NCBI GenBank assembly: GCA_000092065.1
Contig: CP000600.1
Source: Ostreococcus lucimarinus
Lineage: Eukaryota
Length of the DNA: 64,000 nt
Reading direction: 5' to 3' (one strand)
Shown here: positions 1-64,000 of the stretch, piece by piece
Layout: every line of letters begins with the position of its first letter
Numbering within the stretch: position 1 is the first letter of the stretch
The notes under the pieces: generated by a model
Database searches by the model: none
What the model was told of the DNA's origin: nothing
The model's input: only the letters and a program-made list of their open reading frames with translations
Position numbers and translations under genes: made by a program

Positions 1-170
1 TTTTCTGCGCGCGCTCAAGTCTCGCGCGTCGTTCTCACGCGCGCGCGCGCTCGGGAAGGCTTGGATTGGAGACTCTCGTCGGTTCGCGTCGCCGAAGTCG
101 CGACGACGAGCGAGCGTCGACGTCGATCGAACGGTTTTCGCCGCGCCGCGCCGCGCGCGAGGTCACGAAG

Positions 171-1547
171 ATGTCTCGAGATGATCGAGATTTGAATTCG
201 TCGCGCGCGAACCGCGCGTTGCGCGCGCGTGAGGAGGCGGTCGTGAAACGTTGGAAGTCGCCGGATCGCGCGCCGCCGGCGCGCGCGGCGGCGGCGCTTC
301 GAACGCTGCGACCGATCCCGTTTCGCCCGTTCGGCGCGATGTCGTTTTGCGATAAGGCATTCTCGTGCGCGTGGCTCGCGGATGATCTGGCGTTGATCGG
401 GACGAAGGATAATCGGTTGTTTGAGTTGGAGATCGATCGACGAGGGCGTCGAGACGCGTGGCGCGAGATCGAACTCGGAAGGGAGGACGCGTACACGAGG
501 AACCGGGCGATGGAGATCGCCGCGCAATGGGTGAGCCGACACACGCCGCAGGCGTTACGAGCGATCAACGTTTCTCCGCCGTTCTTGGCCGGTCCCTATG
601 GGCACGGCGCGGTTCGCGCCGCCGCTTCGAGACGGGGCGGCGCCCACGCGTGTTCGGTGAGCTCGACTCGAGAGCACATCGTGTGTAGCGGTGGTCCATC
701 ACACAACATCGTTGGGTTCCGTCGAGACGAGGAGACGGAATGTCTCGTGCCTAGAATGGCATTTTCTGGGCACGACGACGTCGTGTTCGACGTTGGCTTC
801 ATCGGACGAGACGCGATGGCGTCGGCGTCGCGCGACTGCACGGTGAAAGTCTGGCAGCTTCCTAAGAGTCCTAGCTACGACGAGATAAGAATCACTCCAA
901 GTGGTTCGGTGCACCCGATCGGAGAGTGCACGCAGAACGAACGCGTGCGTGGCGTCAAGGTTGTTGATCGATGTCCCGCTCGTCATCTTGCGACGTGCAC
1001 GTCGAGCGGACACGTACTTCAGCTCGACGCAGAGACGCTTTCGCTCGTACACAGTGGATATCAGTGTCGAGGATATCTCGAAACTTGCTGCCTCGCCACC
1101 GATGGCCAAATCGTCGCCGTCGGTTCTCGCACGCACATTGGTTTCGTGGACTTTCGATCAAAAAACTTTTACGCCTCCGTAGCGCTACCATACGGCGATA
1201 CCAACAGCACGCGCAGTCTTAGTTTCCATGAGGGCGGCAATCTACTCACAATTGGCGGCGGTCGAGGATTGATTTCGTTTTACGACGTTCGCATGCGAAA
1301 ATATCTCGTCGATAACGGTCGAGGTCGGGTGCGCCAGCTCTTCAACAACCAATATTGCGTCCCCTTTGCAGACAACGGGATCTTCGAGGATGAGCACGAT
1401 GACGACTTTTACGACATTGAGATTCGCGATTACTGTTTGCCAGCAATCTTTGCGCATCAGTGGGACCCGAGTGGAACACGTTTGCTCTGCGCCGGTGGGC
1501 CGCTTCAGTCGATGCTACACGGCTTCTTTGTGGGCGTGTGGAGTTAG
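171..1547 (+). CDS. DCAF12: DCAF12-like WD40-repeat protein (DDB1/CUL4-associated factor 12 homologue). Start is ambiguous: ATG at 171 or at ~339.
   Basis: ORF 66..1547 (ttg at 66, so not a true start). C-terminus 'HQWDPSGTRLLCAGGPLQSMLHGFFVGVWS' matches the DCAF12 C-terminal signature '[26 protein letters not shown]'. 'GLISFYDVRMRKYL' matches 'SLLFYDIRAQRFL'. N-terminal 'FSCAWLADDLALIGTKDNRLFELEI' matches '[25 protein letters not shown]'. WD repeat 'SRDCTVKVWQL'. Confidence 0.6.
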   Translation: MSRDDRDLNSSRANRALRAREEAVVKRWKSPDRAPPARAAAALRTLRPIPFRPFGAMSFCDKAFSCAWLADDLALIGTKDNRLFELEIDRRGRRDAWREIELGREDAYTRNRAMEIAAQWVSRHTPQALRAINVSPPFLAGPYGHGAVRAAASRRGGAHACSVSSTREHIVCSGGPSHNIVGFRRDEETECLVPRMAFSGHDDVVFDVGFIGRDAMASASRDCTVKVWQLPKSPSYDEIRITPSGSVHPIGECTQNERVRGVKVVDRCPARHLATCTSSGHVLQLDAETLSLVHSGYQCRGYLETCCLATDGQIVAVGSRTHIGFVDFRSKNFYASVALPYGDTNSTRSLSFHEGGNLLTIGGGRGLISFYDVRMRKYLVDNGRGRVRQLFNNQYCVPFADNGIFEDEHDDDFYDIEIRDYCLPAIFAHQWDPSGTRLLCAGGPLQSMLHGFFVGVWS

Positions 1548-1566
1548 TTGCTCCAGATGTCGACGC

Positions 1567-2271
1567 ATGTCGTCCCGACGGCACGCCATCTCACCCGTGC
1601 GGCGTAATGGAGATCAGGCGACGTCTCGAACCGCGGTCGGCTCGAGCGAATCGACGTCGTGCCCCGTGTGCGGCGTCGACTTGAATGGTGTCTCGTTCGA
1701 TGCGCGCTCGCGCCACGCAGCCACGTGCGCCGAGACGCTCTCACAGCTCGACCACGTCACGCAAGAGGACGGCAACGACGAATTTGACGATGATTTGATC
1801 GCGCTCGTGGACGAGATTGACCGGAAACGAGAGTTGGAAGCGGCGAAAAAGGCGTCTCGAGCCACAACGTCGGGCTCAGCGTCGGCGATTCAGGATGGAG
1901 AAACCGTCGAGCGTTGGCTCCATCGCATTGGTTACGCGCCGTACTACCATCCTTTGTACGTCAAGGAAGAATTGCTCGACGTAGAAATCGCAAAGGAGTG
2001 TTCAGCGATGGATTTGATGTCCGTTGGCGTTGACGCAGAAGATGCAAGAGCGTTGGCGCACTGCGGCGGCGCGCCGCCGGACACCATCGCGAACGTCCCA
2101 CAAACGACAACCGTCCCGCGCACGCGATCAGCGATGCAACGTGCACGCGAAATCGCGGTCGCGAACGACGATTCGCTGTGGGCTGTCGCTCGTGGCGCCG
2201 AAAATCGCGGCCGCGGCGAGTCGCTCCCTTCCATCGAACGCTTCACGCGCGCGAAAACGACAGAGCGTTGA
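1567..2271 (+). CDS. UBZ4 (Rad18-type C2HC) zinc-finger protein with a C-terminal SAM domain.
   Basis: In-frame ATG at 1567 inside ORF 1366..2271. 'CPVCGVDLNGVSFDARSRHAATC' fits a C-x2-C-x13-H-x3-C UBZ4 pattern. 'VERWLHRIGYAPYYHPLYVKEELLDVEIAKECSAMDLMSVGVDAEDARALAHC' fits a SAM-domain pattern (WL..IGL..Y...F...EID...L..L...DL..LGI). The start is only 20 bp downstream of the DCAF12 stop. Confidence 0.45.
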   Translation: MSSRRHAISPVRRNGDQATSRTAVGSSESTSCPVCGVDLNGVSFDARSRHAATCAETLSQLDHVTQEDGNDEFDDDLIALVDEIDRKRELEAAKKASRATTSGSASAIQDGETVERWLHRIGYAPYYHPLYVKEELLDVEIAKECSAMDLMSVGVDAEDARALAHCGGAPPDTIANVPQTTTVPRTRSAMQRAREIAVANDDSLWAVARGAENRGRGESLPSIERFTRAKTTER

Positions 2272-2428
2272 TTCACCTCCGTTGGACGTCGAAACATTCA
2301 TTCATCAGACATAGCCATAGAACTTCTTAGCGCACGCACGGCACATTGCAATCACACGATCCGAAATTCTTTCCGCGCGCGCGTCGCAGTTCTTTCGTCC
2401 CGCACTTCGCGACTCGCGAGCGGTCGCC

Positions 2429-3515
2429 ATGGCGGACGCTATGCGTGCCATGCTCGATCAGCTCATGGGCACCGAGCGCGACGTCCCTCTCGATCAACGC
2501 ACCGGCCGTTCGAGGCATTACTCGGTGCGTGCGACGCCGCGCGACCGTTGTCCCGCTCTCTTTCTGAAGATTTCTCAAGCCTTCAGTGACTGACTTTTCC
2601 GCGTGGTTCTCGACTCAGGACGCGGACGTGTGCAAATACTACATCTGTGGGTTCGACGTGACGTGTTTCAAGAACACAAAGTCCGACGCGGACGTCCTGC
2701 GGTGCGTGGGAGCGGAGGCGCAGGAAAAAGTTCGGGACGACGGCGCGCGAGAGGCGTTTCGACTCGCGCCCGAGGCTGAAAAGGCGAAATGTGGGTACGA
2801 AATGGACACGAAGATGGTGTTAGATCGGATGATTCGCGAGTGCGATCGGAGGATCGAGCGCGGGATGGTGCGAGCGAGGGCGGAGAAGGAGGAGGCGATG
2901 GTCAAGATGGCGACGAGCGCCGACGCTGATACGTTGAGGTTGTTAGAGGTGAAGATGGAGGAAAGCGCAGCGAAGGCGGAGAAATTGGGCGAGGAAGGCG
3001 ACGTCGACGGCGCCGAGGCAGAGTTGGCGCATTTAGAGACGTTTGAGCAGCGCGCGAAAGAGGTTAAGGCGAAGATGGATAGTATGGACGCGTATCGATT
3101 GACCGAGCCGTGTCCGGTGAGCGGGACGTTGTTGTGCAACACCGACACCGAGGAGCGTCGACAAGAGCATTTGATGGGTAAACAATACACTGGATGGACC
3201 CACATTCGTAAACTGCGCGACGAGCTCGCGGCGCGGTTGGCCAAGTACGAAGAGGCGGGATTCGCCATCGGTGGGCGGAGCGGCGGCGACGGGCGCGACA
3301 GAAAGCGCCGATCGCGTTCGCCCGATCGCGATCGCTCGTACAGACCGCGCGATAATCGCGACCGTGAATACGGGCGCGGTGATAGAGATACGTACCGAGG
3401 GGGTGGTGATAGGAGGTACGAGCCGTACCGCGACGACCGACGCCGGGGCGACGATCGACGTTCGTATGATCGCAGAGACGACAGGCGTAGGGACGATCGA
3501 TATAGATACTACTAA
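2429..3515 (+). CDS. LUC7: LUC7-like U1 snRNP protein; two exons, join(2429..2524, 2619..3515).
   Basis: Exon 1 'MADAMRAMLDQLMGTERDVPLDQRTGRSRHYS' matches the LUC7 N-terminus 'MDAxRAxLDxLMG'. A GTGCGT donor sits at 2525 and a ...gtgactgac...ctcag acceptor ends at 2618. Exon 2 continues 'DADVCKYYICGFDVTCFKNTKSDADVLRC', matching the LUC7 'CxFYxxxFCPHDLFxNTKSDLGPC' zinc-finger region. RS/RD-rich C-terminal tail. Confidence 0.8.
2525..2618 (+). other. Spliceosomal intron (94 nt) in LUC7.
   Basis: GTGCGT donor, 'gtgactgac' branch point 24 nt upstream of a CAG acceptor. Splicing restores a contiguous LUC7 N-terminus. Confidence 0.75.
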
Positions 3516-3545
3516 TACTTTGAGTTGACGCGTGACAATTATTTG

Positions 3546-5009
3546 CTAATGTTCTAAGCTAGCGCGCCGATGGACGTAAATCTCGGGCTTCGTCTTGACG
3601 CGCAACACAGATGGTGCGCTCTTCACGTCGACGGCCAATCCTGCGTACCCGTCCGCGACGAATGCCACCTCGTACCCTGGAACGTGCTCGTGCGCGTTGA
3701 GTAAATAATCGAACCCATGATCGGCGAAAGCACTGACGCTCAAACCCTCAGTCTTACTGTACGACCAACCCGACGACGCGCTCGCGGCTTCGCCGAAGCG
3801 GCTCACGCCCGTCATCGCCGCCGGAACGTCCACGTGTACGCTTCCAGGCCTAGGGGCGACGTTCGCGTCGTGATGGAGGCGATGAAACGCCACACCACCA
3901 GGATAATTGACCGATGACGCCGCGGTGAACACGCAGACGAGCGCGAGACTTGTGAACAAAAGACCCGCGGCGATGACTGCGACGAGCGGCCGCTTGCGCC
4001 GATTATTCCAGACGCGAGACAAAGTCGTCGCCGCGGCGACGTTGAACAGCGGTAGCGTCGGGAATATGAAGCGCAACTCCTTGTGTGGCAAAAAGCTATA
4101 CATACCAACGTAGAAGAGCGCCGCGAACATGATCGGGCGCGCGCGACGCTCGATGAAGACGGACATCAACGCCAGCGGATACGCGCACAACAAGCTCTTC
4201 GGCAGCGCCGACGAAAAGTACCAATGCCAAGGCGACGTCCCCCACTCCGAGCTCTTGTTCAAGGCGGTGTTAAAATACAACACCGCACCTTCAGGCCACA
4301 CGAGTCGTCCCCAAAACCACGAATCCACGAGCGTGGACGTCGCGATCGTCAGCAACGCGACGACCGATCCGAGCCCGACGGCGCGCGGCGCCGAAATCAA
4401 CCCGCTCGCGAGCATGTGCAATCCCATCGGTGCGAGCAACAAAACCACGTCGCATCGCAGTAAAAACGTCGCCACGGTGATATAAATCACAGCCTCGCGC
4501 ACGTCTGTCCTCTCACGCGACCGCGTGCTCCGAATCCACGCCCCGCATCCCCGAAGCGTCGCCGCGAGCGCGAAGACGTTCATCAAAGGCCGCGACGCGT
4601 AAAACCACATGTGAAACTCACACAGCGACACGATCGCCACCAACGCCCCGACGACGTCCCCGAACGCGTATTTCACGTCTCCTCTAAATTTCGCGTGCGA
4701 GCGCGCGAGCGCGACCCCTAACGCTCCCCGCGCCGCGCCTCGCGCCGCCGCCTTCGTCTCCCCCGTCCCCCGTACCGCCCTCCAGACCGCCCACGGCCCT
4801 CGCGCGAGCGCCGCGAGCGCCAACGACGCGATCGCCGTTCGCGGCACCACGCCCGGGAACGCCCTGTGGTCGTACGACGCGACGTCGAGGCCGAGAAACA
4901 TGAAATCGTGCGTCGCTTGCAGCGCAAAAGATTCTTCAACTTTGCAATACGGCGCCGTGTACGCGTGCGCGAGCGCCGTCATCGCGCACGCGACGTCGTA
5001 CGCGTCCAT
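3546..5009 (-). CDS. ALG12: ALG12-type dolichyl-P-Man alpha-1,6-mannosyltransferase (GT22 family).
   Basis: N-terminal 'YCKVEESFALQATHDFMF' matches the ALG12 motif 'YTKVEESFNLQATHD'. 'LPHKELRFIFP' is the HKE(E)RF motif of the ALG9/ALG12/PIG-B family. Multipass membrane profile. Confidence 0.8.
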   Translation of the reverse strand: MDAYDVACAMTALAHAYTAPYCKVEESFALQATHDFMFLGLDVASYDHRAFPGVVPRTAIASLALAALARGPWAVWRAVRGTGETKAAARGAARGALGVALARSHAKFRGDVKYAFGDVVGALVAIVSLCEFHMWFYASRPLMNVFALAATLRGCGAWIRSTRSRERTDVREAVIYITVATFLLRCDVVLLLAPMGLHMLASGLISAPRAVGLGSVVALLTIATSTLVDSWFWGRLVWPEGAVLYFNTALNKSSEWGTSPWHWYFSSALPKSLLCAYPLALMSVFIERRARPIMFAALFYVGMYSFLPHKELRFIFPTLPLFNVAAATTLSRVWNNRRKRPLVAVIAAGLLFTSLALVCVFTAASSVNYPGGVAFHRLHHDANVAPRPGSVHVDVPAAMTGVSRFGEAASASSGWSYSKTEGLSVSAFADHGFDYLLNAHEHVPGYEVAFVADGYAGLAVDVKSAPSVLRVKTKPEIYVHRRASLEH

Positions 5010-5165
5010 CGCGCGCGCGTCGCCGCGTCGAATCGACGCGATCGCGCGTCCGCGCGTCGCGTTTTGCGTCGAAAGTTTTCAACAGAATGCAATCCGTCAC
5101 AGCTCGACGCGGCGACGCGTCGTCGACGCGCGCGCGGACGCGCGCGCGACGGCGCGGTGGACGCG

Positions 5166-7262
5166 ATGACGGGAATCGACGTCCTGAGCTTCGCGGAACG
5201 CCTCGCGACGGACGCCGACGCCGACGCCGACGCGCCGACGCTCGAAGAAACGCTCGAACTCTGCGCGAGCGACGTGCGAGAGAAGAAACTCGTCGGCGCG
5301 CTGCTCGCGACCAAGGTGCTGGCGCGCGTCGCCGAGCGGCAGCGCGCGTCGACGTGCGATGCGATCGCGAAGGCGCTGGGCGCGAAGTTTTTGAACGCGC
5401 TGCTGAAACCGGCGGCGGCGGACGCCGACGCGGAGTCGAGACTCGACGCGACGATGCGAACGTCGCTGGGCCTGAGCGTGTGCTCGGCGCTGTGCCAGAG
5501 CGATGCGTTCGCGTCGTCGAAAACGATGGCGTTTTGGGTGCCGACGTTTGAAAAATGCGCGGGGAGAGTGGCGAGGAGCGGGTTTGAGGATTTGTGCGAC
5601 GAAGCGGCGGCGGATGCGTTGGAATGCGCGTTCGCGCACGTCATCGCGAAGAGTAAATTGGCGGAAGCGGCGAGTGCGGGCGAGGGGGAGGCTGTTGAAG
5701 TGCGCTTGCGCGTGCCCGAAGGAACGGTGTTGGCGGCGAAGGAGGCGCTGAGGGAGGGGAAGTTGTGTAAGTTGTCCGCCGTGGCGATGGACGTTTTCGA
5801 CTACTCGATGTGTAGTGAGTTCTTGAATGAGCAGTCGGTAGATTCGGTGGAGATTGTGTCGTCGTTGGAGATTTTGCCGCAAATTTGCAAGATCATGCGC
5901 GAGGCTGCCGGGTCGGAGTTGCAGCTGCGCGCGATGACGGTGTTGCACCATTTGTACACATTTTTCTTGCCTCTTCCACCAGAGGCGCCGCGCCGAGACG
6001 TGTTTCAAAGTGGCATTGAGCGCGCGAATCAGGATATTTTAGAAGCGATGTGGGTCGTCTTAAACTCGCGAACGCCTAGACTTATGCGCTTCTATGCGCT
6101 GGACATCACGGCGCTCGCATCGAATGTGGTCAACACGAAGAAGGGAGCCCCGAACGCTGACAATTTTTTACCGTGGCTCCTCGCGATTGACGCCCAGCCA
6201 CCACCGGTGGTTCTAGCGGGAGCCGTGAGTGCTGGCGCCACGAAAAAAGTTCCGAGCTTGTTGGCACTCATAGTGGAGCTAGTTCGAGTGGAGATCAGCG
6301 TCGCTTTGCACGGCCTGAGCGATGCGACAAAGGGCGTGGATGTGATGGCAGAACTCGGTTTTGGGAGCGCGATGCGCTTATACAGTGAAATCATGATCAC
6401 GATAAGTGTGATCGTATCGCAAGTTCTGAGTGAAGATGGCGAAATCACCGAGCGCGGGAAAACGCTCTTGAAGGACGAGATGGGTCGATTGAGCATTCAA
6501 GAGTTGATGCGGATCGAGGCAACGAACAGAGACATCGTGAACACCATGCTCGAGGCGTTTGAAGACACGGAGACGCGAGAGATTTTCAGCGTGGAAACTC
6601 GTCAAGGTTTGATGCAGGCGATTATGTTCAATTGGGCTGAATCTCCGTCCACTTGGCAGTCGCGATTCGCGAGGTTGATGCCGTATTGGTTTGGTGAAAT
6701 GCTCGAGCTCGACGCGCGACGCGTCGAAAGCCCGTTAGAGCTCGATGCCATAAAGATGTCGCGCACGATCGGCTTCATCCACGGTTTCATGTCGATCATC
6801 GAAGACGTCGAAGGGGTGGAGTTGTTGATTGAGAGCAAGTTCTTATCGATGTTCTCCGACGTGTACGTCGCCCATGCTTCGAAGCGAATCGACGCCGCAG
6901 AGTCGTATGAAACTTCGGTTTATTTGAGTACTTGCTTGCGCGCGATCACCGAGTCGATCGACACGCTCGCGAAAGCGACGAGTTCAGCAGACTCACCGAT
7001 CCACGCGTTACGCGCATCTTTCATCGAATCGATGGAACTGATGCACAAGCGCGTGCGCGACAGTTACCTCGAGCGCTTACCGGAATCGATGCGAGAAAAG
7101 AGCAACGTCGACGAGTACGTTGTCGGCGAAAATGGTGAACGCTTTAGCGTGGCGGAGAAGGCATACGCGGAGGAGGTACACGCCGTTTTAAAAAAGCGTG
7201 GAGTCTTCGCCGGTGACGACGCTCACCTCGACAGCGTCACGCGCGGCTTCGAGAAGCTTTAA
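5166..7262 (+). CDS. NCDN: Neurochondrin-like protein (conserved hypothetical).
   Basis: ATG at 5166 within ORF 4866..7262. The upstream part of that ORF is antisense to ALG12 and arginine-rich. N-terminal 'LEETLELCASDVREKKLVGALLATKVLARV' resembles the neurochondrin N-terminus '[30 protein letters not shown]'. Length ~698 aa. Varied, non-repetitive composition. Confidence 0.4.
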   Translation: MTGIDVLSFAERLATDADADADAPTLEETLELCASDVREKKLVGALLATKVLARVAERQRASTCDAIAKALGAKFLNALLKPAAADADAESRLDATMRTSLGLSVCSALCQSDAFASSKTMAFWVPTFEKCAGRVARSGFEDLCDEAAADALECAFAHVIAKSKLAEAASAGEGEAVEVRLRVPEGTVLAAKEALREGKLCKLSAVAMDVFDYSMCSEFLNEQSVDSVEIVSSLEILPQICKIMREAAGSELQLRAMTVLHHLYTFFLPLPPEAPRRDVFQSGIERANQDILEAMWVVLNSRTPRLMRFYALDITALASNVVNTKKGAPNADNFLPWLLAIDAQPPPVVLAGAVSAGATKKVPSLLALIVELVRVEISVALHGLSDATKGVDVMAELGFGSAMRLYSEIMITISVIVSQVLSEDGEITERGKTLLKDEMGRLSIQELMRIEATNRDIVNTMLEAFEDTETREIFSVETRQGLMQAIMFNWAESPSTWQSRFARLMPYWFGEMLELDARRVESPLELDAIKMSRTIGFIHGFMSIIEDVEGVELLIESKFLSMFSDVYVAHASKRIDAAESYETSVYLSTCLRAITESIDTLAKATSSADSPIHALRASFIESMELMHKRVRDSYLERLPESMREKSNVDEYVVGENGERFSVAEKAYAEEVHAVLKKRGVFAGDDAHLDSVTRGFEKL

Positions 7263-7400
7263 CCTCGTCGTCTGAGTTTCGTCGTTTCCATCGTTTGTTC
7301 TACAAGCGTACAACGCGTTCGTGTGGTAAGGGTAGCGTACATTTGGTTGAAAAATCCGTAAAAATCGTCATCATCGTCGTCGTCGTCGTCGGCGGCATCG

Positions 7401-7991
7401 TCAATCGGCGCCGAAGACGGGCGCGTGCGAGCCGCGCGCCGACTTCCCCTTTGGCTTCGCTCGCACGGATTTGTAAAACGCCCGCATCGCCTCCTTATCG
7501 CTCAAATCCACCGGCGCCACCACGTCCCCGACCCCGGCCGCCCGTCCACGCAGCGCCCCACTCCCCGCCAAATTCTCTTCCTTCCACCTCGCCAGCATCT
7601 CCTCTCTCTTCTTCACCTTCGCCTCCCGTCTCGCCACTTCCTCCGCCGTCGGCCCGTCCTCCGGCTTCGCCGCCAGGTACGCGTTCTTCCAGCTCTTCTT
7701 ATCCTTCGGCGCCTTCCCCGGAAACGCCGGCGCCATCCCGGGCTCGTACCACGCCTCCGCGTACCTCGGCCACCACAATTCATCGCAATCCACCATCTTC
7801 TTATACGCGCACCCTCGCCTCGAGCACGCGCACCGGTCGCTCGTCTCCGACAGCGCCCTCGCGCTCGCGTCCCGCAGCAGCTCGATCACCGACGCCTTCG
7901 TCACCGCGCCCGTGAGTTTCGGATCCAGCAGCGTCTCGAGCGGACACTCCGCGTCGACCGAGCTCGACGACGCCTCGTCGCCGCTCGACAT
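7401..7991 (-). CDS. Hypothetical protein, possibly with an F-box-like N-terminus.
   Basis: 196-aa ORF with diverse amino-acid composition. 'CPLETLL...CSRRGCAYKKMVDCDELWW' loosely fits an F-box (LPxEILxxIL...VCKxW...LW). No confident family assignment. Confidence 0.3.
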   Translation of the reverse strand: MSSGDEASSSSVDAECPLETLLDPKLTGAVTKASVIELLRDASARALSETSDRCACSRRGCAYKKMVDCDELWWPRYAEAWYEPGMAPAFPGKAPKDKKSWKNAYLAAKPEDGPTAEEVARREAKVKKREEMLARWKEENLAGSGALRGRAAGVGDVVAPVDLSDKEAMRAFYKSVRAKPKGKSARGSHAPVFGAD

Positions 7992-8760
7992 CGTCTTCGC
8001 GCGCGCTCGACGTCGTCGTCACCGCGCGCGCGTCTTCGTCCGTTCGCGCGATCCCTCGCCGTTCGTCGCGTCGCGCGGCGCGCTCGCGCGCGAAAGCGCG
8101 ATCACGCGCGCCGGATGATTTTTTCGCGTCGGTTCGCGCGCGCGAGGGCGTTCTCGCGGTCGCGCGTCGCGGTGCGCCGCGCCGAATCGTCCGTCGCGCG
8201 CGCCGCGTCGGCGGCGATCGCTCGATCGCGCGCACCGTCGAACCTTCGCTCGAGGGTCGTCGTCGCGGGTACATGCGCACATCGAGGTTCGACGCGTCGA
8301 CGCCGCGATCGATCGATCGATCGACGTCGCGATCGCGCGTCGCGCGCGTCGCACACGCGCGCGTCGTCGCGCGCGGCGGACGCGTCGTCGACGCGATCGA
8401 GCGAACGAGCGGGCGTCGAGCGCGTTCGCGCGCGCGTCGACCGCGCGACGCGTCGACGCGCGCGCGCGGCGCGTCGCGCGCGACGGAAGAGGGTCGGGAC
8501 GTCACCGCGCGATGCGCGGCGACGTCGCGGCGTCGACGTCGCGGTGCGCGCGCGCGGCGGGACGCGCGCGTGCTCGCGATGGGAATCGCGCGTCGAGCGC
8601 GTGCGCGCGGCGGTTGGGGGCGAAACGACGCGACGGGGGCGGGAAGGGAAGGGACGCGACGAGGCGACGCGCGCTCGCGGATTTCGCCGACGTCGCGGAG
8701 CGGGCGACGCGCGTCGCGTCGGATCACGACGCGCTCGGCGCGGTGTGGCGAGCGCGCGCG

Positions 8761-10458
8761 ATGGGATTCACGGAGGGTTTTGAGATGCCGACGGTGGTGA
8801 TGGACGCGACGGCGCGGTCGTTCGAGGCGCTGGCGCCGAGGATCGACGCGGAGAGCGGGGTGACGCCGCTGAGCTTTGTGAAGCGCGCGGTGGAGCTGGC
8901 GCAGGACGCGATGGGATTGCTGAACGGTGAACGGCAGGAGACGGCGCTGCCGACGGGGGAGGTGGTGAGGGCGCTGGAGGATCCGGTGTATTTCGTGGAG
9001 AACATCGCGAACACGATATCGAGGGAGGCGGAGGCGGGGGCGATCATCGACGACCAGGAGTGGACCAAGGTGCTGAAATCCGTCGACGTCGACATCGGGT
9101 TGTTGCTCGCGTCTGTGGTGCTCATCGTGCCGCTGTTCAATCGCTTGAAGGTGAGCCCGGTTTTAGGGTTTTTGGGGATCGGTTTGGTGCTCAATCGCGC
9201 GGGATTGTTCATCGAGAATCAAGAGGTGGATCAGTTTTGCGAGCTCGGGATTCAGTTTTTGCTGTTTGAGATGGGTTTGGAGTTGTCGTCGAAGAAATTG
9301 AGCGGTTTGGCCAAGTACGCGTTCGGTCTCGGGCTCACGCAAGTGCTGTTCGTGAACTTGGCTTTCGCTTCCGCGCTCTTACCCGCGGGTGAGGCGCTCG
9401 GGACGAAGGTTTTGGAGTTTATCCAGCCCGGAAACGACGAAATGTTGCAAGTGAGCTCGGTTTTGGAAGCCGTCGTCATCGGTTTCGCGCTGTCGCTCTC
9501 GTCCTCGGCGTTCGGTTTGCAGCTCCTGGCCGATCGTAAGATGTTGACCACGAAATTCGGCACCGCGAGCCTGGGAGTGCTGCTGTTCCAGGATTTGGCG
9601 GTCGTGCCGTTCATCATCTTGTTGCCGGTGTTGCAGTCGTTCAAGAGCGGCGGCGCCGACGGCGGCGTCGACGTTCCCATCCTCGCCGCGGGTGGTGCGA
9701 CGTCTTTCCTCGATCTCGGGGTCTTAGCGTTCGGTGGTCGACAACTCACTCTGCTCGGCTTCCGCGCCATCTGCAGAGAAAATTGTACGAACGACGTCTT
9801 CGTCGCCATGTCGCTGTTGGTGCTCTTTGGATTTAGCTTCGCCACGAGCGCGATTGGATTTTCCGATTCTTTGGGCGCGTTTCTCGCGGGGATCATCCTC
9901 GCCGATACGCCGTACTCGCACACAATCATTCGCGAGCTTCAAGCGTTCAAAGGTTTATTCTTATCTTTGTTCTTTGTCACCATCGGTACCACGATTGACT
10001 TTCCGCTATTCCTCGACCTTTGGCCGATCGCGCTCGCCATGACGCTTACGCTGATGGCGAGCAAGACGGCCGTCATCACCGCTCTCGGTCCAGCGGTCGG
10101 TTTAACCTGGCGCGAAGCACTCGTCGCGGGGGCTTTTCTGTGTCAAGGCGGCGAATTCGCTTTCGTGATTTTCGGTCAAGCCACCTCTGGGTCGACGGGT
10201 TCGCTCTTCCCGATGGGATTGGACGAGCTTTTGGTCATCGTCGTCATCTTGTCCATGGCGCTCACGCCGTTGGCCGTCGACGCGGCGTTGGCCATCGCAG
10301 GTGCAGATTTTATGACGCCTGAGGCGACGGAGGACGAAGACGCGATCGACGTCGCGATTCAAGTCGAGGGGAACATGGAAGCGCTCGACATTGCGCGCAT
10401 GGGGAGCGATCGCATGGGCCAGTCGGTGGACGAGAGCGCGGACGGGGACAAGGTTTAA
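8761..10458 (+). CDS. KEA: K+ efflux antiporter (KEA), CPA2 family Na+/H+-exchanger domain. An alternative start at 8512 would add an R/A-rich putative transit peptide.
   Basis: TM region 'LLASVVLIVPLFNRLKVSPVLGFLGIGLVLNRAGL...LGIQFLLFEMGLELS' is typical of KefB/KefC/KEA. 12-13 TM helices and no C-terminal KTN domain (KEA4-6-like). Confidence 0.8.
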   Translation: MGFTEGFEMPTVVMDATARSFEALAPRIDAESGVTPLSFVKRAVELAQDAMGLLNGERQETALPTGEVVRALEDPVYFVENIANTISREAEAGAIIDDQEWTKVLKSVDVDIGLLLASVVLIVPLFNRLKVSPVLGFLGIGLVLNRAGLFIENQEVDQFCELGIQFLLFEMGLELSSKKLSGLAKYAFGLGLTQVLFVNLAFASALLPAGEALGTKVLEFIQPGNDEMLQVSSVLEAVVIGFALSLSSSAFGLQLLADRKMLTTKFGTASLGVLLFQDLAVVPFIILLPVLQSFKSGGADGGVDVPILAAGGATSFLDLGVLAFGGRQLTLLGFRAICRENCTNDVFVAMSLLVLFGFSFATSAIGFSDSLGAFLAGIILADTPYSHTIIRELQAFKGLFLSLFFVTIGTTIDFPLFLDLWPIALAMTLTLMASKTAVITALGPAVGLTWREALVAGAFLCQGGEFAFVIFGQATSGSTGSLFPMGLDELLVIVVILSMALTPLAVDAALAIAGADFMTPEATEDEDAIDVAIQVEGNMEALDIARMGSDRMGQSVDESADGDKV

Positions 10459-10559
10459 ATTATTCATCATCAAACGTAACTTCATGTTGTAGATTAGGAT
10501 ATTATAGAGAAAGTTCGTACAAGTGGTTAATACAATACAAACGGCATAATTCGACAACG

Positions 10560-11570
10560 CTACGCGCTCTCCGATTCCATGGACGAATTTTGCGCCGCGT
10601 AATCGAGGGTCGAGTTTTCCAGAGACGCCTCCATCTCCGCGATCTCGCGCTCGAGTTTTTCAACCTCCTCTGGAGATAAGTTACCAAGATCGCTCGACGC
10701 ATCGGTGGACTCGTCGCCGTCGTCCTCGTCGCCGTCGCTCGTCCGGATGAACGCGTGCAAGTCTCTGTTTTCGCGCTGCAACCGTTTGTTCTCGTGCGTC
10801 AGGGAAGACTTTTCACTCATCAACGCCTCCACCTGCGCGCGAAGCTGATCGACGAGCGCCACCATCTCCGGACTCGCTTTCGCCTCGCGCGCGACTTGTC
10901 GTTTCTGAAGAGCCAAGTTTTGACGCTTCAATTCCTCCGCGAGGCGCGTCGTCTCCCGCTCGCGCGCCTTCGCCGCGGCGACCTCTCGCCGCAACGCCTC
11001 CATCTCCAACGCGCTCGAATCGTCGTCCCGCGTCCCGAACGTCATCGCTCGCGGCGTTACGGGTACGTTTTCTTTCCCCGTCGGCGCTCTCGCGTTCGTC
11101 GTCGTAAACTTCGTTCTCGTCCATCCCTCGTCGTCGTCCTTCTTCCCGTCGTTCGCGTCCCACGAATCCGCCGCGCGGTCGAACACCTCCCCCAGATAAC
11201 TCGCCCCTCGCGTCAGCGCCGACACCGCCGCCGACGTCGCCCCGATCGATTTCACGATCATCGCGTCGATCGCGTCGTCCACCGCGCCCAGCGCGACCTC
11301 CGGCGTCGCCGTCGCGCCTCCGCGGCTTCGCGTCTTGCTCGGCGACCCGTCGTCGCGCGCGCGTCGCGTCTTCCCTCTCGCCCCGCCCCACGCGCTGTCC
11401 AGCGCCGCGCGCTGGAGCGCGTCGCCGTCGCGGCGTTTCTCACGCGTCGTCGTCCGCGACGCGAACCATCCGTCGTCGTCGTCGTCGCGTCGCGTCGTCG
11501 GCGTGCGATGCGTCGTTCGGCGTTCGTACCCCTCCGGCGTCATCATCGCGCTCGCGCCGCCTCGTCGCAT
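10560..11570 (-). CDS. Coiled-coil protein (hypothetical). Only the C-terminal ~335 aa of ORF 10560..12200 is proposed as real.
   Basis: C-terminal heptad coiled coil 'LEMEALRREVAAAKARERETTRLAEELKRQNLALQKRQVAREAKASPEMVALVDQLRAQVEALMSEKSSLTHENKRLQRENRDLHAF'. The first ~140 aa of the ORF is antisense to the Kazal gene at 11779..12249 and is discarded. Confidence 0.4.
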   Translation of the reverse strand: MRRGGASAMMTPEGYERRTTHRTPTTRRDDDDDGWFASRTTTREKRRDGDALQRAALDSAWGGARGKTRRARDDGSPSKTRSRGGATATPEVALGAVDDAIDAMIVKSIGATSAAVSALTRGASYLGEVFDRAADSWDANDGKKDDDEGWTRTKFTTTNARAPTGKENVPVTPRAMTFGTRDDDSSALEMEALRREVAAAKARERETTRLAEELKRQNLALQKRQVAREAKASPEMVALVDQLRAQVEALMSEKSSLTHENKRLQRENRDLHAFIRTSDGDEDDGDESTDASSDLGNLSPEEVEKLEREIAEMEASLENSTLDYAAQNSSMESESA

Positions 11571-11778
11571 CGCTTTCGGGGCTCGCGTTCGGCGCGCGCT
11601 TTCGGCTCGATCGCGCGGTTCGTCCTCGCGCGCTTCCCGCGCGTCGCGCGCGCGCGTCGCGATGCGTCGCCGCGCGCGCGCGTCGACGGACGTTGACGGG
11701 TGACGTTTCAAACACGGATCTCGAGATACGAAACGTCGTTCGTTCGTCGGGACGTCGACGCGAGAGGCGGACGCGTCG

Positions 11779-12249
11779 ATGTCGACGTCGACGGCGCTGA
11801 AACTGCTGGCGCTGCTGCTCGCGAGCGTCGCGCGCGACGCGCGGAGCGCGCGCGCGACGCCGGCGCCGGTGCGCGCGCTGGCGCCGATGGCGGTGGCGGC
11901 GGGGGCGGGAGACGGCGTCGCGAACGCGCTGGACGCGTGCCGGGCGCGGTGCGGCGACGAGGCGTTCGCGCCGGTGTGCGCGGCGAACGGGGCGGCGACG
12001 TACGCGAATAAATGTTGGGCGAACTGTGCGTTCGCGAGCGGACTGCTCGGGAGCGGCGCGCGCGTGAATTTCGTGGTGGACGGCGCGTGCGCGAATCCGA
12101 CGCGGTTTCGAAATCCCTCGTTCGCGTGCGCGACGGCGTGCGCGCAGGTGTACGAACCCGTGTGCGGCGAGAACGGGGTTTCGTACTCGAACGGGTGCAT
12201 CGCGGAGTGTTCAGGCGTGAGATACGTGCGCGGGTCGTGTCACGCGTGA
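11779..12249 (+). CDS. Secreted protein with two Kazal-type serine-protease-inhibitor domains.
   Basis: Signal peptide 'MSTSTALKLLALLLASVA'. Kazal 1 'CRARCGDEAFAPVCAANGATYANKCWANCA'. Kazal 2 'CATACAQVYEPVCGENGVSYSNGCIAEC' carries the (E)PVCGxNGxTYxNxCxxxC signature. Confidence 0.65.
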   Translation: MSTSTALKLLALLLASVARDARSARATPAPVRALAPMAVAAGAGDGVANALDACRARCGDEAFAPVCAANGAATYANKCWANCAFASGLLGSGARVNFVVDGACANPTRFRNPSFACATACAQVYEPVCGENGVSYSNGCIAECSGVRYVRGSCHA

Positions 12250-12312
12250 GCGCGGGCGCGATGACTTTTGTGATTACGAGGCGTTCGCGTTTACGAGGTC
12301 TCGAGGCGGACG

Positions 12313-13377
12313 CTACGGCTTAAACCGCCACGTCTTGACCGTTCCGTCGTCCGAGGCGGACATCAGGAGGGATGAATCGTGCGGAGACCACTGGACGTCG
12401 TTCACGTCGTCGTCGTGCGCGTTTTCCACGGTCACTATCTCTCGCCAAGTTCCATCAATCTCGGCGTACAGGCGAATGGAATTATCGCCCCCCCCCGCGG
12501 CGACGACGCCGTTCTTCCCCCACGAGCAGCTCAGCACCGCGCGATCGTGCCCGCACGCGAACCGCGCGCCGAACTCTAACTCCGTGTCACAAAACCCACG
12601 CCCGTTCCACACGATCAGCGCCCCATCGCCGCCGCACGTGACGCATCTCGTCCCCCGCGATCCGTCGTCCAGCGCTCGCGGCTCAAAGCTCGCGCACCAA
12701 ACCGTCCCCTCGTGTCCCTCCCCGTGCGCGCCGTCTTCCCCCCCCAGCACCTGCGCGCACGACCAGTCGTCCCCATCCGCGTCCTCTCTCCACACTCGCA
12801 CGCTCTCGTCGTAACTCACGCTCACCAGCACGTCCTCCGTCGGATGCCACGTCACTCGCTTGACGTCGCCGCCGTGTCCGTGCAGCGCCGCCGCGCACTC
12901 GAACTCCTCATCTCCGTACCGCTCCCACACCCACACCGTCCGATCGCGTCCGCACGTCGCCAGCAACGATCCCGACCGCGACCACGCGCACGATTTCACC
13001 TCGCTCTCGTGTCCCTCGACCGCGCACGCGCGCGTCCACCGCTCGTCGTCGCCGTCGCCGCCGCCGTCGCCGCCGCCGTCGCCGTCCTCGCCCCGTCCCT
13101 CGCGTCGGTGCACCGTCGTCGCGCCGTCGAACGACGCGACGGCGACGAGGCGTCCGCACGGCGACACCGCGCACGCGCGCGCCGCGCGGTCGCACTTTTC
13201 GAGCGTCTCGACGACGCGCCAGTTTCGACGCGTCGACGCGTCGGCGCGCACGCGCGCCGTCGCGCCCGAGGATTCGCACGCGAACGCGACGCCGGCGCGC
13301 GAGGGGTCGTGCGCGACCGCCCAGACCGCGCGCGGCCGGCGCAGGACGACGGCGTCGGCGTCCAGCGCGGGCGCCAT
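12313..13377 (-). CDS. CIAO1: CIAO1 (cytosolic iron-sulfur assembly component 1), WD40 protein.
   Basis: Seven WD repeats. 'GHESEVKSCAWSRSGSLLATCGRDRTVWVWE' and 'AHDDDVNDVQWSPHDSSLLMSASDDGTVKTWRF' match the CIAO1/Cia1 family. Start taken at 'MAPALDADAVVLRR...'. The upstream part of ORF 12313..13962 is arginine-rich artefact. Confidence 0.85.
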   Translation of the reverse strand: MAPALDADAVVLRRPRAVWAVAHDPSRAGVAFACESSGATARVRADASTRRNWRVVETLEKCDRAARACAVSPCGRLVAVASFDGATTVHRREGRGEDGDGGGDGGGDGDDERWTRACAVEGHESEVKSCAWSRSGSLLATCGRDRTVWVWERYGDEEFECAAALHGHGGDVKRVTWHPTEDVLVSVSYDESVRVWREDADGDDWSCAQVLGGEDGAHGEGHEGTVWCASFEPRALDDGSRGTRCVTCGGDGALIVWNGRGFCDTELEFGARFACGHDRAVLSCSWGKNGVVAAGGGDNSIRLYAEIDGTWREIVTVENAHDDDVNDVQWSPHDSSLLMSASDDGTVKTWRFKP

Positions 13378-13575
13378 GCCGAGAGATCGACGCGCGACGA
13401 CGAGTGCGGCACATCGCGACGCCGAGACGGCGTCGACGCGACGCGCGAGACGACGACGACGCGCGCGAAACATTCGCCCTCGTCGCGACGCGCACAGAGC
13501 GACGGACGCGCGCGGAGCGACGCGCACAGAGCGCGCGAGAGATTTGAATTTTAAATCATCGCGCAGCGCGGAAAG

Positions 13576-14346
13576 ATGACGGCGACGACGACGCCGGACG
13601 ACGCGATGGAGGACGCGCGTCCGTCGCGCGACCGCGGCGCGCGCGTCGCGGAGTTGCGGGCGTCGTTCGAGAGCGCGCTGCGGGCGTGCGCGGAGCCGCC
13701 GACGGCGCAGGTGGGTGGACGCGAGACGACGCGGTGGTTCCCCCGCGCGCGACGCGCGCGCGGATGAGGAAAGGAGACGCGCGAGGCGTCGCGAAGGCGC
13801 GAGGCGAGCGAGCGACGAGAGACGATGGAGGACTGACTCGCGATGCGATCGATCGGCGCGTCGGCGCAGGAATTCATACGCGCGTTTCCGGGGTTGAATC
13901 CGGCGCACCACGCGGCGCTGTACGACGCGTACGCCGAGGCGTTGAGATCCGTGGGGCGACACGCCGAGGAGGAATTCGAGGCGATCTGCGAGGAAGAGAG
14001 CGTGGAGGCGCGATTGAATGCGATCGATGCGCTGTGCGCGGAGCGAGGGGTGATGGATCTGGACGTCGCGTCGAACGCGGCGCGCGTGGCGTACTCGGGA
14101 AAGTCGCCGGATGAGGTGGCGCGGAACACGCGCGCCGAGGCGAAGCGAAAGGAGGCGGAGACGCTGCGCGAGGAGGCGGCGGCGCTCGAGATGGCGGCGC
14201 AGGAGACGATCGCCGCGTTAGAGGCGAAGCGCGAGGCGGTTCGGGCGGCGGCGACCGGGCTGAAGACTGGCACGCAGGGCGGCGACGTCGTGCAAGACGC
14301 GTCGACGCGGTGGGCGGCGCGAGCGCCGCAGCCGCTCAAGTCTTGA
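13576..14346 (+). CDS. Hypothetical small protein; candidate two-exon model join(13576..13710, 13870..14346).
   Basis: Same-frame ORFs 13576..13767 and 13843..14346 are separated by a GTGGGT donor at 13711, a 'ggactgac' branch point and a cgcag acceptor at ~13869. Alternative: single-exon ORF 13843..14346 only. Confidence 0.3.
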
Positions 14347-14414
14347 TCTAGTTTCAAATATTGTAACAATGTTTCCTACCTCCCTATCACTATCGCTAAT
14401 ACCGACTGATGCGG

Positions 14415-15509
14415 CTACAGCTTCGAGTCGCTCGCCGCGGCGAAGTACGAAGTCGCGTCGACGGCGGGCATCCATCCTCCGGGCGGCGGCGCGCCGACTT
14501 TGTCGATCAACACCGCCTCGACGCCGCGTCGGAAATCCGGGGCGTGGATGAACTTGACGATGAGAGCGTTGTCCATCGCTAAAACCCACTCCAGCGATTT
14601 CCCTCGCGATCGCCGCATGAGCTCTAAGGACACGCCCAGGCTCGTCGGCGACGCCTTGGCGACGCTCTCTCGGCACTCCGCGAAAAACGCTCGCTCCGCC
14701 TCGCTCTCCGCCGCGTCTTCTTTTCGCGCGATCTCGCGCGTGATATCATCCAGCGACATGGCGTCGTTCCCGAACACCTCGTCGATCATCGCGCGCCCGC
14801 GTTCGCTGGTCAAGTACGACGTCGCCGCCGGTTCGTCCCGCTCGCCGCTCGCCGCCGCGCGCGCTAAATCCTCCACGCTCGCCCCGCGCTCGAGCGCGTT
14901 CACGCGTTTCTCCGTCTCTCGATCCCAAACCTCCATCGTGACGTAATGCGTGGCGAGTCCGATGCGCTTGCAATCGATCCCTCGAACGCGCGCCCCCGTG
15001 AGGCTCAGGCACGTCGCGTACGCGTGCCCGCACAGCGCGTTCAAAAACCATCCCGCGCCCACGTCCGGGTACAGCCCGATCGCGCACTCCGGCATCGCAA
15101 ACACCGTCGCATCCGTCGCGACGCGCACGGGACAATAACAACTCAACCCCGCGCCGCCGCCCATGACGACGCCGTTCCACACGCACGCGCTCGGCTTGCG
15201 CAGCGCGTGCAGCGCCGCGTTCAGCGCGAACTCCCGATCGAAGAACGCGATCGCGCCGTCGACGTCGCCGCGAACCACCATTTCGCGAACGGCGCGAACG
15301 TCGCCGCCGGCGCAGAACGCGCGCGAGCCGTGGCCTCGCAGGAGGTAGCACGCCGCGGCGTCGTCGCGCTCGGCGCGCTGGAACAATTCGTGCAAACGCT
15401 CCACGGCGTCGCGGTTGAGGGCGTTGAGCGCGCGCGGGCGATCGATGGTGACGTGCACGACGTTGTTTACGAGCGTCGCGCGCACGGGCTCGGGCTCGGG
15501 CTCGGACAT
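14415..15509 (-). CDS. HIBCH: 3-hydroxyisobutyryl-CoA hydrolase (enoyl-CoA hydratase/crotonase superfamily).
   Basis: 'AFCAGGDVRA', 'NGVVMGGGAGLS', 'FAMPECAIGLYPDVGAGWFL' and the C-terminal 'SPTSLGVSLELMRR' match HIBCH (CHY1) signatures. Confidence 0.85.
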   Translation of the reverse strand: MSEPEPEPVRATLVNNVVHVTIDRPRALNALNRDAVERLHELFQRAERDDAAACYLLRGHGSRAFCAGGDVRAVREMVVRGDVDGAIAFFDREFALNAALHALRKPSACVWNGVVMGGGAGLSCYCPVRVATDATVFAMPECAIGLYPDVGAGWFLNALCGHAYATCLSLTGARVRGIDCKRIGLATHYVTMEVWDRETEKRVNALERGASVEDLARAAASGERDEPAATSYLTSERGRAMIDEVFGNDAMSLDDITREIARKEDAAESEAERAFFAECRESVAKASPTSLGVSLELMRRSRGKSLEWVLAMDNALIVKFIHAPDFRRGVEAVLIDKVGAPPPGGWMPAVDATSYFAAASDSKL

Positions 15510-15615
15510 CGCGCGCGTCGACGTGCGGACGGGCGGCGGGGCGCGCCCGGGGCCTTGGCGCGCGGGACGGGACGGGACGGCGACGACGCGCGAACGGCAC
15601 GGTTGCGATGAATGA

Positions 15616-18600
15616 TTAAAAGGCGCGCTTGGGGCGCTTCCTCAAGATGCGAGCGACGGGAGGCCGTGGACTCGGTTCGTCGCCGTCGCTGTCGCCGTCG
15701 GTGTCGAAATCAAAGGTGTGCTTGAGGGGAGAAAAGTCGGCGCGATCGCGCTCGGCTTTGGCGCGCTTCTTGGCGTCAGACGTGGGGATCTTGGACGTGA
15801 GCGCGATGAGCGGACCGGGAACTGGATTCACCGCCAAAGTGAGCGGATCGTTTGCGGCCACGCTCGGCATGGCGTGGAGCTCGTTCGCGCACATCATCTT
15901 GCGCTTCTTCGTTCGCTCGCCAGCGTTCGTCGTCGTCGTCGTCGTCGTCGCGGTGAGGTCTGATTTGGACGAGGAATGCGGCGGTGGGTTTTCCACGGGC
16001 GATGCGTCGTGCGTCGTGGGAGAAGGTTCCGATGAAGTGCGCTCGGCGGTTTCTTCCGTTTGCACGGCGGTTTCAGGCTCGTCAAAATCGTACGTTTGCA
16101 CGGCAATTTCGCGCCGCGGAGACTCACCAAAGTCGTCCGTCTGCACGGCGATTTCGCGCCGCGGCGATGCCGATACCGTTGGCTGTTTCGCTGACGCAGT
16201 GTATTCCGTCTGTGTTTGGACATCCTTCATCGGGGTTGAGGACTTCGATTGCGGCGAAGTCGCCTTCTCCATCTGAGCGTTCCCCTTCGTCGACTTGATA
16301 ATCGGTGCCGGACTCTGCACCTCGATTTCGTCCGTATCGACGTCGGGGTCGGCGTCCGGCACCAAGGTACCTTGGATCGATTCCTCTCGGTCATCGATGA
16401 CTGTGGTTTGTTCTTCCTCGCCGACTGTGATTTGTTCTTCTTCCTCGCCGACTGTGGTTTGTTCTTCTTCCTCGCCGACTGTGATTTGTTCTTCTTCCTC
16501 GACGGGTTCGATTTGATCTTCGTCTTCCTCGACGGGTTCGATTTGATCTTCGTCTTCCTCGACGGGTTCGATTTGATCTTCGTCTTCCTCGACGGGGACG
16601 ATTTGTTGCTCCGTCACCTCGATTGACTCTTCTTCATTCGCCTCCATCTCCGGCGCCGCGGGCGCTTCTGCGGGCATGTGTATCTGTAGAGGGAATTCAT
16701 CTAAACCAACATTGATACCATCGTCCGCAGCTTTGATCGCATCGGTAATAGCCGGACTTAAGACGGGCGGTTTCGTCAACTGGAAAGGAAGCGCACCGAT
16801 TTCTGAGAGCGCAATCAGCTTCTTTGCCTTTTCCGCCCTGGAGAGCGGCTCGCGAGCCTCTGAGCCAAGGATGAGACTCGTCACCGTCATGTGTGAATGC
16901 GCGAGTTTCACGTCTGGCGAGATCACAGTGAACATCGAAGGTTTCGCAACGCGTGCTCTAAATTCCGGCATGACTTGTTTCTTCACGTAAGGACTCATAC
17001 ACGTCAAGCATGCTTGCATGGCGTCTTCGCTCGCGATGAGAATGTAGGGCGTATAAAATTTCTCAATTTCTTTCGTCGCCTTTTCGATGATGAGATCATT
17101 CATCGTGCACGCTGTATGGGATATAGCGTTAATCACGTCCGTCATCATCGCCCTGACACCCTCCGGTGGCGGCACTTCAGTGGTCTCGTCCAACGGATGG
17201 AAGGCGCACATCAAACCAGCGGTGACTGACTTGAGTTGTCGATTTATCTCGATTTGAATGTTCTTCGTACATTCGAGCCAAAGACGCGTGGTACTCTCCC
17301 CAGCAACTTTCGCTGAATTCATGTACGCATATCTATGCGCCGGGCTCAACTTGAATTTAGTTAGCGCTAAATTGAAGAGCGCTCGCATCATGGCGCGCTT
17401 CGGATCATCTTCGGGGCCTGCGAGACTCGCAATCTGATTTTTCACCAAAGCGCCAAACATCAATTCGCCAGTACTTTGATCAGAGACGAGAGAGTGACAC
17501 CAAGCAGCATTGACACTCTCACAGACTTGGAATAATAATCCTCGAGGCTTTTGCGGCGTGTTTTTTCCGTTAAAGTTGAAGTAGAAAGTTGCCTCCAAGA
17601 CCTTTCCAAAGTAATCCACCGCCTCGATGATAAATCCACGCACGTCTGCTGGCGTTCGAATGTCATGGATGCGTTCCTCAGGCCTTAAATTTTTCGTCAA
17701 GACCTCACGCACGACTGCCGCGCGACCGTGCTTGATGGCATGAATATCAAGCGGCTCCATGGCTACTTTCATCGAGACCGCGATGACGCGAGTGCAAAAC
17801 TGGTGCGCTAGTTCATACACTCTTCTCGCCGCATAAGCGCCACCTTCGCCTAATCTGAACTCGATATCATCGTAAAATCCACGAAGAGAATCATCAGAAC
17901 ACGTTGGAAGCGCACAAAGCGGTTCGGCGGCGACGCAGAAAGCCTTGAGTACGTCGTGGACTCGTCGCGTCACGCGGCGCATCGCCTTCAACTGTCTTGC
18001 CCGCTTGAGCTCCTCCAGAGTGGCGTTCAAAGAACCATGACCGGTGATACTCTGCACATCAAACTTTTCAGGGTCCAAAACTTTGGCCCAAGACAGACGA
18101 AACTCGAGGAACTTCCAAGCTACCGCAATTACGGCGTTGGCTGTCTGCTTGAGCTCGCGAACACTTCCGGTTTGATCCATCAACATCTTCAGCAACTCGG
18201 CGCGGCGGACCGTGGCTATCTCTACTGTGTTTTCGTTGATGACTCGATCGATCGCCCATTGAATCTCTTCGTCCACTGGCGGGAAATCTTTTGCAAGTTC
18301 TTCCACGCTGACATCTCTACCGAGTTTACGCTTTAACAATGCGCTCGCACGTTTCAAAGTTGTCGCTGTGCTTCCCCAAATACGATCACCTTGAACGGCA
18401 TTTATGAAACGTCTAGTTGCTGGTCGAATCGCCAGTTGCTGCAAAAATCCACTTTTATGAAGCGACCGCACAATATCGCCCGTGACTTCACGCGAGTCGC
18501 CAAGGCAAATAACGGCGGCAGCGTTGCGCAAAGCGGCGACGAGATGCCTGTCTCGAGCGGGATCGGAATCGCCCGCACCGGGCGCATCGATCAGAACTAA

Positions 18601-20313
18601 ACCACGCTTTTGCGGTGGAACTGGGATATCTATCCGGACTTCACGCAGTAACCCCCAACACGACGATGGAATGTGCGTTTGAGTGAACACGGTGTGCTTC
18701 GTCGCTCTCAAAGCGCGCTGAAACGTACGTTCGTCAGTATAATCTATTGGTTCGTCAGGTTTGCCGTTTTTGTTTCTGTCGGTTTTGTACTCGAACTCAA
18801 CGCGCTTGCCTAACCGTTCGATATACTCGGCTGGAATTGCCACGTCGCTCTCGTCCAAGTCAGCGAGCGTCGATATGTTCGGGTCAAGCCCGACCATGGC
18901 GCACGCCACCCTGAGCACCGACGGTAATCCGTAGCCATCGTCTGGAACCGCTTCCCCTTCCTTCGGCTTCGTCCTAAAATCTAAAAGCGTAGTTTCTTCC
19001 AAACCTCGAGCCTTGAGCTCCTTTTTCACGTACGATTCGGCGTAAAAGCCTAAGCCCTTGCGAGCCGATTCGATTGCCCGCGCTTGGCGCACCGCGTACT
19101 GGAGCGCGTGCACGTGTTGCTTGACGACATCCTCGCTAAAGTACACCAAACTCACTCTGAAGGCGTCGGATGTTCTCACAGAAGACGCCACGGACGTCGT
19201 GTCCATGACATCACCCTCTGGGAGCAAAAACGGCGGCGGTCTCGCATTTTTGAGTCTGGGATCGTTCTCCAAAAAATCCTTCAACGTCGTGGGCGGCGGC
19301 GGGAACTTCTTCTTTCGCACCGGAATCTCATACGCCGCGATCGCCGCGTCGTACTTCTGACGCTTCGCTTCCTCGGCCGCTTTCTTCGCCGCCTCCTTAT
19401 CGCGCGCCTCCTGATGCTCCTTGTACAAGACGTAACTCGGCTTGACTTTCTGCCCCTTCTTCTGCGCCTTCTTCGCCGCCTCCTTGAGCTTTTCCTTGCG
19501 AATCGCGTCCGCCTCCGAATCCTTGAACGCATCCCCCCGTATCTCTCTTCCTCGCATGTGTCTCGGCATGTACACCGCCGCGCTCGTGTCTCGATCCAAC
19601 GGCGGCGGCGGCGCGAACGCGCTCGCGTTCGCGTCCAACGCCGCCCCCCCCTCGTCCTCCCAATCGTCCTCCATCGCTCGCGCTTTATCCTCCTCCGCCT
19701 CCTCCGCGCGTTCATCGTGATCTCGCATCTTCGTCAGCGTCAGTTTCCCGTTCGCGCCGCCAGTTCCGACCCTTCCTCGCGCGTCGCCTCGACTCGCCAG
19801 CTCCCGCAGCAGCCCGTTCAGCACGTGACTCTTCCCCACCCCCGACCGCCCCAGCGCCACGACTCGCAGCGGCGCCGACGTCGCGCGTTCGTATTCCTCC
19901 ATCGCCCGCGTCGTCTCCTCCACCAGCCGTCGTCGCGCGCTCTCCGGCACGACGTACGTCGACCCCGGCGCGTCGAGCGTCGCCGCGCGTCCGTGCGACA
20001 GCATCAGCTCCCGCGTCGACCGCAGCGCGTCGTGCAGCGCGCCCGTCTGCGCGTCGAAACAAAAAGCGCGGCGTTTACGGTCAGTCGCGAAGTTCGTCGT
20101 TCCGCGCGCGTCGTCGTTCCGCGCGCGTCGCGACGATTTCATTTCATTTTCGCGCGCTTCGATTCGCGTTCGACGCACCCGCACGACGCGCAGCGCGGCG
20201 TCGACGGCGTCGGCGTCCGTCAGGTCCCCGCACGCGCTCTCCGCGTGCCGCGCGAGCGAGCGCGCGCGGCGCTCGGCGCGCGCGGCGTCGGAATCATCGG
20301 ATTCGTCGCGCAT
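15616..20313 (-). CDS. Large (~1560 aa) dynamin/mitofusin-like P-loop GTPase with an in-frame intron candidate (20047..20178) and C-terminal acidic tandem repeats.
   Basis: G1 'ALGRSGVGKSHVLNGLL' (GxxxxGKS). G3 'LVLIDAPGAGD' (DxPG) lies ~400 aa downstream, so a large lysine/proline-rich insertion sits between them. Long alpha-helical stalk-like region. C-terminal repeats 'VEEDEDQIEP'x3, 'GEEEEQ(T/I)TV'x4, 'SPRREIAVQT'x2. ORF sequence upstream of 20313 is antisense to TTC1 and arginine-rich, so it is rejected. Confidence 0.6.
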   Translation of the reverse strand: MRDESDDSDAARAERRARSLARHAESACGDLTDADAVDAALRVVRVRRTRIEARENEMKSSRRARNDDARGTTNFATDRKRRAFCFDAQTGALHDALRSTRELMLSHGRAATLDAPGSTYVVPESARRRLVEETTRAMEEYERATSAPLRVVALGRSGVGKSHVLNGLLRELASRGDARGRVGTGGANGKLTLTKMRDHDERAEEAEEDKARAMEDDWEDEGGAALDANASAFAPPPPLDRDTSAAVYMPRHMRGREIRGDAFKDSEADAIRKEKLKEAAKKAQKKGQKVKPSYVLYKEHQEARDKEAAKKAAEEAKRQKYDAAIAAYEIPVRKKKFPPPPTTLKDFLENDPRLKNARPPPFLLPEGDVMDTTSVASSVRTSDAFRVSLVYFSEDVVKQHVHALQYAVRQARAIESARKGLGFYAESYVKKELKARGLEETTLLDFRTKPKEGEAVPDDGYGLPSVLRVACAMVGLDPNISTLADLDESDVAIPAEYIERLGKRVEFEYKTDRNKNGKPDEPIDYTDERTFQRALRATKHTVFTQTHIPSSCWGLLREVRIDIPVPPQKRGLVLIDAPGAGDSDPARDRHLVAALRNAAAVICLGDSREVTGDIVRSLHKSGFLQQLAIRPATRRFINAVQGDRIWGSTATTLKRASALLKRKLGRDVSVEELAKDFPPVDEEIQWAIDRVINENTVEIATVRRAELLKMLMDQTGSVRELKQTANAVIAVAWKFLEFRLSWAKVLDPEKFDVQSITGHGSLNATLEELKRARQLKAMRRVTRRVHDVLKAFCVAAEPLCALPTCSDDSLRGFYDDIEFRLGEGGAYAARRVYELAHQFCTRVIAVSMKVAMEPLDIHAIKHGRAAVVREVLTKNLRPEERIHDIRTPADVRGFIIEAVDYFGKVLEATFYFNFNGKNTPQKPRGLLFQVCESVNAAWCHSLVSDQSTGELMFGALVKNQIASLAGPEDDPKRAMMRALFNLALTKFKLSPAHRYAYMNSAKVAGESTTRLWLECTKNIQIEINRQLKSVTAGLMCAFHPLDETTEVPPPEGVRAMMTDVINAISHTACTMNDLIIEKATKEIEKFYTPYILIASEDAMQACLTCMSPYVKKQVMPEFRARVAKPSMFTVISPDVKLAHSHMTVTSLILGSEAREPLSRAEKAKKLIALSEIGALPFQLTKPPVLSPAITDAIKAADDGINVGLDEFPLQIHMPAEAPAAPEMEANEEESIEVTEQQIVPVEEDEDQIEPVEEDEDQIEPVEEDEDQIEPVEEEEQITVGEEEEQTTVGEEEEQITVGEEEQTTVIDDREESIQGTLVPDADPDVDTDEIEVQSPAPIIKSTKGNAQMEKATSPQSKSSTPMKDVQTQTEYTASAKQPTVSASPRREIAVQTDDFGESPRREIAVQTYDFDEPETAVQTEETAERTSSEPSPTTHDASPVENPPPHSSSKSDLTATTTTTTTNAGERTKKRKMMCANELHAMPSVAANDPLTLAVNPVPGPLIALTSKIPTSDAKKRAKAERDRADFSPLKHTFDFDTDGDSDGDEPSPRPPVARILRKRPKRAF
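16055..16180 (-). repeat. Coding tandem repeat: ~42-nt unit x2-3 (SPRREIAVQTxDF).
   Basis: 'gtttgcacggcaatttcgcgccgcgg' repeated at 16094 and 16138, with a partial copy at ~16059. Confidence 0.7.
16399..16590 (-). repeat. Coding tandem repeats: 27-nt unit x4 (EEEEQxTVG) followed by 30-nt unit x3 (VEEDEDQIEP).
   Basis: Near-perfect direct repeats 'ttcttcctcgccgactgtgatttgttc' and 'ctcgacgggttcgatttgatcttcgtcttc' on the + strand, inside the GTPase CDS. Confidence 0.8.
20047..20178 (-). other. Putative 132-nt in-frame, stop-free intron in the GTPase gene.
   Basis: Minus-strand GTGCGT donor directly after '...AALRVVR'. AT-richer island 'gaaaatgaaatgaaatcg'. 'cgactgacc' branch point 33 nt before the acceptor 'ctttttgtttcgacgcgcag'. 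Confidence 0.5.
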
Positions 20314-20334
20314 CGCCGCACAGTGCCGCGCGCG

Positions 20335-21060
20335 ATGGTCGCGCTCGTCGACGCGGACGACGCGCGCGGCGCGACGGACGCGCGCGACGACGACGGCGAC
20401 GCGCGCGACGCGCGCGGCGACGCGCGCGACGCGGCGGCGCGGCGGCGCGATGGGAACGCGGCGTTCGCGCGGGGCGCGTACGCCGAGGCGTCGCGCGCGT
20501 ACACGGACGCGCTGACGCGCGCGCGCGGCGATGGGCGCGGCGACGCGCGCGAGGACGCTTTGGACGCGGGCGAGGACGCGGCGGGCGCGGCGCGCGGCGA
20601 CGGGGACGCGGCGACGTGTCTGGCGAATCGCGCGGCGTGTTGGTTGAAGCTGGAGCGATACGAGGACGCGGCGAGGGATTGCGACGAGGCGATCGCGATC
20701 GATGGGACGTACGCGAAGGCGTACGCGAGACGGGCGCGCGCGAGGGAGGCGCTCGGGGACGAGGAGGGGGCGCTGGAGGATTGGGAGAGGACGCGCGCGT
20801 TGGCGCCGAGGGACGCGACGGCGAGGGACGAGACGAGGCGACTGAAGCCGGTGGTGGAGCGGAAACGGGAAGAGATGAAGAGAGAGATGTTGGATAAGAT
20901 GAAGGATTTGGGGAACTCTTTGCTCGGGAACTTTGGGCTGAGTTTGGATAACTTCAAGGCGGAGAAGGACGCGACGACGGGGAGTTACTCGATTCACTTC
21001 GTCGACGAAAAGAAACGCTCGACGACTGGCGACGAGGACGACGAGGACGACGAGAACTGA
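20335..21060 (+). CDS. TTC1: Tetratricopeptide repeat protein 1 (TTC1) homologue.
   Basis: Three TPRs ('GNAAFARGAYAEASRAYTDAL', 'ANRAACWLKLERYEDAARDCDEAIAIDGTYAKAYARRARAREALGDEEGALEDW'). C-terminal 'DLGNSLLGNFGLSLDNFKAEKDATTGSYSIHFV' matches TTC1 '[32 protein letters not shown]'. Acidic N-terminal region. Confidence 0.75.
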   Translation: MVALVDADDARGATDARDDDGDARDARGDARDAAARRRDGNAAFARGAYAEASRAYTDALTRARGDGRGDAREDALDAGEDAAGAARGDGDAATCLANRAACWLKLERYEDAARDCDEAIAIDGTYAKAYARRARAREALGDEEGALEDWERTRALAPRDATARDETRRLKPVVERKREEMKREMLDKMKDLGNSLLGNFGLSLDNFKAEKDATTGSYSIHFVDEKKRSTTGDEDDEDDEN

Positions 21061-21136
21061 GCTCGCGCGCGCGGTGCGCTCGCTATAGCTATTAAAATTG
21101 TCACACGCGCGCGCTCGAGCGTCGCGAGAGTCTAGT

Positions 21137-21850
21137 CTAATCGCCGTCGCGTTCGAGTCCGCCGCGCAACGCGAGCTGTCGACACCGCTTTTCAAACGCT
21201 TGAATCTGCGACCTCGCGACGTCGTCGAAGACCACGCTCACCGCCGCGGCGTGCATGGGATCTTTAACTTCAAAATCAATCTCGAAATCCACGATGACGC
21301 CCTCGGCGGGTAATCCCGTGACCGGGTCTTCGTCCTCGTCGTCGTCGAGCGGCGAAAATTTCCACGTCGTCGTCATCGACCGAAACAACCCGCTCGACAC
21401 GCTCGTCGCCGTCACGCGCTCCGGTCGCGCGCACGTCACCGCGCTCGTGTACTTCTCGTTGAATAATTTAAACCCAATCTCCAAATCCGCCTCAAAGTAT
21501 TCCTCCCCTCGCGCCAGCGCCTCGCGTTCGCGTTCGCGTCCCCATCGCTCTCGCGGCGTCCGCCTCGCCCCCGCGCAGAACGGCACGAACGCCGCGTAAC
21601 TGTCCACGTCCGCCACCGCGTCGCACAGCGCGTCTCGCGCGATCCCCTTGACGATTCGTCGCGCCGAGAACCGTCGCCGCGCGCCCTCGTCGCCGTCGCC
21701 GTCGCCGTTTCGCCCGTCGCCGTCGTCACCGCGCGTCGCCACCTCCCGCGCGCGTCCGAGCGTCGCGCCGGGCGTCGCGCGGGTCGGCCCCACGGCGCGC
21801 GTCGCGCGCGTCGCCGCCTCCCGCGCGCGCCTCGCGAGCGCGCGCGACAT
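21137..21850 (-). CDS. COQ10: Coenzyme Q-binding protein COQ10 (START/SRPBCC fold) with a mitochondrial presequence.
   Basis: 'LEIGFKLFNEKYTSAVTCARPERVTATSVSSGLFRSMTTTWKFSP' matches COQ10 '[45 protein letters not shown]'. 'FEIDFEVKDPMHAAAVSVVFDDVARSQIQAFEKRC' matches '[35 protein letters not shown]'. Presequence 'MSRALARRAREAATRA'. Confidence 0.8.
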   Translation of the reverse strand: MSRALARRAREAATRATRAVGPTRATPGATLGRAREVATRGDDGDGRNGDGDGDEGARRRFSARRIVKGIARDALCDAVADVDSYAAFVPFCAGARRTPRERWGREREREALARGEEYFEADLEIGFKLFNEKYTSAVTCARPERVTATSVSSGLFRSMTTTWKFSPLDDDEDEDPVTGLPAEGVIVDFEIDFEVKDPMHAAAVSVVFDDVARSQIQAFEKRCRQLALRGGLERDGD

Positions 21851-22035
21851 CGCCGCGCCGCGCTCTGACGCGACGCGCGCGACGCGCGCGTGCGCCGAGT
21901 CCGACCGACCTCTCGTCCGGACTGTTTGCGCATACACCCGCGCGACCGACCGCACGGTTCGCACTGTTTGCCCCGCCGCGATGGGGCATCGCGATCGGGG
22001 CGCGCGCGCGCGATCGCGACACTCCCGCGCGCACG

Positions 22036-23180
22036 ATGTTCACGCTCTCCACCACCCTCGCGCACGCCGCCGTCAAGGCGAACGTCAAGGCGACGCGTAA
22101 ATCGCAATCGCGCCGAGGCGCCGTCAAGGTCGCCGCGCAGGCGCCCGACGCGTCGAGCCGTCGCGAAGCCATGAGTCTCATCGCGGTGCGTCCGAACGCG
22201 ACGACGCGATCGAGCGCGCGATGCGCGCGCCCGCGCGCGACGCGCGACGCGCGGGACGACGCGGGACGACGCGGGACGACGCGCGGAATTATTGTCGAGC
22301 GAACCGGCGCGCGAGGGCGCGGAGAGACGCGCGCGCGACGCGTCGAGGACGCGACGCGCGCGACATCATCCAACGAGATACTGACGATCGCGCGGCGTGC
22401 GGTTTCATCGAACGCAGGGCGCGACGACGCTCGCGATGTCCAAGCCGGCGTTCGCGGCGTACGGTGACTCGGCGAACGTTTTCGGCGGCGTGTCGAACCC
22501 GACCGGTGCGTGCGCGCGCGAGGCGCGAGGCGCGCGCGAGGCGCGCGCGAGGCGCGAGCGATCGTATCGACCCGAGATACGATTCGCGCGTGATCCGGGA
22601 CCGATGGGTCGTGATGTCGTGTGGGTAAACAGTGAGACTGACGAGACGCGCTACTTTCGCGAATGCAGGTTTCGTCCCGTACGCCGGCGACGGCTTCGCG
22701 TTCTTGTTGCCGAGCAAGTACAACCCGAGCAAGGAACGCCCGTTCCCGAACACGGAGTGCTATTTCGAGGATAACTTTGACCAAGTGACGAACATTTCCG
22801 TAATCGCCGAAAAAGCCGAAAAGGGGAGCATCGACGCGTACGGCAAGCCGGAGCAATTCTTGGAAAAGCTTGGGTACTTATTGGGCGTGCAATCGTACGC
22901 CGGGCAAACCCGCTCCGAAGGGGGGTTCGCGGCGAACAAGGTTTCCACCGCCGCCGTGCTCGACGTGTACACGCGCGAAAACAAGGGCAAGACGTACTAC
23001 CAATACGAAATTCTCACGCGCACCGCGGACGGCGACGAAGGCGGACGCCACCAGTTGATCACCGCCACCGTGAGTGATGGGAACTTGTACATCATGAAGC
23101 TTCAATCGGGTGACAAGCGTTGGTTCAAGGGTCAAGAGCGCGACCTTCGCACCGCGATGAACTCGTTCACCGTGGCGTAA
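22036..23180 (+). CDS. psbP: Photosystem II oxygen-evolving enhancer protein 2 (PsbP, 23 kDa) precursor; three exons, join(22036..22185, 22418..22505, 22669..23180).
   Basis: Exon 1 carries a transit peptide plus the Tat motif 'SRREAMSLIA'. Exon 2 'GATTLAMSKPAFA|AYGDSANVFGGVSNPTG' holds the h-region, an AFA cleavage site and the mature N-terminus AYG...NVFG. Exon 3 'FVPYAGDGFAFLLPSKYNPSKE...LTRTADGDEGGRHQLITATVSDGNLYIMKLQSGDKRWFKG...NSFTVA' matches PsbP along its full length. Both introns have GTGCGT donors, CTGAC branch points and CAG acceptors. Phases check out: 0 after exon 1 and 1 after exon 2. The spliced product is 249 aa. Confidence 0.85.
22186..22417 (+). other. psbP intron 1 (232 nt).
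   Basis: GTGCGT donor. Internal (GACGCGGGAC)x3 microrepeat. 'tactgac' branch point 32 nt before the cgcag acceptor. Confidence 0.75.
22506..22668 (+). other. psbP intron 2 (163 nt, phase 1).
   Basis: GTGCGT donor. (GCGCGAGGCGC) repeats. 'gactgac' branch point 26 nt before the tgcag acceptor. Confidence 0.75.
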
Positions 23181-23267
23181 GCGAGCGCGCCGCTCGCCGC
23201 GCCCGCCACACACATATAGTTCCGCGACGTTTTAAACGCGAAGCAACCATAGCACGTGTTATGAAAG

Positions 23268-24668
23268 ATGAACATCACCACACCGCGCCGCGCCGCGCCG
23301 TCGCTTCGCGCGCGCGCGCACCGCCCGCCGCGCCCTGACCGCGCGCTCGCCATGCGCGCGTCCCCGCGCGCGCTCGGAAAGTTGAAACCGCGCGACGTCG
23401 CGCTGCTCGATTCGATCCTCTCTCGCGTGCACGCGTCGATGCCGGCGCGTTCCGAGGCCGCGACGGCGGGCGCGCGCGAAGAGTACGTCGTCGGACTGTC
23501 CGGAGGCGTCGACAGCGCCGTCGCCGCGTGGGCGCTCGAGCGGTGCGGCGCGCGCGCGACGGCGACGCTCATGAGAAACTGGGACGCCCGGGACGAGGAC
23601 GCGGCGACGGATTGCTCGCACAGGGACGACCTGAAGTCGGCGAGAGCGATCGCAGAAAAATTGAATCTGAGATTTATCGAAAGCGATTTCACGAGAGAGT
23701 ACTGGCACGAGGTGTTCGAACCGTACGTCGAGGCGTTCGAGAGCGGGGCGACGCCGAACCCGGATTTGGAGTGTAACCGCCGCGTAAAGTTTGGCGCGTT
23801 GTTGAGACGGGCGATGGAGGATTTGGGAGGGCGGTATCTCGCCACCGGGCACTACGCGAGGATCGATCGAGACGTCGACGAGGGCGCGCCGCCGCGGTTA
23901 CTGCGAGGGATCGATCAGACGAAGGATCAGTCGTACTTTTTGGCGTCGGTGCGCGGCGAGGCGTTGCGAAGCGCGTGCTTTCCGCTCGGCGCGGTGTTCA
24001 AGTCAGAGACGCGCGAGGCGGCGCGGATTCTCGGGTTCGATTGCGCCGATAGACGATCGAGCGCGGGGATCTGTTTCATCGGTCGCAGGCCGTTCGGGGA
24101 GTTTATCGGTGAGTACATCACGCCAAGCGAGGGCGCGTTCGTGGACGCGGAGACGGCGCGTCCGGTGCCGGGCGCGGCGCCGCATCGAGGATTGGCGTCG
24201 TACACCGTCGGACAGCGCGCAAAAATAGGCGGTGCGCCAAAACCTTGGTTTGTCGTCGGGAAGAACGTCGCCGCAAACGTCGTGTACGTCGCAAAAGGTG
24301 CTGAGCACGACGCGTTGTATTCCACTCGCGCCGCGTTGGCGGATGAGTTTTGGATTTCCAATCGACGGCCTACGAGCGACGACGGATCGAGTTCCGTTCG
24401 CCTGCTCGCGAAAACGCGCTACGCCTCGTCACTCACTCCAGTGACGCTATCGGTCGCGAGCGACGACGAGACGTTCACGAAATCGAGGTTTTCTTCCTCG
24501 TTCGTCCCGCGCGTCGAATCGTCGCCGCTCCGCGCGACGTTCGACCGTCCCGAACGCGCCGTCACCCCAGGTCAGGCTTTGGTGCTCTACGACGGCGACG
24601 TGTGCTTGGGCGGTGGCGTCATCGAACACGTCGGCGTAACCGAGTTCGAGGCGCGCGCCGCGTCTTAG
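23268..24668 (+). CDS. MNMA: tRNA-specific 2-thiouridylase MnmA/TRMU (mitochondrial MTU1-type).
   Basis: PP-loop 'VVGLSGGVDSAVAA'. 'ATGHYARI', 'DQTKDQSYFL' and 'AGICFIG' are MnmA/TrmU catalytic motifs. Confidence 0.85.
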   Translation: MNITTPRRAAPSLRARAHRPPRPDRALAMRASPRALGKLKPRDVALLDSILSRVHASMPARSEAATAGAREEYVVGLSGGVDSAVAAWALERCGARATATLMRNWDARDEDAATDCSHRDDLKSARAIAEKLNLRFIESDFTREYWHEVFEPYVEAFESGATPNPDLECNRRVKFGALLRRAMEDLGGRYLATGHYARIDRDVDEGAPPRLLRGIDQTKDQSYFLASVRGEALRSACFPLGAVFKSETREAARILGFDCADRRSSAGICFIGRRPFGEFIGEYITPSEGAFVDAETARPVPGAAPHRGLASYTVGQRAKIGGAPKPWFVVGKNVAANVVYVAKGAEHDALYSTRAALADEFWISNRRPTSDDGSSSVRLLAKTRYASSLTPVTLSVASDDETFTKSRFSSSFVPRVESSPLRATFDRPERAVTPGQALVLYDGDVCLGGGVIEHVGVTEFEARAAS

Positions 24669-24748
24669 TTTCTAGCCCACATTTAGTCAAACGTAGCCGC
24701 CGTCCCAACTGTCCCGTCGGCGTCACACCGCGCCTCGCGCCGTCGAGG

Positions 24749-25894
24749 ATGCCCGCGATCCTCGACCACATCTTCGAGTTCGTCGGCCGACTCACGCCGA
24801 AGCGTAGCGATAAGCGCTTCTTCGCGGTGGACGCTTGGGGGAATTTGGACCTCGCCCGCGACGTGCACGCGCAGTCTTTGACGTATTTCCACTCAAAGTC
24901 AAAGCCGCCCGTCGACGCGACTTTACGTCGCGACACCGCGTGTGATATCGCGTGGGCGCCGCCTTCGGTGGACGCAGATTACGGCGATGGCGTCGTGCGC
25001 CAAGACGCGACTTTTGTGAGTCCGTTCGCGGATGCGTTGCCGGAGGAGTCGCGTTTGGTGCGTTTCGCGCGTTTGCGTCCGGGAGCGCCGCCGGCGAGCG
25101 GGACGGATGGTGCGGCGAGCGCGGTGAAGCGCGTCGCGGTGCTGCTTCCGTGCACGGGAGACGTAGACGAATGGTTCAGACGATCGATCGCGCGAGAGTT
25201 ACTGACGAATGGTGTGGAGTGCGTGATACCGACCATCGCGTATTACGGCGAGCGCAAGCCGGCGAGGCAGTGGCGACACGTATTGCGAAGCGTCGCCGAC
25301 GCGAAGATTCAGCTGAGTGTGACGCCGGTGGAGATGATGATGCTTTGTATGGCGTTGGATGAAGAAGCGAAACGAGACGGGCACGCGAGCGTCGATTTGT
25401 GCTTGGCTGGGGTGTCGCTGGGCGGGACGATGAGCGCGTTGACCGCGCTGGCGATGGCCAAGGCGCGCGGCGATGCCGAGAACAACGTCGTCGTCTGTTG
25501 TGTTGCCGCCGCGAACGATTGCACGCCGTACGTCGAAGGAAGCATCGAAACTAGATTAGCTTGGGAAGTGCTTTGTGAATCGGGCGAGGCGGACGGGGCG
25601 ACACCCATGAGTAAGGAACGGTGTAAAACTATTTTGCTCGACGTGTTGAAAGAATTGGACATGAGTAATCTCGTCGTCGAAAACGCCGTAAAGGGCGCGG
25701 TTTGCGTGACCGCGAGGGAAGACCGCTTCGTCGGCGCTGGAGATGCGATCGCGAAGACACTACAAACTATGGTGACGACCGCTGAAGGGTTCATTCGCGA
25801 AGACTTCGACGGCGGACATTTACAATTTTTATTCGGCAACAAATCCTCCATTGCGCCGAATATTCAAAGAGCATTCGATCTCATGAGAGCGTAG
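24749..25894 (+). CDS. Alpha/beta-hydrolase fold protein, ABHD18-like (GxSxG serine hydrolase).
   Basis: Start taken at 'MPAILDHIF'. 'LAGVSLGGTMSALTA' is the nucleophile elbow. Upstream ORF sequence (24350..24748) is arginine-rich artefact. Confidence 0.5.
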   Translation: MPAILDHIFEFVGRLTPKRSDKRFFAVDAWGNLDLARDVHAQSLTYFHSKSKPPVDATLRRDTACDIAWAPPSVDADYGDGVVRQDATFVSPFADALPEESRLVRFARLRPGAPPASGTDGAASAVKRVAVLLPCTGDVDEWFRRSIARELLTNGVECVIPTIAYYGERKPARQWRHVLRSVADAKIQLSVTPVEMMMLCMALDEEAKRDGHASVDLCLAGVSLGGTMSALTALAMAKARGDAENNVVVCCVAAANDCTPYVEGSIETRLAWEVLCESGEADGATPMSKERCKTILLDVLKELDMSNLVVENAVKGAVCVTAREDRFVGAGDAIAKTLQTMVTTAEGFIREDFDGGHLQFLFGNKSSIAPNIQRAFDLMRA

Positions 25895-25959
25895 CAAGTT
25901 TCTTGAATGAATGTAATTTACAAAAGAATCGATGAATGGATGCTTGTGATCGTGCGTTG

Positions 25960-27642
25960 TCAACCGTCGGTAAACTTACCTATCCACACGAGCGCGCCGA
26001 ACGCGATTCGCCTAGCCCATTTCCGTTTTCGACCTTGCGGGCGTTCGGCGGTGCGCTCGTCGAAGGATTCATCGTCGCTCGATTCCGTCGCCCGTCGAGA
26101 CGCCGCTGACGCGGAGTTCGGGTCAACGAGTTCAACAAGCAGCTTCAACACTTTGCCGATCCTCCTTCGGACTCTTTGGCGTTTATTCAACCCATTTCGT
26201 CCACTGAAGAGATACTCGCGACTGGAATCTGTCGGAGCAAAGTGAAGCTTGTTGGCGACGTCCTCGGCGTCGAGTGGAGGCGACCCCGCGCGCGATCCCG
26301 CTGTCGCATCTTCGCCTTCATCGTCGCTCTGCGGCACACTCGTTCGTCCGGTTCGGAATGATCTCGTGTGCGGCACCTCGCGCGTCGCCGGCGGCGCGGG
26401 AATGGCGTCGTAATTCTTCATGCGAGCATTCGCTCGCACGCGACGCTGCAACTCGCTATTGAACGTCGCCATGTATGCGTCTAGTCCTTTTGCCGCAGCC
26501 ATGTGAGCGAGTCTCGGTGGCACGCCGGGATCTTCGTAATAAATGGATACGTACTGACTGCCTTTGACTTCGTCGTTCTTTCCCACCATGATGGCGCTGT
26601 ACATGGATTTGACGTCCACCGCGCGCGCTCCCATCATCTGTTGAAGCTTGTTCTTCGCCGAAACCGCGGACGGTGATTCCAACGCGTCGCGACAAATGCA
26701 TGTCGCCATCTCATTTTTCTTATCGTACCACATCCGACGAGAGACGAGATAATCACGAGGTGCCATGAGACGAGGGTATTTCAACCGCCAATACACCACG
26801 TCTTGCGCGGTGAACTCCTTCTCCTTGTTCTCGGCGTCTTCGCGTTCAACGCACGTCGGGTGCAACGTCGTGCTATCCCACGCTTGACGTCCCAACAAAT
26901 CCGTCTGTGCGTGGAACAATATTTCCGCGGGTACCCCAGCCGCTAAGACTTCCGTGCGGAATTTCGCGAGTCCCTTCTTCATCATGCGCTTGTCCTCGGC
27001 GGAGACGCCGCGAAGCATCCTGTACGTGCAGCATCCCACGCGTCCGCTGGCGATGACGTCCCAGTCACCCTCATCGTTCGCCACCGCAGTCGCAAATGCT
27101 TCGTAATCCTTATTCGTCACCCTATCACGCACGTCATCGGCTAAGTCCCTCGGCCCTTCGTTCGCCACGAGATCGTCGTCCCATCCTCGGTCCACCGCTC
27201 GACGCGTGACGCCCGAGTAAAACGCTTTCAGCGTCCACACCGGCGCGCCCAGCGCGGCGCCCAGCGCCCAGCGCATCAAGCTAAAGAACAACTTAATCGC
27301 CAACAACGCCACGCGATCCGGCGGCGGCGTATTCTTATCCATCCGCAACCCTATGAACAGCGCCTTGTACGCCAACGAAGTCGCCCACATGGCCAACACG
27401 CACAGCGACATCGTCCTCGGGGACATCTCTCCCTTTCGCACGCGCACCGCGAGCGCACCGACCACCGTCGCGCACGCGCTTTCGCACCAACTCAAAGTCG
27501 CGACCGCACCGTCCCCATCGTTCGCCGCGCTCGTCTCCTCCTGCGCCGGTTTCCCGTCCCTCGACCGCCGCCGCCGCCGCCGCGGCGCGTCCCCAAGCGT
27601 CTCCGCGCTGTCTTCGAGCTCCACCGCCCCCGCGCGCGTCAT
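25960..27642 (-). CDS. Membrane-anchored START (StAR-related lipid-transfer) domain protein.
   Basis: N-terminal TM helices ('MSLCVLAMWATSLAYKALFIGL', 'LLAIKLFFSLMRWALGAALGAPVW'). START-like core 'YEAFATAVANDEGDWDVIASGRVGCCTYRM...VVYWRLKYPRLMAPRDYLVSRRMWYDKKNEMATCICRD...SIYYEDPGVPPRLAHMAAAKGL' resembles the plant 'polyketide cyclase/dehydrase and lipid transport' family. Confidence 0.6.
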   Translation of the reverse strand: MTRAGAVELEDSAETLGDAPRRRRRRSRDGKPAQEETSAANDGDGAVATLSWCESACATVVGALAVRVRKGEMSPRTMSLCVLAMWATSLAYKALFIGLRMDKNTPPPDRVALLAIKLFFSLMRWALGAALGAPVWTLKAFYSGVTRRAVDRGWDDDLVANEGPRDLADDVRDRVTNKDYEAFATAVANDEGDWDVIASGRVGCCTYRMLRGVSAEDKRMMKKGLAKFRTEVLAAGVPAEILFHAQTDLLGRQAWDSTTLHPTCVEREDAENKEKEFTAQDVVYWRLKYPRLMAPRDYLVSRRMWYDKKNEMATCICRDALESPSAVSAKNKLQQMMGARAVDVKSMYSAIMVGKNDEVKGSQYVSIYYEDPGVPPRLAHMAAAKGLDAYMATFNSELQRRVRANARMKNYDAIPAPPATREVPHTRSFRTGRTSVPQSDDEGEDATAGSRAGSPPLDAEDVANKLHFAPTDSSREYLFSGRNGLNKRQRVRRRIGKVLKLLVELVDPNSASAASRRATESSDDESFDERTAERPQGRKRKWARRIAFGALVWIGKFTDG

Positions 27643-27992
27643 CGTCGCCGCGCGCGTGCCGTCGACCGCACCGAACGATCGCCCCGCGAGCGTCGACGCG
27701 CGCTCGACGCGCGCCGAGGCTCACGCGCGCGGCGCGCGGCGTCGACGCGCGCGCTGACTCAGCGTCCCAAAGGTCAACCTTTCGCGCGCGCGCCCCGCGC
27801 GACGCCCCGCGCGCGCGTCTCGACGCGATTCGTCGGGACGAAACGATGCGCGCGCGTTCGCCGCGTTCGCGCGCGTCGCGCGTCGCGTCGCGCGCGCGAT
27901 CGCGCGCGAGCGTGTGCGGGGACGCGATAAGATGGACGGGGCTTTATTATCCAGGAGGCACTTTTTCCGCGGTGCGCGCGCGTCGGAGGTCG

Positions 27993-28154
27993 GCGCGACG
28001 CGCGCGGCGGTCGAACGCGGCGAAAACGCGCGTTCGGATGGTGATGGGTTTAATGGTTTAATCACTACTCAGTAATCGTCGAAGCGCGACGCGCGCGGCG
28101 GTCGAACGCGGTGAAAACGCGCGTTCGGATGGCGACGGGTTTAATTACTACTCG
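27993..28154. repeat. Intergenic tandem duplication: two copies of ~75-90 bp at roughly 90% identity.
   Basis: 'gcgcgacgcgcgcggcggtcgaacgcgg(c/t)gaaaacgcgcgttcggatgg(t/c)ga(t/c)gggtttaat...actactc' occurs twice in tandem between the START-gene 5' end and the ICT1-like 3' end. Confidence 0.7.
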
Positions 28155-28187
28155 TTCTCGACGGTCTTCCCCGAGCGACGATCGGTC

Positions 28188-29123
28188 TCAATAATCGTCG
28201 AAGTTCTTGATGTTCTTCCCCGACCGTCGCTCCGTTTTCTTTTGCGAGGTCTGTTTCTTGTCTTGTAAGCGCCGTCGGTTGCCCTTCTCCACGTTGGCTT
28301 GAAGTTTCTTCTTCTTCCGCTTGTCCGATTGACTCCCCGGGAGCTTGGCGGCGCGATTTATGTAACTCTGAAGCTTTTCTAGCGCGTCGTCTACGTTTTG
28401 ACTCTGCGTGCGGTGACGCGTGCTGTTTACCACGAGCTCGCCGTTTGAGTTGACGCGATTCTTCTCCGCCACGACGAGTCGATCCGCGCACCACTGCGGC
28501 AACCACCCCGCGGCGACCGCCCCGGCGACGTCCAACCGCATATCGACTTTAGTATTCACTTTATTCACGTTTTGCCCCCCCGCGCCGCCCGATCGCGCGA
28601 AGGAGACGACGACGTCGTCCTTCGTCACCGGTCGCGGCGGCGTCGTGTCCGCCCCCTTCGGCGGTAGCGGTAACTCGTCCCGTATCCTCGGTCCCGCGAT
28701 TCCGCGCAGCGCGTCTTTCGACGATTTCGTCGTCCCGTCTCCGTCGTCGCCGAACGCGTCGTCGTCGTCGTCGTCGTCGTCTTCCTCGTCCGCCCACGGG
28801 TCGTCGTCGTCGTCGTCGTCGTCGTACAGTTCGTCGTCGTAATTCATCCCTCGCGCCGCGCTCATCCCTCGTCTCGCGCGCGGCGCCGACGCGCCGACTC
28901 GCGACGTCGCGCGCGTCGAAACCGAATCCAAATCCCTCGTTCGAGCCACCGCCGCGACGCCTCGCGGTCGTTTCGACGCCATCCGCGCGTGCGCGACGAC
29001 GGGTTTACTCTCGCACAATCCGCGCGCGCCGCGCCCGAGCGCGAGGCGCGCCGCGCGCGCGAGCATCGCGCGCGAGAGTGCGGTCCCGGTGTCCCGATGC
29101 CTCGACGCGCTCGCCCGCATCAC
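28188..29123 (-). CDS. Class-I release-factor-domain protein (ICT1/mL62 or MTRFR-type peptidyl-tRNA hydrolase) with an organellar presequence. Start ambiguous: 29123, 29066 or 28982.
   Basis: GGQ motif 'SFARSGGAGGQNVNKVNTKVDMRL'. Basic C-terminal tail 'KRKKKKLQANVEKGNRRRLQDKKQTSQKKTERR'. Acidic poly-D/E linker. R/A-rich N-terminus. Confidence 0.7.
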   Translation of the reverse strand: MMRASASRHRDTGTALSRAMLARAARLALGRGARGLCESKPVVAHARMASKRPRGVAAVARTRDLDSVSTRATSRVGASAPRARRGMSAARGMNYDDELYDDDDDDDDPWADEEDDDDDDDDAFGDDGDGTTKSSKDALRGIAGPRIRDELPLPPKGADTTPPRPVTKDDVVVSFARSGGAGGQNVNKVNTKVDMRLDVAGAVAAGWLPQWCADRLVVAEKNRVNSNGELVVNSTRHRTQSQNVDDALEKLQSYINRAAKLPGSQSDKRKKKKLQANVEKGNRRRLQDKKQTSQKKTERRSGKNIKNFDDY

Positions 29124-29175
29124 CCCGCGCGCGCGCGTCCTCGCGCGTCGCGCGCGCCGCCGGATATCGCGCGCG

Positions 29176-30294
29176 ATGTTCGCGCGCGCGATGGCGCGCC
29201 GCGCGGCGTCGCGGATCGCGCGCGCGACGCGGTGCGATGGAATCTATGCGCGCGCGCTCGAATTCGCGGTCGGTCGTCGCGGCGTCGCGATGGGAACGCG
29301 CGCCGCGCGCGACGCGCGAGACGCCGGACGGCGACGCGCGGTCGACGACGCGCGACGCGCGATCGGCGACGACGCGCGCGAGGCCGAGGCGGCGCGCTCG
29401 CGCGTGGTGTTCGAGGAGGAGGTGCTGCCGGCGCTGCGCGCGTTTTACGCCGAGCGAGGACACCTGAACGTGCCGCGCGCGTACGTCGTCCCGAGCGACG
29501 CGCCGGCGGCGATCGCGGGAATGAAGCTCGGAAATCGAGTGGATCGGATTCGCTACCGAGGAGACTTCGTGAAGGGGAGCGAGGAGAGGATGAAGGCGCT
29601 GGACGCCGTCGGCGAGGCGACTGGGGAGACGTTTGCGTGGGACGGCGAGGATTGGGTGTTTTATAAGCAAATCATCCCGTGTTTGAGGTATTACATCAAG
29701 GAACACGGACACGGGAACGTGCCGATGGCGTACGAGACGCCGCGGGACGCGCGGGCGTATTCGAGCGCGAACGCGCTGAAGACGTACAACATGGGATTCG
29801 CGCTCGGAAAGCGCGTCAACGATATTCGAGCCAAGGGAACGTTCGTCGAGGGGCGACCCGATCGTTTCGACGCGCTGTCGAAGATGCAATTCGTGTGGGA
29901 CGACGAGGAATTCAATTGGTCGCAGCGCTTGATTCCGGCGCTGCAGCTTTACGAGCAAGTGCACGGGCACCTGAACGTGCCCAGCGCGTACGCGGTGCCG
30001 GCCAAGATGCCGTGTCCGTTCGGCGTCGCCCGTCCCGTCGTCGTTCGCAGAGACCTCGTCGGTTTCGAACTCGGCAGCGCGGTGGCGCAGATCAGACACT
30101 GGCGATTTCAGCGTCCCGGCACGTCCGAGGGCGCGGCGAGAAGTCGCGTTCGACAGCTCGACCGGCTCTCGCCGCTCGGCTTTCCGTGGGACGTCGCCGA
30201 GTGGGAACGCAGGGCGCGCGTCCTCAAGCGCGTGCGTCGTCGACGCGTCGACGCGCGCCTCGCGTCCGACGCCGCAGCGTCCTCGAGCGTCTAA
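29176..30294 (+). CDS. Protein with three helicase-associated (HA) domain repeats and no helicase core; mitochondrial-type presequence.
   Basis: Three ~70-aa repeats: 'EEEVLPALRAFYAERGHLNVPRAYVVP...GMKLGNRVDRIRYRGDF', 'WVFYKQIIPCLRYYIKEHGHGNVPMAYETP...GFALGKRVNDIRAKGTF', 'FNWSQRLIPALQLYEQVHGHLNVPSAYAVP...GFELGSAVAQIRHWRF'. The shared HGH-NVP / LG-x-V-x-IR pattern is characteristic of HA domains. Confidence 0.6.
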   Translation: MFARAMARRAASRIARATRCDGIYARALEFAVGRRGVAMGTRAARDARDAGRRRAVDDARRAIGDDAREAEAARSRVVFEEEVLPALRAFYAERGHLNVPRAYVVPSDAPAAIAGMKLGNRVDRIRYRGDFVKGSEERMKALDAVGEATGETFAWDGEDWVFYKQIIPCLRYYIKEHGHGNVPMAYETPRDARAYSSANALKTYNMGFALGKRVNDIRAKGTFVEGRPDRFDALSKMQFVWDDEEFNWSQRLIPALQLYEQVHGHLNVPSAYAVPAKMPCPFGVARPVVVRRDLVGFELGSAVAQIRHWRFQRPGTSEGAARSRVRQLDRLSPLGFPWDVAEWERRARVLKRVRRRRVDARLASDAAASSSV

Positions 30295-30537
30295 GTAGCC
30301 CGATGTCATCACACTAGCTAGCCCGGTGTCACCGCGCAGCCAGACCCGCGAAAAAAGCAAAAACGCGGCGACCCCGATGCGCCGCACATCCACGCGCGCG
30401 CGCGCGTTCTGACCGCGCGCGATCGCCGCGACGCGCACGCGCGTCGCGCGCATCGCGTTCGGTCGCCGCGCGGTCGCGAGGACGCCTCGGCGCGACGCGC
30501 GGACGTCGGATAATCGCGCCGATTCTCAACACCAATC

Positions 30538-33015
30538 ATGGACGCCCCGATGGATGGCGCCGTGGAAGCCGTCGAAACCACGGGATGGTTCCTCGCGCTC
30601 GCGCTCACGCACGCACCGATGATGGTGTTCACGCTGTACGCGTCGCTGACGATCGTCGAGCGCGCGCTGGGGAGCAAAAGGGGCAAGGTGAAGGAAAAGC
30701 CGCCGGCGCGAGAGGCGCCGCCGTACGTGTGCGTGCAGTTGCCGATGTACAACGAGCCGGCGTGCGCGAAACGGGCGATCGACGCGGCGTGTCTGCTGCA
30801 TTGGCCGCAAGATTTGATAGAGATACAGGTCTTGGACGATAGCTCGGACGGGACGGAGGATGTGGTGGACGACGCGTGCGCGGAGTGGCGGGAACGCGGG
30901 GTGGTGTGCAACGCGCTGCGAGCGAGCGCGGTGCTGAGAGGGAAATCGAGACAGACGAAGGCGGCGGCGTTGGAGTACGGTCGCGCGCGGACTTCGGCCG
31001 ATTTGATTGTGGTTTTAGACGCCGACGCGGTGGTTGAGGAGGATTATTTAGCGAAGATTGTGCCGTATTTCTACGACGAGCGAGGCGAGCGAAGGAGCGA
31101 GGTGGCGGTGGTGCAGCCAGACGTGACGTTTAAGAATTCGTCGCAAAACTTCTTGACGATGCATCAGGCGTTTAAGATGGAAGCAGACGCGATTGTAGGG
31201 AACAGGGCGTACATTCGCGCGTTTGGGTGCGCGCTGCGGGCGGGAAGCGGGGCGATTTGGAGCGCCGCCGCGCTTCGCGGCGTCGGTGGTTGGGACGTAA
31301 ACATGCTCGCGCTGGAAGGGACGGATATGTCCATGCGCACGCGCATGGCTGGGTACAGTGGGAAAGCGGCGGCGAACGTCATCATAGAAACCGAGCTCCC
31401 GTCGACGCTAAGCGCGTACAAAAGTCAACAGTTACGATGGATGTGGGCGTGGGCGTATTTAGCCAAGCGACACTTGGCTAGCGTGTTGTTCAATTCGTTC
31501 AACGGCGTGACCTCGGACATTGGTATCGGGGTTTTGAACGGGAACGTCGCTCGCTTGTGGTTTGCGCTCACAATCGTGCGTCCGGCGCAATGGTTGCTCC
31601 TCGCCGTGTGGTTATTACTCCTCCCTGAGCTCATTTTCGACGGCATGTGGCTCGGCAACGCCCAGCACGTGATTCACGGCGCCGTTTGGTTGTACTTTTT
31701 ACCCCTGTTGCTCATCTTGAAGGCGGATACGTTCGCGATGTCTGATGTAGAAGGTAAAGTTCGCTCGCCCCCGAAGTCCACGGGCGAGGCGATGAGCACG
31801 ATGCGCACGACGTTGCGCAAACTGAGCTGGATCGGCCCGCACGCGTGCGTGTCGCTCGGCATGATCGCCGTGTACTGCACCGGATACGTGCGCGGCATTT
31901 TCGGTTCCACCTACCCTTCCTTCGACGCCCCCGTGAGTCAGCTGCGCACGCCAAAGCTTGGAAATGGCGACGTCGAGCTGAGCGAAGCCGATCGCGGCGC
32001 CGACGAGACTTCTTGCTCGAAGAGTGAGATTTGGCAAATCGTCTTCGAGATGACCTTCGTCGTCGCCACGATTCGCGCGTCGATCGAACTCATGAAGTGG
32101 GCCCCGACGGGCGGGTCAGGGGCGGGGACGATTTCACTCGTTTCCGTGATTGGGTTCGGCATCGCGGCGTGCTGCGTGTACGTCGCCGCGGGAAGCTGGG
32201 ATGACAAGTGCGGTCCGAGAAGTAGCGAGCGCTACCGTCGCGCCAAGACGTCGAGCGTCGAAGAGCGCGCGGGGTTACTGTCGTCTACGACGGCGGCGGC
32301 GACGTTGGCGCCGCCTCGACGGATCAATATGTCTCTCTCATCGAAGTCGCGACGCACGAAAGCGAGCGACATGTACGGTACGAGTACTGTCCCCGCGTTT
32401 GACGTGGAAAGTGGGAAACGAACGCCCGAGGCGTTTAGCGTCGGCGACGAGGACGACGTCCAACCCGTCAGCCTCGACGTCCCGGCGTTGACGAACGCGA
32501 AGGAGATGCAAAAGGCTATCAAAAAGTACAAAAACATGCGAGATCACAATTTCGATCTCGAGAACTTTAGTGAGTACGCGCAGAGCGATGCGACGAGCGT
32601 GATGTCGGAAAATCACGCGCCGTCGCACGTCAACTTTGGATCGCACGCGCCGTCGCACGAAGATTTCGGCAGCGAAATCGGCAGCGCGTTCGGCGACGGC
32701 GACGACGACGAAAGGTCGGTAGACATGGACGGCAAGGATCGCGCCGCGCTGGCGCACGCCATGCAAGCGCAGCACGACTCGCAACAGCGCGCCAAATCGC
32801 TTCGCATGGCGAATTTGCGCGTCAACACCGCGCCCGCGCCGAATCCCAAACGGTCGCGACCGCCGAGGTCGCCGCGCAGCTCCAACGCGACGTCCGCGGA
32901 CAATTCGCCGCGCGCGCCGCTCTCACCCCCGACCGCGGAATCACCCAAACCCATCAGCGCGTCCGATTGGGTCGATTCCCCGATCGTCGTCGACGCGTCG
33001 TCGACGCCTCGATGA
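30538..33015 (+). CDS. Family-2 glycosyltransferase, processive beta-glycan-synthase type (CslA/CslC-like), with a ~350-aa disordered C-terminal tail.
   Basis: 'YVCVQLPMYNEPACAKRAIDAA', 'QVLDDSSD', 'VVLDADAV' (DxD) and 'KSQQLRWMWAW' (Q-x-x-RW) are GT2 motifs. Several TM helices before and after the catalytic domain. The tail is S/P/R-rich. Confidence 0.75.
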   Translation: MDAPMDGAVEAVETTGWFLALALTHAPMMVFTLYASLTIVERALGSKRGKVKEKPPAREAPPYVCVQLPMYNEPACAKRAIDAACLLHWPQDLIEIQVLDDSSDGTEDVVDDACAEWRERGVVCNALRASAVLRGKSRQTKAAALEYGRARTSADLIVVLDADAVVEEDYLAKIVPYFYDERGERRSEVAVVQPDVTFKNSSQNFLTMHQAFKMEADAIVGNRAYIRAFGCALRAGSGAIWSAAALRGVGGWDVNMLALEGTDMSMRTRMAGYSGKAAANVIIETELPSTLSAYKSQQLRWMWAWAYLAKRHLASVLFNSFNGVTSDIGIGVLNGNVARLWFALTIVRPAQWLLLAVWLLLLPELIFDGMWLGNAQHVIHGAVWLYFLPLLLILKADTFAMSDVEGKVRSPPKSTGEAMSTMRTTLRKLSWIGPHACVSLGMIAVYCTGYVRGIFGSTYPSFDAPVSQLRTPKLGNGDVELSEADRGADETSCSKSEIWQIVFEMTFVVATIRASIELMKWAPTGGSGAGTISLVSVIGFGIAACCVYVAAGSWDDKCGPRSSERYRRAKTSSVEERAGLLSSTTAAATLAPPRRINMSLSSKSRRTKASDMYGTSTVPAFDVESGKRTPEAFSVGDEDDVQPVSLDVPALTNAKEMQKAIKKYKNMRDHNFDLENFSEYAQSDATSVMSENHAPSHVNFGSHAPSHEDFGSEIGSAFGDGDDDERSVDMDGKDRAALAHAMQAQHDSQQRAKSLRMANLRVNTAPAPNPKRSRPPRSPRSSNATSADNSPRAPLSPPTAESPKPISASDWVDSPIVVDASSTPR

Positions 33016-33520
33016 CGCCTCGACGACGAAGCCCGTCTCGCGTCGCGTCGCGTCGCGTCCGCGTCTACAGCGCGCGTTGATTATTTTACACCCAGTCTAC
33101 GCTACCCCGTCGCGCCGTCCCCCACCGTCGTCTCGCCCGCCGGAGTCCCCTTTCCCAACCTTCGCGCGCGTTCAAAGTGCAGCGCGCGAAGCATCGCGTT
33201 CACCTCGGCGTACGCGCCCGCGCGCGCCTCGTCCTCGTCCTCGTCCTCGCGCGCGCGTCCCGTGTGCATGCGCTTCACCGCGCGCTGCAGTTCGAGCACC
33301 TCCTCGCCGTCGCTCGCGCTCGGTCGCGCGCGCGTCGCGCGCGTCGTCGTCATCGGTCGGCGCGTCGTCGCTCTCGGGCGGTATCGACGGCGCGCGGACG
33401 CGCGACGCGCGCGAGACCGACTCGGACGCGCGCGCGCGATCGCGGCGCGCGCGACGCCGCGCCGCGCGGTCGAATCGCGCGCGCGAACGGCGCGCCGTCG
33501 CCACTCTACGGCGCGCCGAA

Positions 33521-33952
33521 ATGAAACCGAAACCGAAAGATTCGCCCAAGAAGCGCCATCAGCGACCGAAGAGCGGCACGGGCGCGGCCAAGCGCGACAA
33601 ACGCGGCGTCGCGCGACACAAGAGCGCGACGACGGCGTTCGGCGAGGCGACGTTCGACGACGCGAAGCGTAAAGATTGGGTCACCGGGTACCGCAAGCGC
33701 AAGGTTGGACGACGAAAGCAAGCGCAGCACGACGCCGAGCAGCGCGCGCGACGCGAGCGAATCGCGGCGAGGAAGGCGCGGAGGGACGCGGAGCGCGTCG
33801 CGCTCGGTTTGGTGGACGACGAGGGCGAACGCGCGGCGAATGGGGTCGGGGACGCGGTCGAGCGGGACGACGCGGACGTCGACGCGGCGTACGCGAGCGG
33901 CGTCACGGTGACCGTGCGCGCGGGATCAGGCGCGAGCGACGATGGATTTTGA
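33521..33952 (+). CDS. NOL12: NOL12/Nop25-like nucleolar protein (RRP17 family).
   Basis: 'ATFDDAKRKDWVTGYRKRKVGRRKQAQHDAEQRARRERIAARKARR' matches the NOL12 N-terminal motif 'VxFDxxxRxEFLTGFHKRKxxRRKxAQ...'. Start taken at 'MKPKPKD'. The upstream in-frame ORF is arginine-rich artefact. Confidence 0.5.
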   Translation: MKPKPKDSPKKRHQRPKSGTGAAKRDKRGVARHKSATTAFGEATFDDAKRKDWVTGYRKRKVGRRKQAQHDAEQRARRERIAARKARRDAERVALGLVDDEGERAANGVGDAVERDDADVDAAYASGVTVTVRAGSGASDDGF

Positions 33953-34189
33953 TTTGTATTTTTTGTATCTCTGTATCTTTGCCTCGAGCGCGCGTTTCGA
34001 TTCGTTTCGCGCGCGTCGGCGTCGGCGCGCGGCAGAGCGCGACTCGCGGCGGCGGCGATGCGCGGTCGGTCGGTTCGACGCGCGCTCGCGCTCGCGCTCG
34101 CGTGCGGCTTGGGTGCGTGACGTAGGGCGCTCGTCGCGACGCGTCGCGGCGGCTCGACGACGGCGCGCGCGCGCGCGGAGGGAACGATC

Positions 34190-35644
34190 GTGGGGAACGC
34201 GCGCGTCGAGCGAATGCGCGTCGACGCGCGCGAGAGCGGCGAAACGCGACGGCGCGATATCGGACTGACGGCGCGCGAACGCTACCTGTCGAACGCAGCG
34301 ATGGCGCGCGACGCGGAGGGGGCGCGACGCGCGAGCGTGAACGCCTCGGGCGTGTTCAACACCAACGGCTTGCGGTGTCCCGAAGACGTCGAGTGCGAGC
34401 GGTGCGCGGCGCCGCTGAACGCGGCGCCGTTCCGCGCGCCGGTGAACCTGACGGGAGTGCGAGTGATCGGGTGTCGATACCGCGCGGACGTGTGCGACGC
34501 GCTGCGCGAGGAGTCGAAGGCGTGCAAGAGACACGCGCGGTCGCTGTGCGGCGAACAGGACACGCGAGCGCAGGCGAAGACGAAATGTAAACGCGAAATG
34601 AATCGAGCGTGGAAGACGCGGTGCAAGGAAGAACGGACGATGATGGTGTCGCGCGCGGATGGGGCGCTGAAACGGTTCTTGGAAGTGCTGGAAAAGTTGA
34701 AAAGGGCGCGAGCGAAGCGCGCGGCGGGAGGCGCCGGGGACGACTTGACGATGTTAGAGATGGAGCTTTCGCGCTTGAAGACGTCGATCGGGCACGCGTT
34801 CGAGGAGCTGAGAAGTAATCACGGAGGCGTCGCGGTGGGATTGATGTCGGATCGAATGGAAGCGTTCGTGCGCGGGCCGACGCTGTTGGATTCGACGAGC
34901 GATATGTTGGACGTCGTCAACGCCATGAACGCCGTCTTGGGCGAGCTTCAAGGTTTGAGCACCGAAGCGAAAAGCTTGTGCTCGTACGACGCGAACATGG
35001 ACACGTCGGATGGTAAAATTTTGTGCCAAGACATGGAAGAAAAGATGAAGCTTTCGGAGAAGCGCGTCAACCGCTGCGCCGCGCGCCTGAGCGATTATTT
35101 AGCGTCGACGGCGAAAATCGACGCCCTCATCGTAGAGAAGAAGCGTCGGTTCGCGCTTTTGGATTCGCTCGACAAGTTCACCGATTCAATCTCTGGCGCT
35201 TGGTCCGCGGTGCAGTACGAAGGCGACGACGACTTTGTCGAAGAGCCGTCGACGCGCTTCAATCTCACCGAACACGTCACCACGGGCATCGTGCACACGC
35301 TCATGAACCACTACACCACTGTCAGCGCCCGCCACGCGCTCGCCACCGCCGAAATCAAAGAATCCGCGCTTTGCGCGCACATCATTCCAAGATTTCAGCT
35401 CTCTCTCCTCGGCACCGGCTTCAAGCGCGGCGACCTCGCGTGTCCGCCGCCCCACGGCACCTTCATCGCCGGTCGCGAGCTCCCGGACTGGTCCGCCTAC
35501 TTTTTATTCCTCCTCGGCATCGCCGTCGGCGCCGGCGCCACGATCGCCACCAATCGCGCCAACGAAGCCGTGGATTTCGTGCGCACGAATTCCTCCGTCG
35601 TCGTCGCCGTCTTGGTCGTCGTCTTGGCCGGTCGCTTCTTTTAG
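34190..35644 (+). CDS. Hypothetical protein with a Cys-rich N-terminal region, a long helical middle and a C-terminal TM anchor. Alternative start at 34298.
   Basis: 'CPEDVECERCAAP...GCRYRADVCDALREESKACKRHARSLCGEQ...CKREMNRAWKTRC'. C-terminal 'WSAYFLFLLGIAVGAGATIA...VVVAVLVVVLAGRFF'. No family recognised. Confidence 0.4.
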   Translation: MGNARVERMRVDARESGETRRRDIGLTARERYLSNAAMARDAEGARRASVNASGVFNTNGLRCPEDVECERCAAPLNAAPFRAPVNLTGVRVIGCRYRADVCDALREESKACKRHARSLCGEQDTRAQAKTKCKREMNRAWKTRCKEERTMMVSRADGALKRFLEVLEKLKRARAKRAAGGAGDDLTMLEMELSRLKTSIGHAFEELRSNHGGVAVGLMSDRMEAFVRGPTLLDSTSDMLDVVNAMNAVLGELQGLSTEAKSLCSYDANMDTSDGKILCQDMEEKMKLSEKRVNRCAARLSDYLASTAKIDALIVEKKRRFALLDSLDKFTDSISGAWSAVQYEGDDDFVEEPSTRFNLTEHVTTGIVHTLMNHYTTVSARHALATAEIKESALCAHIIPRFQLSLLGTGFKRGDLACPPPHGTFIAGRELPDWSAYFLFLLGIAVGAGATIATNRANEAVDFVRTNSSVVVAVLVVVLAGRFF

Positions 35645-35721
35645 TCGCGCTCGGCCGAGTCCGACTCCAACCGCCGCGCGCGCGTTTGTAACACTACCGC
35701 GCCACCACACGCCGACTCGCC

Positions 35722-36774
35722 ATGTCGCGCTCGCTCGCGACGCGCGAAGTGACGCGCGCCATCGCGCTCGCCCGCGCGTGCGCGCGCGACGCCCGCGCGC
35801 GCGTGAAAATTGCCGGCGGCGCGCGCGCTTCGGGACAAAAGTGCACTTTTTCTCGCCTCGGAAAACACCGGCTCGCGCCCGCGTCGACCGTCGCCGCGCG
35901 CGGCGGCGCGACGCGCGCGACGAACGATGATCTCGCGCGCCTGCACGCGCCGTCTCTTCACCGGTTCTACGTGGACGCGGACTTTGCGCGCGGCGCCGCG
36001 GTGACGCTCTCGCGCGAGGAGACGCGACACGCCACCAAGGCGCTTCGGTTGAAACCGGGCGATCGTTTGGAAGTGTGCGACGGTCGAGGGACGCTCGGCA
36101 TCGCGAGGCTGTGCGCCGTGGACGGCGTGGGGGCGACGGTGGAGGTGGAGGAGATGGTGGCGGACGCGCTCGGGAGCGGGACGGCTTGGGACGTCGCGAG
36201 CGCGTTCGGCGGATTAAAGGGCGGACGAGGGGACTGGTTGGTCGAAAAGTGCGCGGAACTCGGCGCGCGCACGCTCGTACCGTTGTTGACGACGCGATCG
36301 GGGGCGATCGGGGGTGGGGATAGGGACGGGGATAAGAAGCGGTCGGGGAATCGACGCGCGAGCGGCGGCGACGACGACGGCTCGACGGCGAGCGGGCGCG
36401 AGGGTCGGTGGGGGCGCGTCGCGCACGCGGCGAGTAAACAAAGCTTGCGCGTGTACGGCTTACAGGTTGCGCCGCCGATCGGTGTCGAGGCGCTTTGCGA
36501 AGAAATCGCGAAAGATTGTGGCGAGCGGTTGACGTTGCTCGCGGCGGCGGGCGCGCCGCCCATCGCCGACGTCGCGCGCGCTTCGGGACTAGACTTGCGC
36601 TCGGGACGGATCGTCATCGGGCCCGAGGGAGATTTTACGGACGAAGAGTTGAAGGCGATGATCGCGGCGGGCGCACGGCCGGTTGGTTTAGGGTCGTTGC
36701 GTTTACGCGTGGAGACGGCGGCAATTTCCGCGCTCGCCGCCGTGTCGGCGCTCGCAGAGGAAAAAGGTGCGTGA
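35722..36774 (+). CDS. rsmE: 16S rRNA (m3U1498) methyltransferase RsmE, organellar-type with an N-terminal extension.
   Basis: 'RFYVDADFARGAAVTLSREETRHATKALRLKPGDRLEVCDGRG' (PUA-like N-domain) and 'IVIGPEGDFTDEEL...GARPVGLGSLRLRVETAAISALA' (SPOUT C-domain) match RsmE (PF04452). Confidence 0.8.
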   Translation: MSRSLATREVTRAIALARACARDARARVKIAGGARASGQKCTFSRLGKHRLAPASTVAARGGATRATNDDLARLHAPSLHRFYVDADFARGAAVTLSREETRHATKALRLKPGDRLEVCDGRGTLGIARLCAVDGVGATVEVEEMVADALGSGTAWDVASAFGGLKGGRGDWLVEKCAELGARTLVPLLTTRSGAIGGGDRDGDKKRSGNRRASGGDDDGSTASGREGRWGRVAHAASKQSLRVYGLQVAPPIGVEALCEEIAKDCGERLTLLAAAGAPPIADVARASGLDLRSGRIVIGPEGDFTDEELKAMIAAGARPVGLGSLRLRVETAAISALAAVSALAEEKGA

Positions 36775-36830
36775 AGCAGCTCTCGCTTGAATATAATATT
36801 GTACACTGGAGTTTCATTCTAAATCATCAT

Positions 36831-38905
36831 CTAATCGCACTTGATCGCTCGGTAAATGTGACGCACGAAGAGCAGGCTCGCCTTGTGCCCGACGGTGCCG
36901 AGCAACAAAAACCAACCGTAACAAATAATGGCCATGTATCCGAAGTAGTACGTGCTCTGCAAAAAGCCCGTCATGTCGCTTCGCAAATGATAATAATAGA
37001 ACGCGTAACCGAAGATCGCGATCGCGGTACTGCCACCGCACAGCACCGAACGCCACCACCATTCGTGGTCTTCCGCGGTGAGCTGAAAGTACGTCAGCGA
37101 AATCGTCATAAACGCCGTGACGAGGATGAGAATGACGAAGACGACGAAGAGTACGCTATAAATCGTGTACACCTTGTGTCCCCAAACCGAAGCGAAAATG
37201 TAGAACAACTCGATGTAAATAGCGCTGAATGGCAAGAAGCTCGCGATGCACATCTGCGGAATCGTCGCGCGGTACCATGGCAGCGCTGGGATGTCGCGCG
37301 GATACTTCGTTGTTCGCACCGGCGCGTTGAACTCTGCCTTGGCGTTTTTACCGGCTATGCCTCCGACGATGGTGAGAGGAATGGTGACGATGGCCCAAAG
37401 CAAGACGATGAGTACGATGGTACCGAAAGGTAACGCCGCCGTGCTCCTGTACGCGATGGCGACGGTGTTCAAAAACGAGAACAACACGCCGAGCGGGCCG
37501 CAAAACAAGACGCACGTCAACAGCACGTTTCGCACCCAGTTTTCACCACCCATTTGTCTGTACGTATTCGCCGAGACGTAGCCTGCGATGCCTGCGGTGA
37601 GCGAGTACATGATCAAACATGCCGCGGTGACTGCACCCATGCTGTACGGGTAAAACGCGCCAACGAGGGCCAACATGAAGACGAAGATGACGAGAAAGAA
37701 GAGTTGCGTTCCAGTGCCTATTATGGCGGCGAACAGCGACCTGCCCCGCGGGAATCGGAACACATCGCCGTGCACATACTTCCAACCGGACTCTTCTTGA
37801 GACTCCAACATTTCTTCGTCTCGCGCAAACTTGACAAAGTCATTCTTCAACACTCTCAACAAAATTGACGCTAAGAAGCCCATCATCAAAATAACCGTCA
37901 CGCACGAGTTGATGATGCTAAACCAATGAATCTCCAGGTGCTCGGGTAAGAAAGAATACCGCGAGTACTTATCCATTCTATCCTTAAACGCCGTCGTCGT
38001 CGGTTTCCAATGCACGCTATAAGAAAACCGCATCGACATCGCCTCGTCCGCCGTGATATCTACCGTCTTCAATGGATCCGTACTCAAGTTGATCTCAATC
38101 ACTCGATCTTCGTTGTACGAAATCTCAAAGTGCACGTGCGTGAACAAGAAATACCTGTTCTCTGCCGCCGCCCCCCCGCGCATGATCTTCTCCACTTTCC
38201 CGATGAAGCCCCAAATCGGCAAGTCGTCGAACGACATTTGAAAGTAGTAGTCATTCTTCACCGCCCGGCGAAACTTCTCCACCTCTTTCCGCTCTAAAAA
38301 CTGCGTGCACAAGTCCACATTCTCCTTATCGATGCCAAATTCTATCTCATAAGGAGACTTGGCGAGCCTATCCCCACCCAGTACTTCACCCAAATCCGTT
38401 CGCTCGCGCTTGACGCCTTCGGGCGAGCGACAAAACGGGAAATCGTAATACTGATATGTCTGCGCGAACGAGCCGGGCGCGACGAGCGAATTCGAGTCAG
38501 TCTTAACGTTCGCATCCGCATCTCCCTCGACGCGCGTTCGCGCGCATTCACAAGACATTTCGACCGCGTCGTCGCGTTTGGATTAATCAATTCGCCGCGC
38601 GCGCGCGTTCGATTTTTCCACTACGACGTCGACGCGCGAAACCGCGCACGCACCTCACTCGGATTGTGAAAAGGTCCAACCTTGTTCGCGAACAGCGCGA
38701 TGTCGTCGCCGCGATCGTATTTCGAGCCCGCGAGGAGCGAACGACCGATGGAGTTCGAAGTCGATCCTCGTTGAAGATCTTCCGCGCGCGCGCTCGACGC
38801 GCGCGTACACAGCACCGCACACGACGCGAGCACCACACACGACTCGAGGAACGCGCGTTTACGCGTTGGACGCGCGCGGGGGCGAGTTCGCGCGGTCATG
38901 ACCAC
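36831..38905 (-). CDS. TM9SF: Transmembrane 9 superfamily (nonaspanin, TM9SF) protein; two exons, join(38905..38654, 38459..36831).
   Basis: Exon 1 (ORF 38621..38905) supplies the signal peptide 'RKRAFLESCVVLASCAVLCTRASSARA' and 'YDRGDDIALFANKVGPFHNPSE'. A minus-strand GTGCGT donor, 'agactgac' branch point and gcgcag acceptor follow. Exon 2 continues 'TYQYYDFPFC', which together with exon 1 forms the conserved 'VNKVGPxxNPxETYxYYxLPFC' block. Nine C-terminal TM helices. Spliced length 627 aa. Confidence 0.85.
38460..38653 (-). other. TM9SF intron (194 nt).
   Basis: GTGCGT donor, CTGAC branch point 36 nt upstream of the CAG acceptor, phase 0. Confidence 0.75.
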
Positions 38906-39010
38906 CGCTCGCGCGTGGGTGTGTGCGGCGCGGCGCGGCGAGCGCGGCGGTTGGACCGCGAGCGGTTTCTCGTTTCGTTCATTTCACGGCGTCGGTTTAT
39001 CTAAGGTTAG

Positions 39011-41026
39011 CTAGACGATTCGCTGGACGCTACCAAATTGTCCGCGAGCTTTTGCAAGCGCGGCAGTGTACGCCTCGTTCGCCGTCTTCCAATCGCTCTT
39101 GTACTTGGCTTTGCGTTCTGGATCGAGCGAGGCCCACCGCTCGCCGAGCGCCTTGCCGACTTCGCGGAAGTTAAAGGTTGGATTTTCCGCCTTGACTGAC
39201 GGGCGTTCGTCCGTCGCGAACGCTAAGAAGGCAGTGAGCGGCTTTTTCATTCCTGGAACTTCCACCTTGGGTTCCGGCGCCTTCTTTGCCTTTGGATCTT
39301 TAGCTTCCTTCTTCGCCTCTGGCTCCTTCGAGCATCGATCTGCACACCGCTGTGAGGCAGTGCTGAGATCTCGCGCCGCCGAGAGCGCTTCGCTGAGATC
39401 GTGCGCCAAGTCGACTTTGATTTTTTCAACCAAGTTTTCGACCGATTTGTCCGTCAACTCGCGGCTTTCCTTGAGCGTACGATTTTCGGTTTCGAGAAGC
39501 TTGACGTTGAGACGCTCTTGTAGAAGTTTCTTTTTCGTGGCTTCGAGTTGCTTCAATGTCTCAACTCTGAACGTCTCATTCGTTGCTCGGGCTGCGATGA
39601 AAGCGGCGCGGTATCGAGTCGCCTCTAGTTGGAATGCTTTAGGACATCCAGTATTCGGTTCAGAGTTGCGCTTTTCCGACCGTAAACTACACTGTTCGAT
39701 GTCTTCATTGGCGTCGCGGAGCTTGTTCATCAACACGGCAATCGTTTCATCCTTCGCGCTCAAACACTTGTTTCGTAGAGCGAGCTCAGTCGTAGATGCC
39801 TGGAGTTCACTTTGCGTGCGCTCTAATGCCATCTTTAGCGACGGGATTTCTCTCATTTTCCGCGCCGCATCGACTCTAAACTCCTCCACTTCCCTCCTGA
39901 GTTGCTCGGACGTGGATTTGAGTGACTTGGACATTTCAGAAATTGATTTGTTCTCCACAGTCAAGCGCTTCACCTCGTCTCGCAGCTCGGCGTCTGAGCA
40001 CGATGCGAGCTCCTTTTGCAACTCGGCGATTTTCGACTTCAGTTGCACATTTTCAGTCTCGGCAGAGGAGAGTAACTCCACATCGTAGTTGAGCTTTTCA
40101 TTCTCGCCTTCTAAAGACGTCTTCTCCGCATCCAATTTTTCATATCGTTCGAGTGCGTCAACCAAATGACGTTGCAACGAGTCGCAACGTCGTTTCAACT
40201 CGTCGCGGTCGGTTAAAAACGATTTTTTCTCTTCATTAAGCACCACGCACGCGCCATTGTGCGAATGCACGTTCTCCGTCTCCGCTTGAATACGATTGTA
40301 ATCCTCGCGCAGGCGCTCCACGTTTTTCCGCAGGGCTGAGATTTGCGCCTCGTACTCGCGCTCTTCGCCATTCGCACGCATCTTCGCGATCGCCTCGGTC
40401 TCCTCTCGCGCAGCTTTCTCCTTGCGAATTTCCGCGCGTAACTGCTGATTGACCGTGCGCAGATGCGCAATCTCTGACGCCCGCGCGTCGGACTCTTTTC
40501 GAATCGCCTCGATACGAGATGGAAGCGCCTGAAAGTCTTCGCGAGAAAAGGCGGTGGGCTCGGATTCGAACGGTGGCGGCAGCGGCGGCGGCGGCGGCGG
40601 CGAAACACCCCGCGGCGTCTCAAGAGCCTCCACATTCACCATCTGCTCCGTCCTAGCTTTCTTCGATCGCGACGCCGTATCGACGTTCTCGACGAGACCA
40701 GTCTCCTTCGACGTCGTCCGATGCGTCGCCGACGTCTCGCCCTCGACTCCTCCGCGCGATCGCGCGTTAATATTTGGTGACGGGTACCCGCGCGTCGACG
40801 CCGCCGCGGCGACGCGCGTGACGTCGCCCCTCCCATGCGGACTCGCGTCGTCGCGCCGAGGCCGAGGCCGCGGCGCGGCGCTCTGCTTCTGTGTCTGTGC
40901 GTCTCGTTCCGCTCGTTTCGTCGTCGTGAGGGCAGGCGCTTCGCACCGGTCGCACGGGTCAGTGGGTTTACGCGTCGGCGCGATGAACAGCCCCCAACGC
41001 GCGGGCTTTGACTTTTTACGCGGCAT
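39011..41026 (-). CDS. Long coiled-coil protein with a C-terminal HMG box.
   Basis: C-terminal 'KKPLTAFLAFATDERPSVKAENPTFNFREVGKALGERWASLDPERKAKYKSDWKTANEAYTAALAK' is a canonical HMG-box. About 400 aa of heptad-repeat coiled coil. Poly-Pro 'PPPPPPLPPPF'. The start may instead be the internal M 'MVNVEALETP'. Confidence 0.65.
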   Translation of the reverse strand: MPRKKSKPARWGLFIAPTRKPTDPCDRCEAPALTTTKRAERDAQTQKQSAAPRPRPRRDDASPHGRGDVTRVAAAASTRGYPSPNINARSRGGVEGETSATHRTTSKETGLVENVDTASRSKKARTEQMVNVEALETPRGVSPPPPPPLPPPFESEPTAFSREDFQALPSRIEAIRKESDARASEIAHLRTVNQQLRAEIRKEKAAREETEAIAKMRANGEEREYEAQISALRKNVERLREDYNRIQAETENVHSHNGACVVLNEEKKSFLTDRDELKRRCDSLQRHLVDALERYEKLDAEKTSLEGENEKLNYDVELLSSAETENVQLKSKIAELQKELASCSDAELRDEVKRLTVENKSISEMSKSLKSTSEQLRREVEEFRVDAARKMREIPSLKMALERTQSELQASTTELALRNKCLSAKDETIAVLMNKLRDANEDIEQCSLRSEKRNSEPNTGCPKAFQLEATRYRAAFIAARATNETFRVETLKQLEATKKKLLQERLNVKLLETENRTLKESRELTDKSVENLVEKIKVDLAHDLSEALSAARDLSTASQRCADRCSKEPEAKKEAKDPKAKKAPEPKVEVPGMKKPLTAFLAFATDERPSVKAENPTFNFREVGKALGERWASLDPERKAKYKSDWKTANEAYTAALAKARGQFGSVQRIV

Positions 41027-41079
41027 GGTTTGAAGTGCGGTTTGACCGCGACGCGACTGCGACTGCGACGCGCGCGCGT

Positions 41080-41985
41080 TTACAAGCCGAGTTCTATGGC
41101 TAAGGCGGTCTTGACTTTTTTCACCGCCTTCGCGGGCGGCGCGTTCGTTAACGCGGTCGGCGGCGGCGCGGGCGCGGACTTCTTCGCGTCGTCGTCGTCG
41201 TCGTCGTCGCTCTCGGTGAGTTTAATTTTCGCCGTGCGCTGGGTGTGCAAGGTGTCCTTGGTCAACGGCGGCGGCGCGAAAAATCCAAACGTCGCCGCTT
41301 TCGCCGGTTCCGCGCTCGTCGACGGCGCCGCGGTGGGAAACGAAAATAACCCCGCCGGTTTCGTCTTCTCAGCCTTCGCCTCGCGCGCGTCGTCGTCGTC
41401 ATCCGCCTCGACGGGCGCGCCGCTCAGCCGCGAAAACACGCTCGATCGACCGGCGTCCGCGTCCTCCCTCTTCGCCCCACCCGTGAGCGCCGCGAACCCT
41501 GCGAACGCGTTCGACGTCGTCTTACCACCGTCCCCGGTTCCACCCAACGGCGATTGTCCCGGTCGCTTCGCCTTGACCACCTTTCGCCTCCCGCCCGACG
41601 AGCTCGCCGGCGACTCGCTCGCCTCCCCCGGCTTCCTCCTCGCCACGTACTCCCGCCCCTGATCCTCGAACGCCCGTCGCTCCCGCTCCCGATCCTTCGC
41701 CTCTTCGATCTCTCGCTTCGCCCGCTGCGCCTCCACCTGCGCTTTCGCCTGTTCGATCATCGCGTTCACGTCGTCCGACGGCGTCGCCGCGCTCGCCGCG
41801 AACGGATTCGCGCCCTCGGGCGCCGGCGGCGCCTTCGCCGCGCGTCCGAAGTAATTCCCCGTCGCCTCGTCGACGTCCGCGTCTTCCTCGTCGTCGTCCT
41901 CTTCGTCGCGCGCGTCGTCGCGCGCGTCGTCGACCTGCGCGTTCAAACCGACGCCGTCAGTCCAATCGCGCATCGCATCGCGCAT
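41080..41985 (-). CDS. Hypothetical disordered protein with acidic tracts and FG-like motifs.
   Basis: 301-aa ORF with poly-D tracts and F-G motifs ('GLFSFP', 'TFGFFAPPP', 'NAFAGFAAL'). Composition is less artefact-like than the overlapping + strand ORF. No family assignment. Confidence 0.3.
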
Positions 41986-42157
41986 CGTCCGCGTGCGTCG
42001 TCTCGAAGCGCGCGTTCGCGCCCGCGCGCCGCGATCGCGCGCACCTCATCCTCCGTCGCGCGCGCGTCCTCGCCGTCGCTCTCGTTCGACATCGCGCGCG
42101 CCGCGATCTGCGGCGAACGCGTCGCGATCGATGCGTCATTCGACGACGCGCGAATCC

Positions 42158-44995
42158 ATGTCGAACCAAGCGTCGCGCGCGCTTCGCGCGCCGGTGGCGC
42201 CGTTCGGCGACGCGCCCGCGCCCGCGGGTTACGTCCCGGGACTCGGTCGCGGCGCCGCGGGGTTCACGACGCGGAGCGACATCGGGCCGGGACAGGTCGC
42301 GGCGGCGGGGGACAAGGTGCGGGAACGAAACGACGACGACGACGCGACGACGCGACGACGCGACGACGCGACGGAGGCGCGATGCGATGGACGCGCGCGC
42401 GGATGATGCCGGCGAACGACTGACGAGGACGGCGCGCGCGAGTAGGAGCGAGACGAGGACGGCGGGAGAAGCGGCGACGGCGGCGAAGACGGATTGTTCG
42501 GCCGGGACGCGTCGACGTACGACGACGACGACGCGGAGGCGGATGAGATATGGGCGCAGATCGATGAGAGGATGGACTCGAGGCGGAGGGACGCGCGAGA
42601 GCGGCGGGAGAGGGAACAGATGGAAAAGTTTAGGGATGAGAATCCGAAAATCGTGGAGACGTTTCGCGACTTGAAGCGCGGGCTGAAGGACGTGTCGTAC
42701 GCGGAGTGGGACGCGATTCCGGATATCGGGGACTACACGATCAAGAAGAAAAAACTGAACGTGGGGTTCATGCCCGCGCCCGATACGCTGCTGGCCAAGG
42801 CGTTGGCGGAGAAGGAGACGGTGAACACGGCGGCGGACGCGGGCGGCGAGCAAGACTTGACGGCGGTGGGCGAAGGTCGAGGGACGGTTTTGGGGTTGAA
42901 GCTCGACCGATTAAGCGATAGCGTCACGGGTCAAACGACGATCGATCCGAAGGGGTACTTGACCGATTTAGGCTCGCAGAAGATCACGAGCGCGGCGGAG
43001 ATTTCTGACATTAAAAAGGCGCGTTTGCTGCTCAAGAGCGTCATCAACACCAACCCCAAGCACGGCCCGGGGTGGATTGCGGCGGCGCGTTTGGAGGAAC
43101 TCGCGGGTAAATTACAACAAGCGCGAGTGTTCATGCAAAAAGGGTGCGAGGAGTGTCCGAAGAACGAAGACGTGTGGATCGAGGCGGCGCGGTTGAACAC
43201 GCCGGAGAACGCCAAGGCAATTTTAGCGCGCGGCGTGCAAACGTTGCCGAATTCGGTGAAGATTTGGATGCAAGCGGCGCAATTAGAGATTGAAGATGAG
43301 CGTAAGCGGCGCGTGTTGCGGCGAGCGTTGGAGAACGTGCCGAATTCTGTGCGATTGTGGAAGGCGCTCGTGGACTTGAGCGCCGAGGACGACGCCAAGG
43401 TGTTGCTCGCGCGCGCGACGGAATGTTGTCCGCAGCACGTCGAACTTTGGCTCGCGCTGGCGCGTTTGGAGACCACTGAGAACGGTCGTAAGGTGCTGAA
43501 CAAGGCACGCGAAACATTACCGCGCGAGCCTCAGATTTGGATCACCGCGGCGAAGCTCGAGGAGGCGAATGGGAACGAAAAAATGGTGGAGAAAATCATC
43601 GCGCGCGCGGTCAAGTCGCTCAAATCGCACGGCGTCACCATCGATCGCGAGAGTTGGATCAAAGAAGCGGAAATCGCTGAAAAAGCCGAACCACCGTCGA
43701 TTGCGACGTGTCGGGCGATCGTCAAGGCGACCATAGGCGAAGGCGTGGAGGAAGAGGACAAAAAACGCACTTGGAAGGCGGACGCGGAGGAGTGTATGAA
43801 GCGCGAGAGCGCCGAGACCGCGCGCGCGATTTATGCGCACGCGCTAGATTCAGGATTTTCGCACAAGAAGGGTTTGTGGATGAAAGCGGCGATGTTGGAA
43901 AAGCGATTCGGTACGCCTGATTCCGTCGACGCCGTCTTGCGCAAGGCGGTGACTTTTTGCCCCAACGCTGAAATCTTGTGGCTCATGGGCGCGAAAGAGC
44001 GCTGGCTCAGCGGCGACGTCACGCGAGCGCGCGAGATTTTACAATCAGCCTTCGACGCCAACCCGGACTCGGAAGAGATTTGGCTCGCGGCTTTCAAATT
44101 GGAGTTTGAAAACGGCGAAATTGATCGCGCGCGCATGTTGCTCGCCAAGGCGCGAGAACGTTTGGCCGACTGTGCGCGGGTTTGGATGAAATCTGCGCTT
44201 GTCGAGCGCGAGGCGGGTGATGAACAAGCCGAACGCAAGCTTCTCGATGAAGGCATCGAAAAGTTTCCGACGTTTTGGAAACTTTGGATGCAACTCGGGC
44301 AACTTGAACAGCGCGCCGGGGAGAAGCGCGCCGAGCAAGTCCGACACGCGTACACGCAAGGCACGAAGAAGTGCCCGAACGCGATTCCGTTATGGATTGC
44401 GCTTTCAAGTTTTGAGATGCGCAGTGGGAACGCGTCCAAGGCGAGAATCATTCTCGAAACCGCGCGCGCGAAGAATCCCTCCAACGAACACTTGTGGCTC
44501 GCCGCCGTACGTCAAGAGCGCGAGAGCGGAAACATCCAGCTCGCCGAGAGCACGATCGCGCGTGCACTGCAAGAGTGCCCAACGAGCGGTTTGCTCCTTG
44601 CCGAGTCCGTGCGATTTGCGCCTCGCCCGCAAAGGAAATCGAAATCTGTCGACGCGTTGCGGCGGTGCGACAACGATCCGTACATCATCGCCGCCATCGC
44701 CATTTTGTTCTGGGCCGACCGCAAACTCGACAAAGCCCGAAGCTGGTGGAACCGCGCGGTGACAATAGCACCCGACATTGGTGACCACTGGGCGTCGTAT
44801 TACAAATTCGAACTCCAAACCGCGGGCGAGCAAGCCGCCCAAGCCGTCGCCGAGCGTTGCGCGCGGGCCGCTCCTCGCCACGGCGAGAATTGGAGCGCGA
44901 TGCGCAAGCGCGTGGAGAACTGGCACGATCCCGTGATTGAAATTTTGAAAAAAGTTGCCGCCGGGCAAGACGAAATGGCGTACGCGACGAAATAG
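42158..44995 (+). CDS. PRP6: Pre-mRNA-processing factor 6 (PRP6/PRPF6, U5 snRNP, HAT/TPR repeats); two exons, approximately join(42158..42316, 42446..44995).
   Basis: Exon 1 '[26 protein letters not shown]' matches human PRPF6 '[26 protein letters not shown]'. Two in-frame stops (42404, 42443) are removed by an intron with donor GTGCGG at 42317, branch 'cgactgac' and an in-frame acceptor at 42445 (42448 or 42457 are also possible). Exon 2 '...[32 protein letters not shown]' matches '[30 protein letters not shown]'. The full ~830-aa HAT-repeat body aligns, for example '[10 protein letters not shown]', 'SVRLWKA', 'ARAIYAHAL' and the C-terminal 'RHGENW'. Confidence 0.85.
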
Positions 44996-45078
44996 TATCT
45001 TAGCTTGTAATAAGTCGCCACCTTAGCGTCCCGAACCTCCCGCGCGTCGGCACAACGCCACTCCGCACGCGGCGCCTC

Positions 45079-45636
45079 ATGGCGCCCTCTCCCGCGAGCG
45101 CGTTCGATCCCACGAAGCTCGACGTGTTCTTCGAACAATACGTCGATGAAGACACGCAGCTCCCGCTCATCGCGAGCATAATCGATCGAGAACTCAGCGA
45201 ACCTTACTCCATCTTCACCTACCGGTACTTCTTGAACAACTGGCCCGAGCTGTGCTTCATGGCGATCGATTCGTCCTCGCGCGAGTGCGTGGGTGTCATC
45301 GTGTGTAAGCTCGAGAAGCACCGGGAGATGATGCGGGGGTACGTGGGGATGCTGGTGGTGGATAAGCGCGCGCGCAAATTGAAGCTCGGGAGCGAGCTCG
45401 TGTCGCGCGCGCTGGCCGTGATGCAAGAAAGAGGCGCGGATGAGTGCGTGTTAGAGGCAGAGACGACGAACGAGGGGGCGCTGCGGTTGTATCAATCATT
45501 AGGATTCATCAGGGATAAGGCGTTGTCGAGGTACTACTTGAGCGGGCGCGACGCGTATCGCCTCAAGCTGTTATTCCCGCTGCCACCCGCGGACGAGGTG
45601 GACGAGGCGAGCGGCGCGCCGAGCGACGCGAACTAG
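45079..45636 (+). CDS. NAA30: N-alpha-acetyltransferase 30 (NatC catalytic subunit, MAK3-like GNAT).
   Basis: 'YSIFTYRYFLNNWPELCFMA', 'YVGMLVVDKRARKLKLGSELV' (acetyl-CoA binding Q/RxxGxG/A) and 'VLEAETTNEGALRLYQSLGF' match the MAK3/NAA30 family. Confidence 0.8.
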   Translation: MAPSPASAFDPTKLDVFFEQYVDEDTQLPLIASIIDRELSEPYSIFTYRYFLNNWPELCFMAIDSSSRECVGVIVCKLEKHREMMRGYVGMLVVDKRARKLKLGSELVSRALAVMQERGADECVLEAETTNEGALRLYQSLGFIRDKALSRYYLSGRDAYRLKLLFPLPPADEVDEASGAPSDAN

Positions 45637-45787
45637 CGAATTAGCGATGTAATCTAGCTTTATTTTAGCGTCACGGCGATTTGTGAATGGTGTGGAGTGT
45701 ACTACATCGTACGACGAGCATCTAATATCGCTAAGGGTTTTCGGCTTTGCCGGGCGGCGAATACGCCGCTCGACGTCTCGCAGAAAA

Positions 45788-46222
45788 TTAACGACGGCCA
45801 CGTCCAGTGGTCTTCGTGTGTTGCCCTCTGACACGAATACCCCAGTAGTGTCGGAGACCTCTGTGGTTACGCATCTTCTTCAAGCGTTCCAAATCGTCGC
45901 GCAACTTCGTGTCGAGTTGGTTCGACACCAGCTGCGAAAACTTGCCATCCTTGAAGTCGTGCTTGCGGTTCAAGAACCAATCCGGAATCCTGAACTGTCG
46001 CGGGTTAGACACGATCACCATCAACGATTCCAACTCAGCCGCGCTCAGCTCACCGGCGCGCTTCCCGAGATCAATCTCAGCCTTTTTGCACACCAAGTTG
46101 GAAAATCGGCGGCCGATACCCTTGATCTTCGTCAACGAGTACATCACCTTCTCGCGACCGTCCACGTTGGTGTTCAGGACGCGAATGATGTGTTGAAAAT
46201 CATCTCCAACGATGAGAGACAT
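45788..46222 (-). CDS. RPS18: Cytosolic 40S ribosomal protein S18 (uS13).
   Basis: Near-identical to eukaryotic RPS18 throughout: '[17 protein letters not shown]', '[31 protein letters not shown]', '[22 protein letters not shown]', '[31 protein letters not shown]'. Ends '...TTGRGRR', like yeast RPS18. Confidence 0.9.
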
Positions 46223-46574
46223 GTCGTGCGGCGTTTACGGCGTCCAAGCGCGCGAAACGGAGGTTACGTTCGACGATGGATGGATCGACGAAAGATGCGA
46301 CGATCGGTTGTGCGATCGACGTATGTGCGCGCGACACGGATCGACCGAGCGTGCGTTCGAGCGGTGCGTGGGACGAAAGGAAAACTTTCTTGCGTTCGCG
46401 TGCGCGTGCGGGCGCGACGTGCGTCGGCGCGTCGGGAAAAGACGGACGCGAGCACACGTGTTAGGGCTTTTGAGGGCAGCGGCGCGCGCGCGAGGTCGGC
46501 GTCGATGACGGGGAGTCGCTCGTATTTAAGGGGTCGCGTTGAATCACAACTCAAAGAATTTTAGGAGAAATGGC

Positions 46575-47441
46575 CTACGGCCCCGGACGCTCGGGCCTCG
46601 GGCCGAGTTCGCCGCGAGGATCGGTGACAGTGATGTCGCCCTCTCGCGGCTCGTTGTGTAATTTGTTTTGAACCGCGTCAGCTTCGACGCGCTCTTCAAG
46701 GGCGGTCAAGAGACGATCGACGACGACGTCGACGGGGGCGCCGTCGGCGTCGTCGCGCGCGCCGAGCGGGACGGTGATGTCTGCCTGCTTGTACATCGTT
46801 TCGCGCGTTTCTAACAGAGCGTTGATCTTGGCGACGATGGAATCGATCGTCGGTTGTTCCTCGCCGCTGGTGTCGCCGGAGAGTAAGGGACGCTTTTCGA
46901 CGCCGTCGGCGAGGACGCGGCGCGCCAAGAGCTCGGAGTCGCCGTGCAAGCGCACGGTGACGCCGTTGTGCAGGTGCATCCAATTCGTCTTCTCGCACAC
47001 GATACCACCGCCCGTAGATATGACGCATCGCTTGTACGCCGCGACTTCGGCGAGGATCATGCTCTCGATGGCGCGAAATTCGCTCTCGCCCGCCTCGGCG
47101 AAGAGCTCGCTCGGCGTCTTCTTTGTCACGCTCTTGATGAGCTCATCCGTGTCCAAGTGATTGTACCCGAGCGCTTTCGCCAGCGACGCCCCGACGGTGG
47201 ACTTTCCGGACCCCATGATACCGATTAAGAACAGCGACGTGTCTGCGAGCTTGTTCGCGACGGTACGACCGCGCAGAAGCTGCGCGGACTCGGACGCCGA
47301 AGCCGAGGCCGAGGACGCCCGGCGACTGTCTCGAGCGCGTCGCGTCGCGATGACGCGGTGCTTGAGCGTTTGCGTCGGTGCGGAACATTGCGTCGACGGC
47401 GAAGCGACGGCACGACGAGCCGCGAGCGCGGCAGACGACAT
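46575..47441 (-). CDS. SK: Shikimate kinase, plastid-targeted.
   Basis: Walker A 'GIMGSGKSTVG'. 'LDTDELIKS', 'VISTGGGIV' and 'LHGDSELLARRV' match shikimate-kinase motifs. S/A/R-rich transit peptide 'MSSAALAARRAVASPS...'. ORF sequence upstream of 47441 overlaps the 3' end of the SSD gene and is rejected. Confidence 0.8.
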   Translation of the reverse strand: MSSAALAARRAVASPSTQCSAPTQTLKHRVIATRRARDSRRASSASASASESAQLLRGRTVANKLADTSLFLIGIMGSGKSTVGASLAKALGYNHLDTDELIKSVTKKTPSELFAEAGESEFRAIESMILAEVAAYKRCVISTGGGIVCEKTNWMHLHNGVTVRLHGDSELLARRVLADGVEKRPLLSGDTSGEEQPTIDSIVAKINALLETRETMYKQADITVPLGARDDADGAPVDVVVDRLLTALEERVEADAVQNKLHNEPREGDITVTDPRGELGPRPERPGP

Positions 47442-47509
47442 GATGTCGCGCGTTTGAAAGTGAGGATGAAGATGGGGACAAGGACCTTGAGGTTTTCGGC
47501 GCTCGGGGC

Positions 47510-50500
47510 TCACGCGAAGAGACTGAGCGCTATTGGTAGAAAGACGACGCCATTCGCCACGGCGAAGAGCAAAATCACGCACCATTGACTGAAAAAGTAC
47601 ACGCGGAAGTACTCGTACCGCGCGAACGCGCTCGGGATGACACCAAGGAACGTGGTCACTCCAGCGTTGAACAAAGCGGGAGCGATGGATGCGAAGGCGG
47701 CGCCCGCGCGCCGGTCGGAAGAGAAAAACGCGCGGGACATGTGAGCGATGAATTCATTCACGACACCGGTCGAAATGATCAAGTTCGCCATGGATGCGCC
47801 GTTGAGCTTGACATTGAACCGACCCATGGCGCCGAAGAGCTCAGCTTGTGTGAACGCGAGCGTCGCAGAGGCCACCATAGTCGCTCGAACGTCGCCGCGA
47901 AAAGCAACGAACATAATGATTGTGGACGTCACGAGTCCTATGATGAGCGCTCGCCACGTGTTTGACTTGATGTTCAAGTACTGTTCGTTCATCGCATACA
48001 GCGCTACGTCGAATGGGAAGGCTCGGGCACCTCCTCGCGCGACGATGTCAGAATTCTTCAACGCGCTTCGAGCCTGGCGGATGTGCGCGAGTTTATCGTC
48101 AACGTCGAAAACGTCTTCGACGTAAAACAACAGCCTGGCGCTCGTGACGATTGACGCGTTGCTTCCGAGTGTTGTGAACGCGCGCGAAATTTCGCCGCGC
48201 TGACCGCCGGCGAGAAAAGCCGGGAACTCGCGAACGAATGCGTCTTCGTTGTAAATCAGTCGATGAGGGCAGTAGCATCGACTTCGCTCGCGGCTCGCGC
48301 CTTTGTGGAATTCGCACCGCTTCGATTGCGTCTGAGGTACGTGTGCTAAGCACTTTACCATGCATGTAAACGTTTGATTCTCGTCGAGCGCGTCCGCAGC
48401 GCACGAATCGTAAGGTTCCGCCGCCCTCGTGGCGTCGTAGTACCAACGCGTGTCGTTCAGCGAACACGAATGCCCGCCCGCAACTCTCGATTCCGCGTAT
48501 TCGGTGTAGTAAATCATGAAGTTGGTTGACCCGTGCGTTACGTCGACGTGCGCGACGTCGAGAAAGTCGCGCTCGAGTTCTCGCAACGCCACGGCGTACC
48601 GAGCAAAATCGACATTCGAGACGAAGACGAAGACAGGATACGTGGCGAATCGATGCTCCATCTCCGCCACGAACGGCGCCATGTAAGAATCGCTCGGTAT
48701 GACGTCCCGCATTTCGAGTCCAAGGCGTACTGTTGGAATGCCGGCGATCAAATACACGGCGAAGACACCATACATGGCGAGCACCGCAAGGCGTAACGCC
48801 GTGCTTGCGCGTGGTGCAGCAATCAAACGCTCACGCCACCGCACAAACGGCTCATACACCGCCGATGAAATCTTCGCAAAGGAAGAGTCGCGACGGAGCG
48901 GTGTCGTGCATTCGACGTCTTCTGATACCCTCCTCGCCTCAGATGCGCTGCGTCGCTCGAGATGTCGATACAGAATGCCAGGGAAAACCAACAACGCGAC
49001 GATGTAGTTGCATGCCACTGCGCACGCTATTTGGATACCAAAGTTTCTCACCGCGGGCACCGGCGAAATGGCGCCGAGCAAGAACGCGGCAAAGTTCATC
49101 GCGCTGGACAGTGTCACCGATGTACCACCATCGCGTAAAGTGCGAACGAGTATGTCTTCATTAGAACTTATTGAATCACCGTCAACGAATGAATCTTCAA
49201 GTTCTGCCGTAGCCGCCGCGGCGTGCGACGCGAGCACAAAGAAATCATTCACGCCCAAGCCGAGCGATAAGAACGGCAAAACTTGAAGCGTGATGGCGTT
49301 AAATGTCACGCCAGAGATTCGCGAGAGCGCGGCACTCAATCCTAAAGACGCCCACGTACTTAAAGCGACTACAGAGACGCCTTCGACAGCTGCTCGAGGG
49401 CCACACGCAGCGTTCGGGCTGAGATGGAAATATGTCACGACGTAAAAGGCGACGGTGAAGTAACCAATGAAGAGGAGCACGAAGGCGCCCCTCGACGCGG
49501 CGGCGATGATATCCTCAGTACTTCGTTGTGACATGTAAGCGATTGAAATGTGCTCGTAATTCGCAATTTTGGCGTCGATTTGCGAGAGCCAAAGTGATTC
49601 CCAACCCAACAGTAAATCTTCAGCGTCCTCTTTCGAGAGTTCGCGGCGTTCGTGTGCGGGAACCCAAATCAAAGTCGATGCCGTTGACGCAGATTTGGAC
49701 GCGCGCTTCGCCGGTGGAGTGACAACACTCGTATTCCTACCGCAAACATCGAAACTAGGCGTCGAGAATCCGCTCAGCGTACAAAACTGTACGATTTGTC
49801 CGACGTCATCGCGAGCGAAGAGGGACTCGCACGGTCTCGATCTTCCTCCGCAGTGAAGATCCCCGCAGTGACATTTCGACAAGGCAAAAGTCTCCAAGCT
49901 CGCACAACACTCGCTCGCAGCCGTGTAATTACCCTCGGCGATCAATGGACATTTCGTTTGCAGCGAACGTAGCTTGAATCCACACTCGAAGACGTTTGTC
50001 ACTGGCGTTGAAGCGCTCAAGTCTTCGTAGTAATCGTCTTCGATTCCACTCGTCGAAGACTTGCGTAACGTTTCTCCGTTCGGAAGTCTCACACACTGCG
50101 AATCGAACGAAATTCTTGCTATTCCGCACGTAGTGAACACTTGATTCCCGAGCGCGAACAACGTAGCGTCGCTCATCCACAACGTCTCGACGCACGGATG
50201 CTCGCGTAGTCTCGCCATATACTCGCAGCACGTGGGTGGCTGCTCCGCGTCGCCCTCCGGAACGCAACCGTATTCCAACACCGAAAACAAATTAAACGTT
50301 TCTATGCACGAGCAATCTTCCAACGATGGCGTCCCCGCGCGACAGCCCAACACGTCGACCGCCGACGCCTGCGTCGGCGTAAAAGTCGTTCGCACCACGC
50401 CGCGAGCGGCCAACGAGGCGGCGTCGCGCGTTTGAAACACCACGCGCATCGCATCTAACCCGTTCGCGTCTTCTCGCAATCCCGAAAACAGTACTTTCGG

Positions 50501-51061
50501 GGGAGTCGCGAGATTGAACCATTGTTTGCACCCTCGAGCGAAAGACTGATTGAAATCTTTCTCGAAATCAAATGATGCCACGCTCGGGCGAACCGAGTAC
50601 GACGCCGCGAACGCATCGTTCTTCTCAGCCCCTCCCGGCGCGCTCACCGCACCTTCCGCGAAACAATCCAACGGCGTTATTTGAAAACACGGCGTGTGCG
50701 GTTCGGAATCGACGTACTTGTAGCAAAAATCGTGCAGGGTGTACGACCCCGCCGCGGACGGCGCCTCCAAACCGTACATCCAGTCGTGCCAGTCCTTGAG
50801 TTCTAAGAACGCCTCCCTCGACGCCAACGTCGGCGCTCGCTTCGCCGTCACGACGAACGCCTGCGTCCTATAGTCACCGAACGCGTCTTCGTACGTCTTT
50901 ACCTCCTCCCGCGCTCGCGCGTCGACCCACAACTTCAGCGCGTCGACCTCGACCCTTCCCCAGAGCGCGCCGAACCCCCCCGCGAGCGCGCACGCCGCGA
51001 CCACCGCTCCGCACCGCGGACGCACCGCGCACGCCGCGACGCACGCTCTTATTTTTTCCAT
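47510..51061 (-). CDS. Patched/NPC1/Dispatched-like sterol-sensing-domain (RND-superfamily) membrane protein.
   Basis: 1183 aa. Large Cys-rich luminal domain, then a first 5-6 TM bundle with the SSD signature '...ITLQVLPFLSLGLGVNDFFVLASH...SAMNFAAFLLGAISPVPAVRNFGIQIACAVACNYIVALLVFP'. Second luminal loop, then a second TM bundle 'LIIGLVTSTIIMFVAF...TLAFTQAELFGAMGRFNVKLN...LIISTGVVNEFIAHM...FLGVIPSAFA'. Confidence 0.75.
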   Translation of the reverse strand: MEKIRACVAACAVRPRCGAVVAACALAGGFGALWGRVEVDALKLWVDARAREEVKTYEDAFGDYRTQAFVVTAKRAPTLASREAFLELKDWHDWMYGLEAPSAAGSYTLHDFCYKYVDSEPHTPCFQITPLDCFAEGAVSAPGGAEKNDAFAASYSVRPSVASFDFEKDFNQSFARGCKQWFNLATPPKVLFSGLREDANGLDAMRVVFQTRDAASLAARGVVRTTFTPTQASAVDVLGCRAGTPSLEDCSCIETFNLFSVLEYGCVPEGDAEQPPTCCEYMARLREHPCVETLWMSDATLFALGNQVFTTCGIARISFDSQCVRLPNGETLRKSSTSGIEDDYYEDLSASTPVTNVFECGFKLRSLQTKCPLIAEGNYTAASECCASLETFALSKCHCGDLHCGGRSRPCESLFARDDVGQIVQFCTLSGFSTPSFDVCGRNTSVVTPPAKRASKSASTASTLIWVPAHERRELSKEDAEDLLLGWESLWLSQIDAKIANYEHISIAYMSQRSTEDIIAAASRGAFVLLFIGYFTVAFYVVTYFHLSPNAACGPRAAVEGVSVVALSTWASLGLSAALSRISGVTFNAITLQVLPFLSLGLGVNDFFVLASHAAAATAELEDSFVDGDSISSNEDILVRTLRDGGTSVTLSSAMNFAAFLLGAISPVPAVRNFGIQIACAVACNYIVALLVFPGILYRHLERRSASEARRVSEDVECTTPLRRDSSFAKISSAVYEPFVRWRERLIAAPRASTALRLAVLAMYGVFAVYLIAGIPTVRLGLEMRDVIPSDSYMAPFVAEMEHRFATYPVFVFVSNVDFARYAVALRELERDFLDVAHVDVTHGSTNFMIYYTEYAESRVAGGHSCSLNDTRWYYDATRAAEPYDSCAADALDENQTFTCMVKCLAHVPQTQSKRCEFHKGASRERSRCYCPHRLIYNEDAFVREFPAFLAGGQRGEISRAFTTLGSNASIVTSARLLFYVEDVFDVDDKLAHIRQARSALKNSDIVARGGARAFPFDVALYAMNEQYLNIKSNTWRALIIGLVTSTIIMFVAFRGDVRATMVASATLAFTQAELFGAMGRFNVKLNGASMANLIISTGVVNEFIAHMSRAFFSSDRRAGAAFASIAPALFNAGVTTFLGVIPSAFARYEYFRVYFFSQWCVILLFAVANGVVFLPIALSLFA

Positions 51062-51306
51062 CGCCCTCGCGCGCTCCTAGCGCGTCGCGCGCGTCGTCGT
51101 GTGCCGAAAACGGTCGAGAACGTCGAGAGAGCCATGTGTCGGTTCTTGTCCTCTCTCGGCCAACACTAAAATCTACAGCGCAACTTTTGCTACGCGGCAC
51201 ATCGACGCGCGACGCGCGACGCGCGAACGCGAACGCGAACGCGACGCGACGCGAAATAACGTCGACGGTGACGTCGACGTGACCGCGCGCGACGCGCGCG
51301 ACGTCG

Positions 51307-51362
51307 ACGAACGAACGAACGAACGAACGAACGAACGAACGAACGAACGAACGAACGAACGA
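51307..51362. repeat. (GAAC)n tetranucleotide microsatellite, about 13 units.
   Basis: 'acgaacgaacgaacgaac...' lies in the divergent promoter region between the SSD gene (start 51061, -) and the SNARE-like gene (start 51386, +). Confidence 0.9.
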
Positions 51363-51385
51363 TCGTCGAGCCAACACCCGGCGCG

Positions 51386-51883
51386 ATGTCGGGACGAGAG
51401 CGCGATGCGCTGCTCGGGAACGACGCCGAACGCGCGCGGAGGAAGACGGCGATCGAAGGCGTGGAGCGGTCGAGCGCGAACGCGGATCGGTTGGAGCAAA
51501 CGGCGCGGACAGCGATGGAGAGCGCGCAGACTGGAGAAAACATTATGAGCAAGCTGCACGATCAGCGGGAGAAGATTTTGAGCGCGCGCGCGAGCGCGGG
51601 GCACATGGAGCGGGATATGGATAAGAGTGAAAAGCGCATGACGCAGCTCGGATGCGAAAAGTGCATGCAGCGGTGGGCGTTTTGTGTTTTAGTGTTGCTC
51701 GTGTTGACGGGATTGAGTTTTCTGTTGTGGTATAAACTCAAGCATCGGGACGAAGATAAGGCGCGTCGAGAGGCCGAGGAGGACGAGGCGTTGGCGATGT
51801 TGGCGTCGAAAGTGACGTCCACGGTGAACGATTCGTTGGCGCACATGGGACGGGTCCCGCGGCGACTGTTGGGGACGAGATAG
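51386..51883 (+). CDS. Small tail-anchored SNARE-like protein (Bet1/GS15/Sft1-like Qc-SNARE), with an unusually long ~48-aa segment after the TM helix.
   Basis: Coiled-coil heptads 'LEQTARTAMESAQTGENIMSKLHDQREKILSARASAGHMERDMDKSEKRMTQL', then the single TM 'WAFCVLVLLVLTGLSFLLWY'. Resembles GS15 '...TSLLTGSVKRFSTMARSG...LLCGMAVGLIVAFFILSYFL'. Confidence 0.4.
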   Translation: MSGRERDALLGNDAERARRKTAIEGVERSSANADRLEQTARTAMESAQTGENIMSKLHDQREKILSARASAGHMERDMDKSEKRMTQLGCEKCMQRWAFCVLVLLVLTGLSFLLWYKLKHRDEDKARREAEEDEALAMLASKVTSTVNDSLAHMGRVPRRLLGTR

Positions 51884-51944
51884 CAAAACTTTGTTTGTTC
51901 ATAGAAAAATGTATGTAGACTACACCGCGACGACCGCGTCGCGA

Positions 51945-52556
51945 TCACGAGAACCCGACCGATTTCCACCCATACTTACTCAGCGCCAACCGCAGCGTCT
52001 TGATGCGCTTGCGATTCGCGTCGCCGTCGCTCTGTCCCAAACGCGAAGCGCTCCTGTAGTCTACGCGCGACTTCGAGTTGCCCACATCCTTCGGGAACCA
52101 AAACTCCACGTCGTCCACGAACCCAAATATTTTACTCTTGTACTCCAACCGCAAGTAATCATCCGTTCGCTCGACGATCGTCGGCGTGAATCCATCGCAA
52201 TCCGTCGTCAGCGTGACGTCGACGAGCTCCTGCATCGCCTCGCTCGTCGTCTTCGCCGCGCCGCCGCGCGCGATTTTCTCCTCGTCGTTGTACGTCCACG
52301 CCGGAATGTAGTGCAGCGTGTCGTTGAACTCGTCCGCCGTGCCGACGCAGTTCGGCGTCGACGGGCAGAGCGCGAGGCCGGTCGAGACGCCGTTGAACGA
52401 CCCCACGCCCAACCCGGGACGCTCGCCCTCAAAGTTTAACAGCGAACCGACGAGCACGGGGGCGGCGACGCCGCGCAGGACGAAGCGACGGGACTGCTCG
52501 GGCGCGCGTTGGGCGCTGGCGCGAACGCACGGGCGAGCGGAGGCGCGCGCGAGCAT
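51945..52556 (-). CDS. DUF1499-family protein (plastid-type), with a transit peptide.
   Basis: 'CPSTPNCV', 'YLRLEYKSKIFGFVDDVEFWF' and 'RSASRLGQSDGDANRKRIKTLR' match the DUF1499 (PF07386) conserved blocks. N-terminal 'MLARASARPCVRASAQRA'. Confidence 0.6.
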   Translation of the reverse strand: MLARASARPCVRASAQRAPEQSRRFVLRGVAAPVLVGSLLNFEGERPGLGVGSFNGVSTGLALCPSTPNCVGTADEFNDTLHYIPAWTYNDEEKIARGGAAKTTSEAMQELVDVTLTTDCDGFTPTIVERTDDYLRLEYKSKIFGFVDDVEFWFPKDVGNSKSRVDYRSASRLGQSDGDANRKRIKTLRLALSKYGWKSVGFS

Positions 52557-52652
52557 CGTGCGCGCGGGCGAGTGGCTACTTTGTGATTTTATGATACAAC
52601 GACGACGCGCGACGCGAGCCACGGCGCGAGCGATGGTGCGGCTTCGACGGAG

Positions 52653-55169
52653 CTACGGCATGAGCGATGGTGCGGCCTCGACGGCGCGCTTCTTGGACTC
52701 GATCACGAGACGCTTTTCGGCGAAGAACATGCGCTCGAGCTCGGGGGCGATGTCTTCCATCGTGGGACGCTCGAGGGCGTCGGCGCGCCAACATCGAGCG
52801 ATGACGGCGATGTATTCTTCGGGAAGACGCACGGCGAACTTTGAGGCGTCATCGAGCGACGGACGCTCGCCGCGAAGTAGAGCGGCGACGATTTGCATCG
52901 GTGATAAACCGCTGAAGGGATCTTCGCGCGTGAGACACTCCCACATGACGACGGCGAAACTGTACACGTCAACGGCGGTCGTGTACCGAGGCTGGCCTTC
53001 GAGGAGTTCGGGAGCCATGAACTGGTACGTGCCGACGAGCGACATCATGCCGCCGCTCGTCGACGCGCCGGTGTGAAATTTCGACAACCCAAAATCTCCG
53101 AGTTTTATGGATCCGCCGTCGTCGATGAACAAGTTTCCAGACTTGACGTCGCGGTGGATGATGTCCGAAGCGTGCAAATACACCAAGCCTTTCGCGGCCT
53201 CGCTCATCCATTTCAGAACCTTAAACGCCGAAAGGGTCTTGTTCGGGTTGTGCAGGTACGCGTATAGCGATCCTTTGTCGCAGTAGTCCATGATGATGCA
53301 TAGATTCGGCGGTGCTGTGGATGCGCCGATGAATTGCACGATGTGACGATGTCGCAAACGCGTGAGGAAAGAAAGCTCGCGCTTGAACTCAGCCAAACCG
53401 CGCTCGTCGCTCACGTCGCTCAGCACGCACAATCGCTTGATGGCAACGTCTGTTCCTCTATACTTACCGCGGAATACTTCGCCAAACGCGCCGCGACCGA
53501 TTTGTCGACCAAACTCTAAATGGTCGAGTGGAATCTCTTCAAAGTCGTTTTGTCGCGACGACGGTGTGGTCATCGGGCTTCGCGGCGGCTTTTGCGGCGC
53601 CAAAGGCGATGGCGTCGACTGCGGCGAACGTTTGCTTTCGCTCTCGTCTAAAGCATCGGTGAGCGTGCGCACGGCGAACGGATCGACGTACGTCGAAGCA
53701 GACGCTGGCCCGCTTTGAAGCGGCGTGAACTCGAGCGGCGCCGCAAACGCGTCCAAATCAAAATCGCTGGGTTTTCGACGATGACCGGGGCGCGCGCCCA
53801 AATCGAGCGGCGGCGCCAAGCCGAACGGATTATAATGCTCGTTGTCATCATTGTCGTCGAACTTGATCAGAGGCGGAATCTCCCCCACGGCGATTATCTG
53901 CGGCGCCTGCGCCGCCAGATCGGCGTCCATCAAGTTTTCAAACGTCGGATCCAACACGTGTTTCTTAGCCGGCGCGTTGGCGCTTAAAATCTCCTTAATA
54001 TCCGTCTCCTTCTCTAAGAACTTTGGTTCCGTTTCACCGAGCGTATGCACGATTTCCTGCCTCAGGAACGCCTTGCGTAACGCCACGCGAAAGCATTCTC
54101 GCAACGCGACGTGCTCGGCGCGAAACTTTTCGTTGTCACCTTCGGACAACCTATTCTCTTCCGCCAACGTCGCCGCAACGAAGAGCGCAGCGGCGTACGC
54201 TAAATCCGCCTCGCGCAACGCCAACCGCGCGACGAAACCGATGAGATCGGTCCATTGGAACTTGTCGAATTCGTTCGTCGTCGCCGCGACGGCTTCGGGC
54301 AAGTGTCGCGCGGCGAGCTCGACGACTCGTCTCGCTTTTCCCGCCACCGCGATGAGCGCGCACAAACTGACCGAGGAAATTGGATCGTGCATCCCGATAT
54401 CATCGTCCTCAAGCGTCTCCACGCGTGCGTCCACGGAGTAATTGTTCTCAAACGCCACGAAGAAGCGATGAAACTTACTCTTCGCTCGAATCATCGCCGC
54501 GTACGGCGCCACCAGCCCCGCGCACGCGTCGAACCCTTCGCGCTCGTAAAACCCCAAACCCTTCGTAAACTCCGCACTCGCCTTGCGTCTCGCCCCTCCG
54601 AGCGCCCCGAAATCGCTCGAATACGCCTCCAAAGGCTCATCCATCAATTTTTCTCGCCACGCGTACGTCGGATGCAAAATCGACGAGCTCCCGTGTTGCT
54701 GCAACGCGTGCACCACTCCACACATCCGCAGCGCCGACACCGAGCTTCGCAACACATCCACTCTCGCCAACGATTTCAGCATCATCTCTATGTTCTCACT
54801 CCGTCGCGTCGCGTCTTCGCACCACGTCGCTCGCACCAATCGTTCGACGTGCCGTCGCTTCGGCGCTCGTCCCTCGCTCGAGTGCATCGTCGCCTTCACG
54901 CACGAGTACTCGATCGGCGTCAGGCTCCGCATGTACGACTGGAACTTTTCATTGAACGTGCCGACGTCGTCCGCGAACGACGGCGTCGGCGTCAGCGCGC
55001 CGCTGAAACTCGACGCGCTTTCGTGATGATGATGTTGGTGACTCAAACTCGTCGTCGCGCCGTCGCTCGACCGCGTCGGCGCGCGCGCGACGTCGCCGCG
55101 ATCGCCGACGGCGTCGCTCGCGCCGTCGGTGCCCTCGCGCGCGTCGAAGACGCGCTCGGCGCGCGACAT
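52653..55169 (-). CDS. Serine/threonine protein kinase (TKL, Raf/CTR1/EDR1-like) with a long N-terminal regulatory region. Start ambiguous: 55169 or internal M at ~54932.
   Basis: C-terminal kinase domain: GxGxxG 'IGRGAFGEVF', 'VAIKRL', 'HRDVKSGNLFID' (HRDxKxxN), 'DFGLS' and 'APE' ('FMAPELL'). The first ~100 aa of ORF 52653..55472 overlap the MMS19 5' end and are rejected. Confidence 0.8.
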   Translation of the reverse strand: MSRAERVFDAREGTDGASDAVGDRGDVARAPTRSSDGATTSLSHQHHHHESASSFSGALTPTPSFADDVGTFNEKFQSYMRSLTPIEYSCVKATMHSSEGRAPKRRHVERLVRATWCEDATRRSENIEMMLKSLARVDVLRSSVSALRMCGVVHALQQHGSSSILHPTYAWREKLMDEPLEAYSSDFGALGGARRKASAEFTKGLGFYEREGFDACAGLVAPYAAMIRAKSKFHRFFVAFENNYSVDARVETLEDDDIGMHDPISSVSLCALIAVAGKARRVVELAARHLPEAVAATTNEFDKFQWTDLIGFVARLALREADLAYAAALFVAATLAEENRLSEGDNEKFRAEHVALRECFRVALRKAFLRQEIVHTLGETEPKFLEKETDIKEILSANAPAKKHVLDPTFENLMDADLAAQAPQIIAVGEIPPLIKFDDNDDNEHYNPFGLAPPLDLGARPGHRRKPSDFDLDAFAAPLEFTPLQSGPASASTYVDPFAVRTLTDALDESESKRSPQSTPSPLAPQKPPRSPMTTPSSRQNDFEEIPLDHLEFGRQIGRGAFGEVFRGKYRGTDVAIKRLCVLSDVSDERGLAEFKRELSFLTRLRHRHIVQFIGASTAPPNLCIIMDYCDKGSLYAYLHNPNKTLSAFKVLKWMSEAAKGLVYLHASDIIHRDVKSGNLFIDDGGSIKLGDFGLSKFHTGASTSGGMMSLVGTYQFMAPELLEGQPRYTTAVDVYSFAVVMWECLTREDPFSGLSPMQIVAALLRGERPSLDDASKFAVRLPEEYIAVIARCWRADALERPTMEDIAPELERMFFAEKRLVIESKKRAVEAAPSLMP

Positions 55170-55212
55170 GACGACGCCGTCGCCGCAGATTGCGACGCTC
55201 CGGCGTCGAACA

Positions 55213-58200
55213 ATGGCGACGCGCGACGCCCTCGCGGCGTTCTGCGCCGCGTCGGCGCGCGACGACGACGCGACATCGCTCGCGGACGACGTCGCGCTCG
55301 CCGAGATCGCGCGCGCGATCGCGGACGGCGCGCGCGCGGTTTTAGACGTCGTCGTCGACCTGGAAGGATTTCTCACAGCGACCGAGCCAAAGCCGCGGGC
55401 GCGGGCGACGGAAATCCTCGCGCACGTCGCCGAAGAGTGCGCGATGACGCTGGATGATCGCGCGGTGCGCACGCTGAGCGCGTTCTTCGCGTCGAGGTTG
55501 AGCGATTTCGCGTCGACGGCGAGCGCGGCGCGCGGCGCCGAGGCGTTGGTGAAGCGAGCGAACGCGGAGGCGATCGAAGCGACGTCGAGGGCACTTTTCG
55601 CGGAGTGCGACGTGCAGGGGTTGAGACAAAGCGATAGGGAAGCGTGCGTGCGGTTGGCGATCGAAATGCTGCGGAGTGCGCACGCTGGGGCGTGCGCGCG
55701 CGGGGCGGGGGACGGGGAGCCGAACGAGGCGTTGGCGAGAATAATCGGCGCGTTCGATGGGGAGAAGGATCCTAGGTGCGTGTTGGGATTGTGTGAGGTG
55801 TGGACATTGTTGCCAGGGGCGTTTGAGCGGTTCGGGGAGGGTGGAAAGGCGGTGTACGAGGAGAATGCGGAGGAATTGTACGACGTCGCGGCGAGTTACT
55901 TTCCAGTGAGTTTCAAGCCGCCGAGAGGGGATTCGATTAAGATTTCTCGTCGCCAACTCGCGGAGGCGGTCGAACGCGCGATGACGGCGTCACCAACATT
56001 CGCACCGTGGGCCGTCGCGCACGCGTTGGAGAGTTTGAACCCTGAACTAGGTCCGGGGAAGATGGCGGACGCCGCGCGCGCGGTTCGCGCGATGGGCGAA
56101 CGTTTCGGCGCGAGCGTCATGGAAGAATACATGGGTATCGTTTGGCAAGCCATGCGCGCCGCATTGGCGCATCCCAACGCGACGAAGATGGAAGAAGACG
56201 ACGACGTGCAGGCGACGACGCCGATGGCGGTGATGACGACGATGTTTGCCAGCGAATTCACTCGCGGCACGCTCGCGCGCGCGGCGTTGACGGATCAATG
56301 CGTGCGCGACGCCGAAGTGACTTTGCGTCGCATGGCGAACGACAGCTCGTCGGATGACGTCGACGGCGCGTGCGCGATGGAGACCTCAGACGAGGGGTGC
56401 TGTGGCGGTGGTTGCGGCGGTGGGAGTAAGTCGTCCGGCGAAGAAGCGGCGAGGGGAAAACTCGTCGTTGCGACGGCGAGTCGCGTGCTCGGTGCGGTTG
56501 CCGCGGCGACCCCCACACTCGCGCATGATGTCATACACGGCACTTTAAAGTCACTTCTCGACGCCGCGAAGATTCCACGCGAAATAGATGGACTTCATTC
56601 GTCCAAAGCGGCGTACTTGGCTCTCATTCTTGCCACGCCCGCGCTCGGCGGCGCGTTGGATTGCTGCGAACGGAACGCCGAATCAAGTGTGCACATGAGC
56701 GTCTTGGACGATGAAAGTGAACGGTTGGTGGGGCTGTTTGCCGACGCAGCGCTGGGAAAGATCGAATCCCCGAGCTTTGACGAAGGCATCGTTTTAGGTT
56801 TAGCAGGATTGCACATGTTGTGCAAGTTTCCATACAGATTCGGTCTGGCGAGCGCTGAGTCGCGAGTCGCCGTGGCGAGCAAGCTATTCGATGCGATGAT
56901 GGCGCAACACGTAAACGAGTCCGAGGCCGATATCGAAGTGCGCATTGAGCGTTCGATCGATGCGCTCGTCGCCGCAGCGAGCGGTGCGGACGCAAAACTC
57001 GTTGACGCGATGTCGACGGGCGCCGTCGCTCTCCTTGCAGACAAAGTGACAGTTACGAATTTGCAAACCGTCGAAGCGACGCGAGCGATTCGTGCCCTCT
57101 GCGCCCTCGCGGCAGTAAATCAGATGATTCGAAACGACGTCGCGCGATTGTTTTGCGGCGTTGTGCGTGATGCTATCGAGATTGGTTCGCCGAATGCCGA
57201 GGATCTGGTGTCCGCGATGTGCCGCGACGACGACGGTGTACTGACGCGGTTTGTTTCATCCGACGAAGCACAGCGAGCGTGCGCCGATCTCACCACATTT
57301 TGTCTCGCGCGTGATCCTGCCACAACTGCAGAGTCCACCGTGCGCGTCGTCGCGAGCGCGGTGGCGAATTGTGACGACGCGACGCAAGCGCGATTCGCCG
57401 CCGAAGCCGTCGCGCTCTCGCGCGAAAAGCCGCTGATGGCTTGCGCGGTGATTTGTGGACTACGACCGCAAGCGGCGTTCGAAGCGACACACATGGTGGC
57501 CGCTCTCGACGAATTAACGCGCTCGCGCGGCGACCGAGGATTCTCGATGTTCGTCGCCGCCGCCGTCGGTTCGGCGACGCACAAATTCCCGAGCGTGGAC
57601 TTCGCGCCACCTATGGAAGACTTGACGGACGAGCGCACGACTTTCGTTCTCGGTGCGTGCTTGCGCGCGCGAGCGATGCGTCGAGACGATTCGTCGCCAT
57701 CTGATGCGCTGGTTTCGTGTCTCGTTCGCGCTCTCGACGACAGTTCGTCGCCTGAAGCGTCGAGAGGCGCGGCGATGGCGTTGAGCATGGCTGTGGGATT
57801 CAGCGCTGCGCATCGCGACATCGGGCTAGGTTTGAAGTCTTCGACTCACGCGAGCGAAAAGTTCCTCGCGTGTCAACGTTTCTTCACGAAAGTTGCGCCG
57901 ACTTTGATCAAGGGCGCGTACGAAGCCGTGGGCGCGAAGCGCTTGTCGAGATCTTACGCAGTCGTCAAGCTCGCCAGCGGCGTCGCCCCATCCGTGGCAC
58001 TCAGTTCGCAGTTCAACCTGTTCCCGCTGTTACCAGACGTGTTACACGCACTCACCGTCGGTACGCTCGCCGGTGACGACGACGCCGTGCGCGCGGCGCT
58101 CCTCCTCGTCGGCGCGCGACTCGCCGAGCCCGCACTGTACGATGCCGGCAGCGAAGGCGCGACGGAGCAGAACGCCGTCGCTCTCATCGACGCCCTGTGC

Positions 58201-58419
58201 GCCATCGCCACTGCAACGAGCACAATGTCCATGGAGTGTCGGGAGCACGCCCTCGATGCTCTCGTCGCGGCGTCGACGCTCAAGTTCAGCGCCGTGTACC
58301 CGAGTCGCCGGCGCGCGCTCGACGCCGCCGTCGTCGCGTGTGACGATCCTAAACGTCGCGTCCGCCGCGCCGCCGCGCGAGCGCGACAGGTATGGCTCAA
58401 ATTAATGACCTCTACTTAG
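55213..58419 (+). CDS. MMS19: MMS19 (HEAT-repeat cytosolic Fe-S assembly targeting factor) homologue.
   Basis: N-terminal 'LEGFLTATEPKPRARATEIL' matches human 'LGSSLENPEPRTRARAIQLL'. 'DGEKDPRCVLGLCEVW' matches 'DGEKDPRNLLVAFRIV'. 'ASYFPVSFKPPRGD' matches 'SCYFPIDFTPPPND'. C-terminal 'KRRVRRAAARARQVW' matches 'KKRLVRKEAVSARGEW'. About 1070 aa of HEAT-like repeats. An alternative start lies at 55168. Confidence 0.8.
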   Translation: MATRDALAAFCAASARDDDATSLADDVALAEIARAIADGARAVLDVVVDLEGFLTATEPKPRARATEILAHVAEECAMTLDDRAVRTLSAFFASRLSDFASTASAARGAEALVKRANAEAIEATSRALFAECDVQGLRQSDREACVRLAIEMLRSAHAGACARGAGDGEPNEALARIIGAFDGEKDPRCVLGLCEVWTLLPGAFERFGEGGKAVYEENAEELYDVAASYFPVSFKPPRGDSIKISRRQLAEAVERAMTASPTFAPWAVAHALESLNPELGPGKMADAARAVRAMGERFGASVMEEYMGIVWQAMRAALAHPNATKMEEDDDVQATTPMAVMTTMFASEFTRGTLARAALTDQCVRDAEVTLRRMANDSSSDDVDGACAMETSDEGCCGGGCGGGSKSSGEEAARGKLVVATASRVLGAVAAATPTLAHDVIHGTLKSLLDAAKIPREIDGLHSSKAAYLALILATPALGGALDCCERNAESSVHMSVLDDESERLVGLFADAALGKIESPSFDEGIVLGLAGLHMLCKFPYRFGLASAESRVAVASKLFDAMMAQHVNESEADIEVRIERSIDALVAAASGADAKLVDAMSTGAVALLADKVTVTNLQTVEATRAIRALCALAAVNQMIRNDVARLFCGVVRDAIEIGSPNAEDLVSAMCRDDDGVLTRFVSSDEAQRACADLTTFCLARDPATTAESTVRVVASAVANCDDATQARFAAEAVALSREKPLMACAVICGLRPQAAFEATHMVAALDELTRSRGDRGFSMFVAAAVGSATHKFPSVDFAPPMEDLTDERTTFVLGACLRARAMRRDDSSPSDALVSCLVRALDDSSSPEASRGAAMALSMAVGFSAAHRDIGLGLKSSTHASEKFLACQRFFTKVAPTLIKGAYEAVGAKRLSRSYAVVKLASGVAPSVALSSQFNLFPLLPDVLHALTVGTLAGDDDAVRAALLLVGARLAEPALYDAGSEGATEQNAVALIDALCAIATATSTMSMECREHALDALVAASTLKFSAVYPSRRRALDAAVVACDDPKRRVRRAAARARQVWLKLMTST

Positions 58420-58463
58420 CGTCATAGCTAGTCCATTCATCACGCGCGCCTTTAGTCCTAGCG

Positions 58464-59114
58464 ATGCAACGGAACGTTCTCTCGCGTCCCGCTCGCTCGC
58501 GTCCCGCTCTCGCGCCGCACACCGCGACTCGCGGCATGCCGGACGCCGCTGGTTCGCGCGACGACGACGTCGGTGTCCCCATAGAGCGCGATGTCGCCGA
58601 CGCTCCGTCGACGTCAAAACCCGCGAGCGCGTCCAAACCGTGCGCGTTCTTCGCCCGAGGTCGTTGCGGTGGTGGAACGCAGTGTCCGTTTTCACACGCG
58701 CCGAGCGTCGTGCGCGCGCGCGCGACGCACGCGTCCAACTGCGGATGCCCGGAGTGCAATCCAATGCGCGCAAAACCGCGCGAAAACGGCGCGAACGACG
58801 CCGATGGGGCGGTATCATCGGAGAGCGAGGAGGAGGGCGCCGTCCCGAACGCCGTCGTCGAGCGCGAGGCGCGCGAACGCGCCGCCGAACGCGCCGAGAC
58901 GCTGCGGCGATGCGCGACGATCGCGGATGAAAATCGGTGCGAATTTTGGCGCGAGTTCCTGCGCGAGGCGAGCTCGGGTCGAGGGAATCGTTTGGTGCCG
59001 TATTGGACGCGCGAGGACGACGCGCCGCCGCCGGCGACCGGACCGCGACCGCGACCGCCGGATGTCGGCGACGCCGACGCGCGCGCGCGCGCGAGACCGC
59101 GTCGTTCGATTTAG
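58464..59114 (+). CDS. Small CCCH-type zinc-finger protein (hypothetical).
   Basis: 'KPCAFFARGRCGGGTQCPFSH' fits C-x7-C-x5-C-x3-H. A second Cys/His cluster 'HASNCGCPECNP'. The overlapping minus-strand ORFs (58402..59157, 58412..58759) are arginine-rich artefacts. Confidence 0.45.
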   Translation: MQRNVLSRPARSRPALAPHTATRGMPDAAGSRDDDVGVPIERDVADAPSTSKPASASKPCAFFARGRCGGGTQCPFSHAPSVVRARATHASNCGCPECNPMRAKPRENGANDADGAVSSESEEEGAVPNAVVEREARERAAERAETLRRCATIADENRCEFWREFLREASSGRGNRLVPYWTREDDAPPPATGPRPRPPDVGDADARARARPRRSI

Positions 59115-59306
59115 CGCACTTAGCCTCTGAAACCGCACCCTCGCGGTCGTAGCTCACGTTTTAGATTGTAGCGTATCGGCGTCCCGAAGCGCGTCCCGAG
59201 GCGCAATTCCACTCAATCGCGCCCGCGCCGCCCGCACTCGTCGTCGCTCGCGCTCGAACCGCGCGCTCTCGGCGCGCGACGTCGCAGACGCCTCGCCCGC
59301 GCCGTC

Positions 59307-59966
59307 ATGTTCGATCTCAAGCAACTGTTCGGCTTAGCGCCGACGCCCGAACAAAAAACCAAAGAGTGCAAGCTCAAACTGCGCAAACTCCAGCGCGAAC
59401 TCGAGCAACAGATTCGCGACGTCGAGCGCGCGACGACGAAGACGACGAGAGAGATCAAGCTCTGCGCGAAGAGAAACGACCAGAAAAGCGCGCGCGCGCT
59501 GGCGAAAGAGATCGTGCAGGCGAGGAAGGCGATTGAAAAGTTGTACACGAGCAAGGCGCGCGCGAGCTCGGTGGAACGCGCGCTGACCAGACGGGCGGCG
59601 ACGCAGACGAGCGTAAAAACGCTCGAACGCTCGAGCGAAGTGCTGAAAGCGATGAACGCGCTGGTGAAAGTGAGCGCGGTGCGCGATCAGGCGAGAGAAT
59701 TGAGCCGGGAGATGACGAGGGCGGGGATCATGGAGGAACTCGTGGAGGAGGCGCTGGCGGATGATTTAGAGGACGAAGACGAGACGGAGCGCGCGATTGA
59801 GGATATTTTAAAGGAAATCGCGGGGGAGGTCGTGTTACCCGACACCGGCGTCGAAGAGAAAGTCACGCGCGAGGCGACGATCGCGGTGGAACCGACGACG
59901 ACGACGACGACGACGACGACGGAAGATTTAAAGGCGCGACTCGAGCGCATGCGGCAAGAGGCGTAG
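59307..59966 (+). CDS. VPS24: ESCRT-III subunit CHMP3/VPS24 (Snf7 family).
   Basis: 'LAKEIVQARKAIEKLYTSKARASSVERAL' matches 'LAKEMIRSRKAVSKLYASKAHMNSVLMGM'. 'SSEVLKAMNALVKVSAVRDQARELSREMTRAGIMEELVEE' matches 'STEVMKAMQSLVKIPEIQATMRELSKEMMKAGIIEEMLED'. C-terminal MIM-like 'LKARLERMRQ'. A poly-Thr run (T x9) at 59890-59920. Confidence 0.8.
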   Translation: MFDLKQLFGLAPTPEQKTKECKLKLRKLQRELEQQIRDVERATTKTTREIKLCAKRNDQKSARALAKEIVQARKAIEKLYTSKARASSVERALTRRAATQTSVKTLERSSEVLKAMNALVKVSAVRDQARELSREMTRAGIMEELVEEALADDLEDEDETERAIEDILKEIAGEVVLPDTGVEEKVTREATIAVEPTTTTTTTTTEDLKARLERMRQEA

Positions 59967-60199
59967 CGAGTCGCTCGTTCGCGCGTTTCAAACGCAAATC
60001 ATCGCCGCGCGCGGCGAGCGATCTGTATCATCAATCAAAACCATTCTCGCGCTGTGTCTCCACGCATCGACGTCGCGCCTTCGCGCGCGCCCGCGTCGCG
60101 CTCGATTCGATTCGCGTCGTCGTCGTCGCCGCGCTCGACGCATTCAATTCCAAATCTACATTCGCGCGCTCGTCACCGCGTCACACGCGCGCGCGCCCC

Positions 60200-62032
60200 A
60201 TGACGCCGCGCGCGCTCGCGAACGCGTCTCCGCGCGTCGCGCGCGGGCGTCCGCGCGCGTCGACGCGCCGCGATGGACGTCGACGCGCGACCGCGGGCGC
60301 AGGGTTCGTTACGCGGACGCGTCGACGCCGCGTCGCGCGCGCGGCGAACGAGGACGCGGCGAGCGAGCGAACGCGCGCGAACGCGTCCGCGATGCCGTCG
60401 AAGACGCTTCGCGGGATGTTCGACGCGGTGCGAGGGTTCGTGCTGGAACCGTCGCGGGACGGCGGCGAAGCGTCGAGCGGCGGCGCGAGCGGCGGCGCGA
60501 GCGCGAGCCGACTGCGAAAAGTCATCGGATCGTTCGTCATGGACGTTTCGCAATCGTTCGATGAGCTCACGGACGCGCCGTCGATGACGACGGACGGCGC
60601 GGCGAATTTGAGGACGACGGCGGCGCGGCGAAGACGGGCTCGGACGCTCACGGCGGAGCGACGGCGACGAAGACGCGACGCGAAGACTCGGGATGAGCTG
60701 AGCGCGCTCGCGCCCGAGGTTGAGGTTCTGACGTTGAACGCGGTGCAGAGACGCGCGATCGGGTTGGATTGCGATGAGATGCACTTTGTGCCCGTCGGCG
60801 ACGCGAGCGGTTGGAGCGCGGCGTTGTTGCGATACAAGGCCAAGGAAGGCGTGGAGACGCGAAGACCGATCGTCATGGTGCCCGGATGCGCGTCAAACGG
60901 GATGACATTTGATGTCGATAAGACGGTGAGCTTACCCAGGTATCTCACGGAGCGCGGGCACGAGGTTTGGATCGTGGAGACGCGCGGCGTCGGGTACGCG
61001 CGCAGATGGACGAGACCGAGGTCGGATTACGTCGAGGTCGCGCCGCCGACGGACTCGGTCGGCGAAGGAAGCGGTGGTGGAATAGAAATACCGATGATGC
61101 GATCGGTGGGATTCGGGCTCTGGGACTTCGACACGCTGTTGAATGAAGATTTGTTTTGCTCGTGCGAGTACATCGCCGAAGTCTGTCGCCGTGGGGATTT
61201 GGCGGGCGTCGGGCATTCGATGGGTGGAATGCTCCTCGCCTCGCTTGCGGCCGTAGGACCGAAAGAAAGCGACATCGGGGTGAATTGTTCGTGGTCCATG
61301 ACTCGCGTGTGCACGATGGCGTCGTGTTTGGAATGTTCCTCGGAGAGCGACCCGGAATCGCCGGCGTCGGTGTACGCGCGTTTCGCCGCCTTGGCGGGCC
61401 ATCTCCCGCGAGGACTCACCGCGAATCCGAGCACGACCACCGTGCACTTACCAATAGCGCCCGCAAGCGTAGCCACCGCGGAGGCGTTTCAATTCGTGCT
61501 CGGTCCACCGCCTCCCATCGACGGCGACGGCGCGTCGGCGCCCGATCCCGCCAAGGCGTTTTGGAGAAATTCAGTCTCCCCGGTGACGTGCCATCCCGGC
61601 GCCACGGACTCGGAATTCCTTCGACGACTACTATTACGAGGCTTCAACAACGTCCCATTGTCGTTGCTGATTCAAATGGCAACACTGTTCACTCCCGGAG
61701 GCATGCGCAGCCGCGACCCATCCATGGGCGTCGACGAATCGTCGAGCGTGCGCGCCAGAATCGCTCGAGACAGCGAACGATTAAAGTACCTCGACGAGCT
61801 CCAGCGCGCGCGCGTGCCTGTTCTCGCCATCGCCGGGGACGTGGACCCGATTTTTCCCCCGAACCAAGTCAAAGCGTACGCCAGAAAAGTAGACGCCGAG
61901 TACCACGTCTTCGGCGACGCGTCGTCGCCGCGCGACGACCCGGACACCCATTACAGCCACTACGACGTCATCTGTGGCCGACACGCCCCTCACAAAGTCT
62001 TCCCCATAGTCGCCGAGTTTCTCGAGCGCTGA
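60200..62032 (+). CDS. Alpha/beta-hydrolase (lipase/esterase-type) with a long R/A-rich N-terminal extension, possibly a transit peptide. The true start may be the internal M at ~60392 ('MPSKTLRG').
   Basis: Nucleophile elbow 'VGHSMGGMLLAS'. 'RPIVMVPGCASNGMTF' loop. C-terminal 'VPVLAIAGDVDPIFP' and catalytic His region 'HYSHYDVICGRHAPHKVFPIVAEFL'. Confidence 0.6.
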   Translation: MTPRALANASPRVARGRPRASTRRDGRRRATAGAGFVTRTRRRRVARAANEDAASERTRANASAMPSKTLRGMFDAVRGFVLEPSRDGGEASSGGASGGASASRLRKVIGSFVMDVSQSFDELTDAPSMTTDGAANLRTTAARRRRARTLTAERRRRRRDAKTRDELSALAPEVEVLTLNAVQRRAIGLDCDEMHFVPVGDASGWSAALLRYKAKEGVETRRPIVMVPGCASNGMTFDVDKTVSLPRYLTERGHEVWIVETRGVGYARRWTRPRSDYVEVAPPTDSVGEGSGGGIEIPMMRSVGFGLWDFDTLLNEDLFCSCEYIAEVCRRGDLAGVGHSMGGMLLASLAAVGPKESDIGVNCSWSMTRVCTMASCLECSSESDPESPASVYARFAALAGHLPRGLTANPSTTTVHLPIAPASVATAEAFQFVLGPPPPIDGDGASAPDPAKAFWRNSVSPVTCHPGATDSEFLRRLLLRGFNNVPLSLLIQMATLFTPGGMRSRDPSMGVDESSSVRARIARDSERLKYLDELQRARVPVLAIAGDVDPIFPPNQVKAYARKVDAEYHVFGDASSPRDDPDTHYSHYDVICGRHAPHKVFPIVAEFLER

Positions 62033-62137
62033 TTTCGACGTTTGTAATCGCATCGTATCGAGTCGTCGCGCTTCGCTCGCCTAACCGCCGCGTCGCCGCA
62101 CACCGCGCCGCTCGCGCGTCCCGCGCGCGGCGCTCGC

Positions 62138-63550
62138 ATGCGCACCGCGTCGCGCTCGAACGCGAGTGTGCAAACGGTCACGCCCGCGCGTCCCGTTCGC
62201 TCGCCCGCGCGTCGCTCGCGTCGCGCGATGACGGTCGCCGAAGCCGTGCCGCCGCCCCCGAAAGCGAACCAAAGCCAACGCGGCGCGTCCTGGCGCGCCG
62301 AACACCGCGAAGCGATCCTGAAGGGCAGCGCGAGGACGCACGTCAGCGACGCTTCGCCGACGGTGATCGATTTCTTGACGAACGACGACGCGCTGGTGGG
62401 ACCGAGGAAGTGGTTGGGCGCGGCGACGCGCGCGGCGACGGGGGACATTTTCGGCGTCCCGAGTCACGCGCGACGGGTGCTCAAAGTGAGCCCTCGAGCG
62501 GGGACGGTCGAATTGATCGGTGACGAACTCACGCCGACGCACTTTAAATTCCTGCGCGGGATCGATGGGAAGAATGGGAAGTGTTACGGTTTGCCGGCGT
62601 GGGGCGAGGGCGTGTTGAAAATCGACGCCGAGACGGGAGAGACGAGCATGATTGGAAAGTTGCCGGGAGACATGAAGTGGCAGTGGCACGGCGGTTCGTT
62701 AGGTCGCGATGGAGCGCTGTACGCGGTGCCGTGCAACGCGTCGTCCGTCCTGCGGGTGTGCACGAAGACGGAGGAGGTGAGTTTCATCGGCGGCGACGTG
62801 ATTTCGCCGATGAAGAATAAGTGGTACGGCGGCATTCAAGCGCCGGATGGTTCGATTTACGGCGTGCCGTATTGTTCGGATAAAATCATACACATCGTTC
62901 CAGAGACACAATCGGTGGAGATGCTCGAACTACAAGGAGCGACTTTGGAGCCGAATAGCTACGCTTGGCACGGCGGAATCTTAGCGCCAAATGGCTGCAT
63001 TTATTGCTTTCCCAGTCACGCTCGTCGCGCGATGAAGATTGACTGCGCCACGCGCACGTGCACGCTCATCGGCGACGATCTCGGAGACAAGCGGTACAAA
63101 TTTGGCGGCGGATGCGTCGGCCCCGACGGCGACTCGGTGTACGCGTTTCCGAGCGATTACAAGGCGGTGCTGAAAATCGACACGAGAACCGACCAGACTT
63201 CTTTAGTGGGCGAAGGACTACCCGGAATGCTCCCAGACTTGCTTAACAAGTGGCAAAACGGTGTTCTCGCGGGCGACGGTTACATATACGGAATCCCGTG
63301 CGACGCACCGTCTGTGATCCAAATCGACCCCGGGACGGATTCGGTGCACTTCCTCGGCAACCTGGGCGACTTACCCGACAAATACCAAGGCGGTTTCTTA
63401 AATCGCGACGACGGCGTCGTGTACTGCATCCCCGAAAACGCTGAAAACGTCATGCGCATCTGCCCCGTCGGCAGCGACGCGCACCCACCGCCCCGCAGCG
63501 GCTTCGATCACGACGCTCGTCCCGAAAGTCGTCGCGCGGCGGCGTTGTAA
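62138..63550 (+). CDS. Uncharacterised repeat protein with eight ~46-aa repeats (predicted beta-propeller). Likely start is the internal M at 62228 ('MTVAEAVPPPP').
   Basis: Consensus 'KWxGGxxAPDGxIYGVPxxAxxVLKIDxxTxxVxxIG'. Examples: 'KWYGGIQAPDGSIYGVPYCSDKIIHIVPETQSVEMLE', 'AWHGGILAPNGCIYCFPSHARRAMKIDCATRTCTLIGDDL', 'KWQNGVLAGDGYIYGIPCDAPSVIQIDPGTDSVHFLGNL'. I do not recognise it as a named domain. Confidence 0.55.
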   Translation: MRTASRSNASVQTVTPARPVRSPARRSRRAMTVAEAVPPPPKANQSQRGASWRAEHREAILKGSARTHVSDASPTVIDFLTNDDALVGPRKWLGAATRAATGDIFGVPSHARRVLKVSPRAGTVELIGDELTPTHFKFLRGIDGKNGKCYGLPAWGEGVLKIDAETGETSMIGKLPGDMKWQWHGGSLGRDGALYAVPCNASSVLRVCTKTEEVSFIGGDVISPMKNKWYGGIQAPDGSIYGVPYCSDKIIHIVPETQSVEMLELQGATLEPNSYAWHGGILAPNGCIYCFPSHARRAMKIDCATRTCTLIGDDLGDKRYKFGGGCVGPDGDSVYAFPSDYKAVLKIDTRTDQTSLVGEGLPGMLPDLLNKWQNGVLAGDGYIYGIPCDAPSVIQIDPGTDSVHFLGNLGDLPDKYQGGFLNRDDGVVYCIPENAENVMRICPVGSDAHPPPRSGFDHDARPESRRAAAL

Positions 63551-63663
63551 CTAAAGTGTGGTTTCTGAGCCACTTCCCGTTATCCCTTCGCGCGTCTCCG
63601 CAGACGCGCGCGCGCGACCGCACGTGCGCGCCGGCGCGTCGACGCCGATCACGCGCGCGCACC

Positions 63664-64000
63664 ATGCTCCCGTCCTGGCTCGCCGGGAGCTCGAGCGATG
63701 AGTACAGCGGCGACGAAAGCGAAGGCCCGCGATCGCCGTCGAGGTTGAAACAGATCGGTTCGACGGTGAAACACGAGGCGAAGGACCGCCTGACGAAGCT
63801 GGCGCGAAGCGGAACCGCGAGCACGGCGGTGGATGGACTCACGGATTTCATCGCGGACCCGAAATCGCACGCGGCGGCGACGAAGATTGGAAATTTGAAG
63901 GAAAAGTCCAAGACGCTGTGGACGAACGCGATGCGGGACGACGAGGCGAAGATTGAAAGGACGAAAAACGCGACGAAAAAGGCGCTGGAGATCACGGAAA
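63664..64000 (+). CDS. Hypothetical protein, 3'-partial (runs off the window end).
   Basis: ATG at 63664. Open to the end of the window: 'MLPSWLAGSSSDEYSGDESEGPRSPSRLKQIGSTVKHEAKDRLTKLARSG...'. Diverse composition with GC-rich third codon positions. Confidence 0.3.
   Translation, partial: MLPSWLAGSSSDEYSGDESEGPRSPSRLKQIGSTVKHEAKDRLTKLARSGTASTAVDGLTDFIADPKSHAAATKIGNLKEKSKTLWTNAMRDDEAKIERTKNATKKALEITE

Follow-up and report, generated by a model that had tools for sequence, protein, structure and literature searches.

Human DCAF12 is a CRL4 substrate receptor for C-terminal di-Glu degrons, and its basic pocket reads the di-Glu side chains together with the carboxylate at the C-terminus, through K91, K108, H144, R203, K254, R256 and R344 (PMC9929631). 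The protein has been described as conserved across metazoans (PMC9929631) and was scored absent from plants, yeasts and trypanosomes in a review (PMC11763709). Closely spaced genes on one strand are also known from green algae. Polycistrons read by leaky scanning have been reported in Chlamydomonas, Chromochloris and Auxenochlorella, and the ORFs in known algal polycistrons have a median length of about 400-900 nt (PMC7896298, PMC11291117). The signature of a green-algal bicistron is a short first ORF in a weak start context, with few or no ATGs ahead of the second ORF (PMC11291117). In Ostreococcus the genome itself is compact. Intergenic regions of O. tauri have a mean below 200 bp, and EST clusters of O. 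lucimarinus average 1358 nt, against 1059 nt for the longest ORFs in them (PMC2367439). Where compacted eukaryotic genomes have spacers shorter than their UTRs, mRNAs start or end inside neighbouring genes (Williams et al. 2005, as cited in PMC2367439).

Here we describe a pair of ORFs in O. lucimarinus CCE9901, found in a 64,000-nt stretch of contig CP000600.1 that we refer to as the window. The first encodes a DCAF12 orthologue and the second a protein with a UBZ4-type zinc finger and a SAM domain. The reading we favour, with reasonable rather than high confidence, is that these are two independent nuclear genes arranged head-to-tail and expressed as overlapping monocistronic transcription units, their short spacer being the product of a lineage-specific deletion.

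Results

Layout of the locus

The features of the locus are collected in Table 1. The initial annotation had given a 20-nt gap between two ORFs on the same strand; the strand is as stated and the gap is actually 19 nt. ORF2 lies in the +1 frame relative to ORF1, and this frame is open back to position 1273 (TGA at 1270), so that it overlaps the 3′ end of the DCAF12 coding sequence. Within the spacer there is an out-of-frame ATG at 1557, 10 nt ahead of the ORF2 start. A gap of this size cannot contain a promoter, as had been pointed out, but to treat it as special on that account was an over-reading. By a crude CDS-to-CDS measure, same-strand spacers of 44, 53, 77, 80, 83, 96, 105 nt and more occur in the window (44-105 nt in 7 of 18 pairs; median 138), and in relatives the adjoining Rad4 to rhodanese spacer is 33-64 nt. 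At 19 nt the present spacer is below every other same-strand spacer in the window. This is extreme, yet it fits a very compact genome, and the arrangement is ordinary for it. A search of positions 1200-2500 for promoter and poly(A) motifs (TGTAA, AATAAA, TATA) gave none that was recognisable. The nearby LUC7 gene has an intron at 2525-2618.

Table 1. Features of the DCAF12/UBZ4-SAM locus (positions in the window)
Feature	Position	Strand	Details
ORF1, DCAF12 orthologue CDS	171..1547	+	ATG 171, stop TAG 1545-1547, 458 aa
DCAF12 CDS 3′ part and spacer	1390..1566	+	on RNA-derived (MMETSP) contig upstream of ORF2 ATG
Spacer, ORF1 stop to ORF2 start	1548..1566	+	19 nt, read off the sequence
ORF2, UBZ4-SAM protein CDS	1567..2271	+	ATG 1567, stop 2269-2271, 234 aa
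C2HC finger, UBZ4 (RAD18) type	1660..1728	+	C32-x2-C35-x14-H50-x3-C54
Divergent SAM domain	1900..2064	+	residues ~112-166, family-profile level
Conserved C-terminal linear motif	2173..2229	+	SLWAVARGAENRGRGESLP (LWxVAxG ... RGRGESLP)

The DCAF12 orthologue

The assignment of ORF1 as a DCAF12 orthologue, made in the initial annotation, is borne out by both Pfam and structure searches. ORF1 scores 83.2 bits against PF23760 (Beta-prop_DCAF12; cut-off 27), and all other propeller models fall far under their own cut-offs. Human DCAF12 (8t9a_B, 8ajm_B) is the top match in the PDB, with E 9e-23 for the single sequence and 5.9e-38 for a profile built from 10 sequences; the next WD40 protein is found at 6.6e-8 and 4.3e-19, respectively. 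ORF1 and the human protein align in the same order through the propeller and up to the final residue, with blade 1 aligned separately (i-E 0.0043), and the C-terminal signature that had been called striking agrees with the human C-terminus. Judged by these matches, ORF1 is a putative CRL4 (CUL4-DDB1)-type WD40 substrate receptor.

The pocket is largely retained. Human K91, F93, K108, H144 and F188 correspond to algal K62, F64, K79, H159 and F206, and human R203, R256, E298, R344 and P439 to R221, R260, E304, R348 and P444. Nine of these ten residues are invariant in 10 algal homologues, with H159 present in at least 90%, whilst human K254 is replaced by Arg (R258) and Y422 by Phe. Because the basic pocket of DCAF12 is kept, ORF1 most likely recognises C-terminal -Glu-Glu degrons. 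No alignment to the DDB1-docking helix-loop-helix was obtained upstream of blade 1, using either the single sequence or the profile; the N-terminal 56 residues of ORF1, rich in Ala and basic in character, might form helices. A word-indexed homologue search with ORF1 returned 17 relatives, all of them close. The remark that DCAF12 is known best from animals agrees with the literature, which describes the metazoan protein (PMC9929631, PMC11763709). We also considered ORF2 as a DCAF12 substrate, an idea that was dropped because no homologue of ORF2 in the genus ends in -EE.

The UBZ4-SAM protein

The four ligands of the ORF2 finger, C32, C35, H50 and C54, are invariant across the family, and AlphaFold models the finger as a beta-beta-alpha unit of two short strands and a helix (pLDDT 77-82). 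In a Pfam scan the single ORF2 sequence gave no UBZ match and only a sub-threshold hit to zf-C2H2_9. In the PDB no zinc finger other than the UBZ of RAD18 was matched over its full length, and the scores are weak (E 0.15-0.29 with the whole-protein profile and 0.009-0.024 with a finger profile), and the same type of finger occurs in DRMBL/SNM1-type proteins. The loop between the second Cys and the His has 14 residues in ORF2, against 11 in RAD18. To bind ubiquitin, UBZ4 domains need an acidic or amide residue (Asp or Asn) at the second position ahead of the last Cys (D221 in RAD18, D37 in WRNIP1). Most relatives of ORF2 read H-A-D-x-C or H-V-N-x-C in this position; O. lucimarinus has an Ala (H-A-A-T-C) and the P0010 clade reads H-A-R-G-C. 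Ubiquitin binding by the O. lucimarinus protein is uncertain, because this residue of the H-x-D/N-x-C pattern is replaced.

The SAM domain is also divergent. Pfam SAM_1 scores 17.1 bits on the single sequence (E 0.007), under the cut-off of 23, and there are weak SAM_1 matches in 8 of 9 members of the genus. With the family profile we obtained matches to the SAM structures of SHIP2/EphA2 and Caskin (E 3.8e-4 to 4e-3), and to proteins whose aligned region is Pfam SAM_1 (E 1e-15 to 1e-18). Residues W117, L118, G122, E134, D149, G154, V155 and L163 are common to ORF2 and the canonical SAM domains of the Chloropicon family. Five short helices are predicted between residues 114 and 165, with pLDDT 48-71. 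AlphaFold models of ORF2 built with 9 and 15 sequences stayed at a mean pLDDT of 52-57, and for this reason the Foldseek comparison with the PDB was not significant; its top matches were the SAM domains of EphB2, Caskin and p63, at E 0.9 or more. An NCBIfam scan of the ORF1 and ORF2 proteins returned zero matches. The domain types proposed for ORF2 in the initial annotation hold at the level of the family profile and stay sub-threshold in single-sequence Pfam searches. The two calls, made from sequence profiles, are right but statistically modest, that of the UBZ4 being the weakest.

Beyond the SAM domain, L204, W205, V207, A208, G210 and R214-P221 of the C-terminal motif are invariant in the genus. 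Micromonas-like proteins carry the related SRLWAVAGHGGRDRPLP, and Chloropicon-type proteins have a terminal ‘KSLW[NS]YAGE’. A search with the ORF2 profile recovers the Micromonas-like and Chloropicon UBZ4-SAM proteins, which probably form one prasinophyte family with ORF2, together with DRMBL proteins that have an N-terminal UBZ4 and SAM. The combination of domains, which had seemed unfamiliar from named proteins, is thus already present as the N-terminus of plant-type DRMBL/SNM1 proteins. A literature search found nothing that combines UBZ4, SAM and Arabidopsis, and nothing useful on At2g45700. We picture ORF2 as a small adaptor, consisting of one UBZ4-type finger, an acidic coiled linker, a divergent SAM domain and the conserved C-terminal peptide motif, in which the SAM domain may oligomerise and the motif may dock a partner. 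By analogy with the UBZ4-SAM head of plant SNM1-type nucleases, the protein probably acts at ubiquitin-marked chromatin in DNA-damage handling.

History of the spacer and expression of the pair

The DCAF12/UBZ4-SAM pair is collinear across the Ostreococcus clades, with spacers of 19-127 nt. The spacer measures 19 nt here and 23 nt in the relative L008, followed by 75 nt in L005, 88-121 nt in L009 and L014, 92 nt in L017, ~100 nt in L013 and ~127 nt in L001. L008 and L005 share its last ~16 nt (ctccagatgKYgacgc), of which L017 has a looser version, and the other ~56 nt of the L005 spacer are absent from O. lucimarinus. By this comparison the O. lucimarinus lineage would have deleted the non-conserved part of a sister-clade spacer of 75-127 nt, leaving 19 nt, and would have retained only the ~16 nt ahead of the ORF2 start. 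Positions 1537-1604, covering the spacer and the first 38 nt of ORF2, show 0 substitutions against L008 where about 3.5 are expected; since substitution-free stretches of similar length occur elsewhere, this is not significant and suggestive only.

If the two genes are transcribed as overlapping monocistronic units, which is the expression mode we infer, the promoter of ORF2 and probably also its transcription start site would lie within the 3′-terminal few hundred bases of the DCAF12 CDS, and the 3′ UTR and poly(A) site of the DCAF12 mRNA would lie inside ORF2. Such overlap would be the usual solution where intergenic spacers are shorter than UTRs. RNA-derived sequence bears on this indirectly. 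The protein P0024 (MMETSP Transcript_7487, 293 aa, ‘complete’) is the ORF2-frame translation from an ATG at 1390 to 2271, and the MMETSP contig begins 177 nt or more ahead of the ORF2 ATG and covers at least 1390-2271. As the contig covers 1390-1566, this segment is a candidate 5′ UTR or promoter of ORF2, or an overlap with the DCAF12 mRNA. A start inside DCAF12, a read-through or bicistronic RNA, and overlapping transcripts fused by the assembler fit the contig equally well. An exact-protein look-up of P0024 in assemblies gave no contig, and the short JGI/ENA contigs L008, L009, L019 and L020 were genomic or uninformative as transcript evidence. L008 retains an intron in DCAF12, and in L019 the LUC7 gene appears as two calls, as would be expected from a retained intron.

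The co-transcription that the initial annotation offered as an option appears over-read, as the locus lacks the signature of a green-algal bicistron: ORF1 is long (1377 nt), 17 ATGs lie between the ORF1 and ORF2 starts against 18.6 expected, with no depletion, and ORF1 has the better start context. At position -3 there is an A in ORF1 and a C in ORF2, where 26 of 31 local genes have a purine. We therefore consider it unlikely that a single capped, bicistronic mRNA carries both ORFs, with ORF2 reached by leaky scanning or by termination and reinitiation across the 19-nt gap. The idea draws on the fact that polycistronic nuclear mRNAs are widespread in green algae, with inter-ORF distances that may be below 100 nt or overlapping (PMC7896298, PMC11291117), as well as on the lack of promoter room in the spacer, the RNA-derived contig running from the DCAF12 interior into ORF2, the genus-wide collinearity of the pair and the substitution-free junction with L008. 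A scanning ribosome would, however, have to pass a 458-codon ORF1 and its undepleted ATGs, several of which have a purine at -3 and one of which is the ATG at 1557, and the start contexts, stronger at ORF1 and weaker at ORF2, run opposite to those of documented bicistrons. Eukaryotic ribosomes reinitiate poorly after translating a long ORF, which also counts against a bicistron. The sister-clade spacers of 75-127 nt have unrelated sequence, and so a tight coupling of stop and start is not ancestral. As a weaker point, the exact 458-aa DCAF12 has no MMETSP record among the 40 of 177 cluster members listed. Overlapping monocistronic transcription of two genes remains the reading we prefer.

Synteny of the pair

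The order Rad4(-)/DCAF12(+)/UBZ4-SAM(+) is found in all sampled Ostreococcus clades, at DCAF12 identities down to about 47-53%, and belongs to a larger syntenic block of AA-kinase, rhodanese, Rad4, DCAF12, UBZ-SAM, LUC7, GT22 and neurochondrin genes. The UBZ4-SAM gene sits beside different genes in Chloropicon primus and on a Micromonas-like contig. Orthologue synteny, which had been proposed as a check, is thus seen within Ostreococcus but not in these two relatives, and because the pair is unlinked there, synteny gives no evidence of functional coupling. The ubiquitin theme that the initial annotation saw in the two products does not carry over to their adjacency, which is part of a genus-wide block and is absent from the same two relatives. 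We regard it as improbable that the pair is a selected module, with a ligase receptor as writer and the UBZ4-SAM protein as reader held adjacent and co-regulated in one pathway, possibly DNA repair. The constant gene order across the sampled clades, the plausible contact of both products with ubiquitin and the position of Rad4/XPC directly upstream in relatives would agree with such a module. However, the conserved block is much larger than the pair, which argues for general collinearity at the level of the genus, the UBZ4-SAM gene is otherwise placed outside it, and ORF2 has no terminal di-Glu degron. Nothing indicates that the two products work together. Slightly less probable again is a true dicistron in which ORF2 is translated by termination-reinitiation over 19 nt after a 458-codon ORF, so that a CRL4 degron receptor and a ubiquitin-reader/SAM scaffold would be coupled within one pathway beside Rad4/XPC. 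If true, it would be a mechanism not described for green-algal polycistrons.

Two separate coding sequences

Judged from its substitutions, each annotated frame is under purifying selection. In comparison with L008, a 94%-identical relative, third codon positions account for 35 of the 43 substitutions in ORF1 and for 22 of the 31 in ORF2. Both proteins are kept across several Ostreococcus clades, and ORF2 has 16 close homologues. By exact-sequence look-up ORF2 is XP_001422594.1 / ABP00911.1 / UniRef100_A4SBC9, a ‘SAM domain-containing protein’ that is annotated alone. Its Met1 and ‘MS[SA]RRxAISP’ start (first 13 residues) are kept, whereas the sequence upstream and its translation are not, and the frame of ORF2 relative to ORF1 varies, being +1 in the window, 0 in L005, +2 in L017 and +1 in L014. 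A single gene, with ORF2 as a downstream exon of DCAF12 or as its extension by read-through or frameshift, giving a DCAF12-UBZ4-SAM fusion, is already close to refuted and deserves hardly any weight: the shared strand, the 19-nt gap, the ORF2 frame open into the DCAF12 3′ end and the introns close by (in LUC7 and within the L008 DCAF12) would permit it, but ORF1 stops exactly at the human DCAF12 end with its last residues kept, the ORF2 initiator and N-terminus are conserved where the upstream translation is not, the relative frame is not constant between clades, and public annotation and gene callers on relatives give two genes. The suggestion that ORF2 is the 3′ exon of a longer gene was rejected on the matched human end, the kept Met1 and the varying frame.

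Discussion

Neither an operon nor a gene fusion is indicated at this locus. The points on DCAF12, the ORF2 family and the spacer are modest and leave current understanding unchanged. The intact di-Glu pocket of a DCAF12 from Mamiellophyceae suggests that CRL4 recognised -EE degrons before animals arose. ORF2 defines a small, uncharacterised prasinophyte family of UBZ4, SAM and a C-terminal ‘LWxxAxG’ peptide, and its resemblance to the detached head of a plant SNM1-type nuclease gives a concrete hypothesis on its role. The 19-nt spacer lends itself to clean tests of the way neighbouring coding sequences host promoters and poly(A) sites, in one of the most compact genomes of free-living eukaryotes.

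Compared with human DCAF12 (WDR40A; PDB 8AJM, 8T9A), ORF1 shares the seven-bladed propeller of the Beta-prop_DCAF12 family, in unchanged order from blade 1 through to the final residue, and the C-terminal ‘GGPL..LHG..G(L/V)WS’. Identity is only about 25-30%, the long blade 6-7 loop differs, human W186, V300 and P441 are V, C and Q in the algal protein, and no alignment could be made over the N-terminal region with its DDB1-binding helix-loop-helix. The host also differs, being a green alga where the literature has DCAF12 as metazoan and not in plants.

The ORF2 finger resembles the RAD18 UBZ (PDB 2MRE, 5VF0) in its C2HC ligands and predicted beta-beta-alpha fold, but the O. lucimarinus finger is without the acidic residue ahead of the last Cys. 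In the plant-type DRMBL (SNM1/PSO2-like) nucleases P0087 and P0084, one to three UBZ4 fingers and a SAM domain stand at the N-terminus, with the finger pattern C-P-x-C-x14-H-x3-C and the same domain order. The ORF2 family profile recovers them directly, at marginal scores (E 5e-4 to 1e-3). These proteins differ from ORF2, which lacks a nuclease domain of the metallo-beta-lactamase or DRMBL kind, shows a deletion of two residues ahead of the last helix of its divergent SAM, and has its own C-terminal LWxVAxG/RGRGESLP motif. Stand-alone UBZ4-SAM proteins with a C-terminal ‘SLWxxAG’ include the ‘SAM domain-containing protein’ of Chloropicon primus (P0071) with its relatives, as well as the Micromonas-like P0075 and P0085. 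The Chloropicon forms differ from ORF2: they carry 2-3 fingers and a PIP-box-like ‘NNRRITQ[FY]x’, their SAM is canonical (Pfam E about 1e-15), they terminate in ‘...SLW[NS]YAGE’, and they do not adjoin DCAF12.

As an arrangement, the pair shares its collinear same-strand ORFs and very short gap with the polycistronic loci of green algae (Gallaher et al. 2021, PMC7896298; PMC11291117), but here ORF1 is long, the ATGs are undepleted and the ORF1 start is the stronger one, and the pair is known from genomic sequence and the MMETSP contig. A further parallel is the overlapping transcription of compacted eukaryotic genomes, with the difference that the documented Ostreococcus cases (PMC2367439) are convergent, on opposite strands, and the present pair lies on the same strand.

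Two adjacent genes

We are very confident that ORF1 and ORF2 are two separate genes, and both are already in public data. An exact-sequence look-up identified ORF2 as XP_001422594.1 / ABP00911.1 / UniRef100_A4SBC9, a 'predicted protein / SAM domain-containing protein' from O. lucimarinus CCE9901. Among the matches listed, the exact 458-aa DCAF12 came from Logan and ENA assemblies only and none from NCBI or UniRef, so the DCAF12 gene may be modelled differently in, or be absent from, the GenBank annotation of O. lucimarinus. Close variants in JGI sources are named 'WD repeat-containing protein 40A', an older DCAF12 name, and appear as a 493-aa model with a TTG start at window position 66.

Both ORFs are genuine genes. 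When the window was compared with L008, a metagenome contig of 94% identity, most substitutions lay at third codon positions (35 of 43 for ORF1, 22 of 31 for ORF2). Homologues of ORF2 from several other Ostreococcus-like lineages are 42-61% identical and have in common an invariant Met1, the start 'MS[SA]RRxAISP', four zinc ligands and a SAM-like core, as well as a conserved motif in the C-terminal part ('SLWAVARGAENRGRGESLP' in ORF2, 'LWxVAxG...RGRGESLP' in the genus). Those of ORF1 are 44-53% identical, with 90-odd positions invariant. The codon bias of both genes is below that of their neighbours (GC3 0.65 for DCAF12 and 0.69 for ORF2, against 0.73-0.77 in adjacent genes; codon-usage score 32.9 for the 458-aa DCAF12, against 98 for a 487-aa neighbour), which suggests that both are expressed at a low level.

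Features of the DCAF12/UBZ4-SAM locus and the LUC7 homologue next downstream, in window coordinates
Feature	Position	Strand	Description
ORF1 (DCAF12)	ATG 171 to TAG 1545-1547	+	458 aa
Spacer ORF1-ORF2	1548-1566	+	19 nt
Out-of-frame ORF from ATG 1557	1557-1607	+	16 codons; opens 10 nt 5' of the ORF2 start and runs over it
ORF2 (UBZ4-SAM)	ATG 1567 to TGA 2269-2271	+	234 aa; +1 frame relative to ORF1
ORF2 residues 9-13	1591-1605		SPVRR
ORF2 residues 49-54	1711-1728		RHAATC
LUC7 homologue	2429-3515	+	starts 157 nt after the ORF2 stop
LUC7 exon 1	2429-2524	+	MADAMRAMLDQLMGTERDVPL...HYS
LUC7 intron	2525-2618	+	94 nt, GT..AG
LUC7 exon 2	from 2619	+	DADVCKYYICGFD...

An algal DCAF12 with a conserved degron pocket

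The assignment of ORF1 to DCAF12 in the initial annotation was confirmed. The Pfam model Beta-prop_DCAF12 scored 83.2 bits (cut-off 27), the remaining propeller families in Pfam all fell far under their own cut-offs, and the best match over all PDB chains was human DCAF12, both for the single sequence (E 9e-23, next WD40 protein 6.6e-8) and for a 10-sequence algal profile (5.9e-38, next WD40 protein 4.3e-19). The alignment reaches the final residue of both proteins, with '...GGPLQSMLHGFFVGVWS' facing the 17-letter human end. For the DDB1-binding helix-loop-helix of DCAF12 no alignment to ORF1 was obtained with either the single sequence or the profile. DCAF12 has been described as 'conserved across metazoans' (PMC9929631) and one review scores it absent in plants, yeasts and trypanosomes (PMC11763709), so the earlier remark that its presence in a green alga is notable was a fair one.

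The degron-pocket residues of human DCAF12 (PMC9929631) were mapped onto ORF1 through PDB chain 8t9a_B, the numbering of which is shifted by +18 against that of the human protein, as fixed by letter agreement at H144, W186, F188, R203, K254, R256, E298, V300, R344, Y422, P439 and P441. Kept in ORF1 are K91 (as K62), F93 (F64), K108 (K79), H144 (H159), F188 (F206), R203 (R221), R256 (R260), E298 (E304), R344 (R348) and P439 (P444), with conservative changes at K254 (R258) and Y422 (F427); W186, V300 and P441 are not kept, being Val, Cys and Gln. The blade-1 part of this mapping reaches significance with the profile only (i-E 0.0043). The human residues at which mutation to alanine abolishes CCT5 binding are K108, H144, R256 and R344; ORF1 retains all four, and the algal homologues show little or no variation at them. 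Judged by the conservation of this pocket, ORF1 most likely acts as a CRL4 receptor that recognises degrons ending in -EE. A DCAF12 from outside the metazoans, well supported and with its degron pocket intact, is a small novelty.

The DCAF12 gene of L008 carries a 49-nt AT-rich GT...AG insertion (GTATGAATGCG...AAAATCAG; L008 614-662) about 14 codons before the stop. O. lucimarinus CCE9901 lacks this insertion (site at window ~1510/1511), which looks like an intron that is polymorphic for presence or absence among very closely related lineages.

A stand-alone UBZ4-SAM protein

Searched alone, ORF2 scored 17.1 bits with Pfam SAM_1, under the cut-off of 23, and gave no match to the Pfam UBZ models. 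A 9-sequence profile of the ORF2 family matched solved SAM domains (SHIP2/EphA2 3.8e-4, Caskin 4e-3), and its sole zinc-finger match in the PDB was the UBZ of RAD18 (E 0.15-0.29). With a profile of the finger only, RAD18 UBZ was found at E 0.009-0.024 and was the only match to take in the Cys knuckle as well as the His-x3-Cys half; the C2H2 matches that outscored it cover 'CPxCG' only. AlphaFold predicts a beta-beta-alpha finger (pLDDT ~80) and, with low confidence, five short helices in the SAM region, and SAM domains rank top, non-significantly, in a Foldseek search with the model. The UBZ4 and SAM calls made initially are thus borne out at the level of the family profile, with single-sequence Pfam scores below thresholds.

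Ubiquitin binding by ORF2 is doubtful, because the residue two before the last finger Cys is Ala in O. lucimarinus. In most relatives this position, which corresponds to the ubiquitin-contacting Asp of RAD18 and WRNIP1, is D or N, and in the P0010/P0011 clade of homologues it is Arg; some Ostreococcus lineages may have lost or altered ubiquitin binding. ORF2 may oligomerise and may have a role in DNA damage. At the extreme N-terminus S9, P10 and R13 are invariant in the genus, giving S-P-x-[R/K/H]-R. The full CDK consensus site is S/T-P-x-K/R; the motif agrees with it and hints at cell-cycle regulation.

When 1.84 billion representative proteins were scanned in full by HMMER with the ORF2 family profile, there were just 28 matches; those outside the genus form three groups whose fingers share C-P-x-C-x14-H-x3-C with ORF2. 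In the Micromonas-like proteins (P0075, P0085) finger and SAM domain are both covered and the C-terminal motif is related to that of ORF2. The Chloropicon primus family (P0071 and relatives) has two to three fingers, a canonical SAM domain and a terminal 'SLW[NS]YAGE', while the plant-type DRMBL (SNM1/PSO2-like) proteins P0087 and P0084 have one to three of these fingers at the N-terminus and then a SAM domain, and P0079 combines a finger with DRMBL. Five Chloropicon-type proteins (P0068, P0069, P0071, P0078, P0088; L010/L011 6001-6996) carry 'NNRRITQ[FY][YML]' and then basic residues after the SAM domain, a stretch similar to a PIP box or a PIP degron, and end in an invariant '...KSLW[NS]YAGE-COOH', of which the Ostreococcus proteins retain just the LWxxAxG part. 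The combination of UBZ4 and SAM had been taken for an unfamiliar architecture; it is not new, because plant-type DRMBL/SNM1 proteins start with it, and ORF2 has this head in stand-alone form. ORF2 is most likely a small UBZ4/SAM adaptor akin to the head of SNM1-type nucleases, with homology at the profile level. Recognising a UBZ4-SAM family in prasinophytes, with its conserved C-terminal peptide motif, is likewise a small novelty.

Gene order and transcription

The order AA-kinase / rhodanese(-) / Rad4(-) / DCAF12(+) / UBZ4-SAM(+) / LUC7(+) / GT22(-) / neurochondrin(+) is found in every Ostreococcus-like contig examined. From DCAF12 stop to UBZ4-SAM start, measured in the relatives from alignment and gene tables, the spacer is 19 nt in the window, 23 nt in L008, 75 nt in L005, 88 nt in L009, 92 nt in L017, ~100 nt in L013, 121 nt in L014 and ~127 nt in L001. 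Relative to L005 the window appears to have lost ~56 nt directly 3' of the DCAF12 stop, and ~16 nt 5' of the ORF2 ATG (ctccagatgKYgacgc) are retained, including the out-of-frame ATG at 1557. This ATG and the surrounding ~16 nt are conserved in L008, L005 and L017, unlike the remainder of the spacer, and could act as a small regulatory uORF or belong to the core promoter or 5' leader. L001, L005 and L017 have a Rad4/XPC homologue 240-390 nt upstream of DCAF12 in divergent orientation (beyond the window's 5' end); its stop and the start codon of the same-strand rhodanese gene are 33-64 nt apart, another very short spacer nearby.

We consider it reasonably probable that the two genes are overlapping monocistronic units, in which the ORF2 promoter would lie inside the DCAF12 CDS and the DCAF12 3' end inside ORF2. 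The sole evidence at the RNA level is the MMETSP transcript ORF P0024 (293 aa, 'complete'). It is the translation from ATG 1390 through the ORF2 stop, and therefore the RNA-derived contig reaches into the DCAF12 CDS, 177 nt or more 5' of the ORF2 ATG. Should 'complete' mean that a stop precedes the ORF in frame, as we presume from the behaviour of TransDecoder, the contig extends back beyond 1270. It fits equally a TSS inside DCAF12, an assembler-merged overlap of the DCAF12 3' UTR with ORF2, or read-through.

A true bicistron, one mRNA carrying DCAF12 and ORF2, we regard as unlikely. In known green-algal polycistrons the ORFs are short, the start context of ORF1 is weak and ATGs are depleted before ORF2, a pattern in keeping with leaky scanning (PMC7896298, PMC11291117). 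The DCAF12/ORF2 locus differs in each respect: ORF1 is long (1377 nt), 17 ATGs lie between the start codons against 18.6 expected from composition, and position -3, a purine in 26 of 31 local genes, is A in ORF1 and C in ORF2. Reinitiation would have to follow a 458-codon upstream ORF, which is unusual. A selected functional pairing of the two genes is less probable still. Gene order is kept across the Ostreococcus-like contigs, but the UBZ4-SAM genes of the Micromonas-like contig and of Chloropicon primus are unlinked from DCAF12 and have unrelated neighbours; the adjacency is thus genus-level collinearity and no evidence for a functional pair. That ORF2 is a fusion to, or the once-suggested 3' exon of, the DCAF12 gene is highly improbable and was rejected, because the DCAF12 end coincides with that of human DCAF12, the ORF2 start is conserved whereas upstream translations are not, and the frame relation varies among clades (+1 window, 0 L005, +2 L017, +1 L014).

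Genes of the whole 64-kb window were modelled crudely from codon usage, with the first ATG as start, which makes the spacers lower bounds. The 18 same-strand neighbour pairs have CDS-to-CDS spacers of 44, 53, 77, 80, 83, 96, 105 nt and longer (median 138); for convergent pairs the median is 77. Intergenic regions of O. tauri average <200 bp, and in O. lucimarinus the mean length is 1358 nt for EST clusters but 1059 nt for the longest ORFs in them (PMC2367439), so UTRs routinely exceed the intergenic space; overlapping genes occur in Ostreococcus (PMC2367439). The 19-nt spacer is the short tail of the normal distribution in the O. lucimarinus genome, and the arrangement is ordinary for Ostreococcus.

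Follow-up and report, generated by a model that had tools for sequence, protein, structure and literature searches.

Overlapping reading frames at the locus

The locus examined here lies within a 64-kb stretch of DNA (the window, 62% G+C) and raises two questions: which strand is coding where two ATG-initiated open reading frames (ORFs) overlap on opposite strands, and what the product of the coding strand does. The plus-strand ORF encodes a 156-aa protein with two Kazal domains, and the minus-strand ORF (10560..12200) encodes 546 aa. An earlier note, made from the sequence alone, had estimated that the N-terminal ~140 aa of the longer ORF lie over the shorter one; the overlap comprises the first 141 Kazal codons, in agreement with that estimate. 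Coordinates of all features are given in Table 1.

Table 1. Features of the Kazal locus and its immediate neighbors, in window coordinates.
Feature	Position	Strand	Basis
Kazal gene CDS, single exon, 156 aa plus stop	11779..12249	+	equals XP_001422598.1 / A4SBD6
Residues 1-18 (MSTSTALKLLALLLASVA), putative signal peptide	11779..11832	+	conserved hydrophobic stretch
Residues 19-53, Ala/Arg/Pro-rich linker or pro-region	11833..11937	+	low model confidence, strain variation
Kazal-like domain 1 (C54-C104), spacings 3/8/11/3/20, divergent	11938..12090	+	Cys pattern, Pfam, alignment
Kazal domain 2 (C117-C154), spacings 3/7/10/3/9, non-classical, PS00282 match	12127..12240	+	Cys pattern, Pfam, PDB/structure matches
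Real minus-strand neighbor, 327 aa, uncharacterized, coiled-coil conserved C-terminal half	10560..11543	-	XP_001422757.1 / A4SBD5
5' extension of the 546-aa ORF, non-coding (shadow)	11544..12200	-	homologues, relatives' ORF bounds, frame geometry
Part of the shadow ORF antisense to the Kazal CDS, third codon positions in common	11779..12200	-	frame comparison
Intergenic region, 235 bp, between divergent start codons	11544..11778	.	codon score without frame preference
WD40 protein, 354 aa, convergent downstream neighbor	12313..13377	-	adjacency kept in all relatives examined

Exact-sequence look-up showed the 156-aa product to be identical to ABP00915.1 / XP_001422598.1 of Ostreococcus lucimarinus CCE9901 and, without a single difference, to UniProt A4SBD6, where it is named "Kazal-like domain-containing protein". 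This identity points to O. lucimarinus or a near-identical strain as the source of the ORF, and the gene is an ordinary one that was already known, with matching RefSeq and UniProt entries that carry the Kazal annotation. The earlier description of the gene as hidden was therefore mistaken, because the O. lucimarinus reference already annotates it; both the 156-aa gene and its 327/328-aa neighbor are present in the reference and in most metagenome gene calls. In the public assembly collection, 208 blocks index the exact protein, and the gene is called in all of the eight long contigs listed (ENA and JGI metagenome assemblies, including a Tara Oceans marine sample). All locations listed for it are metagenome assemblies of marine or environmental origin, and no transcriptome source tag is attached to any of the 32 members of its cluster. 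The plus-strand ORF is almost certainly a real coding gene of the Kazal family.

The minus-strand neighbor and its long extension

The same look-up returned an annotation of only 327 aa for the minus-strand neighbor (ABP01074.1 / XP_001422757.1 / A4SBD5). Because the reference start is at 11543, the two annotated genes do not overlap. M211 (11570), M219 (11546) and M220 (11543) are all possible starts, of which the reference model uses M220; the proposal that this gene begins downstream, at about 11570, was thus right as to direction, and 11570 (M211) is a possible start beside the reference position. Most of the eight long contigs carry the neighbor at 327/328 aa, and the 546-aa ORF is the called product in other metagenome gene sets (P0008, P0032, P0035-37 and P0042-45). 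The expectation that length-based callers would favor the longer ORF was accordingly realized in metagenome gene calls, not in the reference genome.

Comparison with homologues placed the boundary of the minus-strand gene near the reference start. For homologues of the minus-strand protein from related lineages (P0011-P0017, ~52% identity, 348-357 aa), alignment does not begin until about residue 197 of the 546-aa ORF, and none was found to match residues 1-196. The variant closest to the window's ORF (P0009, 89% identity, 331 aa) begins at the equivalent of M220. The orthologous minus-strand ORF is itself bounded at the short start in two relatives (L010, 357 aa; L011, 348 aa), and in a third lineage (L017/L018) the coiled-coil gene and the Kazal gene are separated by a Cupin_8 gene. 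A Pfam search of the 218-residue extension of the 546-aa ORF yielded no match; the extension is Ala/Ser/Arg-rich and of low complexity.

Composition at the locus accounts for the length of the antisense frame. Local G+C across the overlapping region is 70-76%, and all three minus-strand frames are stop-free across the Kazal CDS overlap (11779..12198); therefore the openness of the 546-aa frame is uninformative. Third-position G+C (GC3) over the overlap was 0.885 in the Kazal frame and 0.90 in the antisense frame, and proved useless as a strand discriminator, since the third codon positions of the two frames coincide and the high antisense value is automatic. The 546-aa frame stays open upstream only because the locus is ~70-76% G+C and the frame uses the GC-rich third positions of the Kazal frame. 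A codon table was built from six confident genes of the window and codon scores were compared in six frames. Over the overlap, the Kazal frame scored 0.87 bits/codon versus 0.59 for the antisense ORF frame; control genes behaved alike in their sense and shadow frames, the sense frames ranging from 0.14 to 0.92 bits/codon and the -1 frame usually being among the best-scoring wrong frames. No frame was prominent across 11544..11778, which presumably holds 5' UTR sequence and a divergent promoter shared by the two genes.

That the 546-aa ORF is real, or that both strands are coding with the Kazal-like ORF secondary, is scarcely credible: its length, ATG start, high GC3, openness in the closest strain variant (L015) and selection by several metagenome gene callers have to be set against N-terminal 219 residues that all homologues lack and that match no Pfam family, short-start bounds in L010 and L011, an intervening gene in L017, the lower codon score, and a reference annotation of 327 aa. 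An overlapping coding pair would have both frames conserved in relatives; instead, the extension is missing and the gene order in L017 is different. As a test of strand, L015 was undiscriminating, with the antisense ORF open and the DNA of the Kazal domains identical. Homologues, ORF bounds in L010 and L011, and codon score agree with the suspicion voiced earlier that the antisense ORF is spurious over the overlap, and the long ORF is a GC-driven shadow there, with the plus strand coding.

Long shadow ORFs are systematic in this 62% G+C genome. The WD40 gene downstream has one as well, the frame being open for 549 aa from a GTG (12313..13962, minus strand), and 354 aa are called in relatives and metagenomes. 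The minus-strand neighbor itself has no significant Pfam domain and came from Ostreococcus-like genomes only; very strong conservation marks its coiled-coil-like last ~150 residues (…LKRQNLA.Q.RQ.ARE…LEREIAEMEASLEN.TL.YA..NSSM).

Kazal domains, cysteines and reactive sites

The whole 156-aa protein scored 38.8 bits against Pfam Kazal_1 (gathering cut-off 21, E 9e-10) and 36.4 bits against Kazal_2 (gathering cut-off 22.8), in each case over two stretches, so that the reading of the ORF as a two-Kazal protein passed the profile check with both models. Twelve cysteines are present (residues 54, 58, 67, 79, 83, 104, 117, 121, 129, 140, 144 and 154). In a six-frame scan of the 64 kb, PROSITE PS00282 (core C-x7-C-x6-Y-x3-C-x2,3-C) matched once only, in domain 2, and a relaxed cysteine pattern matched nothing apart from the two domains. 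Because the matches are confined to the 156-aa ORF, the Kazal signature is far beyond chance, as had been argued. The motif PVCxxNGxTYxNxC, given earlier for two complete domains, fits neither exactly, domain 2 (PVCGENGVSYSNGC) having S for T and domain 1 (PVCAANGAATYANKC) being one residue longer.

The two domains differ in how closely they follow the family. Domain 2 alone scored 29.5 bits against Kazal_1 and 26.4 bits against Kazal_2, above both cut-offs, whereas domain 1 alone just passed the Kazal_1 cut-off of 21 (21.5 bits) and just failed the Kazal_2 cut-off of 22.8 (22.2 bits). Cysteine spacing thus stands up to the Kazal profile thresholds for the whole protein and for domain 2, with domain 1 borderline by itself; in the L010 and L011 orthologues domain 1 was undetected by Pfam. 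Domain 1 retains six cysteines, but its C2-x8-C3 spacing and the x7 ahead of the Tyr make it fail the strict PS00282 pattern. C2-C3 and C3-C4 are each longer by one residue, and for this reason the Asn of domain 1 (N77) falls at P17' instead of P15'. N77 is replaced by Ser in O. tauri, and neither the Asn nor the Tyr of domain 1 is conserved among orthologues.

Reactive sites were assigned by taking the second Cys as P3 and the conserved Asn as P15', the other contact positions being hypervariable (PMC1236909). The predicted P3-P2-P1 residues are C58-G59-D60 in domain 1 (P1 codon 11956..11958) and C121-A122-Q123 in domain 2 (P1 codon 12145..12147), where P15' is N138. The combination of P3 Cys and P15' Asn is found in domain 2 and not in domain 1. 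Kazal disulfide connectivity is 1-5 / 2-4 / 3-6 (PMC1236909). By the sequence and fold criteria examined, domain 2 is a canonical Kazal domain of non-classical type, and domain 1 is a divergent, degenerate member of the family that is borderline when taken alone.

Predicted structure

The AF2 model was of modest overall confidence (mean pLDDT 65.5, pTM 0.40). The Kazal fold, comprised of a short beta-hairpin, one alpha-helix and a C-terminal strand, is present in both domains (E66-68/H78-86/E99-101 and E128-130/H139-144/E149-151; pLDDT 72-86). Rhodniin was the top Foldseek match to the model (prob 0.94), and leech-derived tryptase inhibitor (LDTI) superposed at 0.6 A over 33 residues with a TM(target) of 0.76 and prob 1.00; Foldseek E-values were weak, at best 1e-2, because the Kazal domain is tiny. 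The Foldseek matches listed are all Kazal inhibitors, besides follistatin-family and related proteins that bear Kazal modules. A sequence search of the PDB was in accord, returning LDTI at E 1.5e-6 and rhodniin across both domains.

Orthologues, synteny and population variation

Profile and library-wide searches recovered about seven orthologue clusters at 46-55% identity, one of which contains O. tauri XP_003083085.2, named "Kazal domain". All orthologue-bearing contigs have a G+C content of 57-66%, typical of Ostreococcus. The check proposed earlier, a search for orthologues in other Mamiellophyceae, was positive for Ostreococcus-like lineages; no named Micromonas or Bathycoccus orthologue was among the profile and library-wide matches. 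Gene order is conserved together with the gene. In L010, L011 and L017/L018 the orthologues (169, 167 and 161 aa, respectively) directly adjoin the same convergent WD40 gene, and the Nnf1, enoyl-CoA hydratase and Na+/H+ exchanger neighbors are likewise preserved. The WD40 and Kazal stop codons are 63 bp apart, and the 3' UTRs of these convergent genes must therefore abut or overlap. In the 57% G+C lineage, a Cupin_8 (JmjC-like) gene and a 94-aa ORF separate the coiled-coil and Kazal genes (L017, 3645-4754; L018, 3312-4421); both are absent from the window and from L010/L011, a local gain or loss in an otherwise conserved synteny.

Across nine orthologues the invariant residues are all 12 cysteines, P65, W80, P127-V128, E131-N132-G133 and N138. 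The P1 residue is D, N, A or E in domain 1 and Q, A, L or M in domain 2, and P2 and P1' vary as well, consistent with the known hypervariability of Kazal contact residues (PMC1236909). Within the O. lucimarinus population, the protein varies by single substitutions, with the Kazal domains almost unchanged, and residues 19-53 differ most between strains. In comparison with L015, all 37 substitutions in the ORF (11779..12246) fall in the first 138 nt, which encode signal and linker, and none in the remaining 330 nt of the Kazal domains; the flanks differ as well. This skew could reflect strong constraint, recombination or a chimeric scaffold.

A library-wide phmmer search matched 2420 representative proteins at E<=1e-3, dominated by multi-Kazal proteins of bacteria, apicomplexans, animals and green algae; named examples sampled include Bacteroidota T9SS proteins, Toxoplasma, a crustacean agrin-like protein and the volvocine alga Tetrabaena. 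The Kazal family is ubiquitous and the search gave no clue to the origin of the gene. The compact two-Kazal form was found here only in Ostreococcus-like genomes. The nearest non-Ostreococcus match in the first search was a 119-aa two-Kazal protein (P0007 / L014, 39% identity) on a 63% G+C metagenome scaffold; it starts MIGVALLLAAC, which looks like a lipoprotein-type signal, and is possibly bacterial.

Several aberrant variants were also recovered in metagenome assemblies, namely a frameshifted Kazal ORF on a 259-kb ENA contig (P0003), Kazal C-terminal parts joined to unrelated N-termini (P0004 and, in L013, P0005), and the C-terminal half of the coiled-coil gene joined to a WW-domain N-terminus (P0010). 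These are probably assembly chimeras or errors. P0004, P0005 and P0010 were considered as transcript evidence or as alternative N-termini, and P0005 was set aside, being from a short metagenome scaffold and most likely an assembly chimera.

N-terminal region and predicted localization

The mean Kyte-Doolittle value is 2.89 over the hydrophobic h-region LLALLLASV, and a nine-residue hydrophobic stretch directly after the start Met is kept in orthologues, with mean values of 2.3-2.9. A small-x-small site, SVA, precedes R19, and cleavage of a signal peptide after SVA is possible. In the Ala/Arg/Pro-rich region that follows, residues 24-43 were modeled with pLDDT <50. The protein most likely enters the secretory pathway, judging from this N-terminus; whether it is actually released from the cell is an evenly balanced question, and the Arg/Ala/Ser-rich region after the hydrophobic stretch could also belong to a targeting peptide of organellar or bipartite type.

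The O. tauri reference model XP_003083085.2 (P0165, 142 aa) begins at an internal Met (MERGEALAPV…), and a 167-aa metagenome version (P0111) has a hydrophobic N-terminal segment (MESVTKLLALLALA…) that is missing from it. The O. tauri model looks N-terminally truncated.

Comparison with known Kazal proteins

Of the known proteins, A4SBD6 is identical to the 156-aa product, and O. tauri XP_003083085.2 is 51% identical and shares all 12 cysteines; the 142-aa O. tauri model is without the hydrophobic N-terminal segment, unlike the 156-aa protein. Outside the genus, a close match for domain 2 is LDTI (PDB 1an1, 1ldt and 2kmo), a single non-classical Kazal domain that aligns over 36 residues (E 1.5e-6) and is 48% identical to the domain 2 model in the 0.6 A superposition. 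The two have in common a short C5-C6 segment and the core PVCG-[SE]-[DN]-G-x-[TS]-Y-x-N-x-C-I-A-x-C. They differ at the reactive site, where LDTI has P1 Lys and C1-x1-C2 and domain 2 has P1 Gln and C1-x3-C2, and LDTI comes from an animal, consists of one domain and has a known target, unlike the algal two-domain protein. Rhodniin (PDB 1tbq/1tbr), the two-domain thrombin inhibitor of Rhodnius and the top structural match, aligns with residues 61-148 across both domains. Both are small tandem-Kazal proteins, with secretion predicted for the algal one. Rhodniin, however, is an insect anticoagulant whose second domain binds the thrombin exosite, and its relative domain orientation is unmatched by the model (rmsd 13 A over 112 columns).

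Among microbial eukaryotes, Kazal proteins of the oomycetes Phytophthora and Hyaloperonospora are among the nearest named non-Ostreococcus matches. [quoted passage not shown] EPI1a is atypical through loss of Cys3 and Cys6, whereas domain 1 of the algal protein retains six cysteines and has altered loop lengths. Furthermore, the EPI proteins act in the plant apoplast, a setting unlike that of the alga.

Kazal domains are not rare in green algae, and a survey of plant peptidase inhibitors that included O. lucimarinus contradicts the view that unicellular algae seldom have such proteins, reporting I1 Kazal inhibitors in Chlorophyta, multidomain in algae (PMC4189545); the multi-Kazal relative in Tetrabaena is a further counterexample. 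In the survey, Chlamydomonas and Volvox had the highest Kazal domain numbers, whereas Micromonas had no Kazal inhibitors (PMC4189545), and Chlamydomonas Kazal proteins are also mentioned elsewhere (PMC8643629). The family is thus already counted in the O. lucimarinus genome, although the identifier of the gene is not listed in the supplements of PMC4189545 because the trees used single-domain proteins only. The Kazal proteins of Chlamydomonas, Volvox and Tetrabaena belong to the same family and phylum as the Ostreococcus protein and, unlike those of land plants, are multidomain (PMC4189545, PMC8643629). They have up to 10 domains, in contrast to the compact two-domain form in Ostreococcus.

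Proposed function

The locus is probably best explained as an annotated single-exon gene for a secreted canonical serine-protease inhibitor, overlapped by a spurious antisense extension. The predicted product is a small soluble protein of four parts, namely a hydrophobic signal-like segment, an Ala/Arg/Pro-rich linker, a divergent domain 1 and a canonical domain 2. On entry into the secretory pathway, three disulfides per domain would form, and the folded protein would act, in the manner of LDTI, rhodniin or the oomycete EPI proteins, as a tight-binding inhibitor by the Laskowski 'standard mechanism', in which the exposed loop after the second Cys (P3 Cys, P2, P1) would dock in a substrate-like manner in the active site of an S1 or S8 serine protease. 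Domain 2, with P1 = Gln123, would be the more probable active module, and domain 1, with P1 = Asp60, may either inhibit as a second unit or be degenerate. Asp and Gln at P1 are no pointer to a known strong specificity.

The inhibitor might instead be kept inside the cell, in the endomembrane system, vacuole or plastid lumen, where it would restrain the proteases of the alga itself and have no part in defense by release against grazers, parasites or bacteria. This is doubtful, but several observations are in its favor. Ostreococcus is a naked picoplanktonic cell, from which a freely secreted 14-kDa protein would presumably be diluted at once; the Arg/Ala/Ser-rich stretch that follows the hydrophobic segment is similar to algal organellar presequences; and the near invariance of the mature domains within the population suggests housekeeping constraint. 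Against retention, the protein ends …GSCHA and its orthologues …GRW, …AR and …GA, none of which is a C-terminal retention signal, and the P1 residues vary between species as would be expected if targets evolve.

The same reactive-site residues bear on whether the protein inhibits proteases at all. Many Kazal-like domains are non-inhibitory, among the matches found those of follistatin, RECK, SLCO transporters and agrin-like proteins, and the degeneracy of domain 1 and the unusual Asp and Gln at P1 would suit a disulfide-rich binding or structural module of the follistatin/agrin/SPARC type. Such a role is improbable, as small free-standing inhibitors (LDTI, rhodniin, infestin and CrSPI) gave the best matches in both sequence and structure, a signal-like segment followed by Kazal domains only is the architecture of secreted inhibitors such as oomycete EPI1, and the P3 Cys and P15' Asn are conserved while contact residues vary (PMC1236909). 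The Kazal protein is thus likely to be a genuine protease inhibitor. The ecological role suggested earlier, defense against grazers or parasites, is speculative. A narrower version of the secreted-inhibitor reading, in which the protein is restricted to Ostreococcus and its P1 residues diverge in an arms race with serine proteases of grazers, algicidal bacteria or viruses, is more speculative still than a non-inhibitory role.

Implications

For genome annotation, the locus is an example of a GC-rich genome giving rise to long antisense shadow ORFs through common third codon positions, and prokaryote-style callers applied to marine metagenomes sometimes choose the 546-aa artefact over the real 327-aa neighbor. 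Beyond annotation hygiene the significance is small, and the findings are those expected for the Kazal family. The protein itself is an uncharacterized, genus-wide two-Kazal protein of Ostreococcus. If the arms-race reading were true, it would be a defense effector of the smallest free-living eukaryote. Whatever its role, the target protease, if identified, could inform the control of extracellular or endomembrane proteolysis in picoeukaryotes.

Follow-up and report, generated by a model that had tools for sequence, protein, structure and literature searches.

The long minus-strand open reading frame that ends at position 15616 of the analyzed window (the whole 64,000-nt stretch of Ostreococcus lucimarinus DNA) raises a question: does it encode one intact large GTPase and, if so, to what family does this GTPase belong? 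The frame is open through 20313, where the initial annotation placed the start of the gene. The translation of 15619-20004 is exactly identical to XP_001422760.1 / ABP01077.1 / UniProt A4SBE0 of O. lucimarinus CCE9901, a protein carried in the databases (XP_001422760, A4SBE0) under the label "predicted protein". The locus is a real, single-exon O. lucimarinus gene, with the following layout:

15616..20004, minus strand: coding sequence of the RefSeq model, 1462 aa, single exon, stop codon at 15616-15618
20005..20313, minus strand: upstream extension of 103 codons, present neither in the RefSeq model nor in the orthologues

Residue numbers used here count from the ATG at 20313; Met104 corresponds to the RefSeq start. 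In the orthologue alignment, the orthologues begin at the position equivalent to Met104. The RefSeq identity and these orthologue starts put the previously proposed start ~100 codons too far upstream, and translation almost certainly begins at Met104 (20004). The upstream extension is probably not coding but a 5' UTR or a promoter shared with the divergent neighbor. A mere 22 nt separate its ATG at 20313 from the ATG (20335) of a divergently oriented TPR gene, and at the orthologous locus L001 the stretch corresponding to 20005..20313 is a gap of 305 nt. Since the annotated protein is identical to the unbroken frame and colinear with its orthologues, the intron that had been considered earlier is not needed, and the presence of two separate genes is ruled out. 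The gene is single-copy and syntenic among Ostreococcus-like algae, without paralogue expansion, and its neighborhood is kept, with the TPR gene on one side and ECH, Nnf1, WD40 and Kazal genes on the other. In a literature search, accessions A4SBE0 and XP_001422760 were not mentioned, and nothing on this GTPase family was found in the literature on dynamin and Ostreococcus or Micromonas.

How widely is the gene distributed? An exhaustive profile search of 1.84 billion representative proteins returned 34 matches; the family is rare and, according to this search, confined to green algae, with Chlorokybus (P0028) among its distant relatives. The distribution rests on this one exhaustive search, since two additional word-indexed homologue searches (with a G-domain profile and with a core block free of low complexity) gave fragments only. 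Fifteen colinear orthologue clusters with identities of 48-92% were identified; the O. tauri-type orthologue (O. tauri accessions OUS46061 / A0A1Y5I9D0) shows 53% identity. Among seven orthologues that are ~50% identical overall, the mean pairwise identity is 0.92 for G1, 0.88 for G2 and 0.84 for G3-G4, with values of 0.15-0.46 outside the G motifs. Identities of 0.84-0.92 in proteins of such overall divergence indicate that the G motifs are not a product of chance, and the pattern of conservation points to strong purifying selection on the G domain. Four motifs were recognized:

19828..19851, minus strand: G1 (P-loop) GRSGVGKS, residues 155-162, invariant in 15 orthologue clusters
19177..19233, minus strand: G2 (switch I) PFLLPEGDVMDTTSVASSV, residues 361-379, invariant or nearly invariant in all orthologues
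18553..18600, minus strand: G3 (switch II) LVLIDAPGAGDSDPAR, residues 572-587, placed by hhalign and the Dynamin_N profile
18385..18408, minus strand: G4 equivalent FINAVQGD, residues 636-643, with the Asp kept and the Asn/Thr-Lys pair lost

The P-loop and the LVLIDAPGAGD motif (residues 572-582, from 18600 downward) that had been noticed earlier are both present, and their reported separation of ~400 residues agrees with the 415 residues between Lys161 and Asp576. The G1 region aligns from position 1 onward of the MMR_HSR1 and Dynamin_N profiles; GRSGxGKS also occurs in the distant relatives P0022 and P0026, and ARSGMGKS in P0028. The highly conserved switch I motif PFLLPEGDVMDTT, situated between two expansions of the G domain, is kept in P0022, P0026 and, partly, P0028, its counterpart in P0040 is LLPHDSGSAVTT, and the orthologues all carry LLPEGDVMDTT (residues 363-373) unchanged. 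Switch I has the dynamin-type LPxG....T form; in dynamin-1 it reads LPRGSGIVT, with an equal Pro-to-Thr spacing. Thr372 is a candidate catalytic residue. In G3, residues D576, P578, D584, A586 and R587 are invariant across the family alignment with distant relatives, and the Gly of DAPG (residues 576-579) is kept in all relatives except the fragment P0037. This segment matches positions 90-138 of the Dynamin_N profile and was aligned by hhalign with LRLLDVPGLNDPDPAR of P0040, which contains DVPG. VQGD (residues 640-643) was aligned in the same manner ('avqGD' with 'athaD' of P0040). The corresponding motif is TVCD in P0022, THAD in P0040 and the canonical TKLD in P0042, with TVCD, SICD and IPGD in distant relatives; nearly all relatives retain the Asp, P0028 not being clearly alignable there. 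Departures from the canonical G4 are known from GBPs and atlastins. Because VQGD lacks the Asn/Thr-Lys pair, guanine specificity and GTPase activity remain predictions, and we consider an active GTPase the likely case.

Another question is whether the unusual distance between G1 and G3 reflects one inserted domain, as was proposed on the basis of a ~400-aa insertion. The relevant segments are as follows:

19234..19788, minus strand: expansion A, residues 176-360, from helix alpha1 to switch I (AlphaFold, composition)
19333-19530, minus strand: Lys-rich antiparallel helical hairpin, residues ~262-327 (predicted structure)
18634..19134, minus strand: expansion B, residues 394-560, from the beta2/beta3 hairpin to G3 (AlphaFold, conservation)

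The extra length is there, but it does not form a single insertion, since the conserved switch I (361-379) splits it. The G domain spans ~500 aa, compared with ~300 aa in dynamin, and instead of one inserted domain it contains two lineage-specific expansions flanking switch I, of ~185 aa (G1 to G2) and ~165 aa (G2 to G3); 211 residues separate K161 from T372, and 204 separate T372 from D576. Expansion A consists, in order, of an extra strand and helix, a disordered acidic/Pro-rich loop (FAPPPPLD) and the Lys-rich hairpin (AlphaFold model 2). The lysine-rich character and the 'PPPP' motifs ascribed earlier to the intervening segment were recovered, with 13% K in residues 176-360 and FAPPPPLD and FPPPPT between G1 and G3. 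The mean identity of this expansion among orthologues is 0.44-0.46; it is shorter in distant relatives (P0022, ~85 aa; Chlorokybus P0028, ~110 aa), and in P0026 the Lys-rich hairpin gives way to a Cys-rich stretch. Expansion B is built from a long helix, a disordered loop of acidic character and a block (LRVACAMVGL..., RLGKRVEFEY, CWGLLREVRIDIP) whose conservation reaches as far as Chlorokybus. In the bacterial-type DLPs P0040 and P0042, the segment from G2 to G3 is likewise long, at 150-160 aa.

Is the protein, then, a dynamin? Direct searches of Pfam, NCBIfam and PDB sequences with the protein gave only sub-threshold P-loop matches. Among the three profiles that the initial annotation had named for a check, Dynamin_N (PF00350) scored 8.1 bits for the O. 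lucimarinus protein in Pfam, below the gathering cut-off of 27 bits, and Fzo_mitofusin and GBP gave no match at E<=10. In silico deletion of both expansions raised the Dynamin_N score to 16.9 bits, still under the cut-off. All 15 orthologues match Dynamin_N below the threshold (best E 2.4e-4), and no other model matches the G3 half. Across 15 family members, Fzo_mitofusin (PF04799), Dynamin_M (PF01031) and GED (PF02212) had no match at E<=10, and a GBP-type G domain was likewise not found in Pfam at this level. DUF7605, weakly matched by P0040, was not detected in the O. lucimarinus GTPase family.

Since the protein never reaches the Dynamin_N threshold, its membership is argued from transitive homology and from AlphaFold models whose confidence is only moderate (pLDDT 62 and 67.5, alignments of 9 sequences). 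Relatives recovered by the exhaustive profile search do reach the threshold, with Dynamin_N scores of 29.7 bits for P0026, 39.1 for P0042 and 59.6 for P0040. In hhalign, the family profile matches P0040 with 96.6% probability (E 5e-10) and P0042 with 96.5% (E 7e-10) from G3 to G4, and P0040 matches Campylobacter DLP1, BDLP and IniA in the PDB (5owv, 2j68, 6j72). The best PDB sequence match of the family profile itself is IniA (E 1e-3), via both G1 and G3. The models show an extended dynamin-type G-domain fold. Cyanobacterial SynDLP is the best structural match, and mitofusin, Fzo1, Mgm1 and OPA1 also appear in the list of structural matches. The protein is thus very likely a highly divergent large GTPase of the dynamin superfamily, and the dynamin-type assignment made at the outset is upheld by a profile-profile probability of ~96.5% to true Dynamin_N proteins. 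A location of G1 and G3 in different folds, which together with a split into two genes had been named as a ground for abandoning that assignment, was looked for and, like the split, was not found. The description 'mitofusin-style' is left without support, as no Fzo_mitofusin match at E<=10 and no transmembrane segment were found. It was also correctly observed that no named dynamin subfamily fits; the gene probably founds a small, uncharacterised green-algal one.

Downstream of the G domain, the following features were mapped:

16669..18366, minus strand: all-helical region, residues ~650-1215, a neck-like helix followed by stalk-like bundles
15619..16668, minus strand: disordered acidic tail, residues 1216-1565, ~350 aa, 24% D+E
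16489-16608, minus strand: tail repeat, 30 nt x4
16391-16497, minus strand: tail repeat, 27 nt x4
16039-16164, minus strand: tail repeat, 45 nt x2-3, encoding SPRREIAVQT...
15898-15909, minus strand: NLS-like basic cluster KKRK
15757-15771, minus strand: NLS-like basic cluster KKRAK
15625-15642, minus strand: NLS-like basic cluster RKRPKR

The long helical stalk-like region suspected earlier is present in the AlphaFold model as a helical neck/BSE and a stalk/trunk of ~550 aa together, and structural comparison shows that the stalk resembles those of MxB and Drp1. The three tandem repeats reported for the acidic low-complexity tail could all be located (units of 30, 27 and 45 nt). Stalk and tail are fast-evolving, with a tail identity of 0.15 among orthologues, barring the short motifs REIAVQT and FDFDxD. 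In eight orthologue clusters (P0008-P0015), a GATA-type zinc finger with the full CxxCG.T..W.KG...LC.AC signature occupies the tail position; in P0008 and P0010 the Pfam model (PF00320) scores it at 25.4-26.5 bits, just short of the cut-off of 26.8, and P0015 gives no Pfam match. The finger (C-x2-C-x17/18-C-x2-C) is absent from the O. lucimarinus protein and its closest relatives, and KKRKMMC is the sole piece of the O. lucimarinus protein that aligns with its second half.

Cells have in the dynamin superfamily their main GTP-driven machines for membrane remodelling, and the list of eukaryotic dynamin subfamilies is usually regarded as complete. Here, a conserved single-copy dynamin-like gene was missed by domain databases, having no Pfam domain at threshold, and the case illustrates how insertions can mask a G domain from profile searches. 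The protein is unusual in its G domain, which is expanded both before and after switch I to almost double the usual size and has a degenerate G4, as well as in the absence of a recognisable membrane-binding module and in the DNA-binding-type zinc finger found in the tails of many orthologues.

How might such a protein work? By analogy with the dynamin family, it would bind and hydrolyze GTP with Lys161, Thr372 and Asp576, dimerize through its G domains when nucleotide-bound, self-assemble through its stalk and convert GTP turnover into a conformational change on a tethered partner. Targeting is the weakest step; it would most likely proceed via the Lys-rich helical hairpin and the tail, since no transmembrane segment, paddle or PH-like module is visible and there is little room for a presequence. 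Kyte-Doolittle hydropathy over 19 residues peaks at 1.33, so that no transmembrane helix is expected, and because only ~45 residues, predicted to be helical, precede the first G-domain strand in the annotated protein and its orthologues, little space is left for a presequence.

The NLS-like clusters of the tail and the GATA-type finger of the orthologues hint at the nucleus, and we tentatively suggest that the site of action may be nuclear (envelope or chromatin) rather than plastid or mitochondrial division. Against this idea it counts that short basic motifs are common in disordered tails and that the GATA finger is absent from this protein and just below the Pfam threshold in orthologues. 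Rather more doubtful is the full picture of a nuclear, GTP-driven, self-assembling dynamin-type machine of the smallest free-living eukaryotes, delivered by its tail (NLS clusters and, in many orthologues, the GATA finger) to the envelope or chromatin, in which the expansions, the Lys-rich hairpin among them, would form a membrane- or nucleic-acid-binding module replacing the PH domain or paddle. As an overall explanation, a divergent dynamin-type GTPase, with a nuclear site of action as its least certain part, seems likely to us. Two precedents, taken for function only, show that a dynamin-family GTPase can be sent to the nucleus or its envelope, in agreement with the NLS-like clusters and the orthologues' GATA finger; one of them is vertebrate NUGGC / SLIP-GC, a nuclear GTPase. 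The other is Drp6 of Tetrahymena, a dynamin-family protein of the nuclear envelope (PMC7946437). If true, the nuclear reading would provide a tractable example of coupling between a dynamin-like protein and DNA or the nuclear envelope; O. tauri is transformable (PMC6562926). If it is wrong, A4SBE0 and its relatives, including A0A1Y5I9D0, can still be relabeled as divergent dynamin-like GTPases.

This explanation has to be weighed against several others. An organelle-remodelling dynamin/mitofusin-like GTPase, acting in the division or fusion of the cell's one chloroplast or mitochondrion, would agree with the dynamin fold, with the structural matches to mitofusin, Fzo1, Mgm1, OPA1 and, at the top, SynDLP, and with the bacterial-type DLPs as nearest sequence relatives; the green-algal restriction would fit a plastid-linked function. 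Such a role, which the initial annotation considered plausible, is nevertheless unlikely and left unsupported by the lack of any hydrophobic anchor (transmembrane or otherwise strongly hydrophobic), by the ~45 predicted-helical residues before the first G-domain strand and by the absence of Fzo_mitofusin, Dynamin_M, GED and GBP signatures at E<=10. The tail NLS-like motifs and the orthologues' GATA finger also speak against it, FZL, mitofusin and DRP5B-type proteins were not retrieved by the exhaustive profile search, and Ostreococcus presumably already encodes canonical division dynamins. Compared with Mitofusin / Fzo1 / plant FZL, the protein has no transmembrane segments, no Fzo_mitofusin match and little room for a transit peptide. 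Fairly unlikely, too, is a cytoplasmic trafficking, ER or cytokinesis DLP that binds membranes peripherally via the Lys-rich hairpin, the basic tail motifs being incidental. The stalk matches to Drp1 and Mx, the conserved hairpin, the single-copy, syntenic, housekeeping-like conservation and the fact that most characterised DLPs act on membranes (PMC10104851) are in line with it. A membrane-interaction domain could not, however, be recognized in the protein, distant relatives either lack the hairpin or have something else in its place (P0022, ~85 aa; P0026, Cys-rich), and the orthologues' GATA finger is hard to square with a role confined to the cytoplasm.

An antiviral or immune large GTPase (Mx, GBP, IRG; bacterial DynA, Eleos LeoA/LeoBC) directed against the prasinoviruses to which these algae are host could be suggested by the MxB-like stalk, the fast evolution of stalk and tail (53% identity to the O. 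tauri-type orthologue) and weak PADLOC matches to LeoA/LeoBC (P0040, 1.6e-7; P0042, 1e-5; P0026, 2e-5). These Leo matches are generic G-domain matches, the O. lucimarinus protein itself has no match to any PADLOC defence model, and a single-copy gene that keeps its syntenic place, has not expanded into paralogues and has a G domain under strong purifying selection makes the idea very unlikely. Extremely improbable is a generic P-loop NTPase (STAND, AAA or ABC-like) with a coincidental downstream DxxG: the P-loop region alone does match AAA_16, nSTAND and RsgA equally weakly and Dynamin_N stays sub-threshold even without the inserts, but those matches are limited to ~25-100 residues around the P-loop, the block from G3 to G4 matches only Dynamin_N-bearing proteins (96.5%, hhalign), and switch I has the dynamin LPxG....T form.

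Within the dynamin superfamily, SynDLP (Synechocystis Slr0869) and the fission-type dynamins with BSE and stalk (Drp1, Mx) share 5-14% sequence identity with the Ostreococcus protein, which differs from them in a G domain made ~200 aa larger by the expansions flanking switch I, a G4 degenerated to VQGD, a 350-aa acidic disordered tail and the absence of Dynamin_M and GED signatures. The bacterial DLPs (Nostoc BDLP, Campylobacter DLP1/2, Mycobacterium IniA, LeoA) are the nearest sequence relatives, and P0040 and P0042 share with the Ostreococcus protein the long G2-to-G3 segment and a 'DxPGxxDxDxAR' G3. In contrast to the bacterial genes, the Ostreococcus gene is nuclear and lies in a housekeeping syntenic context without operon pairing; its product is much longer, its G1-to-G2 expansion is absent from the bacterial proteins, and no paddle or hydrophobic membrane tip was identified in it.

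As to base composition, the gene body has a low GC content, and GC3 declines in the 5'-to-3' direction. Horizontal transfer as the source of the low GC was rejected on the grounds of synteny, vertical conservation and the 5'-to-3' GC3 gradient. The contigs of orthologue clusters P0008-P0015 have a GC content of 0.57.

The GTPase sequence is public but unannotated, and no discussion of it was found in the literature. It encodes an uncharacterised GTPase of dynamin-like type. Its G domain, about 500 aa long, is expanded on either side of switch I; G4 is degenerate, a recognisable membrane module is lacking, and the fast-evolving tail includes a finger of DNA-binding type in many orthologues. The minus-strand ORF ends at 15616 and is open upstream as far as 21195. 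Since its translation from ATG 20313 (1565 residues) contains every motif quoted in the initial annotation, with the Lys-rich segment and acidic tail, and Tandem Repeats Finder and a repeat finder recovered all three tail repeat families, the original observation is real.

Features of the GTPase protein (minus strand, residues counted from ATG 20313)
Residues 155-162: G1 (P-loop), GRSGVGKS
Residues 361-379: G2 (switch I), PFLLPEGDVMDTTSVASSV
Residues 572-582: G3 (switch II), LVLIDAPGAGD
Tail repeat 1: 30 nt x4, QIEPVEEDED
Tail repeat 2: 27 nt x4, EEEQxTVGE, related to the 30-nt family
Tail repeat 3: 45 nt x2-3, SPRREIAVQTxDF

The Lys-rich segment, between G1 and G3, carries FAPPPPLD and FPPPPT; downstream of G3, an extended region without low complexity precedes the acidic tail.

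An important question is where translation begins. The product read from Met104 (window 20004) down to the stop codon is identical to XP_001422760.1 / ABP01077.1 / UniProt A4SBE0; this Ostreococcus lucimarinus CCE9901 entry is 1462 aa long and labelled "predicted protein". No entry for the longer form was found in the protein collection searched. Because of this identity, because the aligned orthologues start at the residue corresponding to Met104, and because ATG 20313 lies 22 nt from ATG 20335 of the divergent TPR gene and a 305-nt gap occupies the position of the N-terminal extension in the orthologous locus, these comparisons place the start at 20004 instead of the 20313 proposed initially; the first 103 codons of that model are probably untranslated. 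An intron was rejected, as the uninterrupted translation from Met104 equals A4SBE0. Spurious long ORFs run antisense to real genes here, on the minus strand through the TPR gene (20005-21195) and on the plus strand at 19084-21060, where the ORF holding the TPR gene (true start 20335) reaches back into the GTPase gene. They are an artefact of GC-rich composition and the source of the wrong start-codon choice.

Direct sequence evidence for a dynamin relationship is weak, but the indirect evidence is consistent. Dynamin_N scored 8.1 bits (E 3.5) against the protein, only 16.9 bits (cutoff 27) after in silico deletion of both expansions, and below threshold in 15/15 orthologues (best E 2.4e-4), where it was the sole model matching the G3 half. 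A distant relative, P0026, exceeds the threshold (29.7 bits), and the bacterial-type dynamin-like proteins (DLPs) P0040 and P0042 are clear Dynamin_N proteins (59.6 and 39.1 bits); the PDB matches of P0040 are Campylobacter DLP1, BDLP and IniA. With hhalign, the family G-domain profile matched P0040 (96.6% probability, E 5e-10) and P0042 (96.5%, E 7e-10), with 32-33% identity over the span from the strand preceding G3 up to and including G4, and IniA was its top PDB sequence match, via both G1 and G3. As the family VQGD aligns with THAD in P0040, and P0042 has a canonical TKLD, G4 seems to have retained its Asp and lost the Asn/Thr-Lys pair.

The first AlphaFold model (core residues 104-1225, alignment of 9 sequences) gave a poor G domain (pLDDT 62); nevertheless, Foldseek with this model ranked BDLP, SynDLP and Campylobacter DLP at the top.

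Structural matches (150-230 residues aligned)
SynDLP: 9.4, 8.8
Campylobacter DLP1: 7.8
MFN2: 7.5
Mgm1: 7.4
MxB: 7.2
Fzo1: 7.2
OPA1: 6.5
EHD4: 6.2
IniA: 6.0
Dynamin 3: 5.9
IF2 / EF-G: 5.5 (first non-dynamin match)

Given the aligned lengths, both halves of the modelled G domain must take part in the match, so G1 and G3 do not lie in separate folds, a possibility raised initially. The protein also shares the order of G domain, helical neck and helical stalk described for all DLPs (PMC10104851). Dynamin_M, GED, Fzo_mitofusin and GBP gave no match in the protein or its orthologues even at E<=10, and no hydrophobic segment is present (maximum 19-residue hydropathy 1.33); the mitofusin-style assignment is therefore not supported, and the earlier failure to find a fitting named subfamily stands. 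From profiles and predicted structure, we conclude that the protein is a dynamin superfamily member outside every named subfamily.

The region between G1 and G3 had been described as a single insertion of ~400 aa. Instead, two expansions are separated by a conserved switch I, PFLLPEGDVMDTTSVASSV, of the dynamin LPxG....T form, invariant in orthologues and mostly retained out to Chlorokybus in the alignments. K161 and T372 are 211 residues apart, including expansion A (about 185 aa), and T372 and D576 are 204 apart, including expansion B (about 165 aa). In the AlphaFold prediction, A adds a strand and a helix, a disordered loop rich in acidic residues and proline, and two antiparallel helices that form a Lys-rich hairpin (pLDDT 66-88); B is predicted to comprise one long helix, a loop of acidic character and a strand-helix-strand unit that is conserved. 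Since 150-160 aa separate G2 from G3 in P0040 and P0042, expansion B is shared in part with these proteins. Expansion A differs in length between family members, at about 85 aa in P0022, a distant relative, and about 110 aa in Chlorokybus, and appears to be a swappable module, because P0026 (L004 5945-8962) has a Cys-rich stretch, HCCRKRPCRCSDWCSQCNTH (residues about 165-200), where Ostreococcus proteins have the Lys-rich hairpin. Mean pairwise identity among seven orthologues is 0.92 in G1, 0.88 in G2, 0.84 in G3-G4, 0.44-0.46 in the expansions, 0.28-0.41 in the stalk and 0.15 in the tail.

The first homologue search returned 15 clusters of full-length, colinear relatives (48-92% identity), all from marine metagenomes or Ostreococcus genomes; O. 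tauri OUS46061 / A0A1Y5I9D0 belongs to a 53%-identical cluster. By sequence search the family is rare: when the conserved-core profile was run over the complete set of 1.84 billion representative proteins, only 34 matches reached E<=1e-3, and those outside the orthologues and their fragments were P0022, P0026 and P0028 (Chlorokybus atmophyticus), which are distant and full-length, the fragment P0037, and P0040 and P0042. Four fetched loci have the same neighbours (divergent TPR upstream; enoyl-CoA hydratase, Nnf1, WD40 and Kazal downstream), from which it follows that this is an orthologue present in single copy and inherited vertically.

The only Pfam domain in the clusters is a GATA finger, in 8/15, with the full signature CxxCG.T..W.KG...LC.AC, scoring 25.4-26.5 bits, just under the cutoff of 26.8. 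This C-x2-C-x17/18-C-x2-C finger is fused to the tail in P0008, P0009, P0010-P0014 and P0015 (orthologue alignment columns about 1640-1680). Ostreococcus-type proteins, including that of the window, keep only KKRKMMC at this position, and the finger is lost in the clusters of this type, P0001-P0007. Most orthologues end in a conserved W..KFA....SPxKR motif, which looks like a CDK site beside a basic cluster.

These data raise the question of where the protein acts. That the G1-G3 motifs are invariant points to an active NTPase, and by analogy with the dynamin family its G domain would dimerise in a GTP-dependent manner, with assembly through the stalk. A nuclear envelope or chromatin-linked role is our tentative best guess, because the tail has basic clusters (KKRK, KKRAK, RKRPKR), orthologues carry the GATA finger and nuclear-acting dynamin relatives such as Tetrahymena Drp6 exist (PMC7946437). 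A peripheral cytoplasmic membrane role is doubtful. The organelle-division role first suggested gains no specific support, and organelle remodelling is unlikely, given the missing hydrophobic segment, the mere 45 or so residues (predicted helical) before the G domain, and a core-profile search that retrieved no FZL, mitofusin or DRP5B-type proteins; antiviral defence is very improbable. The family would be of more than moderate interest if this nuclear role proved true.

The flanking genes (12313-15509 and 20335-24668: WD40, enoyl-CoA hydratase (ECH_2), TPR, COQ10-like Polyketide_cyc and MnmA-like tRNA methyltransferase) are ordinary housekeeping genes, and L001, L005 and L006, related loci from metagenomes, keep them in the same order. 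Elsewhere the window holds NPC1/Patched-like, MMS19, GT2, PRP6-like, HMG-box and EMP70 genes. Along the GTPase gene (15616-20313), GC3 is 0.81-0.83 over the first 300 codons and declines to 0.42-0.6 between codons 500 and 1300; overall GC amounts to 0.49-0.56 within the gene body, compared with 0.65-0.78 in flanking sequence. In L001 (8001-12362), GC of the 54%-identical orthologue stays at 0.62-0.65 throughout, without a dip. Horizontal transfer is an unlikely cause, because synteny is conserved. The 330-nt divergent GTPase/TPR intergenic region contains a perfect 17-nt tandem repeat, TCGTCGTTCCGCGCGCG (x2.2, 20094-20130), adjoined by short A/T-rich patches; the repeat may be a shared promoter element.

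Follow-up and report, generated by a model that had tools for sequence, protein, structure and literature searches.

An in-frame, stop-free segment in a P-loop NTPase-like gene of Ostreococcus lucimarinus is very probably an ancient spliceosomal intron

The window, that is, the whole 64-kb stretch of contig CP000600.1 that was analysed, comes from the Mamiellales green alga O. lucimarinus. Its minus strand contains an uninterrupted open reading frame (ORF) at 15616..21195, in which a segment of 132 nt (44 codons, 20178 to 20047) is embedded in frame. The translation of this segment, VRRTRIEARENEMKSSRRARNDDARGTTNFATDRKRRAFCFDAQ, is free of stop codons and includes the stretches VRRTRIEARENEMK... 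and VRRTRIEARENEMKSSR... The read-through product comprises 1565 codons, while the spliced product comprises 1521 aa. A first-pass annotation had proposed a hidden intron at 20047-20178, and a stop-free segment of this length is indeed found there, inside the continuous ORF. The features of the locus are the following.

20335..21060, plus strand: divergent gene for a TPR protein (context), whose ATG lies 21 nt from the exon-1 ATG
20179..20313, minus strand: predicted exon 1 (135 nt, 45 codons, MRDESDDSDAARAERRARSLARHAESACGDLTDADAVDAALRVVR), from the sole in-frame ATG upstream of the conserved AESACGDL
20179..20184, minus strand: tandem alternative donor GTGCGG, 6 nt upstream of GTGCGT and likewise in frame
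20047..20178, minus strand: predicted intron (132 nt, phase 0, GT-AG), stop-free and in frame in O. lucimarinus
20173..20178, minus strand: predicted 5' splice site GTGCGT (extended GTGCGTc, 20178-20172)
20080..20086, minus strand: predicted branch-point motif GACTGAC (GACTGACc to 20079), with the branch A at 20081 and 34 nt 3' of this A to the intron end
20047..20066, minus strand: pyrimidine-rich tract and predicted 3' splice site ctttttgtttcgacgcgCAG, with CAG at 20049-20047
15616..20046, minus strand: predicted exon 2, starting with TGALHDALRSTRELMLSHG and running through the stop codon, with the Walker A motif GRSGVGKS

With regard to the product, the sole match in a Pfam search was a weak one to AAA_16, and the orthologue of O. 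tauri is labelled 'P-loop containing nucleoside triphosphate hydrolase'. The segment is the only intron detected in this P-loop NTPase-like gene of about 1521 aa. Exact look-ups in the protein collection returned no entry for the product spliced at GTGCGT, the product spliced at GTGCGG, the unspliced product or a product starting at MLSHG. A search with the spliced N-terminus retrieved nothing derived from transcripts: all matches were either genomic ORFs that read through the intron or ORFs that begin within it.

The splice signals named in the first-pass annotation are all present. GTGCGT directly follows the codons for ...AALRVVR (20178-20173), GACTGAC lies upstream of the acceptor (20086-20080), and the pyrimidine tract ends in CAG (ctttttgtttcgacgcgCAG at 20066-20047). 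In O. lucimarinus introns outside chromosome 2, the 5' splice consensus is GTGCGTG and the branch consensus is GACTGACG (Irimia & Roy 2008, PMC2483917), and ACTGAC is present in 87% of the EST-confirmed introns of this class (PMC2483917). The segment resembles these canonical introns in its GT-AG ends, in its donor (GTGCGTc for GTGCGTG), in its branch motif (GACTGACc for GACTGACG), in its length, which falls within the usual range of approximately 100-230 nt, and in its position near the 5' end of the gene. No structural difference from them is observed; the only oddity is a phase-0 intron whose length is a multiple of three (3n) and which is stop-free and hidden in an ORF. The distance from the branch A to the 3' end, 34 nt, compares with 25-37 nt in the other introns of the window that have the same grammar.

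The GTGCGG at 20184 was considered as the donor because the sister-species contig L001 appeared to need a site at -6. This idea was dropped, as the donor is in frame at the homologous site in the sister-species contigs L013 and L014. In L001, exon 1 has one more G at its end, which would shift the GTGCGC donor out of frame, and this counts against the intron; as the two independent contigs lack this G, it probably reflects an assembly error or else a rare allele. Judging from the orthologue alignment and the consensus T at +6, which favour 20178, GTGCGG is probably not the main donor.

The strict grammar (GTGCGT, ACTGAC, 5-45 nt and CAG, within 350 nt) has seven matches on both strands of the window, so that six others accompany the segment, in agreement with the earlier claim that it shares the grammar of other introns in the window. 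Dinucleotide shuffles gave 0.92 +/- 1.0 matches, with a maximum of 3 (n=100). This roughly 7-fold enrichment indicates that the strict-grammar class is real, and about one in seven of its matches could be due to chance. A looser grammar gave 19 matches in the window, some of them within conserved coding sequence. The grammar by itself is not decisive for an intron, and it is the comparison with related sequences that decides.

The composition of the segment also sets it apart from its neighbours. GC content is 0.61 in its interior but 0.79 in exon 1 and 0.74 over the following 300 nt, which bears out the AT-richer interior described earlier. By codon position, the values are 0.61/0.57/0.64 in the segment, 0.84/0.58/0.93 in exon 1 and 0.66/0.49/0.80 in exon 2. 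The segment thus lacks codon periodicity, with a GC3 of 0.64 against 0.80-0.93 in the exons.

Orthologous loci were compared in L003, L006, L008, L010 (O. tauri), L011, L012 and the sister species (L013 and L014), all of which share the gene order of the window, and the head-to-head arrangement with the TPR gene was found in all related loci. The MnmA-like protein encoded nearby is 100% identical to metagenome entries, while O. tauri, its nearest named relative, reaches 70%. All eight related lineages (8/8) have an intron at this codon boundary, always in phase 0. In each lineage, a short exon 1 ends 12-14 aa past AESAxGDL; the intron that follows starts with GT, has a branch motif of the CTGAC type and ends at a CAG or TAG acceptor, beyond which exon 2 is conserved. 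The donor lies 14 aa past GDL in six of the seven other lineages and 12 aa past it in O. tauri. The orthologous introns are 111-159 nt long, and in every other lineage reading through them leads to a frameshift or a stop: those of 130, 136 and 158 nt are not 3n, and those of 135, 159, 111, 147 and 132 nt carry one to three in-frame stops. Over its full length, the spliced N-terminus can be aligned with seven orthologous spliced N-termini. The 44 aa, whose absence from orthologues had been set beforehand as a test of the intron, appear in the alignment of eight lineages as a clean gap-only insertion exactly at the exon junction and have no counterpart in any orthologue, as an intron predicts.

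A direct comparison is offered by the first intron of O. tauri OUS46061.1 (GCA_002158475.1, KZ155785.1), the orthologue of this gene, which is likewise flanked by the TPR gene upstream and by an enoyl-CoA hydratase gene downstream. The two proteins are approximately 54% identical. In this annotated model, which spans 4569 nt for a CDS of 4458 nt, an intron of 111 nt is spliced out, and the protein sequence ...RKSLDA|GRGMVETS spans the annotated intron (L010 2109-2219). This intron is likewise in phase 0, follows the AESAxGDL exon and comprises GTGCGT, GACTGAC and CAG. It differs from the O. lucimarinus segment in its length, in its two in-frame stops and in its junction, which is 12 rather than 14 residues past GDL. 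Together with the orthologous phase-0 introns, this annotation supports the in-frame intron reading of the first-pass annotation.

These observations weigh heavily against the view that there is no intron at all and that the 132 nt encode a constitutively translated insertion of 44 aa that is specific to the species. This view draws on the continuity of the ORF and on prokaryote-style callers, which predict the 1565-aa read-through product on metagenome contigs; such callers, however, do not model splicing. It is further opposed by the orthologous intron at the same site in eight lineages, annotated in O. tauri, by the complete consensus splice signals with their conserved branch point, and by the flat GC3 together with an identity to the sister species of 58%, as opposed to 93-97% in the exons. 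We consider it very improbable.

A second alternative concerns the start of the gene. Translation could begin at the downstream Met of MLSHG (ATG at 20004-20002, minus strand), in which case exon 1 and the segment would belong to the 5' UTR or to intergenic promoter DNA that the gene shares with its divergent TPR neighbour. This start was chosen by the gene caller for a protein of the sister species (P0002), and the upstream ATG is located just 21 nt from the TPR ATG. Moreover, the nucleotides of exon 1 are more conserved than synonymous sites, which is compatible with a regulatory constraint. Nevertheless, the E, S, A, G, D and L of the motif AESAxGDL are invariant across eight lineages, whereas their codons vary synonymously (Ser AGC/AGT/TCC, Leu CTG/CTC/TTG/TTA, Gly GGG/GGT, Asp GAC/GAT). 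The conservation of the motif despite this codon turnover, including a switch between AGC and TCC for serine, indicates that exon 1 is coding. The exon-1 indel of the sister species, 6 nt and in frame, and the inclusion of exon 1 in the O. tauri model also argue against the MLSHG start. In addition, the stretch that separates the acceptor from MLSHG is conserved, and orthologues aligned with it lack a Met there (LLTSHG in L003, IENHG in L008), so that translation must begin upstream. A start at MLSHG is accordingly most unlikely.

The sister species provides a contrast in conservation between exons and intron. With gaps counted, the identity to L014 is 93% in exon 1 (97% of aligned bases) and 91-94% in exon 2 but falls to 58% in the intron, and third codon positions are 92% identical. 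The intron alignment contains 37 gap columns, with GACTGAC among the few conserved blocks; the 3' CAG is kept and the tract upstream of it is not. Sister-species haplotypes carry 1-nt indels inside the intron. Within the species, four clean haplotypes show six segregating sites in the 132-nt segment and none in the flanking exon sequence. Among cluster members, the codons that vary at the protein level are 5/44 in the segment, 1/45 in exon 1 and 0/21 in exon 2.

The segment is 3n and stop-free in all the close-strain haplotypes seen, and translation of the unspliced mRNA is therefore compatible with ORF logic. This state is not rare by chance: when the interior is dinucleotide-shuffled, 46% of the shuffles have no in-frame stop, which, multiplied by 1/3 for the length, gives a probability of approximately 0.15. 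It looks like an unremarkable chance feature of a single species. According to PMC2911113, which cites the original Paramecium study, stop-less 3n introns are counter-selected in Paramecium and Yarrowia and depleted genome-wide. The segment shares with such introns its 3n length and lack of in-frame stop, so that a retained copy would be translated and would not trigger nonsense-mediated decay (NMD). In contrast to the genome-wide depletion, there is a single instance here, with all orthologues in the 'safe' classes.

On this basis, and in line with the retained isoform raised in the first-pass annotation, one may propose that the intron is real and is retained frequently or in a regulated manner, a proposal that is compatible with the constitutively spliced intron we favour. 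The unspliced mRNA would escape NMD and yield a functional isoform with an Arg/Lys-rich insertion of 44 aa, placed after the N-terminal motif and before the first helix. The proposal is in keeping with the stop-free, in-frame state of the segment, shared by the window and every close-strain haplotype seen, and with the basic clusters RRAR and RKRR of the inserted peptide. However, the 44 aa are not conserved (the sister species exhibits segregating 1-nt indels, and retention there would reach a TGA), the segment has no codon periodicity, and five of its 44 codons are polymorphic within the species in ways that alter the amino acid. The premature stop or frameshift in all seven other lineages and the chance of about 0.15 for a 3n, stop-free state also speak against this proposal, which we regard as improbable.

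By the usual description, exitrons resemble coding sequence in composition and are conserved in the protein sequence that they encode. The segment shares with them (Marquez et al. 2015) a splice-competent, 3n and stop-free sequence in an apparently continuous coding exon, the ORF being called by metagenome gene callers. It departs from them in its flat GC content by codon position and in the lack of an orthologous peptide.

The two ends of the segment are complementary over 10 bp, with a z of -2.5 on folding. Such pairing might in principle impede splice-site recognition, which would count against an intron; as it is missing in the sister species, we regard it as a curiosity. The complementary ends also resemble a terminal inverted repeat, and introner elements occur in the related genus Micromonas (PMC4540971). 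It could thus be suggested that the segment is a recently inserted, transposon-derived introner, similar in length and found in the same algal order. Nevertheless, neither half of the segment recurs elsewhere in the 64-kb window at <=3 mismatches, and a repeat scan of the whole window found no repeat family covering it; the repeat idea was rejected on these grounds. The end complementarity, moreover, is not shared with the sister species, and the same-site intron in all eight lineages points to an ancient intron rather than a presence/absence polymorphism. Unlike the Micromonas introners, the segment is unrepeated in the window, ancient, conserved in position and not lineage-specific. A recent introner is effectively refuted.

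An RNA hosted by the intron was also considered and rejected, since an Rfam scan of 19900-20400 gave no match above threshold, the only one being a sub-threshold mir-288 match on the opposite strand (22 bits versus a gathering score of 60, E = 0.098). A scan for bacterial promoters and terminators, of a type irrelevant to a eukaryote, gave no match.

Based on these sequence comparisons, the 132-nt segment very probably represents a genuine spliceosomal intron of old origin, located close to the beginning of the gene. The best explanation, to which we assign a probability of approximately 0.93, is a canonical U2-type GT-AG intron that is ancient and in frame by chance. The pre-mRNA would be recognised at GTGCGT as the 5' splice site, at the A of GACTGAC as the branch point and at CAG as the 3' splice site. 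Removal of the intron would join ...AALRVVR to TGALHDAL..., giving back the N-terminus common to all orthologues, and the interior would evolve nearly free of constraint. The same phase-0 position in eight lineages indicates that the intron is old. In O. lucimarinus and close strains, its interior happens to be 3n without an in-frame stop, which explains why a six-frame ORF scan reads through it. We infer that splicing takes place in O. lucimarinus, and constitutively. The intron is ordinary, with no sign of a new mechanism.

A more far-reaching view is that this ancient 5'-proximal intron drifted into, or was selected for, the rare 3n stop-less state, and that NMD-invisible retention makes a second P-loop isoform. 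This view is quite improbable; if it is true, the isoform would carry a basic insertion of 44 residues (RRAR...RKRR), resembling a localisation signal, between the AESACGDL motif and the first helix.

The main value of the intron we favour lies in annotation. ORF-based callers applied to picoeukaryote contigs give a read-through protein of 1565 aa, and every full-length member among those listed of a 191-member cluster reads through, whereas the true product is almost certainly 1521 aa. The locus also illustrates clearly how an intron that is in frame and free of stops can hide in an ORF of a GC-rich genome, and how comparison with relatives resolves it.

The 132-nt segment (minus strand, 20178->20047), which reads 5'->3' GTGCGTCGAACGCGAATCGAAGCGCGCGAAAATGAAATGAAATCGTCGCGACGCGCGCGGAACGACGACGCGCGCGGAACGACGAACTTCGCGACTGACCGTAAACGCCGCGCTTTTTGTTTCGACGCGCAG, translates in frame into 44 residues free of stop codons and is enclosed by a very long ORF (15616..21195, minus strand); the first-pass annotation had described an in-frame, stop-free intron candidate within a continuous ORF, and the 44 residues it quoted are the same. 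The part of the ORF upstream of 20313 merely reads through the antisense strand of a TPR-protein gene that is transcribed divergently, on the plus strand. The product of the gene starting at 20313 is large and carries a Walker A motif (GRSGVGKS), and no confident Pfam domain was found in it. The C-terminal third of this protein (15616-16700, minus strand) is made up of acidic tandem repeats, VEEDEDQIEP three times and then GEEEEQ(I/T)TV, whose number is strain-variable: the 1565-, 1566-, and 1576-aa members of the cluster are not alike in this region. In more distant orthologues, the corresponding region matches a GATA zinc finger, which is absent in the window species.

Start codons of the two divergent genes
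20313, minus strand: ATG of the P-loop gene (MRDESDD...)
20335, plus strand: ATG of the TPR-protein gene

The donor, branch point, pyrimidine tract, and CAG were all found where they had been placed, and the interior is indeed AT-richer, with a GC content of 0.61 versus 0.79 and 0.74 in the flanks. Codon-position GC is flat in the segment (0.61/0.57/0.64), and both exons show a strong periodicity (0.84/0.58/0.93 in exon 1, 0.66/0.49/0.80 in exon 2). EST-confirmed introns of O. lucimarinus outside chromosome 2 exhibit an atypical 5' consensus, GTGCGTG, and 87% of them exhibit the branch point ACTGAC, with the extended form GACTGACG (Irimia and Roy, PMC2483917). With its GTGCGTc donor and GACTGACc branch point, the segment is a textbook member of this class. 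An introner was rejected, as no copies of the segment were found in the 64-kb window and the intron is ancient; an exitron was rejected as well, as the segment carries no coding signal and its peptide is not conserved.

The strict grammar GTGCGT...ACTGAC...CAG occurs seven times in the window versus 0.92 +/- 1.0 times in dinucleotide shuffles, and a looser grammar gives 19 matches, some of them within conserved coding sequence; the grammar is therefore suggestive, not decisive. The length is also divisible by three in two of the six further strict matches (186 nt and 111 nt).

Further strict-grammar matches in the window
2525-2618, plus strand
22186-22417, plus strand, in the adjoining PsbP-like gene
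22506-22668, plus strand, in the adjoining PsbP-like gene
34113-34298, plus strand
38653-38460, minus strand
57163-57273, plus strand

Homologues found by protein search fall into 15 clusters, every one of which comes from marine metagenomes or Ostreococcus, and the DNA of ten related loci was compared with the window. All ten share its gene order, with the TPR gene head-to-head upstream and an enoyl-CoA hydratase gene downstream. The closest named relative is O. tauri (70% for MnmA, 54% for the P-loop protein). In every lineage, exon 1 is short and ends 12-14 residues past an invariant AESAxGDL motif, the GT donor lies at the same codon boundary in phase 0, the intron contains a CTGAC-type branch motif, and exon 2 opens with a conserved helix ending in ...HG; the acceptor is CAG, and TAG once.

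Orthologous introns and the consequence of reading through them
Window and L002, this species: 132 nt, in frame, no stop
L014, sister species: 135 nt (1324-1458), in-frame stop
L013, sister species: 136 nt, frameshift and in-frame stop
L003, related lineage: 159 nt (3866-4024), in-frame stop
L006, related lineage: 130 nt, frameshift and in-frame stops
L008, related lineage: 158 nt, frameshift
L010, O. tauri: 111 nt (2109-2219), in-frame stops
L011, related lineage: 147 nt (1365-1511), in-frame stops
L012, related lineage: 132 nt (260-391), in-frame stop

Among these loci, only the window species combines a length divisible by three with freedom from stops. The O. tauri orthologous intron is already annotated, since the GenBank model OUS46061.1 spans exactly 111 nt more than its CDS and the protein crosses the junction as ...SLDA|GRGMVETS. 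In an alignment of the window protein, left unspliced, with spliced N-termini from eight lineages, the 44 residues stand out at the junction as a clean insertion facing only gaps, with no counterpart in the orthologues.

Around 15% of introns with such a composition are expected to be in frame and free of stops, which is unsurprising given a genomic GC content of approximately 62-70%, at which stop codons are scarce. In six of eight lineages, the length of the orthologous intron is divisible by three (132, 135, 159, 111, 147, and 132 versus 130 and 158; binomial p ~0.02 against an expected 1/3), and all six bar that of the window species have in-frame stops; this excess is probably a small-sample effect.

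The protein is 92% identical between the sister and window species. Exon 1 shows 97% identity over aligned bases, with one in-frame 6-nt indel, and exon 2 shows 91-94% (92% at third codon positions), versus 58% with 37 gap columns for the segment, in which nothing is preserved except the donor, a short internal block, GACTGAC, and CAG. Indels of 1 nt within the intron distinguish sister-species haplotypes. Within the window species, six sites segregate in the 132 nt (five genomic haplotypes) and none in flanking exon sequence (four clean haplotypes); among the cluster members listed, 5/44 codons vary in the segment, 1/45 in exon 1, and 0/21 at the start of exon 2. Exon 1 is a true coding exon: its conserved motif is maintained although the codons turn over synonymously, with serine switching from AGC to TCC in one case. 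A gene start at the downstream MLSHG is ruled out by this synonymous turnover and by the conservation of the preceding residues in orthologues lacking that Met. At the exon 1/intron boundary, L001 from the sister species (5813-5828) has a frame-breaking extra G (GTCGTGCAGG|GTGCGC; GTCGTCAGG|GTGCGC in L013 and L014), and in contig L018 (1500-1563), exon 1 carries five A->C changes, ATG->CTG among them; both cases resemble artefacts of assembly or sequencing, or else rare alleles.

The higher nucleotide identity of exon 1 (97%) than of exon 2 third positions hints at a dual constraint. The two divergent ATGs are just 21 nt apart (20313-20335), which forces an overlap between the promoter or 5' UTR of each gene and the other gene. 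The corresponding spacers lie at 1171-1195 in L014, 3695-3767 in L003, and 3652-3778 in L006. A CACTGTG/CACAGTG motif at 20319-20325 recurs in the sister-species, L003, and L006 spacers and is absent from those of L008, L010, L011, and L012. The O. tauri spacer (L010 1830-1940) holds a long near-perfect palindrome, cgataggcgtacatcgaaaggcgtcgatacctttcgaaaggg...ccctttcgaaaggtatcg, absent from the window.

On the minus strand, intron nt 1-10 (GUGCGUCGAA, 20169-20178) can pair with nt 121-130 (UUCGACGCGC, 20049-20058), which would draw both splice sites together. The intron has a minimum free energy of -61 kcal/mol versus -52.8 +/- 3.2 in shuffles (z = -2.5); the pairing of its ends is not conserved in the sister species.

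Four candidate products were looked up by exact match, and the spliced N-terminus was used as a search query; as neither approach yielded anything transcript-derived, splicing in the window organism is something we infer, not something observed. Stop-less introns with lengths divisible by three are reported to be counter-selected, since their retention escapes NMD (PMC2911113); the segment belongs to that class, whereas every orthologue falls in NMD-visible classes. A functional isoform carrying the 44 residues is possible, and nothing supports it. The proposed in-frame intron is supported by introns at the same position in all eight lineages and by the absence of the 44 residues from orthologues. 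These findings point to an intron that is ancient, canonical, and otherwise ordinary, and chance best accounts for its being in frame and free of stops. Read-through models of 1565 aa in metagenome protein sets should accordingly be shortened to 1521 aa.
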